Part shown: positions 1 to 11,249 of the stretch, piece after piece
How the letters are laid out: the number at the start of each line of letters is the position of its first letter
How positions within the stretch are numbered: position 1 is the stretch's first letter
IMG/VR virus record: IMGVR_UViG_2859793810_000003
DNA length: 11,249 nt
From: a virus
Lineage: Duplodnaviria; Heunggongvirae; Uroviricota; Caudoviricetes
Strand: one strand, 5' to 3'
The notes under the pieces: model-generated
What the model was told of the DNA's origin: nothing
The model's database searches: none
What the model saw: the letters and a program-made list of their open reading frames with translations, nothing else
Translations under genes and position numbers: made by a program

Positions 1-819
1 ATGTGTCAGGTATTTGGTGTATCCAGGAGCGGTTATTACAACTGGGTACAGCATGAACCCTCAGACAGAAAACAAAGTGATGAGCGGCTAAAACCGGAGA
101 TTAAGGTGGCACATATCCGCACTCGCGAAACATATGGAACCCGGCGGCTCCAGACGGAGCTGGCAGAGAATGGCATCATCGTTGGTCGTGACCGACTGGC
201 ACGTCTTCGTAAGGAGCTGAGGCTACGCTGTAAGCAGAAACGCAAGTTCAGAGCGACTACGAACCCGAACCACAATCTGCCAGTTGCGCCAAATCTGCTG
301 AACCAGACGTTCGCTCCTACAGCACCAAATCAGGTCTGGGTGGCGGACCTGACGTATGTTGCCACACAGGAGGGATGGTTGTACCTCGCTGGCATCAAAG
401 ATGTTTATACGTGTGAAATTGTCGGCTACGCCATGGGAGAGCGCATGACAAAAGAGCTGACAGGTAAAGCCCTGTTTATGGCGCTCAGGAGCCAGCGCCC
501 ACCTGCCGGGCTAATCCACCACTCTGATCGAGGTTCACAGTACTGCGCATACGATTACCGGGTCATACAGGAGCAGTCTGGTCTGAAAACATCAATGTCG
601 CGTAAAGGTAACTGTTACGACAACGCTCCGATGGAAAGCTTCTGGGGAACGCTGAAAAATGAGAGCCTGAGCCACTATCGTTTTAATAACCGGGATGAAG
701 CCATCTCAGTAATACGGGAATACATTGAGATTTTCTACAATCGTCAGCGTCGTCACTCTCGTCTGGGGAATATCTCCCCGGCAGCCTTCAGGGAAAAATA
801 TCATCAGATGACTGCTTAA
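1..819 (+). CDS. IS3-family transposase OrfB (DDE integrase catalytic region), IS600-like; the OrfAB frame presumably continues upstream of the window
   Basis: 272-aa ORF with IS3-family OrfB character (HHSDRGSQY, CYDNAPMESFW motifs); one nucleotide different at the C-terminus from the copy at 8826-9644 (HQMTA vs HQMAA). Confidence 0.85.
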   Translation: MCQVFGVSRSGYYNWVQHEPSDRKQSDERLKPEIKVAHIRTRETYGTRRLQTELAENGIIVGRDRLARLRKELRLRCKQKRKFRATTNPNHNLPVAPNLLNQTFAPTAPNQVWVADLTYVATQEGWLYLAGIKDVYTCEIVGYAMGERMTKELTGKALFMALRSQRPPAGLIHHSDRGSQYCAYDYRVIQEQSGLKTSMSRKGNCYDNAPMESFWGTLKNESLSHYRFNNRDEAISVIREYIEIFYNRQRRHSRLGNISPAAFREKYHQMTA

Positions 820-862
820 AAAAAGAACAAATGGTAGTGTCCGCTATTGCCAGTACACCTCA
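1..862 (+). mobile_element. IS3-family insertion sequence (IS600-like), right-hand portion only; left end lies outside the window
   Basis: OrfB-type transposase ORF at 1-819; a near-identical inverted copy sits at 8783-9731; both copies share the same 43 bp after the orfB stop and diverge immediately after ...cagtacacctca (862 here), which defines the IS right end with the CA terminus typical of IS3-family elements. IS600 assignment is from memory of the OrfB sequence. Confidence 0.8.
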
Positions 863-1169
863 CTGACATGCTAAAGCAAAAAATAGATGAATAAGTTGAG
901 TTGTGCATATGTAGCCTGACCGTCACAAAGTATATGGTGTCTGTACCAGTAAGATGATGGCCGGACTCTTTAAAAAAGAGCTGACCTGCACAATACAGGA
1001 TGGACTTAGCAATGGCTGCTCCTGGCACAAAGCGGACAGTGATCACCGTTCTTACGACTACTTTCTGACTTCCTTCGTGACTTGCCCTAAGCATGTTTGA
1101 AGTGGCACACTGAATTTGGCCACCTGAACAGAGGTGATATGCTCACCTCAGAACAACACAGGTGCTCCA

Positions 1170-2338
<1,169 letters not shown>

Positions 2339-2346
2339 CCACTTCA

Positions 2347-2397
2347 GTTGTAGTGCGATACTTGTAATGACATTTGTAATTACAAGAGGTGTAAGAC
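2347..2397 (+). promoter_or_regulatory. relBE operator/promoter region (relO-like TTGTAAT / ATTACAA inverted hexads) with Shine-Dalgarno AGAGGTG
   Basis: Sequence cTTGTAATgacatTTGTAATTACAAgaggtgtaagacATG directly upstream of relB; palindromic hexads seen in sequence. Precise promoter elements not determinable here. Confidence 0.5.
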
Positions 2398-2637
2398 ATG
2401 GGTAGCATTAACCTGCGTATTGACGATGAACTTAAAGCGCGTTCTTACGCCGCGCTTGAAAAAATGGGTGTAACTCCTTCTGAAGCGCTTCGTCTCATGC
2501 TCGAGTATATCGCTGACAATGAACGCTTGCCGTTCAAACAGACACTCCTGAGTGATGAAGATGCTGAACTTGTGGAGATAGTGAAAGAACGGCTTCGTAA
2601 TCCTAAGCCAGTACGTGTGACGCTGGATGAACTCTGA
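2398..2637 (+). CDS. relB: RelB antitoxin (type II TA, RelB/DinJ family)
   Basis: 79-aa protein MGSINLRIDDELKARSYA...RNPKPVRVTLDEL, near-identical to E. coli K-12 RelB as I recall it; stop overlaps relE start (ATGA overlap). Confidence 0.93.
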   Translation: MGSINLRIDDELKARSYAALEKMGVTPSEALRLMLEYIADNERLPFKQTLLSDEDAELVEIVKERLRNPKPVRVTLDEL

Positions 2638-2924
2638 TGGCGTATTTTCTGGATTTTGACGAGCGGGCACTAAAGGAATGGCGAAAGCTGGGCTCGACGG
2701 TACGTGAACAGTTGAAAAAGAAGCTGGTTGAAGTACTTGAGTCACCCCGGATTGAAGCAAACAAGCTCCGTGGTATGCCTGATTGTTACAAGATTAAGCT
2801 CCGGTCTTCAGGCTATCGCCTTGTATACCAGGTTATAGACGAGAAAGTTGTCGTTTTCGTGATTTCTGTTGGGAAAAGAGAACGCTCGGAAGTATATAGC
2901 GAGGCGGTCAAACGCATTCTCTGA
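2637..2924 (+). CDS. relE: RelE toxin (ribosome-dependent mRNA endonuclease)
   Basis: 95-aa protein MAYFLDFDERALKEWRKL...SEVYSEAVKRIL, recognised as K-12 RelE; translationally coupled to relB. Confidence 0.93.
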   Translation: MAYFLDFDERALKEWRKLGSTVREQLKKKLVEVLESPRIEANKLRGMPDCYKIKLRSSGYRLVYQVIDEKVVVFVISVGKRERSEVYSEAVKRIL

Positions 2925-2995
2925 ACCAAAGCATGACATCTCTGTTTCGCACCGAAGGTGACACTTCTGCTTTGCGTTGACAGGAGAAGCAGGCT

Positions 2996-3151
2996 ATGAA
3001 GCAGCAAAAGGCGATGTTAATCGCCCTGATCGTCATCTGTTTAACCGTCATAGTGACGGCACTGGTAACGAGGAAAGACCTCTGCGAGGTACGAATCCGA
3101 ACCGGCCAGACGGAGGTCGCTGTCTTCACAGCTTACGAACCTGAGGAGTAA
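2996..3151 (+). CDS. hokD: Hok-family type I toxin HokD (RelF), 51 aa
   Basis: Not in the ORF track (below length cut-off). Own translation: MKQQKAMLIALIVICLTVIVTALVTRKDLCEVRIRTGQTEVAVFTAYEPEE, a Hok-family membrane peptide; position downstream of relBE matches the K-12 relBEF arrangement. Confidence 0.85.
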   Translation: MKQQKAMLIALIVICLTVIVTALVTRKDLCEVRIRTGQTEVAVFTAYEPEE

Positions 3152-3220
3152 GAGACCCGGCGAGTGAGAAATCCCTCGCCACCTCTGATGTGGCAGGCAT
3201 CCTCAACGCACCCGCACTTA

Positions 3221-3250
3221 ACCCGCTTCGGCGGGTTTTTGTTTTTATTT
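3221..3250 (+). terminator. Rho-independent terminator downstream of hokD
   Basis: Hairpin cccgc-ttcg-gcggg followed by TTTTTGTTTTTATTTT. Confidence 0.6.
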
Positions 3251-3368
3251 TCAACGCATTTGAAGTTCTGGATGGTGCCGGAATAGAATCAAAAATACTT
3301 AAGTAGCGCGCAGGGATAAAAGGGATGGACCCCGAACAGGGGAGTGCTACTTATCTGGAAGGATTCTG

Positions 3369-3620
3369 ATGATGAACATCGAAGAACTGCGTAAAATTTT
3401 TTGTGAAGATGGCCTCTATGCTGTGTGCGTTGAAAATGGAAATATTGTTAGTCATTACCGCATTGTGTGTTTGCAAAAAAATGGGGCTGCGTTAATTAAT
3501 TTTGTGGATGCCCGAGTGACGGACGGATTTATCTTGCGCGACGGTGAGTTTGTCACTTCATTACAGGCATTGAAAGAGATCGGAATAAAAGCTGGCTTTT
3601 CTGCTTTTTCAGAAGAATAA
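3369..3620 (+). CDS. rem: Small prophage protein, Rem-like (Qin prophage rem), function unknown
   Basis: 83-aa ORF with Shine-Dalgarno GGAAGGA upstream; sequence and position (between hokD and ydfU-like gene) match my recollection of K-12 rem; symbol from memory. Confidence 0.6.
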   Translation: MMNIEELRKIFCEDGLYAVCVENGNIVSHYRIVCLQKNGAALINFVDARVTDGFILRDGEFVTSLQALKEIGIKAGFSAFSEE

Positions 3621-3686
3621 ACTCATCTACAATCTTGCGCGGGGCTGAACTCCCGCTGAGTAACACCGTGCCACCGGAGAAAACCG

Positions 3687-3887
3687 ATGGCACGCAACGC
3701 AAAATATTACAATCATGATAATTCGACCGTTCTTGCCCACACGCACGAGCGGTATTCTCACGCATTTAAGTCAGACTGGTACCAGCATCCCTCATGCACT
3801 GAAGAACAGGCCGAATGGCTTATTCAGTGTTACCGCAGGCGCGGATGCGAGGTTAAAAAAGCCCTTAGCCTCGACTACCGTCACTAG
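3687..3887 (+). CDS. Hypothetical small phage protein (66 aa, Cys/His-containing)
   Basis: ORF with Shine-Dalgarno GGAGA 8 nt upstream of the ATG; not recognised. Confidence 0.4.
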   Translation: MARNAKYYNHDNSTVLAHTHERYSHAFKSDWYQHPSCTEEQAEWLIQCYRRRGCEVKKALSLDYRH

Positions 3888-3966
3888 ATAATCTCCGTCA
3901 GGCTCCCTTACTCCGAACAGCCACCGCGTCCGTCCCGCACATTCCAGCAACGGATCTGGAGGTAAC

Positions 3967-5016
3967 GTGCGGGTATTACTTCGACCTGTTCTGGTTCCGG
4001 AACTCGGGCTGGTGGTCCTTAAGCCCGGTCGTGAATCCATGCCGGTATTCCACAATACCCGGGTACTGGTGGAGCCGGAACCGAAAAGCATGCGTAATCT
4101 GCCGTCCGGGGTCGTTCCTGCCGTTCGCCAGCCGCTAGTGGAAGACAAAACATTGCTGCCGTTTTTCAGTAACGCACGGGTGATTCGTGCTGCTGGTGGT
4201 GCTGGCGCATTGTCTGACTGGCTGTTGCGCCATATTAAATCCTGCCAGTGGCCACACGGCGATTATCATCACAGCGAAACCGTCATTCACCGTTATGGTA
4301 CCGGCGCAATGGTATTGTGCTGGCACTGCGACAACCAGCTGCGTGACCAGACATCCGAATCACTCGAGCAACTTGCTCATCAAAACCTGTCAGCATGGAT
4401 GATTGACGTCATCGGTCACGCAATAAGCGGTACGCAGGAGCGTGAATTATCTCTGGCTGAATTATCCTGGTGGGCGGTCCGCAATCAGGTGGCGGACGCG
4501 CTACCGGAAGCGGTATTACGTCGTTCGCTGGGGTTGCGTGCGGAAAAAATCCGCTCAATGTACCGTGAAAGCGACATCGTGCCGGGAGAGCAGACCGCCA
4601 CCAGCATACTGAAGCAGCGCACAAAAAATCTTGCGCCGCTGCCTCACGCCCACCAGCAACAGAACCCACAACAGGAAAAGACGGTGGTCAGCATTGCCGT
4701 TGATCCTGAGTCTCCGGAATCTTTCATGAAACGACCTAAACGTCGCCGCTGGGTTAACGAGAAATACAAACGCTGGGTGAAGACACAGCCGTGTGCGTGT
4801 TGTGGTAAGCCAGCCGACGATCCCCATCACCTGATTGGTCATGGTCAGGGCGGAATGGGGACCAAATCTCACGATATTTTCACGCTACCGCTGTGTCGGG
4901 AGCATCACAACGAGCTTCATGCGGATCCTCTGGCGTTCGAAGAAAAGCATGGTTCTCAGGTTGATTTAATTTTTCGTTTTCTTGATCACGCCTTTGCAAC
5001 TGGCGTGCTTGGGTAA
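3967..5016 (+). CDS. ydfU: YdfU-like DUF968 prophage protein with C-terminal Cys/His (HNH-like) motif
   Basis: 349-aa ORF, GTG start preceded by GGAGG; N-terminus MRVLLRPVLVPELGLVVLKPG and overall sequence recalled as K-12 YdfU; C-terminus contains CACCGKPADDPHHLIGHG...CREHHNELH. Confidence 0.75.
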   Translation: MRVLLRPVLVPELGLVVLKPGRESMPVFHNTRVLVEPEPKSMRNLPSGVVPAVRQPLVEDKTLLPFFSNARVIRAAGGAGALSDWLLRHIKSCQWPHGDYHHSETVIHRYGTGAMVLCWHCDNQLRDQTSESLEQLAHQNLSAWMIDVIGHAISGTQERELSLAELSWWAVRNQVADALPEAVLRRSLGLRAEKIRSMYRESDIVPGEQTATSILKQRTKNLAPLPHAHQQQNPQQEKTVVSIAVDPESPESFMKRPKRRRWVNEKYKRWVKTQPCACCGKPADDPHHLIGHGQGGMGTKSHDIFTLPLCREHHNELHADPLAFEEKHGSQVDLIFRFLDHAFATGVLG

Positions 5017-5028
5017 AAGAGGTGACTG

Positions 5029-5385
5029 ATGCTCATAGATTTGGTTTTACCTTACCCGCCGACGGTGAACACTTACTGGCGACGCCGTGGCAGCACATAT
5101 TTTATCTCGGAGGAGGGAAAGCGTTATCGCCGGGCTGTGGCGCTTATTGTTCGCCAGCAGCGGCTGAAATTAAGCCTGTCCGGAAGGCTGGCGATAAAGG
5201 TGATTGCAGAGCCACCGGATAAGCGTCGTCGCGACCTGGACAATATCCTGAAAGCACCGCTGGATGCGCTGACGCATGCGGGAGTGTTAATGGACGATGA
5301 GCAGTTTGATGAAATCAATATCGTTCGTGGTCAGCCAGTATCTGGTGGACGTCTGGGGGTGAAGATTTACCCCATAATGCATTAA
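5029..5385 (+). CDS. rusA: RusA-family Holliday junction resolvase
   Basis: 118-aa ORF with Shine-Dalgarno AAGAGGTGA; motif PDKRRRDLDNILKAPLDALTHAGVLMDDEQ matches the RusA catalytic region (K-12 RusA has PDRRRRDLDN...DALT). Confidence 0.85.
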   Translation: MLIDLVLPYPPTVNTYWRRRGSTYFISEEGKRYRRAVALIVRQQRLKLSLSGRLAIKVIAEPPDKRRRDLDNILKAPLDALTHAGVLMDDEQFDEINIVRGQPVSGGRLGVKIYPIMH

Positions 5386-5399
5386 GAGCAGGTCAAAAA

Positions 5400-6221
5400 A
5401 TGAAACTGGAAGATTTACCGAAATACTACTCCCCAAAATCCCCTGGCCTGACCGATGCATCGGCCTCAACGTCAAAAGATGCGCTGAGTATCACTGATGT
5501 GATGGCCGCGCAGGGCATGACACAGAATCGGGCTGAGATGGGTTTTTCTGCGTTCCTGGGGAAAATGGGCATCAGTATGAATGACAGGGCGCGGGCAACA
5601 GAATTACTGGCAGATTATGCACTCAGTCGGTGCGATCGTGTGGCGGCGTTGAGAAAACTTCCGGCAGAAATAAAACCGGTAGTGATGCGCATTATGGCTT
5701 CGTACGCTTTTGAGGATTATGCCCGCAGCGCAGCGAGTAAAAAGCAGTGCCCTTGTTGCTATGGGGAAAAATTTATTGAAAGCATAGTTTTTACAAACAA
5801 GATCCAGTATCCGGATGGTAAGCCGCCGGTATGGGCAAAGTGTACGAAAGGTGTGTATCCGTTTTACTGGGAAGAATGGAAAAAAGTCAGGGAGGTGGTA
5901 AAAGTTGCCTGTCCGGAGTGTGGCGGAAAGGGTGAGGTTTCCACCGCCTGTAAGGATTGCCGTGGGCGTGGTGTCGCCATTCATCGTGAAGAGTCGGTAA
6001 AACGTGGTATGCCTGTTATCAGAGACTGCCAGCGTTGTGGTGGTCGTGGCTATGAAAGACTACCATCAACGGAGGCATTTAATGCTATATGCGAGGTGAC
6101 AAACCAGATAACACGCGCGTCATGGGAAAAAACAGTTAAGAAATTTTATGATGCGCTGGTGACCCGGTTTGATATTGAAGAAGCATGGGCTGAGCGGCAG
6201 TTAAAAAAGGTAACTAGGTAA
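5400..6221 (+). CDS. Late-gene antiterminator Q-like protein (QuuQ-like), carrying four CxxCxGxG zinc-finger repeats
   Basis: 273-aa ORF positioned between rusA and a PR'/tR'-like module, as for Q in lambdoid phages; N-terminus resembles my recollection of K-12 QuuQ; four CxxCxGxx motifs (CPCCYGEK, CPECGGKG, CKDCRGRG, CQRCGGRG) seen in the translation. Confidence 0.7.
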   Translation: MKLEDLPKYYSPKSPGLTDASASTSKDALSITDVMAAQGMTQNRAEMGFSAFLGKMGISMNDRARATELLADYALSRCDRVAALRKLPAEIKPVVMRIMASYAFEDYARSAASKKQCPCCYGEKFIESIVFTNKIQYPDGKPPVWAKCTKGVYPFYWEEWKKVREVVKVACPECGGKGEVSTACKDCRGRGVAIHREESVKRGMPVIRDCQRCGGRGYERLPSTEAFNAICEVTNQITRASWEKTVKKFYDALVTRFDIEEAWAERQLKKVTR

Positions 6222-6226
6222 CAAGG

Positions 6227-6254
6227 TTGATTTTTCCGGAATCTGTGGTAAATT
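6227..6254 (+). promoter_or_regulatory. PR'-like late promoter (-35 TTGATT, 16-bp spacer, -10 TAAATT) with a lambda-like initial transcribed region
   Basis: TTGATT...TAAATTcgtcataatgatgggcg resembles lambda PR' (TTGACT...TAAATTtgactcaacgatgggtt) as recalled; located immediately after the Q-like gene. Confidence 0.45.
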
Positions 6255-6303
6255 CGTCATAATGATGGGCGTTTTATGCCTGGCGTTAGAAGAGTTTCTA
6301 CAA

Positions 6304-6327
6304 CCCGCCGCTGAGCGGGTTTTTTTA
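6304..6327 (+). terminator. tR'-like rho-independent terminator
   Basis: Hairpin cccgc-cgctga-gcggg followed by seven T; lies about 50 bp downstream of the PR'-like promoter. Confidence 0.6.
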
Positions 6328-6365
6328 TTGCGAAATTAATTACGGACCGTTATTATTCTGCTCCC

Positions 6366-6441
6366 GGCCCTTTAGCTCAGTGGTGAGAGCGAGCGACTCA
6401 TAATCGCCAGGTCGCTGGTTCAAATCCAGCAAGGGCCACCA
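6366..6441 (+). tRNA. ileZ: tRNA-Ile2 (anticodon CAU, lysidine-type), phage-borne ileZ-like
   Basis: 76-nt cloverleaf folded by hand: acceptor GGCCCTT/AAGGGCC, D-stem GCTC/GAGC, anticodon loop CTCATAA (CAT at 6399-6401), T-loop TTCAAAT, 3' CCA encoded. Sequence much closer to E. coli ileX than to Met tRNAs as I recall them. Confidence 0.85.
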
Positions 6442-6542
6442 TCACAAACCGCCATTAGCTTATCAGGAAGAGCAGACGACACGATAACAGGGTTGTTGGT
6501 GCGGGGGGCGGGTCCCCGATGGCGGTCCATTATCGGTATTCA

Positions 6543-6619
6543 GCGTTGTTAGCTCAGCCGGACAGAGCAATTGCCTTCTAAGCAATCGGTCACTGGTTCG
6601 AATCCAGTACAGCGCGCCA
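6543..6619 (+). tRNA. tRNA-Arg (anticodon UCU, reads AGA)
   Basis: 77-nt cloverleaf folded by hand: acceptor GCGTTGT/ACAGCGC, anticodon stem ATTGC/GCAAT, loop CTTCTAA (TCT at 6577-6579), T-loop TTCGAAT, CCA encoded; similar to argU. Confidence 0.85.
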
Positions 6620-6729
6620 TATTCATTCTTCCAGATTCCTTCCGGCAGAGCCTTATACTGAAATATACCTGGCTCAGGATATTGTTGAAAATATTATATA
6701 TTTGTCAAAAATAAAAGTTCTGTTAAGTA

Positions 6730-7083
6730 TTGATTGAGTATTTGTTATACGGTCTAATGGTTTTTTCAGCATTAAGTATTTATCATTCATATGGTGTGGG
6801 TAGAGTGAATATTGATGAGGCGTCGGGGTGTTTCATCCTTAGGCAGCGTATTGATATAGTCAATGCAGCACGAGCAAAGGCCTTCAGCCGTTTGACAGTT
6901 TTGTTCTGTACTCCTGATCGTCTTTCGGGAAGAGACGTTATTATTCTGAATAGTGATGCTATACAGAGGGTTTGCGATGAGTTCATGGTTGCTAATTCAG
7001 AATTATTTGCTCTTGTTCAGGAGTACAACAGAATAGCCAGGACCTGTGGTATGGATGAACTTCGGATTACTCATCTGGGGTAG
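6730..7083 (+). CDS. Hypothetical protein in cargo region (117 aa from a TTG start; first in-frame ATG at 6757)
   Basis: Only the open frame supports this; no convincing Shine-Dalgarno; visibly AT-rich; contains several AGA/AGG/ATA codons. Not recognised. Confidence 0.3.
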   Translation: MIEYLLYGLMVFSALSIYHSYGVGRVNIDEASGCFILRQRIDIVNAARAKAFSRLTVLFCTPDRLSGRDVIILNSDAIQRVCDEFMVANSELFALVQEYNRIARTCGMDELRITHLG

Positions 7084-7475
7084 ATACATATCTGGATTAT
7101 CACCTGTTACGGTAAAAAGTGATTGCTTACTGTTTTTGTTAATGGCATTGCAGCAGCCGGATAATGTCAGTGCCGGCTGACGGTGTGCTGGTGGCGGGTG
7201 TGGTGGTTGTTGCTTTCCCGTTGCTGAAAAAGAAAACGCCAGACTGTTAGCCGGGTATCAGTTAGCGGGAGAAATTTTTAAATACTTCACAATTCAGGCG
7301 GTTGACTGTTGTCTGGTTTGCGGGGAGTTTGTTAAAAGAAACTGGCATGGTGAATCCCCCTGTGCGGAGGGGCAATCAGCGAGTAGGTATATGGGATAAT
7401 CGCGGATTCAGGTGCTGGTACTGAATTCACCGGGAGGCACCCGGCACCATGGAATGGCACATAGCGCCACTCTCC

Positions 7476-7510
7476 AGCCCCTCTCCGGAGGGGCTGTTTA
7501 TATTGATTTT
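7476..7510 (+). terminator. Rho-independent terminator (perfect 8-bp stem)
   Basis: agcccctc-tccg-gaggggct followed by GTTTATATTGATTTT. Confidence 0.55.
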
Positions 7511-7530
7511 GTCAGATGTGAGTAAACTCC

Positions 7531-7866
7531 TTATGGACTTTGTTGTTTTAGTCCATAAGGGCATATTTGCAGAGTGCAACGGTTATTAAAGCATTCATTC
7601 AATACGTTATCTGTATTTGTAGGGCATTCCTGGCTGTTTTTGATTAAATTCCAGAATGTTTTATTGAATGGTACTACGTTGTAAATGGTTACAGGTAGCA
7701 CTTTGTTATTGAGCATGATGCCTGTGTGAGTCAGTGTAAATATACTTTCAGGAGGTAAGAAAGCATCCGATTGATACCAGATTATTAATTTTATTTTACT
7801 CCATATGACTGAAAAAGATATTCCGCATGATGGCTGGATAACTGTATCAATCACAATCCACTTCAT
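7531..7866 (-). CDS. Hypothetical protein, opposite strand to the phage late operon (111 aa, Cys-containing C-terminus)
   Basis: ORF with good Shine-Dalgarno (AAGGAA, 5-nt spacer, ATG) on the minus strand; AT-rich; a perfect 11-bp inverted repeat (7529-7560) overlaps its stop codon. Not recognised. Confidence 0.45.
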
Positions 7867-8110
7867 TTAGTTTCCTTGTTTATGCCTTGCTGGTGATGTT
7901 CTGAAAAGTATAAATGATATTTTTGAATTAAACCATAGAACAGAATTATTTTTCTGATGTTGTTTATTGTTTATTTAAATGCAGGGTGGTTTATATCTCG
8001 TCTTGTAGTTTATCCATGCATATCTGCTTGATAATCAGGTTTTTATTTAAGGTATGGTTTTGTGTTTTTTCTGTATTACATGTCAGGTATTTTAAAGAAT
8101 TATTTTTCAG

Positions 8111-8314
8111 ATGTTGGAAAGAACCATGGCATTTAAACACTATGATGTTGTCAGGGCGGCGCCGCCGTCAGATCTTGCGGAAAAGCTGACACATAAACTG
8201 AAAGAGGGCTGGCAGCCGTTTGGTAGTCCGGTGGCCATAACCCCTTATACCCTGATGCAGGCGATTGCAGCAGAAGGTGATGTGGTGGTCAGTGGTGCAA
8301 CTGAGCCGGAGTGA
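8111..8314 (+). CDS. Small conserved lambdoid late-region protein (family uncertain); likely start at ATG 8126
   Basis: ORF MAFKHYDVVRAAPPSDLAEKLTHKLKEGWQPFGSPVAITPYTLMQAIAAEGDVVVSGATEPE with GGAAAG 4 nt before the 8126 ATG; sequence feels familiar from E. coli prophages but I cannot name the family reliably. Confidence 0.5.
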   Translation: MLERTMAFKHYDVVRAAPPSDLAEKLTHKLKEGWQPFGSPVAITPYTLMQAIAAEGDVVVSGATEPE

Positions 8315-8556
8315 TACTACGTCATCGTACTGGCCCGGCATTCCAGGCCATAAAAGACAGTCTGGCAGTGGGACTAAATGCACTGACGCTGACGGATATT
8401 ACCAAAAATGCAACGTATGGCGTTGAGATAGAAAGTCTGGTGCTGGAGATAAATGCACCGGCATCATCATAAAAAGTGAGCCAGTCAAATGGAAGGTATC
8501 GTTAAACTCACCGGTAGTGTCAGTGGGTCGTCTGAGACGCTTGCATGAGTTATCAG

Positions 8557-8588
8557 AGCCATCAGTAGTTAACTGGTGGCTTTTTTAT
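8557..8588 (+). terminator. Putative rho-independent terminator upstream of the holin gene
   Basis: agccatcag-tagttaa-ctggtggct (one mismatch) followed by TTTTTTATTG. Confidence 0.45.
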
Positions 8589-8621
8589 TGTTGTCAGCTT
8601 CCGGATAACGGGAGACGGGGT

Positions 8622-8782
8622 ATGGACCAGATGGAAAAAATCACAACAGGTGTGTCATACACCACGTCAGCGGTGGGAACGGGCTACTGGTTCCTGCAGT
8701 TGCTGGACAGGGTTTCCCCGTCTCAGTGGGCGGCAATAGGCGTGCTGGGGAGTCTGCTGTTTGGGCTGCTGACATATCTGAC
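8622..8782 (+). pseudogene. Phage-21-type pinholin (S21 family) gene, 3'-truncated by IS insertion; dual-start motif M-D-Q-M
   Basis: [54 protein letters not shown] resembles S21 pinholin ([45 protein letters not shown]... as recalled); Shine-Dalgarno GGAGA upstream; the reading frame runs into the IS600-like right end at 8783 and terminates after 6 IS-derived codons. Confidence 0.8.
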
Positions 8783-9731
8783 TGAGGTGTACTGGCAATA
8801 GCGGACACTACCATTTGTTCTTTTTTTAAGCAGCCATCTGATGATATTTTTCCCTGAAGGCTGCCGGGGAGATATTCCCCAGACGAGAGTGACGACGCTG
8901 ACGATTGTAGAAAATCTCAATGTATTCCCGTATTACTGAGATGGCTTCATCCCGGTTATTAAAACGATAGTGGCTCAGGCTCTCATTTTTCAGCGTTCCC
9001 CAGAAGCTTTCCATCGGAGCGTTGTCGTAACAGTTACCTTTACGCGACATTGATGTTTTCAGACCAGACTGCTCCTGTATGACCCGGTAATCGTATGCGC
9101 AGTACTGTGAACCTCGATCAGAGTGGTGGATTAGCCCGGCAGGTGGGCGCTGGCTCCTGAGCGCCATAAACAGGGCTTTACCTGTCAGCTCTTTTGTCAT
9201 GCGCTCTCCCATGGCGTAGCCGACAATTTCACACGTATAAACATCTTTGATGCCAGCGAGGTACAACCATCCCTCCTGTGTGGCAACATACGTCAGGTCC
9301 GCCACCCAGACCTGATTTGGTGCTGTAGGAGCGAACGTCTGGTTCAGCAGATTTGGCGCAACTGGCAGATTGTGGTTCGGGTTCGTAGTCGCTCTGAACT
9401 TGCGTTTCTGCTTACAGCGTAGCCTCAGCTCCTTACGAAGACGTGCCAGTCGGTCACGACCAACGATGATGCCATTCTCTGCCAGCTCCGTCTGGAGCCG
9501 CCGGGTTCCATATGTTTCGCGAGTGCGGATATGTGCCACCTTAATCTCCGGTTTTAGCCGCTCATCACTTTGTTTTCTGTCTGAGGGTTCATGCTGTACC
9601 CAGTTGTAATAACCGCTCCTGGATACACCAAATACCTGACACATCGCTTCAATGGGAAATTGTTGTCGCCATTGTTCGATTAACGCGTATTTTTCAGCGA
9701 CTCCTGTGCAAAATACGCTGTTGCTTTTTTT
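8783..9731 (-). mobile_element. IS3-family insertion sequence (IS600-like), second copy, inverted relative to the first; left portion (IRL and most of orfA) missing, truncated by IS1
   Basis: Right end identical to the copy at 1-862 up to the CA terminus (reverse complement at 8783); the OrfAB reading frame continues upstream of the orfB ATG (…KYALIEQWRQQFPIEAMCQVF) and is cut at 9731 directly at an A-rich slippery-like heptamer. Confidence 0.85.
8826..9644 (-). CDS. IS3-family transposase OrfB (IS600-like), copy 2
   Basis: 272-aa ORF, one amino-acid different from the ORF at 1-819. Confidence 0.85.
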   Translation of the reverse strand: MCQVFGVSRSGYYNWVQHEPSDRKQSDERLKPEIKVAHIRTRETYGTRRLQTELAENGIIVGRDRLARLRKELRLRCKQKRKFRATTNPNHNLPVAPNLLNQTFAPTAPNQVWVADLTYVATQEGWLYLAGIKDVYTCEIVGYAMGERMTKELTGKALFMALRSQRPPAGLIHHSDRGSQYCAYDYRVIQEQSGLKTSMSRKGNCYDNAPMESFWGTLKNESLSHYRFNNRDEAISVIREYIEIFYNRQRRHSRLGNISPAAFREKYHQMAA

Positions 9732-9746
9732 GGTAATGACTCCAAC

Positions 9747-10250
9747 TTACTGATAGTGTTTTATGTTCAGATAATGCCCGATGACCTTGTCATGCAGCTC
9801 CACCGATTTTGAGAACGACAGTGACTTCCGTACCAGCCTTGCCAGATGTTGTCTCAGATTCAGATTATGTCGCTCAATGCGCTGAGTGTAACGCTTGCTG
9901 ATAACGTGCAGCTTTCCCTTCAGGCGTGATTCATACAGCGGACAGCCATCCGTCATCCATACCACGACCTCAAAGGCCGACAGCAGGCTCAGAAGACGCT
10001 CCAGTGTGGCCAGAGTGCGTTCACCGAAGACGTGCGCCACAACCGTCCTCCGTATCCTGTCATACGCGTAAAACAGCCAGCGCTGACGTGATTTAGCACC
10101 GACGTAGCCCCAATGTTCGTCCATTTCAGCGCAGACAATCACATCACTGCCCGGTTGTATGCGCGAGGTTACCGACTGCGGCCTGAGTTTTTTAAGTGAC
10201 GTAAAACCGTGTTGAGGCCAACGCCCATAATGCGTGCACTGGCGCGACAT
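9747..10250 (-). CDS. insB: IS1 InsB (catalytic part of the InsAB' transposase, made by -1 frameshift)
   Basis: 167-aa protein ...[38 protein letters not shown]... recognised as IS1 InsB; overlaps insA in the -1 frame. Confidence 0.95.
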
Positions 10251-10444
10251 CCGACGCCATTCATGGCCATATCAATGATTTTCTGGTGCGTACCGGGCTG
10301 AGAGGCGGTGTAAGTGAACTGTAGTTGCCATGTTTTACGGCAATGAGAGCAGAGATAGCGCTGATGTCCGGCAGTGCTTTTGCCGTTACGCACCACGCCT
10401 TCAGTAGCGGAGCAGGAAGGACATCTGATGGAAATGGAAGCCAC
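10169..10444 (-). CDS. insA: IS1 InsA (transposition repressor, N-terminal part of InsAB')
   Basis: 91-aa protein [43 protein letters not shown]... recognised as IS1 InsA. Confidence 0.95.
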
Positions 10445-10499
10445 GCAAGCACCTTAAAATCACCATCATACACTAAATCAGTAAGTTGGCAGCATTACC

Positions 10500-11249
10500 C
10501 TGGTTGTAGACTTGTCTCAGCATATAAGTTGCTGGAATGATTACGGCGGCTGGTACGACACTGATCATATAAACCTGGTACAAGGCTCAGCTTTCGCAGG
10601 CTCCCTACAGTCATATAAAGGATCGCTGTACTGGAATAATGTGACCTACCCCTTCCCGTTGACGACAAATACCAACGTATTGGATATTGGTGATAAGACA
10701 CCGATGCCATTACCGTTAAAACTCTATATTACCCCAGTTGGGGCGGCCGGTGGAGTTGTCATAAAAGCGGGGGAAGTCATTGCCCGTATTCATATGTATA
10801 AAATTGCAACATTAGGAAGCGGAAATCCGCGTAATTTTACGTGGAATATTATTTCAAATAACAGTGTTGTTATGCCAACAGGCGGCTGCACCGTTGATAG
10901 TCGTAATGTCACCGTGGATCTCCCGGACTTTCCTGGAAGCGCAGAAATACCCCTTGGCGTATATTGCTCAAGCGAACAAAAGCTCTCATTTTATCTTTCG
11001 GGTGCCACCACTGACAGTAGCCGACAAGTGTTTGCTAACACAGCACCTGATGCAACAAAAGCATCGGGAGTGGGTGTCACTCTAATGCGTAATGGAAAAA
11101 TACTGGCTACGGGAGAAAATGTCTCCCTGGGGACAGTAAATAAAAGCAAAGTACCTCTGGGTTTAAGCGCAACCTATGGACAAACAGGAAACAAGGTTTC
11201 AGCCGGAACCGTCCAGTCAGTCATTGGTGTCACTTTTATCTATGAATAA
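10500..11249 (+). pseudogene. FimH-like fimbrial tip adhesin gene (chaperone-usher family), 5'-truncated by IS1; 3' end and stop codon intact at window end
   Basis: The frame is open from the IS1 junction; [17 protein letters not shown]...[24 protein letters not shown]...[12 protein letters not shown] aligns by eye with E. coli FimH (LVVDLSTQIFCHNDYPE...VVPTGGCDVSARDVTVTLPDYPGS...VQSIIGVTFVYQ); the signal peptide and start of the lectin domain are missing. Confidence 0.8.

Follow-up and report, generated by a model that had tools for sequence, protein, structure and literature searches.

A lambda-type late switch followed by a mobile tRNA cassette with a broken argN gene in a lambdoid prophage

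The region at positions 6227-6619 of IMG/VR record IMGVR_UViG_2859793810_000003 is an ordinary lambda-type prophage late switch, followed by a mobile tRNA cassette that holds two intact tRNA genes and one broken one. Positions refer to the window, the whole stretch of 11,249 nucleotides that was analysed, and the features are collected in Table 1. The same tRNA cassette stands ahead of the Shiga toxin genes in Stx phages. Taken together, these elements very probably form the region that regulates the late genes of a Qin/mEp460-like lambdoid prophage, assembled from two modules that shuffle independently. A preliminary description had read it as a single Stx-phage-like module. That reading survives for the tRNA block, which is homologous to its counterpart in an Stx2a phage (87.8% identity over 6326-6627 by blastn), but needs correction for Q, PR' and tR', which are not of the classic 933W/Stx2 type: Q falls in the Q-lambda family, and blastn finds no similarity in the PR'-tR' part. 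The module is already known: a cultured phage and more than 1000 E. coli genomes contain sequenced and annotated copies of it, and as a discovery it has little significance.

The closest known late regions are those of phage mEp460_ev081 (LR597641) and of Qin-like prophages, such as those in NZ_CP195401 and NZ_CP015834. Positions 5400-7400 of the window are 99% identical to mEp460_ev081, and positions 2982-7451 are 96.6% identical. The two share the gene order hokD, rem, ydfU, rusA, Q, tRNA-Ile, tRNA-Arg and DUF3927. The tRNA genes are not annotated at all in the mEp460_ev081 record.

Table 1. Features of the late switch, the tRNA cassette and the adjoining slot, with positions in the window
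Feature	Position	Strand	Evidence
Antiterminator Q gene, 273 aa, Q-lambda family	5400-6221	+	Pfam, PDB, RefSeq
Late promoter PR': -35 TTGATT (6227-6232), 16-nt spacer, extended -10 TGnTAAATT (hexamer 6249-6254)	6227-6254	+	Direct reading
Predicted start A6261 (lambda register) and putative sigma-70-dependent pause element AATGAT, then GGG	6261-6269	+	Predicted by analogy with lambda
Predicted terminated PR' transcript, about 66-68 nt	6261-6328	+	Fold
Intrinsic terminator tR': stem AACCCGC/GCGGGTT, 6-nt loop, T run	6302-6328	+	Terminator scan and fold
Predicted cassette sigma-70 promoter: TTGCGA, 17 nt, TATTAT	6328-6356	+	Promoter scan, 9/12 positions
tRNA-Ile2, ileZ allele, anticodon CAU, encoded CCA end	6366-6441	+	ARAGORN; Rfam 72.5 bits
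Broken argN (pseudo-tRNA-Arg)	6449-6529	+	Alignment to argN of Stx2 phages
tRNA-Arg, argO allele, anticodon UCU (reads AGA, AGG), encoded CCA end	6543-6619	+	ARAGORN; Rfam 68.0 bits
Cargo slot, 659 bp: AT-rich DNA and TciB-like/DUF3927 small ORF with premature stop	6628-7286	+	blastn

Q and the late switch

The first module (5400-6328) is proposed to pair a Q gene with its cognate PR', which follows within 6 bp. The Q protein, named 'antitermination protein' in RefSeq, matches the Pfam family Antiterm (PF03589) with 183.6 bits against a cut-off of 26.7. A phmmer search against the PDB aligns its residues 1-113 and 182-273 with Q-lambda (7UBM) at an E-value of 3.5e-40. Homology to lambda Q thus extends over both halves of the protein, but lambda Q lacks the insert of about 68 residues (114-181), with two extra CxxC motifs, that separates them here. 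Pfam also reports a match in Q to the DnaJ CXXCXGXG model, below threshold. By sequence, Q is assigned to the Q-lambda family and not to the 933W type, a 144-aa protein that occupies the upstream position in 933W-type Stx2 phages and in Nil3. When the window is compared with the Stx2a phage locus by blastn, 6326-6627 and 7287-8283 align and nothing else does; the PR'-tR' stretch (6227-6325) accordingly shows no blastn similarity to Stx2a_WGPS8.

The similarity to lambda continues into the promoter. The -10 hexamer is identical to that of lambda PR', whereas the spacer between -35 and -10 has a different sequence and is one of 16 nt rather than 17 nt; it is presumed to be the Q-binding element. 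PR' is absent from a scan for generic consensus promoters because only 8 of 12 positions match. A global MAFFT alignment to the lambda PR' region was misaligned because the transcripts differ in length, and it was replaced by a motif search. The motif TAAATT-N-G-N-C-NN-AA-N-GATGGG, at 6249-6269, is common to lambda PR' (positions 776-796 of locus L125) and occurs once in the window; in the form TAAATTNGNCNNAANGATGGG it is likewise shared with lambda, and none of 200 shuffles matches it. The lambda equivalent of the pause element and the GGG that follows it, AACGATGGG, lies in the same register, and TAACGATGGG is present in most relatives, as it is in lambda. The PR' start site, the pause and the dependence on Q are predicted from this register with lambda.

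Every Q homologue of at least 89% identity is followed by a conserved promoter, initial transcribed sequence and terminator. To illustrate, GTTGATTTTTCC[C/G]GAAT[C/T]TGTGGTAAATT is kept in 18 of the 20 distinct sequences found there; the remaining two open at the stop codon or immediately after it, which removes or replaces the first G. In the window, the tR' hairpin (6302-6321) has five G-C pairs and is followed by a T run; it is found by the terminator scan and again in the minimum-energy fold. Relatives keep this hairpin with changed stem and loop letters. Q, PR' and tR' move as a single unit, and the same type of Q is found directly ahead of ileZ-argN-argO-stx2AB in at least one Stx2 contig (L025). 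The PR'-like promoter, lambda-like initial transcribed sequence and tR'-like terminator of the preliminary description are thus all borne out.

In the working that we propose for this switch, the initial transcribed sequence, AATGATGGG, would cause RNA polymerase that still contains sigma-70 to pause near +16. Without Q, transcripts from PR' would all stop at tR', giving a short RNA of about 67 nt; with Q, by analogy with lambda, the polymerase would gain resistance to termination and transcribe the genes beyond tR'. In lambda, which likewise has an intrinsic terminator downstream, the terminated PR' RNA is about 194 nt long, and the switch leads into orf-64 and S rather than into a tRNA cassette. 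The short RNA predicted here folds into a 5' hairpin, a small hairpin and the terminator (-21 kcal/mol, z = -2.0). It matches no Rfam family at the gathering score. The sub-threshold Rfam hits to Trp_leader (22-26 bits), isrK (16.8 bits) and P9 are driven by the terminator hairpin, and we do not take any of them as the identity of the transcript.

By position, the predicted RNA is the counterpart of lambda 6S RNA and of StxS. The latter, the terminated PR' transcript of Stx phages, acts as an sRNA that binds Hfq (Sy et al. 2020, PMC7547250); it derives from a constitutive PR' transcript that is halted at tR' in the lysogen, and its 258 nt are processed to 74 nt (PMC7547250). In Sakai, tR' has been mapped 258 nt from PR' (PMC7547250), and in Nil3 it is annotated about 120-190 nt beyond the Q stop codon. 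The likeness to StxS is one of genetic position and logic, the RNA of 67 nt being a prediction from sequence, and blastn against the Stx2a phage locus finds no sequence homology to StxS. IS elements have taken the place of the early region upstream of Q, and expression of Q may therefore never occur in this genome.

The tRNA cassette and its promoter

The second module extends from about 6326, where homology to the Stx2 phages begins, to 6627, where it ends (blastn). Beyond tR', Q-linked loci run either into this cassette or into an unrelated ORF. In the Stx phages (933W-type Stx2a_WGPS8, AP012540, and Nil3, AM051322), the order of the cassette, its spacing, its promoter and its borders at 6326 and 6627 are as in the window. 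The trio ileZ, argN and argO, which the preliminary description had given for Stx phages, is annotated in both of these records, and ARAGORN run on the two loci agrees. Within the literature collection searched, nothing relevant appeared under the three gene names, and the trio therefore rests on GenBank annotation and ARAGORN. Variation of the cassette between three and two tRNAs has previously been remarked upon in the Stx literature (PMC13641118).

We propose that this module carries its own sigma-70 promoter ahead of tRNA-Ile2(CAU), an inactivated argN and tRNA-Arg(UCU). The candidate promoter has a predicted start about 3 nt ahead of the mature 5' end of ileZ. Among 118 copies of ileZ, conservation is 94-100% for the letters of the -10 TATTAT and 92-98% for the TTG of the -35, and it holds even where the upstream sequence diverges throughout the remainder of the 40 nt. 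The promoter also sits behind different Q modules, moving with the cassette. For the Sakai Stx2a prophage, an experimental start site has been reported for the cassette promoter (PMC7547250).

The alternative is that the tRNAs lack a dedicated promoter and are expressed only in the Q-antiterminated PR' transcript, strictly late and silent in the lysogen. They do follow tR' immediately and on its strand, and the candidate promoter, a match at only 9 of 12 positions, is one of five such sites in the region, compared with 3.0 +/- 1.9 in shuffles. Nevertheless, retention of the -35 TTG and the -10 TATTAT at 17-bp spacing in 92-100% of the copies, divergent upstream variants included, and the presence of the promoter with the cassette behind different Q modules make this alternative distinctly unlikely. 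We therefore regard the promoter as a predicted and conserved one. The tRNA block, rather than being simply part of the PR' transcript, is a mobile cassette in its own right that has a predicted promoter and is independent of the type of Q. The tRNAs would probably be made in the lysogen from their own promoter, with a boost from Q read-through after induction.

ARAGORN finds exactly two tRNAs in the whole window, the Ile2 and Arg(UCU) genes anticipated in the preliminary description, and both score far above the Rfam gathering score for tRNA of 29 bits. The ileZ gene is identical to that of Stx2a_WGPS8 at 76 of 76 positions. The argO gene differs from its counterpart in the same phage at one position, which makes the acceptor pair 4-69 U-G instead of U-A. 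ARAGORN itself labels the gene with the CAT anticodon as tRNA-Met, as do many GenBank phage records, and were it an elongator tRNA-Met the cassette would lack a decoder for AUA. The anticodon alone, however, does not allow ARAGORN to distinguish Met from Ile2. With ileX of K-12, a tRNA-Ile(CAU), the gene shares 68 of 76 positions, including the entire anticodon arm, and curated Stx phage records name it tRNA-Ile or ileZ, as does PGAP, which labels the two genes tRNA-Ile and tRNA-Arg. The Met assignment is thus extremely unlikely, and we retain tRNA-Ile2, whose CAU anticodon reads AUA after lysidine modification. The codons decoded by the two intact tRNAs, AUA and AGA/AGG, are seldom used in E. 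coli but enriched in the genes of the prophage: the prophage ORFs of the window use ATA, AGA and AGG at 16, 5.3 and 4.5 per 1000 codons, respectively, compared with E. coli averages of roughly 4-5, 2 and 1.

The argN remnant

Between the two intact genes, the preliminary description had seen about 100 bp that did not fold as a tRNA and had suggested a decayed third gene. Both points are upheld. For 6442-6542, there is no Rfam tRNA match even at E <= 10, and for 6449-6529, ARAGORN makes no call at its default, 95% or 80% thresholds. Alignment to the Stx2 phages identifies the latter stretch as a remnant of argN, which in those phages is an intact tRNA-Arg(UCG) gene. The remnant keeps the acceptor stem, D arm, T stem, CCA end and cloverleaf skeleton. 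Its anticodon arm has been replaced, with about five extra bases over the central stretch, and its T loop reads GGCGGGT where intact argN has TTCGAGT. About 45 nt of argN are scrambled, yet the tRNAs on either side retain 99-100% identity to those of Stx phages; judged by sequence, the change is better termed a segmental replacement of anticodon arm and T loop than decay. This replacement would have disabled argN. The remnant of mEp460_ev081 is the same as that of the window save for one G in a G run.

Other interpretations of the altered segment were considered and rejected. At a 60% threshold, ARAGORN draws a non-canonical tRNA whose anticodon loop of 8 nt (aaca) sits on a stem of 3 bp, and at 80% with introns allowed it proposes a tRNA-Cys with a 4-nt intron; neither is credible as a functional tRNA. 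An att scar left by an integrase is rejected because the altered segment is not confined to the 3' part but also takes in the D loop and the anticodon arm's 5' half. One published study of satellite integration concerns tRNA-Ile2 sites and not the argN element.

The remnant is common. Its core is present in about a quarter of complete E. coli genomes, 1254 of 5426, compared with 822 that have an intact argN, and 1148 of the 1254 records are at least 95% identical. The 439-bp module as a whole is found, at a coverage of at least 80%, in 1232 of the 5426. Two tRNAs and a remnant are therefore not unusual, and in complete E. coli genomes this form is commoner than that with three tRNAs. Variant classes of the remnant and recombinant forms also occur in viral contigs. 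RefSeq leaves this very common argN pseudogene unannotated.

Such abundance might reflect a conserved tRNA-like RNA with a non-decoding role, either as a scaffold for processing of the flanking tRNAs by RNase P and RNase E or as a decoy for nucleases or modification enzymes that target tRNAs. The intact acceptor, D and T stems and CCA end, which are all that tRNA-processing enzymes would need to recognise the RNA, with only the anticodon arm and T loop altered and the anticodon loop lost, are compatible with such a role, as are the excess over intact argN and the uniformity of the records. The polymorphism of the core, at a mean minor-allele frequency of 0.015, is also below that of the adjacent spacers (0.04-0.07), although these flanks are dominated by module swapping. 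Against this, the core is about eight times as polymorphic as ileZ (0.002) in the same loci, which were gathered with a search pattern that fixes the acceptor stems, so that the conservation of stems is partly preset. The core varies in the length of a G run and through a T-stem deletion, and its fold is no more stable than that of shuffled sequence (z = -1.1). High identity would be expected in any case from hitch-hiking between two selected tRNAs, and two recombinants (L031 and L054) with only one of the two argN lesions fit a shuffling of alleles, not a co-adapted structure. On this evidence, a conserved tRNA-like RNA at 6449-6529 is improbable, and its stricter form, in which a non-decoding RNA is under selection, serving either as a spacer in processing or as a decoy for defence nucleases that target tRNAs, is very unlikely. 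The argN remnant is most likely without a decoding function.

The stx slot and the state of the prophage

Homology to the Stx2 loci L002 and L025 stops at 6627 and picks up again at 7287, and in those loci stx2AB fills the interval (blastn). Since homology resumes at 7287, stx2AB holds the exact position of the cargo found here. This defines the insertion slot of stx2AB exactly, from the 3' end of argO to the flank of the STnc100 sRNA. Here the slot after argO holds unrelated cargo instead of stx2AB. As the preliminary description had stated, the window has no stx: tblastn with Stx2A and Stx2B gives chance matches only, the best with an E-value of 0.43. The genes stxA and stxB, which follow the tRNA cassette in stx-converting phages, are absent. 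The content of the slot has a full-length match in mEp460_ev081 only, although in the window the small TciB-like ORF has a nonsense codon that mEp460_ev081 lacks. A further difference from that phage is that the prophage of the window is interrupted by IS3-family and IS1 elements and has a truncated holin gene. This copy is a defective, IS-riddled one: its holin gene is cut by the IS elements, which have also eliminated the remainder of the late operon.

The tRNA cassette and the argN remnant

The locus is ordinary, a lambda-type late switch and a widespread tRNA cassette, without stx, inside a degraded prophage (see table), and the preliminary description was essentially right both in what it reported and in how it read it. 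The two tRNAs described there are confirmed: ARAGORN finds exactly two tRNA genes across the 11,249-bp window, each also matched by Rfam. The first is identical at 76 of 76 positions to ileZ of the three-tRNA phage Stx2a_WGPS8 (AP012540) and at 68 of 76 to K-12 ileX, a tRNA-Ile(CAU), and is labelled tRNA-Ile by PGAP; it is therefore assigned as tRNA-Ile2, the alternative identity, tRNA-Met, being rejected on the same evidence. The last tRNA matches argO except at a single position.

The interval between the two (6442-6542) had been described as failing to fold as a tRNA and as possibly a decayed third gene. Alignment with two three-tRNA phages places argN at bases 6449-6529. Identity to argN is full or nearly full in the 5' acceptor strand, D arm, 3' T stem, 3' acceptor strand and CCA; in place of the anticodon arm is unrelated sequence, with about five extra bases over the central stretch, and the T loop reads GGCGGGT as against TTCGAGT in argN. 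ARAGORN makes no tRNA call for this remnant at default, 95% or 80% thresholds and at 60% returns a cloverleaf whose anticodon stem has 3 bp and whose anticodon loop has 8 nt. No Rfam tRNA match is found even at E <= 10, and fold stability is not above that of shuffled sequence (z = -1.1). Because ileZ and argO match their Stx-phage alleles at 99-100% identity, whereas argN has about 45 nt of scrambled sequence, the lesion looks, from these alignments, like a segmental replacement. The reading as a lost third gene is upheld, but slow point-mutation decay does not appear to be how it was lost.

A viral-contig scan for the conserved acceptor strands separates several argN classes. An intact anticodon arm accompanies a standard TTCRA T loop in 74 loci and another T-loop variant in 8 more; the window-type remnant occurs in 35 loci, a count that includes the window and two annotated loci. 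Three loci combine a variant anticodon arm with an intact T loop and one an intact arm with a variant T loop, and these mixed classes show that argN alleles recombine. One of the three, the Stx2-encoding IMG/VR viral contig L114, has its cassette directly upstream of stx2. In this contig (stx2 at 3294-4526; Stx2A 93.8% to the reference) the argN remnant directly precedes stx2AB, so argN loss occurs in toxin phages too. Loci of the window-type class differ from one another in the remnant core by the length of a G run, by a deletion in the T stem and by several substitutions. Minor-allele frequency averages 0.015 in the core, 0.002 in ileZ and 0.04-0.07 in the adjoining spacers, which fits relaxed constraint without being decisive.

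Of 5426 complete E. coli genomes, 1232 have the 439-bp module (6222-6660) at >=80% coverage, with tRNA-Ile plus tRNA-Arg as its RefSeq annotation. Among the same genomes, the remnant core alone occurs in 1254, annotated in none, and the intact argN core in 822; two tRNAs plus remnant is the commonest form of this widespread prophage cassette. A non-decoding role for so common and unannotated a remnant is the only loose end with potential for novelty, and we consider such a role very improbable.

Homology of the cassette to Stx2 phages starts at 6326 and ends at 6627 (megablast and blastn). The block opens with a promoter-like site, the -10 of which ends 10 nt upstream of where mature tRNA-Ile2 begins. 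In 118 copies from the fetched comparison loci, the -35 retains its TTG in 92-98% and the -10 its TATTAT letters in 94-100%; these copies include an upstream variant, TTGATT, 17 nt, TATTAT, in which the rest of the 40 nt differs throughout. This conserved site of the cassette's own, in conjunction with the start site that Sy et al. (PMC7547250) reported in the Sakai Stx2a prophage, indicates that the tRNAs are probably made in lysogens as well, besides Q read-through. Among the prophage ORFs of the window, ATA, AGA and AGG occur at 16, 5.3 and 4.5 per 1000 codons, respectively. Typical E. coli usage of these codons is several-fold lower. The prophage values fit the usual rare-codon rationale for such tRNAs. 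An IraM-like anti-adapter ORF, on the opposite strand within the late region and named from the RefSeq annotation of a homologous locus, has ATA at 6 of its 111 codons and would rely heavily on tRNA-Ile2. Some relatives (phage record ON470586, E. coli NZ_CP080235) have 'tRNA-Pseudo-TAT' or 'tRNA-OTHER' annotated in the cassette, which hints at further anticodon variants, such as UAU reading AUA without lysidine.

Features of the window
Feature	Position	Strand	Details
IS3-family copies, inverted	1-869 and 8776-9644		869 bp each, 100% identical, bracketing the region
Second IS3-family element	1134-2338	+	HTH_Tnp_1 ORF and rve ORF
ParE/RelE-type toxin ORF	2637-2924	+	After second IS3-family element, upstream of hokD-rem-ydfU-rusA block
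Q gene	5400-6221	+	273 codons; Pfam PF03589 'Antitermination protein Q', 183.6 bits
PR'	-35 6227-6232; -10 6249-6254	+	TTGATT, 16 nt, TGnTAAATT; six bases past Q stop codon; direct reading
tR' intrinsic terminator	hairpin 6302-6321, then T run	+	Canonical; terminator scan and fold
Cassette promoter-like site	6328-6356	+	TTGCGA, 17 nt, TATTAT; promoter scan
tRNA-Ile2 (ileZ)	6366-6441	+	Anticodon CAT, ARAGORN; Rfam tRNA 72.5 bits (gathering score 29)
tRNA-Arg (argO)	6543-6619	+	Anticodon TCT, ARAGORN; Rfam tRNA 68.0 bits (gathering score 29)
TciB-like/DUF3927 small ORF	7118-7249	+	GAA-to-TAA nonsense codon at codon 8
STnc100 sRNA (RF02076)	7316-7505	+	Rfam, full-length, 124 bits (gathering score 47)
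IraM-like ORF	7531-7866	-	
P21-type holin ORF	8517-8801		3' end cut off by right IS3-family copy
IS1	9747-10444	-	insA and insB
fimH ORF	10512-11249	+	Directly after IS1; without about the first 34 mannose-binding domain profile positions

The late switch

Judged by sequence, the window Q is a member of the Q-lambda family. Q-lambda (7UBM) is its PDB match (phmmer, E 3.5e-40), with residues 1-113 aligned to Q-lambda 1-113 and residues 182-273 to 116-207. Relative to Q-lambda, an insert of about 68 aa (residues 114-181) brings two additional CxxC motifs. The window Q has four CxxC motifs in total, and a DnaJ zinc-finger match is sub-threshold.

The lambda-like promoter and initial transcribed sequence and the tR'-like terminator proposed downstream of Q were borne out. 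PR' agrees with consensus at 8 of 12 positions and is absent from the list of a generic promoter scan. Its -10 has the same letters as that of lambda PR', and the motif TAAATT-N-G-N-C-NN-AA-N-GATGGG (6249-6269), which occurs once in the window and matches in 0 of 200 shuffles, is common to lambda PR' in the same register (776-796 of L125, the lambda locus). By that register, A6261 is the predicted start site. In lambda, a -10-like element induces a sigma-70-dependent pause at which Q loads; by analogy, the -10-like AATGAT plus GGG would trigger such a pause here. From the fold, the terminated PR' RNA would measure about 66-68 nt. It matches no Rfam family, the sub-threshold Trp_leader and isrK matches arising because of the terminator.

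The 150 nt downstream of Q were compared across every fetched locus whose Q shares 89% identity or more with the window Q. The sequence GTTGATTTTTCC[C/G]GAAT[C/T]TGTGGTAAATT is kept in 18 of 20 distinct sequences; the other two begin at or just past the Q stop codon, so that they lack the first G or have another base there. The initial transcribed sequence is TAACGATGGG in most Q-linked loci, as in lambda, and TAATGATGGG in the window. A conserved GTTTTATGCCTG[A/G]CGTTAGAAG follows, and then a terminator hairpin with variable stem and loop letters. Past the T run the loci diverge, with the tRNA cassette immediately next in some and an unrelated ORF in others, which implies that Q, PR' and tR' are one inherited unit ending at about 6326.

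The stx slot and the prophage setting

The likeness of the module to Stx phages holds in part. The stretch 6326-6627 is homologous, but in the classic Stx2 phages used for comparison Q is 144 aa long and the PR'-tR' stretch is of another kind, and blastn detects no similarity to them in the window upstream of 6326. In contrast, over window 3670-6627 the Stx2-encoding viral contig L025 runs collinear (87%), through a Q 89% identical to that of the window, PR'/tR' and ileZ-argN-argO, with stx2AB next. The window itself lacks stx, as had been noted, tblastn with Stx2A and Stx2B returning only chance matches (E >= 0.43). In L025 and another Stx2 locus, L002, window homology halts at 6627 and restarts at 7287; stx2AB therefore occupies exactly the 659-bp AT-rich slot of the window, and, since the restart lies just upstream of STnc100, the right-hand limit of the slot falls at this sRNA. 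Over its full length, the slot DNA matches only phage mEp460_ev081, which is 99% identical over window 5400-7400. The TciB-like ORF, which lies within the slot, is intact in this phage and in RefSeq strains. A terminator-like hairpin closes the STnc100 match, and STnc100 has been tied to PasD prophage sRNAs (2026 preprint).

The window is a defective Qin-like prophage. The two bracketing IS3-family copies, each with a 272-aa rve-domain ORF, could together serve to invert the segment or to mobilize it as a composite. The holin/IS junction has an exact counterpart in E. coli ECMA0423, 99.9% over window 6131-9706. Beyond the right copy lie a second IS3-family element, IS1 and a 5'-truncated fimH. 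Given the profile positions missing directly after IS1, this type 1 fimbrial adhesin gene beside the prophage remnant appears to have been disrupted by IS1.

Follow-up and report, generated by a model that had tools for sequence, protein, structure and literature searches.

Mostly described cargo at and beside the stx-equivalent position of a defective Shigella flexneri-type prophage: iraL, an STnc100-family sRNA and a conserved small gene passed over by annotation

Introduction

Stx2-converting phages carry stx2AB immediately upstream of STnc100 and the esterase gene nanS-p, with STnc100 lying 75 nt downstream of stx2B (PMC12370729). The STnc100 element overlaps the Hfq-bound sRNA EcOnc27/sRNA103, which has been confirmed by northern blot (PMC12711010, PMC7873438, PMC4104026), and a 2026 preprint relates the element to PasD of EPEC (10.64898/2026.05.13.724894). 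In EHEC prophages, a short anti-sRNA, either AsxR or AgvB, faces the STnc100 sRNA in convergent orientation (PMC4104026, PMC7873438). The second described system of relevance here acts on sigma-S. Hryckowian et al. [quoted passage not shown] IraL of CFT073 and S. sonnei binds the N-terminal receiver domain of RssB; this is the only RssB domain that IraL contacts, whereas IraM touches both, and IraL works in unstressed log phase (PMC4045071). K-12 IraM, which is e14-adjacent and induced by Mg2+ starvation, is a homologous anti-adaptor of the same NCBIfam subfamily as IraL, but its genomic context differs and IraL carries a 4-aa C-terminal extension. Published work already treats both iraL and STnc100 as prophage elements through which host stress and virulence regulation is rewired.

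Here we analyzed an 11,249-nt stretch of DNA, referred to in its entirety as the window, with a focus on positions 6620-8110, referred to as the segment. An earlier sequence-only reading had described the segment as unrecognized, AT-rich cargo at the position where Stx phages carry stx, and as a candidate for an undescribed accessory function of a toxin, defense or regulatory kind. We found that the segment is mostly described cargo, with iraL and STnc100/EcOnc27 already known, and that what remains is orf92, a conserved gene skipped by annotation, together with a variant of the iraL promoter. In our assessment, the segment is very probably the mosaic cargo ('moron') region, composed of four modules, of a defective Qin/potB-type lambdoid prophage, occupying the same locus as in CFT073.

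Organization of the prophage and its cargo segment

From its ORFs, tRNAs and family matches, the window was identified as a Shigella flexneri-type, IS-riddled defective lambdoid prophage (Table 1). The gene order proposed from the sequence alone, consisting of Q, PR'/tR', tRNAs, cargo and lysis genes, was confirmed by the PF03589 match, the promoter, the hairpin, the tRNA calls and the holin. The −10 hexamer of the PR'-like promoter, TAAATT, is the one found in lambda PR'. E. coli 042 and CFT073 have the tRNA with anticodon CAU at this position too, under the label tRNA-Ile. The middle tRNA-Arg, which is intact in CFT073 and Nil3, has its anticodon-arm region replaced here, and this stretch of the window received neither an ARAGORN nor an Rfam call.

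Table 1 Positions of features in the 11,249-nt window, counted from its first nucleotide.
Feature	Position	Strand	Basis or remark
IS600 orfB	1-819		ORF list
IS911-like element	1134-2338		ORF list
relB/relE/hokD-like genes	2398-3151		ORF list
DUF968	3967-5016		
RusA	5029-5385		
Q antiterminator	5400-6221		PF03589
PR'-like late promoter	6227-6254	+	TTGATT, 16-nt spacer, TAAATT; directly after Q
tR'-type intrinsic terminator, short PR' transcript	6302-6321	+	Hairpin AACCCGCCGCTGAGCGGGTT, then T-run TTTTTATT
Phage tRNA, anticodon CAU (tRNA-Ile2 type)	6366-6441	+	ARAGORN; Rfam tRNA, 72.5 bits
Degenerate middle tRNA-Arg of the Ile-Arg-Arg cluster	6449-6530	+	Alignment with CFT073 and Nil3
Phage tRNA-Arg, anticodon UCU	6543-6619	+	ARAGORN; Rfam, 68 bits
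orf92, conserved small protein	6730-7083	+	Longest ORF 117 aa; 92-aa core 6805-7083
DUF3927 mini-gene (PF13064), 43 aa when intact	7119-7250	+	Pseudogene here
STnc100-family sRNA	7316-7505	+	Rfam RF02076; terminator included
iraL, RssB anti-adaptor of the IraM family, 111 aa	7531-7866	-	Identity to CFT073 IraL
iraL 5' UTR and promoter region	7867-7999	-	−100 to +33 of the published complementing fragment
Deleted nanS-p-type esterase gene	8126-8472	+	N-terminal DUF1737 to 8314; C-terminal 53-aa piece 8311-8472
Class II holin, 59 aa left	8622-8801	+	PF04971; cut by IS600 insertion
Inverted IS600 orfB	8826-9644	-	Truncates holin
IS1 and fimbrial adhesin gene	After inverted IS600		

Downstream of the segment, the DUF1737 remnant of the nanS-p-type gene matched PF08410 (E = 4 × 10−17), and the two remnants of the gene matched the two ends of the 634-aa phrog_143, indicating an internal deletion. 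The gene is labeled incomplete in 042 and CFT073 as well, and an intact SASA esterase occupies its position at locus L009. The remaining 59 aa of the holin are an exact match to 'Lysis protein S [Shigella flexneri]', which falls in a cluster of 71-aa holins, and the adhesin fragment is likewise an exact match to a protein named from Shigella flexneri; by these matches, the DNA derives from S. flexneri or a very close relative. IS600 has truncated the holin and nothing else of the lysis cassette survives, which leaves the prophage without working phage functions and makes the host-directed cargo the only part that can still matter.

The closest described relative of the locus was the potB-island prophage of CFT073, to which positions 6324-8783 of the window are 98.1% identical at the DNA level. 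The two loci share DUF968, RusA, Q, the tRNAs, DUF3927, STnc100, iraL, the deleted nanS-p and the holin, and within iraL they share an identical 111-aa protein, the transcription start site (TSS) sequence and the −10 element. The window differs from CFT073 in a deletion in the iraL −35 region accompanied by two nearby substitutions, in the degenerate middle tRNA-Arg, in a nonsense codon in DUF3927, in the interruption of the lysis cassette by IS600, and in lacking the IS200C insertion that follows Q in CFT073.

Sequence composition agreed with the description of the segment as AT-rich on average (GC content 0.39 vs. 0.49 for the window) but not throughout, as GC content was patchy and rose from 0.28 in the spacer upstream of iraL to 0.31 in the spacer between the tRNA and the plus-strand ORF, 0.35 in iraL, 0.44 in the plus-strand ORF and 0.55 in the sRNA block. 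The segment was matched at least in part by 2720 of the 5426 complete E. coli genomes, with matches over at least 80% in 863, and hundreds of complete E. coli genomes contain the whole segment at 95-99% identity, under the labels 'anti-adapter protein IraM' and 'DUF3927 family protein'. Partial matches in phage records broke at module borders, which is consistent with mosaic assembly.

Content of the stx-equivalent slot

The surroundings of the slot are of the Stx-phage type, with Q, PR', tR' and tRNA-Ile/Arg upstream and STnc100, nanS-p and the holin downstream all present. The proposal that the segment sits at an accessory-cargo site equivalent to the stx position was supported by comparison with phages that differ in what they carry there, namely stx2AB in the Stx2 phages and nothing in the Nil3 record (AM051322), in which the STnc100 region starts about 35 nt after the last tRNA-Arg. 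In the window, as in CFT073, 042 and mEp460, orf92 and DUF3927 lie between tRNA-Arg and STnc100 instead of toxin genes, and a search of positions 6620-8110 returned no stx-like ORF or stx-like Pfam match. Because this interval is empty in Nil3, holds stx2AB in the Stx2 phages and holds orf92 and DUF3927 in the window, the strict stx-equivalent interval spans about 6620-7270. A second insertion, iraL, is separate from this interval and lies between STnc100 and the gene of the nanS-p esterase.

The smaller of the two genes in the strict interval, the DUF3927 mini-gene, is inactivated by a nonsense codon: alignment and translation showed TAA at codon 8 (7140-7142) of the window copy, where 042 and mEp460 have GAA. 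The intact copy in 042 and CFT073 is labeled 'DUF3927 family protein' (WP_000562553.1). Fragments of the window copy had no Pfam match, and a literature search for DUF3927 returned nothing informative.

An intact iraL with a variant promoter

Both ORFs of the sequence-only reading, of 117 aa on the plus strand and 111 aa on the minus strand, were found where it had placed them, and the minus-strand ORF is iraL. Its product is identical to CFT073 IraL (WP_000871291.1) at 111/111 residues (100%), scored 162 bits over residues 1-110 against NCBIfam NF007393 (anti-adapter protein IraM, cutoff 121), and matched the solved IraM structure PDB 8twd (E = 9 × 10−32), while identity to K-12 IraM was 62% over 107 aa. 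Under the published definition, which asks for at least 95% to CFT073 iraL and separates the gene from iraM (PMC4045071), the window copy is an iraL. [quoted passage not shown]

Transcription of iraL would start from its own sigma-70 promoter and run against the phage late operon. The minus strand has the published TSS sequence ACATCACCAGCAAGGCATAAACAAGGAAAC (PMC4045071) at 7899 and the −10 element TATACT at 7907-7912. Alignment with CFT073 revealed a 1-nt deletion in the −35 region that removes the C from TTTACA, the CFT073 hexamer most like a −35 element, as well as a G>A substitution at −1 and a C>T substitution five bases before the ATG. Judged by these differences, this iraL copy may be weakly expressed or silent. 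A stronger form of this reading is that the protein is intact but the allele is transcriptionally crippled, leaving iraL as a silent remnant and the sRNA as the only element still active. The loss of the C and the two further base changes, one at −1 and one in the 5' UTR, point in this direction, as does a published precedent, since the −35 mutant allele JJ1886 iraL2 was flagged as being of unknown expression (PMC4045071). We nevertheless regard a crippled allele as the less probable state, given that the −10 and TSS sequences are intact and that at least 11 complete E. coli genomes contain a match to the entire segment with a length of 1491 nt, one base fewer than 042, which in terms of length only is consistent with the same allele. 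The deletion may bear on sigma-S control in Shigella.

The structured stretch is an STnc100-family sRNA

The ORF-free structured stretch with its own terminator, also noticed from the sequence alone, exists and corresponds to STnc100. It matched RF02076 across the full model (positions 1-206 of 206) with 124.2 bits compared to a gathering score of 47 (E = 1.6 × 10−27), and its 3' end is an intrinsic terminator at 7475-7496 with a 9-bp GC-rich stem followed by TTTATATT. Both published STnc_100 qPCR primers have exact sites here and delimit a 93-bp amplicon at 7346-7438, as reported (PMC12370729), and the window copy is 97% identical to that of Nil3. The stretch was no more stably folded than shuffled sequence (z = −1.2), such that the evidence for STnc100 comes from homology, not thermodynamics. 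STnc100 lies between PR'/tRNAs and nanS-p/lysis genes in the window, and the same arrangement was found at loci L001, L002, L007, L009 and L020.

The product would be a terminator-ended sRNA of roughly 190 nt, convergent with iraL, for which Hfq binding has been shown in EHEC. An anti-sRNA of the AgvB/AsxR type opposite STnc100 was rejected, as neither RF02702 nor RF02703 had a match, whether positions 7200-7700 were searched at E values up to 10 or the entire window at E values up to 1. The partner of STnc100 in the EHEC copies is AsxR or AgvB, whereas iraL fills the convergent position here.

Most of the segment therefore gave full-length matches to characterized prophage genes (IraL, RF02076), an outcome that the sequence-only reading had itself named as counting against it. 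Database and profile searches recovered iraL, STnc100, DUF3927 and phrog_2873, with 0 families from PADLOC. Database identities thus removed the label 'unrecognized' from the minus-strand ORF, from the small DUF3927 ORF located between the two larger ones and from the structured stretch, and left it standing for the function of the 117-aa ORF. In the same way, the segment is accessory, regulatory cargo as suggested, but it is not undescribed with respect to iraL and STnc100, and orf92 alone remains.

orf92 is conserved and under purifying selection

Three possible starts were found for orf92, namely TTG at 6730, ATG at 6757, which gives the 108-aa PHROG form, and GTG at 6805, which gives the 92-aa core. 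Cross-genus alignments identified (M/V)NIDE, at GTG 6805, as the conserved start. A signal peptide or transmembrane segment was considered for the hydrophobic stretch of 25 residues at the N terminus of the 117-aa ORF and rejected, as these residues are conserved in close relatives only and were modeled with low pLDDT. orf92 matched phrog_2873 end to end (residues 10-117 vs. 1-108 of 108, E = 2.2 × 10−69) and phrog_4827 weakly (E = 4 × 10−5). Neither family has a functional annotation, and membership in them names orf92 without explaining it. Profile searches of Pfam, NCBIfam, PADLOC and PDB yielded no match for orf92, with GapR/UPF0335 as the best PDB profile (E = 0.12, not significant), and none of the PADLOC defense models was matched by orf92, IraL or intact DUF3927, nor by two distant homologues of orf92.

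Compared to a 67%-identical copy in another prophage, orf92 had a dN/dS of 0.27, and changes were distributed over the three codon positions as 25, 23 and 44, i.e. with a third-position excess, while the other reading frames were full of stops. By this substitution pattern, orf92 is a real gene. Decay is apparent elsewhere in the locus, including the DUF3927 nonsense codon, the internal deletion of nanS-p, the holin cut by IS600 and the degenerate middle tRNA, and RefSeq leaves orf92 unannotated, as would be the case if the ORFs were non-coding decay products of a dead prophage. This explanation, which the sequence-only reading had raised against itself, was largely refuted and is very improbable, since IraL agrees with the functional CFT073 protein at every residue and orf92 is intact, with its low dN/dS and third-position excess, cross-genus homologues and a confident fold. 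An AF2 model built with the cross-genus alignment was an antiparallel helical hairpin (pLDDT 88, pTM 0.75), and the proteins of the family were predicted to be soluble and near neutral. Fold searches with the model retrieved only generic hairpins and no specific structural neighbor.

Distribution and genomic context of orf92

The orf92 family is small: an exhaustive search with a profile against 1.84 billion representatives returned 20 proteins, and a second profile search returned 40. Its hosts were Escherichia/Shigella, Citrobacter, Salmonella, Morganella, Serratia and Xenorhabdus, and the homologues, all of them 'hypothetical', were 91-110 aa long and 20-63% identical. Within E. coli, orf92 was present in about a quarter of complete genomes (1314/5426), and about 1,185 complete genomes had near-identical copies of this conserved small gene, with RefSeq annotation in 0 of the 36 sampled. 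The viable phage mEp460 carries orf92 as well.

Genomic context is the most informative feature of orf92. It is co-oriented with the late operon in prophages of E. coli, Citrobacter, Morganella and Serratia, placed after Q, which may be accompanied by a methylase and tRNAs, and before the holin. Of the protein-coding genes in the window, orf92 is the first to follow the late promoter and tRNAs, exactly where the Stx2 phages have stx2AB. It would be co-transcribed with the late operon or reached by read-through from the tRNA genes, and its product would act through protein-protein contacts. In a Citrobacter prophage, the orf92 homologue (42% identity) is followed one gene further on by a DUF3927 gene, located just before the holin.

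With most of the segment accounted for by iraL and STnc100, orf92, alone or together with DUF3927, is the only candidate left for the idea that the slot holds an undescribed toxin, defense or regulatory function. The absence of Pfam, NCBIfam, PADLOC and PDB sequence matches next to a match to phrog_2873 ('unknown function'), purifying selection at the stx-equivalent position and the recurrence near DUF3927 in Citrobacter favor such a function. It nonetheless appears doubtful to us, as the predicted fold is a generic helical hairpin, no toxin-, enzyme- or defense-like signature was found in orf92, and DUF3927 is a pseudogene here, such that any function requiring both genes is broken in the window. 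A further reading, which we hold to be less likely than not, is that orf92 represents an unnamed, Enterobacterales-wide helical-hairpin family of roughly 92-110 aa, placed as the first protein gene of the late operon, with a specific and undescribed role. Such a role could be modulation of lysis or late genes, or a host-directed function together with the DUF3927 membrane peptide and STnc100.

Two narrower associations of orf92 were considered and rejected. Linkage to STnc100 was found within Escherichia only, not across genera, and orf92 was not tied to one tRNA, as the upstream tRNAs varied among Arg, Thr, Asn, Gly and Met/Ile2. In one E. coli lineage, orf92 and an upstream tRNA-Thr were located on a plasmid-like contig with a Rep3 replication gene, beside a fimbrial operon.

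Sequence changes at the iraL promoter

Aligned with the copy of the locus in CFT073, the window version of iraL, the RssB anti-adaptor gene, has lost one nucleotide from its −35 region (7925-7935, minus strand), namely the C of GGTTTACATTC, and also shows G>A at position −1 (7900) and C>T five bases ahead of the ATG (7869). Among complete E. coli genomes, the whole segment (window 6620-8110) was matched in at least 11 at 1491 nt, its length in the window; in E. coli 042 it is one base longer. Judged by length, these matches are consistent with the −35-region deletion being present in those genomes as well.

Gene decay and insertion sequences around the segment

Compared with its counterparts in 042, CFT073 and phage mEp460, the DUF3927 mini-gene, which lies between orf92 (a conserved small protein gene) and the sRNA STnc100, is cut short by a nonsense codon (GAA>TAA, 7140-7142). 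The nanS-p-type sialate esterase gene has been cut down to a DUF1737 N-terminus and a 53-aa C-terminal piece, which match the ends of phrog_143 (634 aa), and the same deletion is found in CFT073 and 042. Within the phage Ile-Arg-Arg tRNA cluster, the middle tRNA-Arg is whole in CFT073 and phage Nil3, and its anticodon-arm region has been replaced in the window and in 042; neither ARAGORN nor Rfam called this tRNA in the window.

Insertion of IS600 truncates the holin to 59 aa, and the remainder of the lysis cassette is missing in the window. Because a second IS600 copy lies inverted at the left end, the prophage fragment (820-8825) is flanked by inverted copies of this element. Beyond it, IS1 adjoins the frame of a FimH-like fimbrial adhesin, whose 245-aa fragment exactly matches a protein named adhesin in Shigella flexneri.

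Coordinates of features in the window and in comparison loci
Feature	Sequence	Coordinates	Remark
IS600, second copy	window	1-819	left end, inverted orientation
Middle tRNA-Arg	window	6449-6530	
DUF3927 mini-gene	window	7119-7250	
nanS-p-type gene	window	8126-8472	
Holin	window	8622-8801	
IS600 insertion	window	8826-9644	
IS1 (insA/insB)	window	9747-10444	
Fimbrial adhesin frame	window	10512-11249	continues past window end
Antisense pseudogene	L001	6716-6841 (minus)	= window 7335-7460
STnc100 copies	L009	4639-4835, 4899-5088	tandem, ~60 nt between
STnc100 copies	L002	3344-3556, 6650-6839	between: AraC-type regulator gene, IS, orf92 homologue
DUF968 homologue	L007	2350-3399	
orf92 family member	L013-L015	6001-6276	91 aa

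Annotation and relatives at comparison loci

At comparison locus L001, RefSeq records a partial 'hypothetical protein' pseudogene antisense across the STnc100 sRNA and leaves orf92 without annotation. Together, the antisense call and the missed gene appear to be a systematic artefact of annotation here. Some E. coli prophages (L002, L009) hold two STnc100 copies in one late region.

In phage mEp460_ev081 (L007), the phage record labels a DUF968 homologue 'Phage antitermination protein Q'; the genuine Q (PF03589) lies two genes further on, and the label is probably a mis-annotation.

One relative of orf92 lies outside any phage late region, on plasmid-like contigs with a Rep3 replication gene (L013-L015), where it has a tRNA-Thr upstream and adjoins a PapB-regulated chaperone-usher fimbrial operon.

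Follow-up and report, generated by a model that had tools for sequence, protein, structure and literature searches.

A 92-codon gene of a family predicted to form helical hairpins, located downstream of the Q antiterminator gene and two tRNA genes in a degraded lambdoid prophage

The 11,249-nucleotide stretch of DNA analysed here (the window) was found to include an open reading frame (ORF) of 117 codons on the + strand, extending from a TTG at position 6730 to 7083, that very likely contains a shorter gene, located at 6805–7083 and preceded by an untranslated leader. The coding sequence (CDS; 6805–7083, + strand) begins with GTG, ends with TAG and encodes a 92 amino acid (aa) protein of the phrog_2873 family, for which a small helical hairpin is predicted, and the two tRNA genes upstream appear to be positional neighbours of the gene and not one half of a matched pair. 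An earlier note, made from the sequence alone, had placed the limits of the gene at 6730 and 7083. These limits are revised here, as the first 25 codons evolve as non-coding sequence and the homologues start at 6805.

The ORF matched the phrog_2873 HMM over the full length of the profile (E value 2.2e-69, 231 bits; profile positions 1–108 of 108, ORF residues 10–117), and a distant match to the helical core was obtained with phrog_4827 (E value 4e-5). Searches of protein collections revealed, besides close copies, full-length homologues with 56–63% aa identity encoded by E. coli prophages, as well as full-length homologues with 20–42% identity in Citrobacter, Salmonella, Serratia, Morganella and Xenorhabdus. 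The homologues, which represent six genera when Escherichia is included, are 91–110 aa as called and align end to end, with the frame, the length and the motifs kept down to ~20% identity. All of those in the collections are labelled hypothetical and have no Pfam domain. A homology search and conservation of the frame in relatives had been proposed in the earlier note, which regarded the coding status as uncertain, and both point to a coding sequence.

The pattern of substitution is that of a protein-coding gene. Over the 92 codons, dN/dS was 0.22–0.31 in three E. coli pairs (from the window and two diverged alleles), and the changes at first, second and third codon positions (19/21/42, 24/23/43 and 24/20/39) revealed an excess at the third position. 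The other reading frames contain 4–15 stops each, and the frame was intact in 82 of 82 close copies. Among 30 haplotypes, 6805–7083 had 2.9 variable sites per 100 nt, ~3-fold lower than the 8–11 found in the flanks, and the polymorphism in the CDS within the close allele group consisted of 3 synonymous and 6 non-synonymous changes, which are too few to show selection. Judged from these sequence comparisons, the ORF is a genuine gene under purifying selection.

Two further features overlapping the CDS were considered and rejected. An antisense ORF of 67 aa (6783–6986, − strand) had no Pfam or PHROG match, and its frame is broken in the diverged E. coli allele in locus L003, where the reverse frames have at least 4 stops each; one reverse frame has a low dN/dS because wobble positions are shared, a known mirror effect. 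A terminator-like hairpin inside the CDS (6919–6937) is absent from L003 and was taken as chance.

The 92 aa form was modelled by AF2 from a 21-sequence alignment with a pLDDT of 87.8, as two helices (residues 3–33 and 50–81) with a 16-residue loop and a short C-terminal tail, and the protein models as a soluble antiparallel two-helix hairpin. No segment is as hydrophobic as a transmembrane helix would be, and the pI is 5.7; the family as a whole is small (~91–110 aa), soluble and mildly acidic to neutral. The conserved positions include R23, P37, N64, E66, V71, Y74, N75 and A78. Neither the window protein nor the family alignment matched a Pfam family, NCBIfam gave no match, and a sequence search of the PDB found nothing significant (best E value 0.055). 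The structures most like the model were generic antiparallel helical hairpins (ROP-like or designed proteins, prefoldin beta, HR1 and efflux-pump adaptor hairpins; 4–23% identity, Foldseek E values >0.07), and these matches are functionally uninformative because any long helical hairpin gives them.

In PADLOC, the window protein itself was unmatched. A few members of the Serratia type gave marginal matches to HEC-06/07 (E values 8e-4 to 0.03), which in HEC-07 involve a coiled-coil stretch (301–370 of 553) and were judged to be compositional. The anti-adapters IraP and IraM, the latter encoded by a neighbouring gene, were also rejected as relatives (hhalign probability below 1%).

The genetic context of the gene is a degraded, IS-riddled lambdoid prophage. 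A DUF968 gene (3967–5016, + strand) and a RusA gene (5029–5385, + strand) precede the gene for the 273 aa Q antiterminator (5400–6221, + strand), which was recognised by a match to Pfam PF03589 (Antiterm; E value 7e-55) and is labelled 'antitermination protein' by RefSeq in a locus with 99.3% identity (L001). A putative late promoter pR' (TTGATT, 16 nt, TG-n-TAAATT; 6227–6254, + strand) was read from the sequence, scoring 8 of 12 and thus under the reporting threshold of the scan; it was assigned by its position right after Q and by comparison with the −10 hexamer of lambda pR'. At the position of tR' lies an intrinsic terminator-like hairpin with a T-run (6302–6327, + strand; hairpin 6302–6321), which has a 7-bp stem with 5 GC pairs followed by TTTTTATT. 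Between this and the first tRNA gene, a promoter-like site (TTGCGA-17-TATTAT; 6328–6356, + strand), recognised as a 9 of 12 consensus match only, suggests that the tRNAs may be expressed independently of Q in a lysogen.

The first tRNA gene (6366–6441, + strand; ARAGORN, Rfam 72.5 bits, RefSeq tRNA-Ile) has a CAT anticodon and is of the Ile2 type, which reads ATA, and the second (6543–6619, + strand; ARAGORN, Rfam 68 bits, RefSeq tRNA-Arg) is a tRNA-Arg (TCT), which reads AGA and, by wobble, AGG. The 117-codon frame starts 110 nt past the tRNA-Arg gene, directly downstream of rare-codon tRNAs as the earlier note had described, and a terminator scan found none between the tRNAs and the gene.

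Downstream of the gene, a 43 aa small membrane protein is encoded at 7118–7249 (+ strand; RefSeq 'DUF3927 family protein'), but this gene is inactivated in the window, where a G-to-T change has turned codon 8 into a stop (TAA, 7139–7141) when compared with the intact gene in E. coli MS6198 and phage mEp460. It is followed by a prophage sRNA of the STnc100 family (7316–7505, + strand; Rfam RF02076, 124 bits versus a gathering threshold of 47) with its own terminator at 7475–7496, and by iraM (7531–7866, − strand; RefSeq WP_000871291.1, phrog_4407 E value 3e-73), which encodes the anti-adapter protein IraM. A DUF1737 gene lies between iraM and the gene for a P21-type class II holin (8517–8775, + strand; frame in the window 8517–8801; Pfam PF04971 profile positions 1–54 of 64). 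The 3' end of the holin gene has been lost, with an IS3-family arm present from 8776, and as the IS insertion at 8775/8776 truncates the holin, it has destroyed the lysis cassette that the prophage carried. The GC content is ~0.50 in the core genes, 0.38–0.44 over the ORF and 0.30–0.35 around iraM (0.35 in the gene itself).

The gene was found after Q and before the holin gene in each prophage context read. In E. coli MS6198 and phage mEp460, the order is Q, tRNAs, the gene and DUF3927. In STEC prophages, it is Q, a methyltransferase gene, tRNAs, a TolA-like gene, an AraC-like gene, the gene, five tandem STnc100 copies, nanS-p and the holin gene, whereas the E. coli P0019-type arrangement is Q, methyltransferase, AraC-like, the gene, TerB-like, DUF3927 and holin, and that in ETEC4079 is Q, methyltransferase, the gene and holin. 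Outside E. coli, Q is followed by further genes, the gene, TerB-like, DUF3927 and holin genes in Citrobacter, by tRNAs, the gene, two small genes and a lysozyme gene in Serratia, and by a methyltransferase gene, the gene and a holin gene in Morganella. The families of Q (PF03589 or PF06530) and of the holins (P21-type, holin_8 and holin_2) vary across the four genera. The constant feature in these lambdoid prophages of Enterobacterales is the position between Q and the holin gene, and no particular partner gene is shared.

In several E. coli prophages, mostly from STEC, the homologue lies 22–130 nt downstream of a gene for a 241 aa AraC-family (HTH_18) regulator (L003, coordinates 164–889; L092, coordinates 5142–5870; L005, coordinates 5164–5889). 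The regulator and the homologue possibly form an operon. No such regulator gene is present in the window. One related STEC prophage carries six STnc100 copies (L005, coordinates 4575–4787 and 6547–7526), of which five are in tandem directly downstream of the homologue; STnc100 was related to PasD sRNAs in a 2026 preprint.

The position of the gene recalls that of stx in Stx phages, in which the order is Q, tRNA (ileZ/argN/argO) and stx. The two share a slot that follows Q, the late promoter and terminator and rare-codon tRNAs and precedes the lysis genes, and the tRNA segment in Stx phage records is 84–87% identical to that in the window. In a related STEC prophage, the homologue is also in the same region as nanS-p. 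However, the cargo here is a 92 aa helical protein and not a toxin, and among relatives the codons used in the cargo do not vary with the identity of the tRNAs. As virulence cargo (stx, nanS-p and AraC-like regulators) is carried in this slot ahead of the lysis genes, a protein found there across genera is a candidate for a phage accessory function.

The earlier note had drawn attention to the pattern of AT-rich cargo beside rare-codon tRNAs in Stx phages and had suggested that the tRNAs and the cargo are functionally linked. Its observation that the ORF uses the codons read by the adjacent tRNAs is correct, as the 117-codon frame includes 3 AGA, 3 AGG and 3 ATA codons, with one AGA (6802) outside the 92 aa CDS. 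In the CDS, 8 of 93 codons (8.6%) are AGA, AGG or ATA versus 38 of 1396 (2.7%) in a neighbour set made up of eight ORFs on the + strand that were treated as genes and include two from IS elements; this ~3-fold difference (Fisher p = 0.006) involves only 8 codons. AGA and AGG together (AGR) account for 5 of the 10 Arg codons, and the neighbour set has 23 of 119 (p = 0.04), whereas ATA (3 of 9 Ile codons versus 15 of 65) and AGA alone, the cognate of the UCU anticodon, are not significantly enriched. Moreover, the fractions observed (0.50 for AGR/Arg and 0.33 for ATA/Ile) match the 0.42 and 0.33 expected from the base composition of the ORF itself. The enrichment relative to neighbouring genes anticipated in the earlier note is modest and shows no excess over composition.

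The other genes of the region and the relatives of the gene also bear on this link. Core genes nearby use the same codons, with AGR accounting for 6 of 21 in Q. The ORF at 7531–7866, which had been put forward for the same count, proved to be the known gene iraM on the opposite strand; ATA makes up 6 of its 13 Ile codons, but it has no AGA or AGG (and one Arg only). E. coli homologues with no tRNA gene between Q and the gene have 5 AGR and ATA codons, and the tRNA-less Morganella homologue has 7. Where tRNA genes are present upstream of other family members, in Citrobacter (L086, coordinates 3691–3766), on a plasmid (L089, coordinates 5347–5419), in Serratia (L094, coordinates 5492–5722) and in Morganella (L098, coordinates 5753–5827), their identities are Thr-UGU, CAT anticodon plus Gly-UCC, and Asn-GUU, and the homologues behind Thr-UGU (Citrobacter), Gly-UCC (Serratia) and Asn-GUU (Morganella) contain no ACA, GGA and AAC codons, respectively. 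The differing identities indicate that the spot after Q collects tRNAs generally.

It is therefore unlikely that the tRNA-Ile2 and tRNA-Arg(UCU) genes are carried specifically to translate the cargo (and iraM) as a co-adapted unit. The density of rare codons relative to neighbouring genes, the location of the tRNA genes 110–185 nt upstream on the same strand and the presence of the same tRNA types ahead of stx would all fit such a unit. However, as the rare codons are at the level set by composition, are present in homologues that have no tRNAs and do not match the identity of the neighbouring tRNAs, the link is positional and not codon-specific. The data are a better fit to an AT-rich mobile gene with no adaptation to host codon usage than to a matched pair of tRNAs and cargo. 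The presence of tRNA genes directly downstream of Q is general in lambdoid phages, for example SfI, Sf6, ST64T and P21 (PMC3636060), and the adjacency is thus best read as that of two accessory elements in one insertion-tolerant spot, which we infer to be on one transcript. Of the earlier interpretation, the presence of codons read by the two tRNAs and the AT-rich cargo position, which is that of stx in Stx phages, are supported, and the proposed functional link comes down to a coincidence of position, of a kind already known. That the idea of tRNAs serving the cargo fails against relatives calls for caution in similar inferences from single genomes.

All of the comparative evidence agrees in placing the real start of the gene at the GTG at 6805, which is codon 26 of the 117-codon frame. 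The homologues begin within 0–3 residues of the position aligned to this codon. In an E. coli allele with ~63% protein identity (L092 and L099), the same GTG is preceded by AGGAG at a distance of 4 nt, and there is no in-frame ATG, GTG or TTG upstream of it. The first codon of RefSeq WP_001017777.1, a 92 aa hypothetical protein of E. coli ETEC4079 encoded by a P0019-type allele, also maps exactly to 6805. This protein shares ~63% aa identity (76% DNA identity) and both the GTG start and the stop, and its gene is in the orthologous position, after Q and a methyltransferase gene and before the holin gene, but it has a canonical AGGAG Shine–Dalgarno (SD) sequence, is annotated and has no tRNA genes upstream, whereas the window allele has GTGGG and is unannotated.

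The calculated energies of the anti-SD duplex were −0.9 kcal/mol for the TTG at 6730, −2.4 for the ATG at 6757 and −4.5 for the GTG at 6805 (GTGGG), the last being the best of the three but weak, as an energy of −4.0 or better is reached at 27% of random positions. The earlier note, which had considered only the TTG and the ATG, was right that these have essentially no SD sequence but missed the in-frame GTG. At the same site, the energies were −5.1 to −6.9 in orthologues and −2.8 in the L003 allele, which has effectively no SD.

The 185 nt between the tRNA-Arg gene and the GTG (6620–6804, + strand) would form an AT-rich untranslated leader, which holds the first 25 codons of the 117-codon ORF (6730–6804). 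In these 75 nt, the changes relative to L003 and L092 are spread evenly over the codon positions (11/10/12 and 12/10/12), and dN/dS was 0.6–1.0. The segment is as polymorphic as the spacer between the tRNA genes and the ORF (8–10 variable sites per 100 nt in the leader), with 5 of 6 changes non-synonymous, and when the full ORF was modelled with AF2, residues 1–23 had pLDDT values below 50 and were modelled as disorder. On these sequence criteria, the first 25 codons behave as a non-coding leader.

Translation of the gene as a 117 aa protein from the TTG at 6730, or as a 108 aa form from the ATG at 6757, is less likely still than co-adaptation with the tRNAs. No stop interrupts the frame after 6730 in either the window or L003, where a 3-nt indel preserves it, and the databases include entries of 108, 117 and 118 aa. 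The phrog_2873 family is itself a 108 aa model, which starts at the ATG at 6757, 16 codons upstream of the GTG, and in a few distant members the protein as called has 11 additional residues (MSIQYILRGYS), which are loosely like IEYLLYGL. However, the longer forms would have to be translated from the two poorest SD sites, L003 has AAT in place of the ATG, and L092 and L099 have no in-frame start upstream of the GTG. The even distribution of changes, the dN/dS values, the spacer-level polymorphism and the disorder predicted for the extension likewise argue against these forms, and most homologues and the RefSeq orthologue begin at the position of the GTG. The leader around the TTG includes an 11-nt stretch, ATTGATTGA, that together with flanking bases (window 6730–6745; L003, coordinates 905–925) is identical in the window and L003 alleles, which are otherwise ~72% identical. 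This part of the leader may have a regulatory role.

A match to the gene was found in 1,314 of 5,426 complete E. coli genomes (about a quarter), with the window-type allele in ~1,260, but the allele was without an annotated CDS in every RefSeq record inspected. The weak SD and atypical composition probably explain this annotation gap. The AraC-adjacent allele was found in 80 genomes, mostly of non-O157 STEC, with no O157 among the records listed. A pattern search of genome contigs based on the family alignment, using patterns that required an ATG-encoded Met, recovered 2 loci only. Among 50,697 sequenced phage records, the gene was present in only one, mEp460_ev081, indicating that any role in lytic growth is not central and that the gene is accessory. 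Literature searches on PatE/AraC-like regulators, STnc100, ileZ/argN/argO and DUF3927 found no mention of the gene.

The lack of annotation in an allele carried by so many genomes, the weak start signal, the absence of a Pfam or NCBIfam family and the mostly non-synonymous polymorphism within the lineage would fit a frame that is open by chance in AT-rich DNA, either intergenic or in the leader of the late transcript, but this is very improbable given the conservation of frame, length and motifs across genera to ~20% identity, the low dN/dS with its wobble-position excess, the stops in all other frames, the confident AF2 model and the orthologous alleles with canonical SDs and RefSeq annotation, and the 20–63% identities exclude an artefact of one recent DNA transfer. 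A gene that roughly one in four complete E. coli genomes carries is either missing from RefSeq or entered with three different wrong starts, and as its true limits can now be stated (GTG at 6805 to 7083, 92 aa), the annotation can be corrected.

For the transcription route, the oligomeric state and the cellular role of the protein, we infer the following. The gene would be the first protein-coding gene of a Q-dependent late transcript running from pR' past tR' (6302–6321) through the tRNAs and the gene and onward to the holin gene, with Q allowing transcription to pass tR' and the tRNAs into the gene. Alternatively, it could be reached by Q-independent read-through from the promoter-like site at 6328–6356. 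The GTG start and weak SD would make translation inefficient and its level low, and the protein may act in the cytoplasm through helix–helix contacts with proteins, as the modelled hairpin suggests, probably as a dimer or four-helix bundle. It would be an accessory factor, dispensable for lytic growth. The AGA, AGG and ATA codons would be those of an AT-rich, horizontally mobile gene that is not adapted to host codon usage, the co-transcribed tRNAs would help to decode rare codons in the window, and the tRNAs and the gene would be adjacent since the insertion-tolerant spot downstream of Q has taken up both. However, as the prophage is an IS-riddled remnant with a truncated holin, expression of the late operon may be defunct and the gene may be silent.

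Whether the 92 aa family is more than this is doubtful. It could be an unrecognised functional part of the late operon, encoded at its start, for example a cytoplasmic modulator of lysis timing or late expression or a late inhibitor of a host factor. If so, it would be a component whose position is conserved across genera despite differing types of Q and holin, and one that has been overlooked, with its commonest allele skipped by the NCBI pipeline in the records inspected. The feature is real but ordinary, namely a conserved hypothetical prophage gene with corrected limits.

A more distant member of the family, of 91 aa and with 34% identity, was found on plasmids with a Rep3 replicon (contigs L089–L091, coordinates 6001–6276). 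It is flanked on one side by a PapB-like regulator gene and a K88-like fimbrial operon and on the other by a gene for cation efflux, and a tRNA-Thr remnant is present upstream, like the tRNA-Thr in the Citrobacter prophage. The plasmid copy looks like a fragment of a prophage late region captured by a plasmid.

The prophage fragment in the window is bracketed by inverted, 100% identical copies of the IS3-family element (1–869 and 8776–9644), which encodes a 272 aa rve transposase. Alongside are a second IS3-family element, an IS1 transposase gene and a fimH ORF (1134–2338, 9747–10250 and 10512–11249). The Pfam match of the fimH product misses ~34 positions at the start of the mannose-binding domain of FimH, and this gene is apparently truncated at its N-terminal end. 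The arrangement is IS-riddled and Shigella-like, and the inverted IS3 pair could invert the whole 7.9-kb segment between them.

Follow-up and report, generated by a model that had tools for sequence, protein, structure and literature searches.

The window, the whole 11,249-nt stretch of Caudoviricetes DNA analysed here (IMG/VR record IMGVR_UViG_2859793810_000003), comes from a lambda-like prophage in decay, within an enterobacterial genome laden with IS elements. Its positions 6700-7900 are 99.3% identical to their best matches in E. coli. Inverted copies of an IS3-family element, at 1-862 and 8783-9644 (862 nt, 99.9% identical), flank the prophage fragment, and the right-hand copy interrupts the holin gene at 8783. 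A further IS3-family transposase lies at 1499-2338, an IS1 transposase at 9747-10250 and a 5'-truncated fimH at 10512-11249; the IS elements, the interrupted holin and the truncated fimH give a picture of Shigella-like genome decay. The early region of the fragment carries a ParE-family toxin ORF at 2637-2924 on the plus strand (51 bits), and the ORF just upstream of it, 2398-2637, may be its antitoxin. The segment studied here, 7090-7510, has the following genes around it.

3967-5016: DUF968 gene, from the prophage gene order
5029-5385: RusA gene, from the prophage gene order
5400-6221: gene for the Q antiterminator (Pfam Antiterm, 184 bits)
6366-6438 and 6543-6616: two tRNA genes, between Q and the segment
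7531-7866, minus strand: iraM-like gene, convergent neighbour of the sRNA described below
8517-8801: holin gene, on the lysis side; the ORF corresponds to positions 1-54 of the 64-position holin profile

A sequence-only reading had described the segment as free of ORFs of 60 aa or more and GC-richer than its flanks, and both descriptions hold. The nearest ORFs are 6730-7083 on the plus strand and 7531-7866 on the minus strand, with no overlap on either strand in the ORF list, and the GC content of 0.499 compares with 0.392 in 6700-7089 and 0.343 in 7511-7930, although against the window-wide value of 0.487 the segment is only average. Q and the two tRNA genes (5400-6616) stand on one side and the lysis genes (holin, 8517) on the other. 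The sRNA found in it lies 3' of the late promoter, with the cargo ORFs before it and the lysis-side ORFs after it. The same 'moron' slot has been reported for prophage sRNAs (Tree et al. 2014), and in Stx phages it carries stx. We hold with good confidence that the segment is this cargo slot and contains two unrelated, already catalogued elements, a dead tciB-like DUF3927 gene remnant in its 5' half and an intact STnc100 sRNA gene in its 3' half.

Between Q and the first tRNA gene, at 6302-6356 on the plus strand and 81 nt past the Q stop codon, there is a terminator-like hairpin, AACCCGCCGCTGAGCGGGTT, followed by seven Ts, with a promoter-like TTGCGA-17-TATTAT directly after it. The hairpin could be the tR' of the late promoter, which is the site of the StxS short RNA in Stx phages, and the adjacent site could be the promoter of the tRNA genes.

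The 3' half of the segment, with the spacer before it, is made up as follows.

7251-7345, plus strand: spacer and probable sRNA promoter, from a pile-up of -10-like sequences across the family
7316-7505, plus strand: STnc100 sRNA (Rfam RF02076, Gammaproteobacterial sRNA STnc100), full-length covariance-model match
7346-7451, plus strand: structured core, from the MFE fold and the Rfam structure line
7346-7352 with 7445-7451, plus strand: core helix P1
7356-7360 with 7367 and 7369-7372, plus strand: core helix P2, the second hairpin of the earlier reading
7375-7380, plus strand: 5' strand of the pseudoknot, AUCAGC, just 3' of P2
7381-7403, plus strand: variable region within the core
7404-7411 with 7421-7428, plus strand: core helix P4
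7414-7419, plus strand: 3' strand of the pseudoknot, GCUGGU, in the P4 loop
7430-7434 with 7440-7444, plus strand: core helix P5, the third hairpin of the earlier reading
7452-7474, plus strand: variable linker between core and terminator, differing between copies
7475-7510, plus strand: Rho-independent terminator, from the terminator scan, the repeat finder and the Rfam match

The covariance-model search that had been proposed as a check identified 7316-7505 as STnc100. The RF02076 match scores 124.2 bits, against a gathering score of 47, with E = 1.6e-27, and covers model positions 1-206 of 206 without truncation. It accounts for the second and third of the three hairpins noticed earlier and for the terminator, all of which are the sRNA's own. 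To take the three hairpins as a single structured unit would be wrong, as two of them are the sRNA helices P2 and P5 and the first lies within a coding remnant. No other Rfam family scores on the sRNA core. To our knowledge, the strand topology or the conserved nucleotides of tRNAs, HDV-like and hammerhead ribozymes and known riboswitches do not fit the core.

The family occurs in many genera. The same element scores 132 bits against RF02076 in E. coli 042 and 135 bits in an intact terB-DUF3927 locus, and matches of 51-126 bits occur in Atlantibacter, Enterobacter, Klebsiella, Citrobacter, Erwinia, Leclercia, Trabulsiella, Rosenbergiella, Superficieibacter and Phytobacter. A motif scan of one genome per species, which required the exact P2 motif, gave 32 loci spanning Escherichia, Atlantibacter, Enterobacter, Klebsiella, Citrobacter, Leclercia, Lelliottia, Trabulsiella, Phytobacter, Franconibacter, Superficieibacter, Rosenbergiella and Erwinia, and all 18 of the loci that were searched against Rfam held an STnc100 above threshold. 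What the copies have in common is the core equivalent to 7346-7451; they differ in what lies upstream, in the internal variable region, in the linker and in the terminator. The core sequence of the window itself recurs in 22 viral-contig matches and in E. coli ECMA0423. With the same helices, terminator arrangement and lambdoid prophage position as RF02076 and no essential difference from it, the window element is a typical STnc100 copy.

Phage mEp460 is 99.2% identical to window positions 7084-7451, the match stopping exactly at the 3' end of the core; linker and terminator behave as a module that can be exchanged separately. In five Superficieibacter loci two to four STnc100 paralogues stand in an array; spacings of about 260 nt occur, and some paralogues have the core alone (Rfam model positions 32-146). 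Five other loci place STnc100 in contexts unlike prophage late regions; members in Citrobacter and Klebsiella flank a peptidase M3 (prlC-like) gene on its 3' side, one in Erwinia separates a periplasmic binding protein from a hydrolase, and others adjoin an EAL-domain protein or an autotransporter. The copy in Enterobacter ENT03 starts a few bases past a tRNA gene. At one Leclercia locus an isrI match (RF01392, 49.9 bits, positions 4609-4706 of that locus) lies directly upstream of STnc100, between Q and the lysozyme gene.

The hairpins that had been seen at 7356-7372 and 7430-7444 are present both in the MFE fold and as pairs of the Rfam alignment, their stems being below the repeat finder's minimum seed of 6. 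The terminator, earlier called textbook, has a stem of 9 bp at 7475-7496, seven of its pairs being G-C, and a loop of 4 nt; TTTATATTGA follows. P1, P2, P4, P5 and the terminator all appear in the MFE fold, and the terminator was also called by the scan. This fold is not more stable than those of shuffled sequences (z = -1.21), so thermodynamic stability alone is uninformative here, and it is the E value of the covariance match that shows more than chance.

Covariation was measured on a MAFFT alignment of 30 distinct cores that was not fitted to any structure. The whole proposed structure was paired in 88.7% of cells, compared with 79.6% after shuffling, and none of 500 shuffles reached as high; sliding the structure lowered the figure to about 39-49%. 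Changes on both sides of a pair were seen in seven of the eight pairs of P4 and in two pairs of P1. The invariance of P2 is partly an artefact, as the collection scans demanded the exact P2 motif, whereas P5 was not demanded and is still nearly invariant across genera.

The same alignment points to a pseudoknot between the strand just 3' of P2 and the loop of P4. Taken alone, this helix was paired in 80.7% of cells, compared with 67.1 +/- 2.0% in shuffles, again with 0 of 500 as high, and only in 17-47% when slid by one to three columns. Cells with a change on both sides numbered 28, against 11.5 +/- 2.6 in the shuffles, and the pairing is kept in sequence variants as different as CCAG/CUGG, CUGG/CCAG, AAGCCA/UGGCUU, AAUGAC/GUCAUU and CUGACC/GGUCAG. 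The longest perfect match of the two strands averaged 5.5 nt when both came from one sequence and 3.9 nt when they came from different ones. A replicate with 45 distinct viral-contig cores gave 5.6 and 4.1 nt for these two cases, with compensatory differences even among close relatives. The search for compensatory changes that the sequence-only reading had recommended thus backs P1, P4 and the pseudoknot, and the results suggest that the STnc100 core contains a covarying pseudoknot across 13 or more genera. The STnc100 literature that we found does not mention it, and it is absent from the nested structure line given by cmscan, which is the form in which we saw the Rfam structure.

Two other features of the core were considered and dropped. 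A kissing interaction between the P2 and P5 loops was judged by eye, and the variable position of the P2 loop showed no covariation with the invariant P5 loop. An ORF starting from the ATG at 7449-7451, behind the GGAGG of P5, has its ATG only in Escherichia-type copies, other genera having CACCACA.

Much of what can be said about the activity of this RNA comes from its relatives. E. coli EDL933 has eleven STnc100 copies; most are transcribed, and a Northern blot confirmed STnc100_4 (PMC5331693). EcOnc27, the copy downstream of stx2B in Sakai, is sRNA103 in EDL933 and was recovered by Hfq cross-linking (PMC4104026, PMC7873438). Northern blots show it at about 235/247 nt, with the 247-nt species losing stability when Hfq is missing (PMC4104026 Table S2; PMC7873438); its overexpression raised the transcript levels of fimZ and espA (PMC7873438). 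The Hfq cross-linking peak found for EcOnc27 in Sakai spans the 3' strands of helices P5 and P1 together with linker and terminator.

EcOnc27, carried by the Stx2 phage Sp5 of EHEC O157:H7, belongs to the same family as the window copy and has the same core (CAUGGUGAAUCCCCC...CACCGGGAGGCACCCGGCACCAUG), and the two share their orientation with respect to the late operon and a place immediately after a cargo gene. EcOnc27 is an Hfq-binding RNA, as the window copy would be by analogy. There are also differences. DNA identity between the window and the Stx2a-phage copies is about 76%, with a different variable region, linker and terminator, and the upstream cargo is stx2AB in Sp5 but the DUF3927 remnant in the window. 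In Sp5, EcOnc27 is convergent with the anti-sRNA AsxR, while in the window the convergent neighbour is the iraM-like gene. Neither AsxR (RF02703) nor AgvB (RF02702) gave a match in 6900-8000, even at E values up to 10, and the sequence that bears the anti-sRNA partner in Sakai and in the intact terB-DUF3927 locus L035 is missing from the window, which thus lacks the 'convergent sRNA dyad' of EHEC. The window has a perfect 11-bp inverted repeat at 7529-7560, CCTTATGGACT-10 nt-AGTCCATAAGG, over the last codons of the minus-strand iraM-like gene. It lies about 20 nt past the T-rich tail of the sRNA terminator, at the position of the convergent anti-sRNA in EHEC phages, and no Rfam family matches it.

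PasD1 and PasD2 of EPEC E2348/69 are Hfq-dependent and have RIL-seq partners (PMC8550237). Like the window copy they are prophage-encoded and lie downstream of Q, and a preprint describes PasD as related to STnc100, with shared structure and ancestry (bioRxiv 10.64898/2026.05.13.724894). The likeness, taken from that description, has limits, as BLAST with PasD misses STnc100 and the seed regions differ (same preprint).

Upstream of the core, candidate promoter elements are TTGACT at 7302-7307 and an extended -10-like TGT-TAAAAG at 7330-7338. Across the 32 members, which come from many genera, there is an excess of -10-like hexamers at 7-9 nt before the UGGUG with which the core begins; 17 of the 32 have one at distances 7-8, compared with a background of 0-4 per position. 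A generic sigma-70 scan called no promoter for the sRNA, and its sole plus-strand hit in the segment, at 7136-7165, was set aside as it lies inside the ORF remnant and is unsupported. Homology to the Stx-phage copies starts at about 7278-7287. The conserved position of the -10 leads us to predict transcription from about 7345, giving an RNA of some 155-160 nt. About 30 positions at the beginning of the Rfam model (7316-7345) would then be promoter DNA and not transcript, as the -10 positions across the family suggest.

The equivalent start in Sakai predicts about 173 nt, and EcOnc27, as seen above, is longer, so either an upstream start or processing from a longer (cargo) transcript is possible. 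The sRNA might then be the processed 3' end or 3' UTR of a cargo transcript or of the Q-antiterminated late transcript, with the terminator belonging primarily to the cargo gene. The position of the sRNA, on the same strand as cargo ORFs and directly downstream of them (stx2B in Stx phages, terB-DUF3927 in L035 and the DUF3927 remnant in the window), fits this origin, as does the failure of the scan to find a canonical -35/-10 pair. We regard it as unlikely. The -10-like hexamer stands at a fixed 7-9 nt before the core in most members, while the sequences further upstream are otherwise unrelated; many members have no co-oriented upstream gene or are in tandem arrays; and STnc100 copies are expressed in uninduced EDL933 cultures (PMC5331693). 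An sRNA gene with its own promoter remains our preferred reading.

The 5' half of the segment is a different matter. Its features are these.

~7091-7250, plus strand: tciB-like DUF3927 pseudogene, from alignment with L035 and E. coli 042 and matches to PF13064 and PHROG 1470
7154-7179, plus strand: hairpin 1, CAGCCGG-12 nt-CCGGCTG, a perfect 7-nt inverted repeat
7164-7250, plus strand: 28-aa ORF, MSVPADGVLVAGVVVVAFPLLKKKTPDC, the in-frame C-terminal half with an internal Met start

The translation of the small ORF is as the earlier reader gave it. It matches Pfam PF13064 (DUF3927) at 53.5 bits (cut-off 25), over profile positions 26-53 of 53 only, and the remnant also matches PHROG 1470, 'TciB-like'. 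The 28-aa sequence is exactly that of P0050, 'DUF3927 family protein [Shigella flexneri]', which is found on at least 1000 contigs. DUF3927 homologues fall into two groups, proteins of 54-57 aa with two hydrophobic helices (e.g. MTVKMRLAVVALLLFLVVMVVMVDFSSRIMSVLADGVLVAGVVVVAFPLLKKKTPDC) and many 28-aa forms. Intact genes follow terB (tciA-like) downstream of Q, and the order at L035 is terB, a 57-aa DUF3927 gene and STnc100. At the corresponding position the RefSeq record of E. coli 042 carries a 43-aa 'DUF3927 family protein'.

Alignment with L035 shows how the gene was lost. The two sequences are nearly identical from 7153 into the first part of the sRNA. The window shares the C-terminal half of the profile with intact TciB-like genes, but the start codon and the first helix are gone. 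The ancestral GTG start at 7106-7108 is GTT in the window, and the region coding for the first helix has deletions of 11, 4 and 14 nt, a total of 29, which shifts the frame and takes away most of that helix. The terB of L035-type loci has been replaced by an unrelated phage ORF (6757-7083, PHROG 2873), and the window contains no complete two-helix DUF3927 protein of about 54 aa with its own start. Given the GTT and the deletions in the first helix, the 28-aa ORF is what survives of the second helix, with its KKK tail. A TAA at 7140-7142, which is GAA in E. coli 042, was considered as an inactivating mutation but is minor, the 43-aa ORF of 042 being itself a decayed remnant.

The ORF at 6757-7083 (plus strand, 108 aa) matches PHROG 2873, of function not known, end to end at 232 bits and stands where intact terB-DUF3927 loci have terB; its equivalent in the E. 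coli 042 RefSeq record is unannotated. An NCBIfam search gave no match for this ORF or for the 28-aa ORF.

Translated comparison, which had been named as the test for a fragment of a known gene, was therefore positive for the 5' half (PF13064 positions 26-53 and frameshifting deletions). The sequence-only reading had left three options for the segment, an sRNA, a small-peptide gene or a decayed remnant; the first applies to the 3' half and the last to the 5' half, and a small-peptide gene is highly improbable. Hairpin 1 is, as described, a perfect 7-nt inverted repeat with a 12-nt loop. It sits within the coding remnant, and its loop contains the ATG of the 28-aa ORF. The 3' arm reads CTGGCTG in both E. 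coli 042 and L035, which puts one G-U pair in the RNA in place of a G-C pair. We read the hairpin as a by-product of the conserved SSRIMSVLADG coding sequence and not as a separate element.

It could be argued that the 28-aa ORF is nevertheless an independently expressed, functional small membrane peptide, either type I toxin-like or a regulatory micro-protein. It retains a whole hydrophobic helix, a KKK anchor and an ATG, and the 28-aa versions are annotated by NCBI and occur on more contigs than the full-length forms (at least 1000 each for P0050 and P0035, 795 for P0060 and 529 for P0031, compared with 443 for P0056 and 61 for P0030). We find this highly improbable. The peptide is the C-terminal half of a 54-57-aa two-helix protein whose start and first helix have been destroyed, no Shine-Dalgarno-like sequence precedes its ATG (CAGCCGGATAATG), and the ATG itself is in the loop of a 7-bp hairpin. 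The abundance of the 28-aa forms comes from linkage to a widespread, near-identical prophage module and reflects recent spread, not selection.

The comparison with type I toxins, made earlier from the hydrophobic stretch and the lysine cluster, does not survive either. The likeness to hok/sok and similar systems is that of a small hydrophobic prophage peptide with a basic tail, but the hydrophobic stretch is the second transmembrane helix of DUF3927, and the window has no antitoxin RNA, matching RNA family or translational-control architecture. No Rfam family of cognate antisense or overlapping antitoxin RNAs scores in the window, or in or near the segment. The lack of an antitoxin RNA and the origin of the ORF as a DUF3927 remnant lead us to reject the type I toxin idea, and the 28-aa ORF is most likely not a functional gene, although a protein annotated by NCBI and present on thousands of contigs could conceivably keep some residual function. 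A true hok/sok locus is present elsewhere in the related E. coli 042 prophage and absent from the window. The intact relatives of the DUF3927 gene encode an inner-membrane peptide of 54-57 aa with two helices, translated directly after the terB/tciA gene.

What the sRNA does in the window prophage we infer from its relatives and its design, and this covers its transcription, its Hfq binding, its targets and the role of the folded domain. The gene at 7316-7505 is intact, with its own intrinsic terminator and probably its own promoter. By analogy with EcOnc27/sRNA103 and PasD, the RNA would be made in the lysogen, and Hfq would bind and stabilise it through the 3' linker, the terminator and the U-tail. 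Its action would be in trans, through pairing with mRNAs of host and prophage. The linker, 7452-7474, is the probable region of Hfq contact and target pairing, again on the model of the relatives. The 5' domain of about 106 nt (7346-7451) is a compact, multi-helix structure locked by the pseudoknot, and would have a role in stability or in binding a partner. The design appears modular, a conserved folded domain being followed by a variable linker that would set target specificity and then by the terminator.

That the core is a separate working part of the RNA is a tentative proposal, and we hold it to be possible rather than probable. According to it, the first 106 nt or so of STnc100 form a tertiary domain of five helices and a pseudoknot, which may be a module for binding a protein or ligand or a nuclease-resistant scaffold, and the linker alone gives pairing specificity. 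The core is conserved from Erwinia to Escherichia, in both prophage and non-prophage contexts. If the proposal is true, the STnc100 family is a modular riboregulator and not an ordinary seed-type sRNA.

The compact fold, the near-invariant hairpin and the covarying pseudoknot, traits seen more often in RNAs that bind ligands or proteins than in seed-type sRNAs, and the conservation of the core between Q and the lysis genes in several genera might also suggest a cis-acting element of the late transcript (riboswitch-like, or concerned with antitermination or processing), but this is barely plausible. The next gene downstream in the window, the iraM-like one at 7531-7866, runs in the other direction. 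A variable linker stands between core and terminator, and the terminator shares no sequence with P1, leaving no expression platform of alternative pairings. Some members are in places that do not resemble prophage late operons, for instance in the 3' flank of the peptidase M3 gene, and relatives are detected as discrete Hfq-bound RNAs.

Both elements of the segment are already in public annotation, where pipelines such as Infernal/Rfam and PGAP label them, and the finding as such is thus already known. It illustrates that an 'ORF-free structured segment' can be two known objects lying side by side. The pseudoknot and the reading of the family as modular are the only points that may be worth further work.

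The family itself has some importance. Its member in EHEC lies directly downstream of stx2, binds Hfq and has been linked to fimZ and espA levels (PMC7873438). A machine-learning study found SNPs in it to be predictive of HUS (PMC12711010). The HUS-associated positions, +90 and +103 after stx2B (Sakai Sp5; PMC12711010), correspond to approximately positions 15 and 28 of the Rfam model, figures that we derived by arithmetic from the reported 75-nt offset and not from the variant sequences. If the first 30 or so model positions are promoter DNA, then +90 and +103 would be in or beside the promoter of the sRNA and outside the folded RNA. The evidence for the pseudoknot and the possible promoter nature of the first model positions could help work on the EHEC member.

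Follow-up and report, generated by a model that had tools for sequence, protein, structure and literature searches.

An opposite-strand prophage open reading frame once seen as family-less matches iraL, a characterized RssB anti-adaptor gene

Introduction

The closest described relative of the gene analyzed here is iraL of strain CFT073 (c1429), which Hryckowian et al. (2014, mBio; PMC4045071) assigned to the "potB genomic island" and described as a homologue of iraM, with 58.9% identity between IraL and IraM. The same study provides a functional characterization of this protein. [quoted passage not shown] (ii) Deletion of iraL lowers the amount of sigma-S in log phase in CFT073 and in Shigella sonnei. 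In the deletion mutant, sigma-S has a half-life of ~2.5 min instead of ~5 min, and iraL expressed from its own promoter restores the longer value. (iii) K-12 carrying plasmid-borne iraL is viable and gains log-phase sigma-S. (iv) The gene is enriched in uropathogenic Escherichia coli and in Shigella. In later work, IraL levels were found to be higher in a fur mutant, and iraL mRNA increased 1.6 log2-fold on a shift to 37 °C.

Several other proteins are related to IraL. RssC of Salmonella belongs to the same family of labile anti-adaptors, and rssC and iraL share 49% identity as determined by ClustalW (PMC4045071). IraM (YcgW) of E. coli K-12 is PhoPQ induced under Mg2+ starvation and contacts both domains of RssB; IraL, in contrast, works in log-phase cells that are not stressed and binds the N-terminal domain alone. 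The structure of the IraM core bound to RssB has been solved (Brugger et al. 2023; PMC10844676) and revealed a PmrD-like beta-barrel that spans the two domains of RssB as well as the helical linker, blocking the alpha4-beta5-alpha5 face where sigma-S binds. The C-terminal tail of IraM, described as flexible and less conserved, was cut off for crystallization. The same authors report that PmrD is the sole structural relative of the IraM core in the Protein Data Bank (PDB); the two proteins have in common the core fold and the binding of a receiver domain. However, PmrD is PhoP activated, and its partner is PmrA, which it protects in its phosphorylated form from dephosphorylation.

Here, we report the analysis of a stretch of 11,249 nucleotides of viral DNA (Caudoviricetes; IMG/VR record IMGVR_UViG_2859793810_000003), which is referred to as the window. 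A first-pass annotation, made from the sequence alone, had singled out a minus-strand open reading frame (ORF) of 111 amino acids at 7531-7866 as an independently expressed moron belonging to no family that could be named. We conclude that this ORF is almost certainly iraL, a prophage gene with its own promoter whose product binds RssB and thereby stabilizes RpoS, and nothing was found that contradicts this identification. What had appeared as a "family-less" opposite-strand ORF thus turns out to be a named gene that has been characterized and published since 2014, i.e., an ordinary known gene.

Results and Discussion

Gene identity

The coding sequence is located as follows.

7531..7866, minus strand: iraL coding sequence, RssB anti-adaptor, 111 amino acids plus stop codon (from the NF007393 match and the identity to CFT073 IraL)

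The ORF listing of the window contains a single such minus-strand ORF at this place, with an ATG start and 111 amino acids, exactly as initially described. Its length alone is moderately unusual, since 24 of 2,000 shuffles (1.2%) of positions 7400..8100 contained an ORF of 111 amino acids or more. This modest figure would speak for a chance ORF in AT-rich noncoding DNA; the ORF has a G+C content of 34.8% and the upstream region (7867..8100, 234 nt), which had correctly been noted as AT rich, one of 28.2%, versus 48.7% in the whole window. Nevertheless, we give the chance reading no credence. That the coding gene is real follows from the match to family NF007393 (see below), from dN/dS values well below 1 (0.17 versus K-12 iraM and 0.29 versus the 90%-identical STEC1590 variant), and from the presence of 4 to 11 stops in each of the other five frames across the ORF. 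In addition, the frame is kept in the K-12 (59%) and Citrobacter (54%) homologues, and published experiments at the protein level exist.

The family can be named. The protein matched the NCBIfam model NF007393, "anti-adapter protein IraM," with 162 bits versus a curated cutoff of 121 (E value, 4.7e-48), and the alignment covers residues 1 to 110 of the protein and positions 1 to 113 of the 114 positions of the model. A direct comparison revealed that the protein is identical to CFT073 IraL at all 111 residues. At the nucleotide level, 335 of 336 positions are identical, and the sole difference is synonymous (TGC versus TGT). The CFT073 counterpart, annotated as IraM (1343465..1343800), is in the potB prophage, the site given for iraL in that strain. 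Hryckowian et al. (PMC4045071) classified as iraL those genes that have at least 95% identity to CFT073 iraL across the whole coding region and that do not overlap with iraM, and the identity values of the window ORF place it among them. The identity with K-12 IraM amounts to 59.5% at the amino acid level. The statement of the first-pass annotation that no family could be named is thus incorrect: the ORF encodes IraL, a member of the IraM/IraL/RssC family of anti-adaptors.

This gene is widespread. At least 80% of the segment 7400..8000 of the window is carried by 1,441 of 5,426 complete E. coli genomes (megablast), in which the RefSeq/PGAP annotation of the same ORF is "anti-adapter protein IraM." Four phage records annotate it likewise, and the exact protein is present, under the same name, on at least 1,000 contigs of a large protein collection. 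The gene can still look anonymous, since the sole match in PHROGs was phrog_4407, of "unknown function," the RefSeq label is IraM and not IraL, and a scan of the local Pfam-A copy with E values up to 10 retrieved no match. K-12 IraM, included as a control, also had no match in that scan, so the local Pfam copy cannot name this family. Precomputed Pfam tables label the product as PF11183 (PmrD).

Protein domains and RssB contacts

Two segments of the protein can be distinguished.

7632..7866, minus strand: N-terminal domain, codons 1-78, homologous to the crystallized RssB-binding core of IraM (phmmer against PDB)
7534..7631, minus strand: C-terminal tail, codons 79-111, with four Cys residues (C81, C92, C97, and C102) and the ICPYGLK motif (alignment)

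The N-terminal domain was delimited by its sequence homology with the IraM chain 8twd_A, which matched residues 1 to 78 without gaps and with an E value of 9.1e-32. We then inspected the positions at which IraM contacts RssB. [quoted passage not shown]

The structural kinship with PmrD suggests another function, namely, that of a PmrD-like connector that acts on a different response regulator, e.g., PmrA, instead of an RssB anti-adaptor. Several observations point in this direction: the fold of the IraM core resembles only PmrD in the PDB, IraM and PmrD both raise the net phosphorylation of their partner (PMC10844676), and the precomputed Pfam tables carry the PmrD label mentioned above. However, the local Pfam copy contained no match of IraL to PmrD at the sequence level, and the model that passed its curated cutoff is that of IraM. 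[quoted passage not shown] We therefore regard a PmrD-like connector as very improbable and retain the assignment as an RssB anti-adaptor.

The Cys-bearing C terminus that had been quoted in the first-pass annotation is present in the ORF translation. An alignment of IraL, K-12 IraM, and the STEC1590 variant showed no variation in the columns of the four Cys residues and of the ICPYGLK motif. This putative four-Cys module could conceivably bind metal or serve a redox function.

K-12 IraM thus resembles the window protein in its membership of NF007393, in the gapless alignment of the N-terminal 78 residues, and in the C-terminal cysteines and motif. They differ in the four substituted contacts described above and in genomic location, since K-12 iraM lies beside the e14 element (icdC, mcrA) and not in the interval between Q and the holin gene. 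More distant relatives came from a distant-homologue scan of genome contigs, which returned only seven loci. A Citrobacter homologue (L016, 4001..4330; 54% identity by tblastn) has the same length and frame and maintains the C-terminal Cys pattern as well as the ICPYGL motif; in contrast to the window gene, it is chromosomal and not associated with a prophage, being located ~2 kb upstream of phoP (6476..7150). In E. coli ECGI0523, a degraded iraM copy was found between ycgX and mcrA (L017, 4001..4318; 32% identity by tblastn). The translation of 4001..4330 of this locus contains five stops, so that it is an iraM pseudogene and an example of decay in this family.

Prophage context

The features that define the surroundings of iraL in the window are listed below.

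1..862 and 1134..2338: second IS600 copy and IS911, at the left end
2398..3151, plus strand: relB-relE toxin-antitoxin pair and hokD, as in the K-12 Qin prophage
3369..3620, plus strand, after hokD: rem, as in the K-12 Qin prophage
5400..6221, plus strand: Q antiterminator (PF03589)
6366..6441, plus strand: tRNA-Met, anticodon CAT (ARAGORN; the CFT073 equivalent is tRNA-Ile in RefSeq)
6543..6619, plus strand: tRNA-Arg, TCT (ARAGORN), between Q and the iraL module
7164..7250, plus strand: DUF3927 remnant, 28 amino acids (43 amino acids elsewhere)
8111..8314, plus strand: DUF1737 remnant, 67 amino acids, the N-terminal stub of a ~617-amino-acid DUF1737-SASA esterase
8622..8801, plus strand: P21-type holin (PF04971), truncated by IS600
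8826..9644, minus strand: IS600
9747..10444, minus strand: IS1
10512..11249, plus strand: fimbrial adhesin gene

The window prophage is a decayed Qin-like lambdoid remnant with the order relB-relE-hokD-rem-DUF968-rusA-Q, followed by the iraL module. This module, located between Q (PF03589) and the P21-type holin and not beside e14, occupies the Q-to-holin interval, in which, in K-12 Qin, cspF and cspB presumably reside. The comparison with CFT073 shows a common position in the lambdoid Q-to-holin interval, a common orientation, and common neighbors (tRNA genes, DUF3927, DUF1737, and a class II holin). The differences concern the host prophage: that of CFT073 is at potB, whereas the prophage that carries the window copy occupies a Qin-like site that features relBE-hokD-rem and is flanked by ydf genes, and this prophage has been truncated by IS600 and IS1. 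Loci L006 and L007 match the window with 99.9% identity, and the assemblies GCA_020274125.2 and GCA_002217695.1 are likewise 99.9% identical across this region. Related loci include S. boydii CP049606 and LR213452, the latter an accession that appears in a paper on S. flexneri; together with the IS load, these accessions indicate that the source is most probably a Shigella genome. Two tRNAs are present at this site in the window versus three in CFT073 and STEC1590.

The exact protein was found in 10 distinct contexts, and in all 10 its gene has the opposite orientation and is placed between Q, a member of family PF03589 or PF06323, and the class II holin. Since this moron layout is conserved in all contexts retrieved, the architectural reading of the first-pass annotation holds. 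Its description of a gene inside a plus-strand late operon requires a modification: the gene is indeed on the opposite strand in the gap between Q and the lysis genes, but of the late operon only a remnant persists. IS600 cut the holin and gave it a new C terminus (...TEVYWQ), and the lysis and structural genes have been lost, as the sequence continues directly with IS1 and the fimbrial adhesin gene. In other prophages, the ~617-amino-acid DUF1737-SASA esterase is intact beside iraL (L018, L019, L021, L025, and L026).

The gap between Q and the lysis genes of lambdoid prophages often holds lysogenic-conversion genes. This position, along with the "unknown function" of phrog_4407, would be compatible with a moron for phage defense, superinfection exclusion, or toxicity, and exclusion or toxicity had been put forward in the first-pass annotation. 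However, a comparison of the window protein with the PADLOC models of defense proteins at E values up to 1 retrieved 0 families, for which reason we rejected a defense role. Moreover, a different function, the rewiring of the host stress response, has been established experimentally, and K-12 with plasmid-borne iraL is viable (PMC4045071). We thus hardly consider a defense or toxin moron credible, and the analysis below proceeds with the anti-adaptor iraL.

Promoter, transcript start, and ribosome-binding site

The signals upstream of iraL are as follows.

7872..7877, minus strand: Shine-Dalgarno sequence AAGGAA, 5 nt (ACTAA) before the ATG at 7866 (read from the sequence)
7867..7899, minus strand: 5' untranslated region of 33 nt, starting at 7899 (ACATCACCAGCAAGG...) (CFT073 RACE end)
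7907..7912, minus strand: likely -10 hexamer TATACT, 7 nt upstream of the mapped start (from its position in the sequence)
7925..7934, minus strand: likely -35 region, GGTTTAATTC here versus GGTTTACATTC in CFT073 (alignment; putative assignment)
7940, minus strand: C to T substitution upstream of the promoter (alignment; common to a subset of the same lineage)

The Shine-Dalgarno sequence proposed in the first-pass annotation was read at 7877..7872. [quoted passage not shown] The minus-strand start is thus known from CFT073, with its sequence at 7899 here, and, together with the conserved placement between Q and the holin, this agrees with the initial view of an independently expressed moron. 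The 5' untranslated region, the transcript-start sequence, the -10 hexamer, and the Shine-Dalgarno sequence are common to the window and CFT073.

The -35 element in CFT073 is probably TTTACA, judged as the best -35-like hexamer there, although it is only 15 bp from TATACT. Because of this 15-bp spacing, a simple sigma-70 consensus scan missed the RACE-supported promoter, which was reported neither in the window nor in CFT073. Two other weak promoter matches returned by that scan were not trusted.

In the upstream stretch, analyzed with a criterion of at least 96% identity to CFT073, the window differs from CFT073 at four positions. One of these is a 1-bp deletion within the likely -35 element: a C is missing between 7929 and 7928, which converts TTTACA to TTTA·A and destroys the likely -35. 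The C to T substitution is 11 nt further upstream. After the deletion, every hexamer located 14 to 18 bp from TATACT agrees with TTGACA in at most 2 of the 6 positions, as read from the sequence, whereas the -10 hexamer, the transcript start, and the Shine-Dalgarno sequence are unchanged. The deletion is present in all seven loci with an IS600-cut holin (L004 to L009 and L012) and in none of the 13 other iraL loci. Among 1,446 complete E. coli genomes with this promoter, none contained the window version at an identity of at least 99%, the best value being 98.5%. The -35 deletion is confined to this IS600-truncated lineage, which is probably Shigella, and is the only new detail here. For comparison, a -35 point mutation has been reported in the second iraL copy of JJ1886, and the authors were unsure of its expression (PMC4045071).

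These data bear on whether the window copy is iraL by descent but silent or strongly downtuned, i.e., a decaying passenger of a dead prophage. Such a reading draws on the disrupted TTTACA with no good substitute at a suitable distance, on the fixation of the deletion in the IS600-cut-holin loci and its absence elsewhere, on the dismantling of the surrounding prophage by IS elements, which left a truncated holin and shortened DUF3927 and DUF1737 genes, and on the iraM pseudogene of another genome, which indicates that members of this family do decay. On the other hand, the protein is intact and identical to CFT073 IraL in all seven deletion-carrying loci despite the decay around it, and this preservation of the coding sequence throughout the lineage speaks against a complete loss of function. 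Furthermore, the start, -10, and Shine-Dalgarno signals are as in CFT073, Shigella is among the groups in which iraL is enriched, and deletion of iraL in S. sonnei reduces the amount of sigma-S in log phase (PMC4045071). Taken together, we consider a silent copy unlikely, though clearly less so than the alternatives discussed above. Somewhat more doubtful still is the idea that the -35 deletion is a pathoadaptive change that retunes or silences the stabilization of sigma-S in log phase, or that the putative Cys tail serves as a metal or redox switch that controls the stability of the anti-adaptor.

Proposed mechanism

We thus favor an iraL copy that would act like CFT073 IraL, as its identical protein sequence suggests. 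In the proposed mechanism, a sigma-70-type promoter of its own would drive iraL on the strand opposite to the phage late genes, so that the gene would be expressed from the resident prophage without induction. The product would bind RssB, the response-regulator-like adaptor, and sequester or inhibit it; the N-terminal PmrD-like domain would dock, as does that of IraM, on the receiver domain of RssB at its alpha4-beta5-alpha5 face. Bound RssB would be unable to hand RpoS (sigma-S) to the ClpXP protease, and, since RssB would no longer deliver it, RpoS would be stabilized already in exponential growth. A prophage moron of this type would rewire the general stress response of its host by shielding RpoS from proteolysis.

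Neighboring features

Three further features were identified on the plus strand between the tRNA genes and iraL.

6730..7083, plus strand: ORF of 117 amino acids (phrog_2873, function unknown; E value, 2e-69 over the whole length)
7316..7505, plus strand: STnc100, a prophage-associated small RNA (Rfam RF02076, 124 bits versus a gathering score of 47)
7475..7496, plus strand: G+C-rich hairpin, terminator of STnc100, 35 nt beyond the iraL stop, with a 9-bp stem followed by TTTATATT (terminator scan)

The 117-amino-acid ORF may be a real, overlooked phage gene. Its equivalent is unannotated in RefSeq CFT073 and FDAARGOS_536 and was not called in L004 to L009. STnc100 and iraL are convergent, and 25 nt separate the end of the small RNA from the stop codon of iraL. 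The hairpin at its end may also stop the transcription of iraL, given its position; on the minus strand, it is not followed by a T-run. The 3' 100 nt of STnc100 are conserved at 94 to 97% in many Stx-converting phages, and a preprint from 2026 links this RNA with the PasD small RNAs.

Follow-up and report, generated by a model that had tools for sequence, protein, structure and literature searches.

A class II holin gene fused to IS600 is very probably a pseudogene stump left by an IS600-associated deletion in a Shigella prophage

A short holin gene that runs straight into an insertion sequence raises the question of whether the gene is complete or the remnant of a longer one, and of what became of the endolysin and spanin genes that accompany it in its relatives. 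The gene lies in an 11,249-nucleotide stretch of viral DNA (IMG/VR record IMGVR_UViG_2859793810_000003), the whole of which is called the window here. Its open reading frame (ORF) occupies positions 8622 to 8801 of the plus strand and encodes 59 amino acids, with an ATG start codon at 8622, a second in-frame ATG at 8631, a TAG stop codon at 8799 to 8801, and a Shine-Dalgarno-like GGGAG at 8610 to 8614. The product matched the Pfam family PF04971 (Phage_holin_2_1; Bacteriophage P21 holin S) with 83.3 bits (E value, 1.2e-23) against a cut-off of 26 bits, and the profile score, together with DNA that is 100% identical to genes annotated as class II holins, places it among the S21-type class II holins. 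Pinholins of the S21 type collapse the proton motive force through small heptameric pinholes. Full-length members have about 68 to 71 residues, two transmembrane domains (TMDs), and a basic cytoplasmic C-terminal tail; the native part of the window's product ends at residue 54. A GTG-started frame of 94 amino acids at 8517 to 8801, which overlaps the holin frame, is a spurious extension, and a plus-strand terminator-like hairpin with a T-run lies inside it at 8555 to 8583, roughly 40 nucleotides 5' of the holin start.

The breakpoint was read directly from comparison with intact genes. The 303 bases from 8480 to 8782 are 100% identical to many Escherichia coli chromosomal prophages, in which the gene encodes a 71-amino-acid "class II holin family protein"; matches to this interval were found in 2435 of 5426 E. 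coli complete genomes, and 857 records reached at least 99% identity. The holin of E. coli YJ3 has 71 amino acids and begins MDQMEK, and the non-partial members of the holin cluster among the matches listed were likewise all 71 amino acids long. Pairwise DNA alignment with the YJ3 gene, the kind of comparison that the first-pass annotation had proposed for locating the breakpoint, was identical through 8783 and unrelated beyond. The T at 8783 can be assigned to either partner, and the breakpoint is thus 8782/8783, as that annotation had stated. The IS600 right terminal repeat, TGAGGTGTACTGGCAATAGCGGACACT, begins at 8783, precisely where the holin frame had been said to meet the right end of the element. 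Native codons 1 to 54 span 8622 to 8783, codon 54 being ACT (8781 to 8783), and the final five codons and the stop (8784 to 8801; EVYWQ, then stop) are read from the terminal repeat. The 3' end of intact holin genes that has no counterpart in the window's holin is AACCTGTATTTCAAAATCAGAGAGGACCG (also given as AACCTGTATTTCAAAATCAGAGAGGACCGTCGTAAGGCTGCACGGGGAGAG). The frame had been described as intact from its M-D-Q-M start through the transmembrane region; the start, TMD1, and most of TMD2 are indeed present, but TMD2 has lost its final four residues (NLYF), and the basic tail is missing too.

A holin gene that is complete but short by nature, with an IS element as its neighbor and no truncation, could present much the same picture. 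Start codon, Shine-Dalgarno-like sequence, and stop are all in place, and database entries treat the 59-amino-acid product like any other protein, under the name "class II holin family protein [Shigella]." The 100% identity to 71-amino-acid genes, however, is lost exactly where the IS600 terminal repeat starts, and the last five codons and the stop sit inside that repeat. Moreover, the Pfam match spans profile positions 1 to 54 of 64, and the full-length relatives noted above have 71 residues. A naturally short gene therefore has next to no chance of being the right explanation, and it is already refuted as judged from the pairwise alignment.

The intact relatives indicate what has been lost beyond the holin. 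In E. coli YJ3, the holin gene is followed by a ydfR-family gene, an rrrQ lysozyme gene, and a gene for an Rz-type lysis protein, then by iss/bor and head and tail genes. The N terminus of the YJ3 lysozyme, MNAKIRYGLSAAVLALIAVGAPAP, is weakly hydrophobic and rich in Ala, Gly, and Leu, which we take to be the mark of SAR endolysins. The lysis genes of K-12 Qin have the same order (essQ, ydfR, rrrQ, and rzpQ/rzoQ). E. coli YJ3 was rejected as the carrier of an orthologous prophage at the same site, as its prophage adjoins ompW/trp, and it was used solely as an example of the module in intact form.

The exact 59-amino-acid product was found in 1465 index blocks of public assemblies, from which eight complete or large contigs (L003 to L010) were taken with 10-kb flanks. 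Neither the ORF list nor the domain search revealed a ydfR, lysozyme, or Rz-type gene in the window, and the 10-kb flanks on both sides of all eight related loci likewise contained no lysozyme or Rz ORF. The downstream SAR endolysin and spanin that partner PF04971 holins in the intact relatives are thus both missing. Consistent with the earlier remark that no endolysin or Rz gene follows, the window holds only IS600 orfB, IS1, and a 5'-truncated ydeQ downstream of the holin. An intact cassette past the IS elements was also looked for: the next gene in the window is 'ydeQ, and related genomes with the ancestral linkage have a 5'-truncated ydfJ there. We conclude that the lysis module is functionally dead, with neither a murein hydrolase nor a spanin at the locus, and that this particular prophage would be unable to lyse its host, as the first-pass annotation had proposed for a destroyed cassette.

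The element fused to the holin is a partial IS600 on the minus strand at 8783 to 9731, the right-hand 949 bp of 1264, which comprises the right inverted repeat, a complete orfB, and only the 3' part of orfA. Its orfB (8826 to 9644, minus strand) encodes 272 amino acids with HTH_21 and rve domains, and RefSeq gives the name "IS3-like element IS600 family transposase" to E. coli copies that are about 98% identical. The complete IS600 of related genome L004 is 1264 bp long and has imperfect terminal repeats (TGAGGT...), TGAGGTAGCCTGAGTTTAACGGACACT and TGAGGTGTACTGGCAATAGCGGACACT. This copy has the size (about 1.26 kb), the imperfect inverted repeats starting TGAGGT, and the orfA/orfB organization with a DDE rve transposase that define IS600, and the element that had been called IS600-like is accordingly IS600 itself, in a copy additionally truncated by IS1. 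The cut falls within orfA, at 9731/9732, and the IS1 (768 bp) occupies 9732 to 10499 on the minus strand, with terminal inverted repeats at 9732 to 9754 and 10477 to 10499 and the insA and insB ORFs, recognized from the ORF list and domain matches, at 10169 to 10444 and 9747 to 10250, both on the minus strand. Beyond IS1, a 5'-truncated ydeQ, a FimH-like fimbrial adhesin gene, runs on the plus strand from 10500 to 11249 and is 100% identical in DNA to E. coli ydeQ. It matches the FimH mannose-binding profile only from position 35 onward and has therefore lost its signal peptide along with the first part of the lectin domain.

A second IS600 copy (orfB and the right end; plus strand) lies at 1 to 862, inverted relative to the first, and its right end lies directly against the 3' terminus of ydfV. 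A single mismatch separates the two copies over 862 positions. An apparent extension of this inverted repeat 7 bp past the IS ends (to 869 and 8776) was dismissed as an artifact of the extension tolerance of the repeat finder, since only 4 of the 7 bases match. The ydfV gene is itself interrupted by IS911 (1098 to 2346, plus strand), which is flanked by a 3-bp target duplication, GTT, at 1095 to 1097 and 2347 to 2349, and this insertion is absent from all eight related loci.

When the window was compared by BLAST with the eight related loci, two arrangements were directly apparent. Arrangement A (L004, L007, L008, and L010) reads, on the left, ydeP <- ydeQ' <- IS1, truncated IS600, ydfV', relB, relE, hokD, rem, DUF968, rusA, and Q, followed on the right by holin', complete IS600, ydfJ' -> ydfI, ydfZ, ydfH, ydfG, and dcp. 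Arrangement B (the window, L003, L005, L006, and L009) reads ydfI <- ydfJ', complete IS600, ydfV' through to holin', then truncated IS600, IS1, and 'ydeQ -> ydeP. Four IS/flank junctions are common to both: ydfJ' with the IS600 left end, holin' with the IS600 right end, ydfV' with the IS600 right end, and IS1 with the interior of IS600 orfA. On the junction evidence, we conclude that the shared junctions with swapped flanks are the product of homologous recombination between two inverted IS600 copies. In K-12 the order is dcp, ydfG, rspR, ydfZ, ydfI, ydfJ, and then Qin, with rzpQ, rrrQ, ydfR, and essQ followed further on by ydfU, rem, hokD, relE, relB, and ydfV; arrangement A is colinear with K-12 on the holin side. 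The gene order from ydfV to the holin, adjoining ydfJ and ydfI through dcp, is that of a Qin-type prophage at ydfJ, and the adjacency to ydfJ is seen in L004, L007, L008, and L010.

The related genomes also carry the history of the missing lysis genes, as the left end of the IS600 beside the window's holin has been replaced by IS1. In them, the complete IS600 is joined at its left end to ydfJ, at a point 267 nucleotides (89 codons) inside that gene. In K-12 coordinates, IS600 takes the place of 8,405 bp, which extend from the interior of ydfJ through ydfK, pinQ, tfaQ, stfQ, nohA, cspI, rzpQ, rrrQ, and ydfR to codon 55 of essQ. No 3-bp target duplication was found around the complete IS600, the flanks being GGG versus GTC or CTG, and the flanking sequences are unrelated, with holin or ydfV on one side and ydfJ on the other. 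The complete IS600 of the related genomes differs in this from the window's IS911, the GTT duplication of which is clean. The missing duplication and the unrelated flanks point away from a simple insertion and toward a deletion associated with IS600, and the earlier description of a holin gene decapitated at its 3' end by the element is to be refined in that sense: the truncation stands, and a deletion accounts for it.

Had IS600 simply inserted, the 3' holin fragment, the endolysin gene, and Rz would survive beyond the element or elsewhere, and precise excision of the element, or recombination, could restore lysis. Insertion of an IS3-family element normally preserves the sequence on both sides, and the window by itself is compatible with such an event because IS1 hides the left end of its IS600. 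Yet wherever a related genome has a complete IS600 beside the stump, the left end of the element lies in the interior of ydfJ and not in the 3' part of the holin gene, and in the flipped arrangement the complete IS600 connects ydfJ' to ydfV'. Together with the missing target duplication and the lack of lysozyme or Rz ORFs within 10 kb in the eight loci, these junctions make a simple insertion very improbable. In the genomes with the ancestral linkage, IS600 is followed directly by the truncated ydfJ, so that the lysis genes are read as deleted from the locus. We conclude, as far as the junctions allow, that the endolysin gene, the spanin gene, and the 3' holin fragment are deleted and not displaced next door. 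The series holin', IS600, IS1, and 'ydeQ was also considered as one colinear deletion of about 50 kb, both genes having the K-12 orientation; this was rejected, as related genomes keep the ydfJ-dcp block on the other side and both orientations occur.

A model for the locus can be proposed on this basis. An IS600-associated deletion, either an adjacent deletion or recombination between two direct IS600 copies, would have removed the 3' end of the holin gene, ydfR, the endolysin and spanin genes, and the whole late region into the flank of the attachment site. Homologous recombination with a second, inverted IS600 beside ydfV would then allow the surviving piece between the IS600 copies to flip; this piece is about 6.6 kb long, or 7.9 kb in the window, where it carries the private IS911. 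In the window it would lie in the flipped orientation, with the holin stump next to an IS600 copy already truncated by IS1 and joined to 'ydeQ. By parsimony, we infer that the deletion came first, that a large IS1-linked inversion then placed ydeQ' beside the IS600 on the ydfV side, and that the small inversion between the IS600 copies came last. One IS600-mediated inversion and one IS1-mediated inversion have been reported between Shigella flexneri 5b 8401 and 2a 301 by Nie et al. (PMC1550401). We conclude that the feature is very probably a pseudogene stump, codons 1 to 54 of the 71 of an S21-family class II holin gene fused to the right end of IS600, and that its lysis genes were deleted by an IS600-associated event in the Shigella counterpart of the Qin prophage. 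No observation runs counter to the structural part of this reading.

The remainder of the prophage agrees with the earlier description of a cryptic prophage that retains only regulatory and cargo genes. The remnant consists of ydfV', relBE, hokD, rem, DUF968, rusA, Q, two tRNA genes, a small RNA (sRNA) gene, an iraM-like gene, and DUF1737. On the plus strand, relB (2398 to 2637), relE (2637 to 2924), and hokD (2996 to 3151) are collinear with K-12 Qin and are followed by a DUF968/ydfU-like gene (3967 to 5016), rusA (5029 to 5385), and the gene for the late antiterminator Q (5400 to 6221). The cargo interval between Q and the holin (6302 to 8314) holds a terminator-like hairpin (6302 to 6321), tRNA-Met(CAT) (6366 to 6441), tRNA-Arg(TCT) (6543 to 6619), the STnc100 sRNA (7316 to 7505, plus strand), an iraM/PmrD-like gene (7531 to 7866, minus strand), and a DUF1737 ORF (8111 to 8314). 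The window aligned with K-12 Qin over 863 to 1097 at 99.6% identity and over 2349 to 5016 at 92%. Apart from the ydfV end, only the stretch from relB to ydfU thus aligns with K-12, and the module between Q and the holin differs from that of K-12 Qin. The 5' part of the holin gene gave no blastn match to K-12 Qin at an E value below 1e-10, and the allele is therefore not that of K-12 essQ. Transcription of the holin gene would depend on Q, with read-through of the terminator-like hairpins at 6302 to 6321 and 8555 to 8583, and the early region of the prophage, which would drive Q, is absent from the remnant.

The closest known systems place both the gene and its lesion. Phage 21 S (S21-68 pinholin and S21-71 antiholin) and K-12 Qin essQ (b1556) share with the window's holin membership in PF04971, the two-TMD layout, and a position 3' of Q, and essQ belongs to the counterpart prophage at the same chromosomal site, with the ydfJ flank. 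In intact relatives, the holin gene lies 5' of ydfR, lysozyme, and Rz genes, whereas the window's holin lacks these and keeps codons 1 to 54 only, with NLYF and the basic tail replaced by EVYWQ. Lambdoid and Stx-phage holins S (for example, those of vB_EcoS-716R1, VT2phi_272, Stx2 phage 86, and TL-2011c) are 97 to 100% identical in amino acids over the retained part and have MDQM or MYQM N termini, and isolated phages such as vB_EcoS-640R1 carry the same module of Q, iraM-like gene, DUF1737, and holin as the window. Unlike the stump, these phage holins are full length, at 71 amino acids, and stand in complete lysis cassettes. By its sequence, we assign the allele to the type found in lambdoid prophages, close to Stx-type phage alleles.

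The start of the gene departs from the phage 21 pattern in one respect. The frame has Met at positions 1 and 4, separated by Asp-Gln, whereas the start motif of phage 21 and K-12 essQ is M-K-S-M, and close relatives of the window's holin begin MYQM or MDQM, among them proteins with 97 to 99% identity to the holin of Stx-converting phages. The antiholin character of the longer product has been ascribed to its extra positive charge (PMC9636201). With M-D-Q-M in place of M-K-S-M, the longer product would gain a negative and not a positive charge. The dual-start motif described in the first-pass annotation is thus present as two Met codons but without the basic residue that makes S21-71 an antiholin. 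In this holin subfamily, the two-start layout appears conserved and the defining basic residue does not. The missing basic residue is a trait of the whole subfamily rather than of the window.

The effect of the truncation can be gauged from work on phage 21 S. The stump keeps TMD1 and residues W36 to T54 of TMD2 (19 of 23 TMD2 residues), loses N55 to F58 (NLYF) and the basic tail including the Lys anchor, and has a charge after residue 54 of -1 in place of the +3 of the intact protein. In S68 numbering, the native part ends at T51, and E52, V53, Y54, W55, and Q56 replace N, L, Y, F, and K. In a truncation study of S21-68, the C terminus was dispensable only down to K56, the Lys being needed as a membrane anchor, and only Arg could substitute for K56 of S21, with His, Glu, and hydrophobic residues giving reduced or very limited function (preprint 10.1101/2021.04.20.440580). 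Argued from these experiments on phage 21 S, another allele than that of the window, the 59-amino-acid product would be severely impaired. The EVYWQ tail mimics the hydrophobic pattern of the lost NLYFK, and the stump may keep some residual activity.

Could the truncated product have been kept because it is useful, as a weak pinholin, a membrane-depolarizing toxin, or a dominant-negative "antiholin" against superinfecting lambdoid or Stx phages? An exapted gene of this kind would fit the retention of TMD1 and most of TMD2, the intact late-operon antiterminator Q upstream, and the identity of the allele on 839 contigs, and the product initiated at Met4 has exactly 56 amino acids, the length of the minimal functional S21-56 module, though without the basic anchor. 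The identity across contigs, however, is explained by clonal descent within S. flexneri-type genomes, and no comparative selection signal could be extracted. The K56 equivalent is Gln and residue 52 is Glu, against an S21-56 in which only Arg replaced K56; moreover, the early region driving Q is gone, and a terminator-like hairpin precedes the holin gene. Retention for a useful function is therefore very improbable. Also very doubtful is a narrower proposal, that the 56-residue Met4 product, with both TMDs essentially kept, has weak pinhole or dominant-negative activity that the compatible Q of a superinfecting phage, lambdoid or Stx, could switch on in trans, with the result that lysis by that phage would be mistimed. 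If true, it would amount to an accidental prophage-encoded lysis-interference function.

The preferred reading of the stump as a pseudogene also agrees with its distribution. Database entries for the exact 59-amino-acid product, which was seen on 839 contigs, are "Lysis protein S [Shigella flexneri]," UniRef Q7UCH5_SHIFL, and "MULTISPECIES: class II holin family protein [Shigella]." With that many contigs, the lesion is old and fixed and already in the databases, where it stands without a fragment flag. We conclude that the stump is an ordinary, already catalogued IS-generated pseudogene in the cryptic prophage of an S. flexneri-type genome. A literature search on an IS600-cut prophage holin in Shigella returned no paper describing this junction. 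The significance is slight beyond annotation hygiene: the 59-amino-acid entries that lack a pseudogene flag should be marked as an IS600-truncated fragment.

IS1, IS600, and IS911 are the expanded insertion sequences of Shigella and a major source of its pseudogenes and rearrangements (PMC7373316, PMC8072062). The same three elements break up and reshuffle lambdoid late regions in other IS-degraded Shigella prophages, such as the Stx prophage of S. dysenteriae 1 with IS600, and what is left cannot be induced; inversions mediated by IS600 and by IS1 have also been recorded between S. flexneri strains (PMC7819885, PMC7373316, PMC1550401). Compared with the S. dysenteriae 1 prophage, the window represents another prophage and locus, the Qin site at ydfJ, and carries no stx. 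The processes that shaped the locus are already well documented and the lesion itself is already known, and the locus serves as a worked example of how IS600, IS1, and IS911 dismantle a Shigella-type prophage by flank deletion, IS-bounded inversion, nested insertion, and small IS-adjacent deletions. The holin-IS600 junction was present in no E. coli RefSeq complete genome. Among GTDB species representatives, it occurred only in CP178302.1 (L002), which differs from the window by 2 mismatches in 3.6 kb and by many indels in the ydeQ part.

The prophage remnant (863-8782) is enclosed by an inverted pair of IS600 copies (1-862 and 8783-9731), which differ from each other at 1 of 862 nucleotides. 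Among the eight complete-genome loci encoding the exact 59-aa holin product (L003 to L010), the remnant was found in both orientations relative to the flanking genes ydfJ and ydeQ, at four loci each. We conclude that the difference in orientation is an IS600-mediated inversion polymorphism. Position 1 of the window is exactly the ATG of IS600 orfB, and position 11249 is exactly the end of the ydeQ stop codon; because both ends coincide with gene ends, the window was cut at gene boundaries. The rest of the left IS600 copy, upstream of orfB, therefore falls outside the window, as does the truncated ydfJ that is predicted to follow it.

IS600 also supplies the C terminus of the holin stump. The IS600-encoded tail, EVYWQ (8784-8801), results in a Met4-initiated product of exactly 56 aa, which is the length of S21-56, the minimal functional pore module (FuN-screen preprint, 10.1101/2021.04.20.440580). 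Replacement of NLYFK by EVYWQ leaves a similar hydrophobic pattern, but the terminal Lys is gone. At the other end of the protein, the N termini in the window holin's subfamily are MDQM or MYQM (8622-8633 in the window; proteins P0002 to P0015), whereas phage 21 and K-12 essQ have MKSM. The antiholin role of S21-71, the longer phage 21 product, is thought to be based on an extra basic residue, and the longer product of the window's subfamily lacks that residue.

Upstream of the holin, a terminator-like hairpin was located approximately 80 nt past the Q stop codon and is followed by tRNA-Met (CAT anticodon) and then tRNA-Arg (TCT), all within 6302-6619. The CAT-anticodon tRNA is annotated as tRNA-Ile in an E. 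coli relative. The arrangement of Q and tRNAs is known from Stx-converting phages, but no stx was found in the window. Farther downstream, an STnc100 sRNA (7316-7505, plus strand; full-length Rfam match, 124 bits versus a gathering score of 47) carries a strong terminator hairpin at its end (7475-7496). An iraM/PmrD-like gene (7531-7866, minus strand) lies convergent to the sRNA. The holin module is carried intact and 100% identical by a prophage of E. coli YJ3 (NZ_AP023226.1, 2.63-2.667 Mb; L001/L011). Integration of the YJ3 prophage next to ompW/trp, and not ydfJ, argues that the Q-to-holin module is a mobile mosaic block common to lambdoid prophages at different sites.

The genes relB, relE, and hokD (2398-3151) appear to be uninterrupted open reading frames of 79, 95, and 51 aa, equal in length to their counterparts in K-12 Qin. 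We therefore conclude that the toxin-antitoxin modules survive in the remnant; the lysis genes do not. The ydfV gene is interrupted by IS911 (1098-2346), which is flanked by a clean target duplication of 3 bp, GTT, and the 3′ end of ydfV is also clipped by the left-hand IS600 copy (862/863). IS911 was not found in ydfV at any of the eight related loci, and thus the insertion is recent and private to the window's strain.

Small differences between genomes adjoin IS1, both at the IS600/IS1 junction (9707-9731) and in ydeQ (10501-10819). The 25 bp of IS600 beside IS1 is kept in the window and L010 and is missing from L003, L004, L005, L007, L008, and L009; an additional 319 bp of ydeQ is missing from L004 and L008. 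The pattern looks like successive IS1-adjacent deletions.

Follow-up and report, generated by a model that had tools for sequence, protein, structure and literature searches.

Why should a complete IS1 lie between part of an IS600 and the 3' part of a fimbrial adhesin gene, with no target-site duplication around it? The window, by which we mean the whole 11,249-nt stretch analyzed here (features in Table 1), is identical to Shigella flexneri CP026788.1. The locus is an ordinary genome-decay scar in S. flexneri, in which an IS1 entered the adhesin gene and one of its flanks was then deleted up to an IS600. This type of event is already known, and no new mechanism or type of element is involved.

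Table 1. Features of the 11,249-nt window, in order of position
Feature	Position	Strand	Basis
IS600, right-hand 862 bp (nt 403-1264)	1-862	plus	blastn to reconstructed IS600; Pfam rve, HTH_21
ydfV' of Qin-like prophage; 3' end cut by IS600, 5' end by IS911	863-1097	minus	megablast to K-12 ydfV
IS911, simple insertion	1098-2346	plus	3-bp direct repeat GTT at 1095-1097 and 2347-2349
Qin-like lambdoid prophage remnant	2347-8782	plus	relB, relE, hokD, rem, ydfU, rusA, Q antiterminator, pmrD-like gene, DUF1737
P21-type holin gene, end of prophage remnant, cut by IS600	8622-8782		
IS600 fragment (nt 316-1264)	8783-9731	minus	blastn to reconstructed IS600; Pfam
T7 run, equivalent to A7 in the A7G programmed-frameshift motif of IS600; putative left deletion endpoint, recurrent IS1 target	9725-9731	minus	
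IS1, complete, 768 bp	9732-10499	minus	alignment to other full-length copies
insB'	9747-10250	minus	Pfam DDE_Tnp_IS1 match
insA	10169-10444	minus	Pfam InsA match
CTGGTTGTA, surviving copy of the 9-bp target duplication from IS1 entry into ydeQ	10500-10508	plus	relatives
'ydeQ (fmlH orthologue), codons 56-304 + stop	10500-11249	plus	annotation, Pfam, structure match

The IS1 and its two flanks

Elements of the IS1 family are ~768 bp long, with imperfect terminal inverted repeats (GGTRATG...), and their simple insertions carry an 8-9 bp target-site duplication. The window copy has the length, the terminal inverted repeats and the insA and insB' frames of the family, with Pfam matches to Zn_ribbon_InsA, HTH_Tnp_IS1 and DDE_Tnp_IS1 (E 5.9e-20 to 2.6e-71) and a minus-strand A6C motif at 10191-10197 (T6 at 10192-10197). 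Its limits were set by aligning 20 other full-length copies, base for base: the IRR, the insB-distal end, starts at 9732 (GGTAATGACTCC...) and the IRL, the insA-proximal end, finishes at 10499 (...GGCAGCATTACC). With the ends fixed by this alignment, no alternative boundary restores a duplication. As an earlier, sequence-only reading of this DNA had claimed, the 9 bp on the left (9723-9731, GCTTTTTTT) and on the right (10500-10508, CTGGTTGTA) differ, agreeing at none of the nine positions. Its claim that this is no simple IS1 insertion also stands, with IS600 on one side of the element and ydeQ, an unrelated locus, on the other.

The left flank was compared with a 1264-bp IS600 reference reconstructed from the window and the E. 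coli O121 locus L001. Like the complete element, an IS3 family member with orfA, orfB and an A7G -1 frameshift, the fragment has both its IRR (at 8783) and its 272-aa orfB frame (8826-9644) intact, and it is 99.5-100% identical to other IS600 copies over nt 316-1264. However, it lacks the IRL, the promoter region and the orfA codons upstream of the frameshift site, and is thus not a complete IS600 (1264 bp, both IRs, orfA-A7G-orfB). The break falls at the 5' edge of the A7G motif, between TATATT and AAAAAAAG, in agreement with the proposal that IS600 was cut exactly at its A-rich slippery heptamer. Because the IRL and orfA are missing, the fragment is predicted to be incapable of making the OrfAB transposase or of being mobilized. 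It still serves as a recombination substrate: some strains have the prophage segment that the two IS600 copies enclose in inverted orientation.

The gene on the right had been described as a truncated fimH-like gene. It is a truncated adhesin, but not fimH: annotation and the match to FmlH identify it as ydeQ, of the F9 (Yde/Fml) operon. The remnant matches positions 31-145 of the Pfam FimH_man-bind model, and among solved structures the closest to it is FmlH, the adhesin of the F9 pilus (6aow, chain residues 32-160), with an E value of 2.9e-86 against 3.1e-71 for the best FimH. FimH itself can be discarded from the ydeQ annotation and from this ranking, and the identity is backed by synteny, as the gene adjoins ydeP-safA-ydeO. 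The remnant shares with FmlH a lectin domain followed by a FimH-like pilin domain, as well as the genomic position, but codons 1-55 and all of the upstream operon genes are absent. The start codon and the signal peptide are among the missing codons, together with ~31 residues of the mature lectin domain, and the window has no ydeR, ydeS or ydeT and no chaperone or major subunit gene, in comparison with the intact six-gene operon in L040. Because of these two losses, the product of the remnant is predicted to be neither exportable nor capable of assembly.

The locus before the deletion

Three S. flexneri contigs (L014; L015, which is 71-2783; and L016) carry an IS1 in ydeQ whose site and orientation match those in the window. 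In L015 a perfect 9-bp duplication, CTGGTTGTA, lies on either side of the element. E. coli 26561 (L002) likewise has two copies around an IS1, and the empty ydeQ site (L024) has the sequence once only. Since the same insertion has its duplication in L015 and L002, the window copy is a true IS1 with a flank that was altered after insertion.

Between the ydeQ IS1 and a complete IS600, the three contigs retain the 5' part of ydeQ, ydeR', ydeS and ydeT', the interval from IS1 to IS600 nt 315 differing in length among them (L014, 3352 bp; L016, 4688 bp; L015, 5912 bp). The sequence-only reading had an IS1-mediated deletion or rearrangement remove the left end of IS600, the adhesin gene's 5' part and the fimbrial genes upstream of it. 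The core of this, an IS1-associated deletion, is supported by L014-L016, which still have these parts, the fimbrial genes as ydeR', ydeS and ydeT'. Since the pre-deletion arrangement is retained in three other S. flexneri genomes, the state of the window would be the product of a deletion of ~3.4 kb or more, anchored at the IRR (insB-side end) of IS1.

The three contigs also carry a second IS1, termed IS1-a, and in L014 and L016 the 5' segment of ydeQ is flipped between two inverted IS1 copies with exchanged flanks. A predicted chimeric ORF of 84 aa, consisting of YdeQ(1-58) and IS1 read-through, is found at 100% identity in S. flexneri (P0001). In a collection that also has 2457T, CP026788 and G1663, it is indexed on L014-L016 only, so the ydeQ 5'-IS1 junction was not called elsewhere in window-type genomes. 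Scanning the contig collection, which does not include the source strain, for the 5' part of ydeQ brought up one further S. flexneri, SFBU0723, in which ydeQ is intact, along with a pair of E. coli and a contig that carries a Nanosynbacter MAG label. In L014-L016 ydfV'-relB lies on the IRR side of the complete IS600, an order collinear with arrangement B in the deleted strains. The junction of this IRR with ydfV' is 7 bp (AGCAACA) longer than in window-type genomes. The 3a-type genomes are therefore no ancestor in the strict sense, and a further small change, or else a separate IS600 event, has to be invoked, a point against the reading preferred below.

One part of the sequence-only reading fails on the undeleted genomes, namely that the same event removed the rest of the prophage: in these genomes the Qin-like remnant already ends at that IS600, at ydfV'. 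From arrangements A and B and the undeleted loci, the IS1 event can also be dismissed as the cause of the missing prophage lysis and morphogenesis genes. That the IS600 fragment now adjoins the holin end is due solely to an inversion between IS600 copies that turned the prophage fragment round at a later time (arrangements A and B). Its inverted partner is the IS600 copy at the left edge of the window, where position 1 is the orfB ATG; in related genomes (L004-L013) that copy is complete, with its IRL abutting ydfJ. At these ten S. flexneri loci IS911 is missing. The pmrD-like protein of the remnant is widespread in lambdoid prophages, and the look-up yielded nothing on the holin end of the 3a-type genomes.

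One step or two

The reading that we lean towards, and consider somewhat more probable than otherwise, is that the IS1 marks where a deletion, anchored at one of its ends, took place by one-step intramolecular "adjacent deletion". IS1-promoted adjacent deletion by intramolecular transposition was reportedly described by Reif and Saedler in 1975 in the gal/IS1 system. The present locus resembles it in that the IS1 is complete, the loss starts at one terminus and ends at a new target, one old junction with one 9-bp copy is retained, the new flanks are unduplicated, and sister strains show repeated nibbling of 25, 159 and 320 bp. It differs in that the case here is drawn from comparative genomics and the endpoint lies inside IS600, at the frameshift A7 run. 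As in an adjacent-deletion product, the IRL-CTGGTTGTA junction is the same as in the undeleted strains and the IRR now abuts IS600 nt 316.

The order of events would then be as follows. IS1 entered ydeQ at codons 56-58, as the relatives show, duplicating CTGGTTGTA; the IRL junction and the one copy at 10500-10508 are the surviving traces of this step. By then a complete IS600 already linked the cryptic F9 (yde/fml) operon to the Qin-like remnant at its ydfV' end. The IRR of the same IS1 would next have attacked the T7 run of IS600 by intramolecular transposition. Such a step would remove ~3.4 kb or more, comprising one copy of the duplication, ydeQ codons 1-55 and IS600 nt 1-315 together with a truncated ydeR, ydeS and the usher remnant ydeT', and it would also take IS1-a if the undeleted ancestor carried that element, as L014-L016 do. 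The IS1 would be left intact and joined to IS600 nt 316 without a duplication. Later, and without this IS1, recombination of the two inverted IS600 copies would have flipped the prophage fragment, such that the IS600 fragment came to face the holin end, and IS911 would then have inserted at its present position. In the end, the adhesin gene would be left as an inert pseudogene and IS600 as a fragment that can recombine but not transpose, next to an intact IS1 which in other strains goes on eroding its flanks.

Other strains have further deletions at the locus (counted as four; 25, 159 and 320 bp), every one of which begins precisely at an IS1 terminus that is intact. The 25-bp loss is on the IRR side (L004-L006, L008-L010, L012 and L013), the 320-bp loss takes ydeQ sequence on the IRL side (L005, L009 and L013), and the 159-bp loss lies beside the second IS1 in L015. 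Microhomology was sought at the 25-bp loss by reading the sequence, and none that explains the loss was found. These end-anchored losses appear to favor transposase-mediated adjacent deletion over IS1 x IS1 recombination, although they do not settle the matter. The one-step and two-step routes would leave an identical final sequence.

In the two-step route, a second IS1 would insert at the IS600 T7 run in the same orientation, with an 8-bp duplication, and RecA-dependent IS1 x IS1 recombination would delete the DNA between, leaving one hybrid IS1. We regard this as possible but rather doubtful. Both halves exist, IS600::IS1 in E. coli O121 (L001, TSD CTTTTTTT) and ydeQ::IS1 with TSD CTGGTTGTA (L002, L015); IS1 x IS1 recombination is seen at the locus in L014 and L016, with their flipped ydeQ 5' segment; and for Shigella the mechanism most often invoked is that homologous IS copies recombine with one another (PMC7373316). 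However, an intermediate with both insertions was not seen among 20 S. flexneri loci (L004-L023), two events are needed where one is enough, and the 25-, 159- and 320-bp end-anchored losses cannot reasonably be explained in this way. The alleles at IS1 positions 101 and 211 count on both sides: the window IS1 has A/A, like unrelated copies, whereas the undeleted ydeQ IS1 of L015 and L016 has C/C, but C/C is also found in the junction IS1 of L006. These positions vary among strains (C/C, A/C or A/A), so gene conversion is active among IS1 copies, weakening the allele argument, and the test for a mosaic IS1 relies on 1-3 variable sites that are themselves polymorphic among strains.

A rearrangement without loss, in which distant IS1 copies exchanged flanks and the reciprocal product (ydeQ 5'-IS1-IS600 left part) lies elsewhere in the chromosome, is improbable. 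S. flexneri chromosomes are indeed much rearranged via IS copies (PMC8072062; arrangements A and B), and a ydeO-IS1-ydiP-like joint 5 kb downstream (L012) represents another IS1-linked rearrangement nearby. Yet on either side of the missing interval, deleted and undeleted genomes remain collinear and keep one relative orientation, a pattern that an inversion would not leave, and the diagnostic 84-aa ORF is indexed on its three contigs alone, none of which is window-type. There is next to no chance that the IS1 inserted simply, with a duplication that was never made or was mutated away, or that the junctions are an assembly chimera across IS repeats. Nothing beyond the general difficulty of assembling IS-rich genomes speaks for either, the flanks come from unrelated IS600 and ydeQ with 0/9 matching positions, and an assembly artefact is ruled out because the same junction pair recurs in at least five S. 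flexneri assemblies that are complete and independent of one another (L011, L018-L021). Recurrent junctions and undeleted relatives together already refute both.

IS1 targets and the loss of F9 fimbriae

Both junction sites have been used by IS1 in other genomes. Three IS1s have struck exactly at IS600 nt 316 (A7G motif), all in one orientation: the copy in S. flexneri, IS1A in E. coli O121, where the IS600::IS1 at this junction has the 8-bp TSD CTTTTTTT, and IS1SD on S. dysenteriae pINV. The ydeQ CTGGTTGTA region has been hit at the same base, or at most 4 bp away, in S. flexneri and several E. coli. Because diverged IS1 isoforms reuse both sites in other genomes, both look like IS1 hot targets. 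We suggest only tentatively that they are true sequence-specific hot targets, used independently by these isoforms. In that case IS1 would time and again inactivate a rival IS at the programmed-frameshift site of the latter, and the loss of the F9 adhesin would be driven in part by target preference and not only by selection.

IS-mediated deletion is a major route of gene loss in Shigella (Hawkey et al. 2020, PMC7373316). With the gene loss described there, and in Seferbekova et al. 2021 (PMC8072062), this locus shares the same five expanded IS types, IS1, IS600 and IS911 all being in the window, the same loss of fimbrial adhesins, and the same deletions and inversions between IS copies. It illustrates the loss of F9/Fml fimbriae during Shigella host adaptation. 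A full-text literature search pairing ydeQ with Shigella turned up, among the papers listed, none on this locus. The practical value is modest; the locus accounts for one pseudogene junction in a reference S. flexneri chromosome. What the present analysis adds to the published work on Shigella IS elements is the stepwise series for ydeQ, from the intact gene through IS1 insertion and the multi-kb deletion to the further losses of 25 bp and then 320 bp, which could be used as a lineage marker.

The IS1 junctions and the adhesin gene

The edges of the IS1 copy were set by aligning 20 other full-length copies, and the 9 bp flanking it on either side (GCTTTTTTT and CTGGTTGTA) have nothing in common. 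The IS600 fragment on its left is broken precisely at the 5' edge of the A7G frameshift motif (TATATT/AAAAAAAG), which reads as a T7 run on the plus strand of the window. Given these aligned edges, unlike flanks and the position of the break, the sequence-only reading was correct in all its coordinates when it described an IS1 without target-site duplication joining a truncated IS600-like element to a truncated adhesin gene, as it was in placing the cut of IS600 at the slippery heptamer.

That reading called the adhesin gene fimH-like and went no further. It is ydeQ, the name that RefSeq gives to the matching gene in thousands of E. coli genomes; ydeP-safA-ydeO come next downstream. Among solved structures the remnant is closest to FmlH, the adhesin of the F9 pilus (6aow, E 2.9e-86, chain residues 32-160), with FimH behind, and a fimH identity was rejected. 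Intact ydeQ has 304 codons (174 + 750 - 9 nt in E. coli 26561), of which the window retains codons 56-304; its start codon and signal peptide are missing, as are ~31 lectin-domain residues.

Features of the window and of two loci with the same IS600/IS1 joint
Feature	Sequence	Coordinates	Strand	Remarks
IS600	window	1-862		
ydfV'	window	between IS600 (1-862) and IS911 (1098-2346)		
IS911	window	1098-2346		GTT 3-bp duplication intact; inside ydfV'
Qin-like prophage remnant	window	after IS911		relBE, hokD, rem, ydfU, rusA, Q, to P21-type holin gene cut by IS600 fragment
IS600 fragment	window	8783-9731	minus	nt 316-1264 of 1264-bp element; IRR at 8783; 272-aa orfB frame intact
IS1, complete, 768 bp	window	9732-10499	minus	insA and insB' present
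Fimbrial adhesin gene, final 750 bp	window	10500-11249		
IS600(nt 316)/IS1-IRR region	L038, S. dysenteriae Sd197 pSD1_197	1623-3328		
IS600(nt 316)/IS1-IRR region	L001, E. coli O121	3002-5041		

The undeleted locus

The ydeQ gene of E. coli 26561 carries an IS1 inserted at the base used in the window and oriented alike, flanked on each side by CTGGTTGTA; an empty ydeQ site (L024) has a single CTGGTTGTA. The chimeric ORF predicted from such an insertion (YdeQ 1-58 running into the insB-side IS1 end, IRR) was matched at 100% identity by P0001, an "adhesin [Shigella flexneri]" found on three contigs (L014-L016), and all three have a Shigella-type IS1 in ydeQ. One of the three, CP024470, is strain 71-2783, serotype 3a. 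The ydeQ IS1 of L015 has a perfect 9-bp duplication. In L014 and L016, a flip of the small segment between two inverted IS1 copies has left each copy with one of the two ydeQ flanks; reversing the flip restores the CTGGTTGTA duplication at one copy and CGCCATTTT at the other. The right IS1 junction in the window is thus an original insertion junction. The flipped segment is 378 bp and carries ydeQ 5'; it lies within 9029-10942 in L014 and L016, a region to which 9188-10942 corresponds in L015.

Reading from the IRR of the ydeQ IS1, the undeleted loci have ydeQ 5', a second IS1, a truncated ydeR, ydeS, the usher remnant ydeT' and a complete IS600, whose IRR points toward ydfV'-relB in the same Qin-like prophage remnant as in the window. 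Five window-type genomes (L005, L008, L009, L011 and L013) are collinear with them on both sides, in the same orientation, and simply lack the stretch reaching from the IS1 IRR as far as IS600 nt 315. The length of this stretch in L014, L016 and L015 is 3352, 4688 and 5912 bp, respectively, with extra IS copies carried. The comparison thus identifies the event as a deletion rather than an inversion. Consistent with this, the diagnostic chimeric ORF of 84 aa is indexed on L014-L016 only, in a collection that also holds 2457T, CP026788 and G1663. The proposal of an IS1-mediated deletion was right in outline. It also blamed the prophage loss on the same event; removal of the lysis and morphogenesis genes by IS1 was rejected, since the remnant in the undeleted genomes already ends at an IS600 by ydfV'.

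Route of the deletion and recurrence of the IS1 targets

Two routes to the deletion yield identical sequence. In a single step, the IRR of the ydeQ IS1 would attack the T7 run of the adjacent IS600 by intramolecular transposition, a classical IS1 adjacent deletion. We lean slightly toward this route, because losses in sister strains all begin at an intact IS1 terminus and because of an IS1 allele in L006. A 25-bp loss of IS600 on the IRR side (window 9707-9731; L004-L006, L008-L010, L012 and L013) leaves the joint ...GACTCCTG/GGTAATGAC, with no microhomology at its ends; a 320-bp loss of ydeQ on the insA side, IRL (window 10500-10819; L005, L009 and L013), joins IRL to CGGAAATCCGCG at window 10820; and 159 bp are lost beside the second IS1 in L015. 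The other route, that another IS1 first entered the T7 run and the two direct copies then recombined, is possible but distinctly less probable. It has a precedent in E. coli O121, where IS1A occupies exactly the T7 position, is flanked by an 8-bp repeat (CTTTTTTT) and has the left part of IS600 on its far side. It is implausible, however, that losses as short as 25, 320 and 159 bp arose through insertion close by and subsequent recombination. The junction IS1 of L006 has C/C at positions 101 and 211, as does the undeleted ydeQ IS1, while unrelated copies have A/A. As an argument for a single-step deletion this allele carries little weight: in other strains, the window included, that IS1 has A/C or A/A, variants that could reflect gene conversion or be those expected of a hybrid IS1.

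Window positions 9707-9731 are missing from most of the related S. flexneri genomes; the T7-run junction persists in G1663, in genomes of the 2457T type and in the window.

The joint of IS600 nt 316 and IS1 IRR aligned in one piece in one of 5426 complete E. coli genomes, and seven S. dysenteriae pINV plasmids have it too. The element in Sd197 is IS1SD (90.5% identity to the window IS1), with no left part of IS600 across it, and between the window IS1 and those of E. coli O121 and 26561 there are 70-71 differences in 768 positions. The joint involves three diverged isoforms in three lineages, and the A7G frameshift motif of IS600 looks like a hot target for IS1. Within ydeQ, the base occupied in the window is also the IS1 site of 26561 and of draft E. 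coli genomes (P0002). XJ5.2 has an oppositely oriented IS1 at a distance of 4 bp (flank GAATCTGGT), and in many other E. coli an IS1 in the ydeQ 5' region lies no more than a few hundred bp off. Independent E. coli insertions at or a few bp from the S. flexneri site, in either orientation, are seen at L003 6034/6035, L002 5272, L039 and L040. Since the same junctions recur with diverged IS1 copies, both sites look like preferred targets, a pattern that fits either route and is the sole mildly unusual aspect of the locus. The locus is otherwise an ordinary IS scar of a kind already known. IS1 adjacent deletions are well documented, as are, in Shigella, recombination between IS copies and the IS-driven loss of fimbriae along with other surface structures (PMC7373316; PMC8072062).

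Neighboring rearrangements and related genomes

The ~7.9-kb prophage fragment at 863-8782, between the inverted IS600 copies at 1-862 and 8783-9731, is found in two orientations. The IS600 fragment faces the holin gene in the window, L004, L006, L007, L010 and L012, and the prophage fragment is inverted in L005, L008, L009, L011 and L013. The presence of both among S. flexneri implies an IS600 x IS600 inversion in which the IS1-truncated copy stayed with ydeQ. At the IS600 IRR/ydfV' joint, L014-L016 read IRR/AGCAACACTGACATG, as in K-12, against IRR/CTGACATG in all window-type genomes, which is 7 bp shorter (AGCAACA missing; joint at window 862/863 and L014 14097/14098). Either these bases disappeared beside the IS600 end in the window-type lineage, as a small adjacent deletion, or separate IS600 events, one an independent insertion, occurred 7 bp apart in the two lineages. 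Because of this difference, the 3a-type genomes approximate the ancestor closely without being the ancestor itself.

CP026788.1 (GCA_002950215.1) is 100% identical to the window over the 11,094 bases available, and AE014073 has one mismatch. We take AE014073 to be S. flexneri 2a 2457T, an accession presumably public since about 2003. IS911, a recent simple insertion with its GTT duplication in contrast to the duplication-less IS1, is carried by CP026788, AE014073, CP106857 and CP100044 and missing from ten other S. flexneri genomes. Related complete genomes are listed as S. flexneri, for example CP007037 (G1663) and CP044152 (AR-0425) (PMC9455713).

In the S. flexneri locus L012, an IS1 at 17044-17811, ~5 kb beyond the window end, links ydeO to an AraC-type gene and then ETF genes. 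It would be another IS1-linked rearrangement near the locus; the AraC-type and ETF genes presumably correspond to a region resembling ydiP-ydiQR. Finally, E. coli ydeS/R/Q at 99.8% identity lie on a 13-kb Saccharibacteria MAG contig (L027, JARKOR010000108.1, labelled Candidatus Nanosynbacter), almost certainly through binning contamination.
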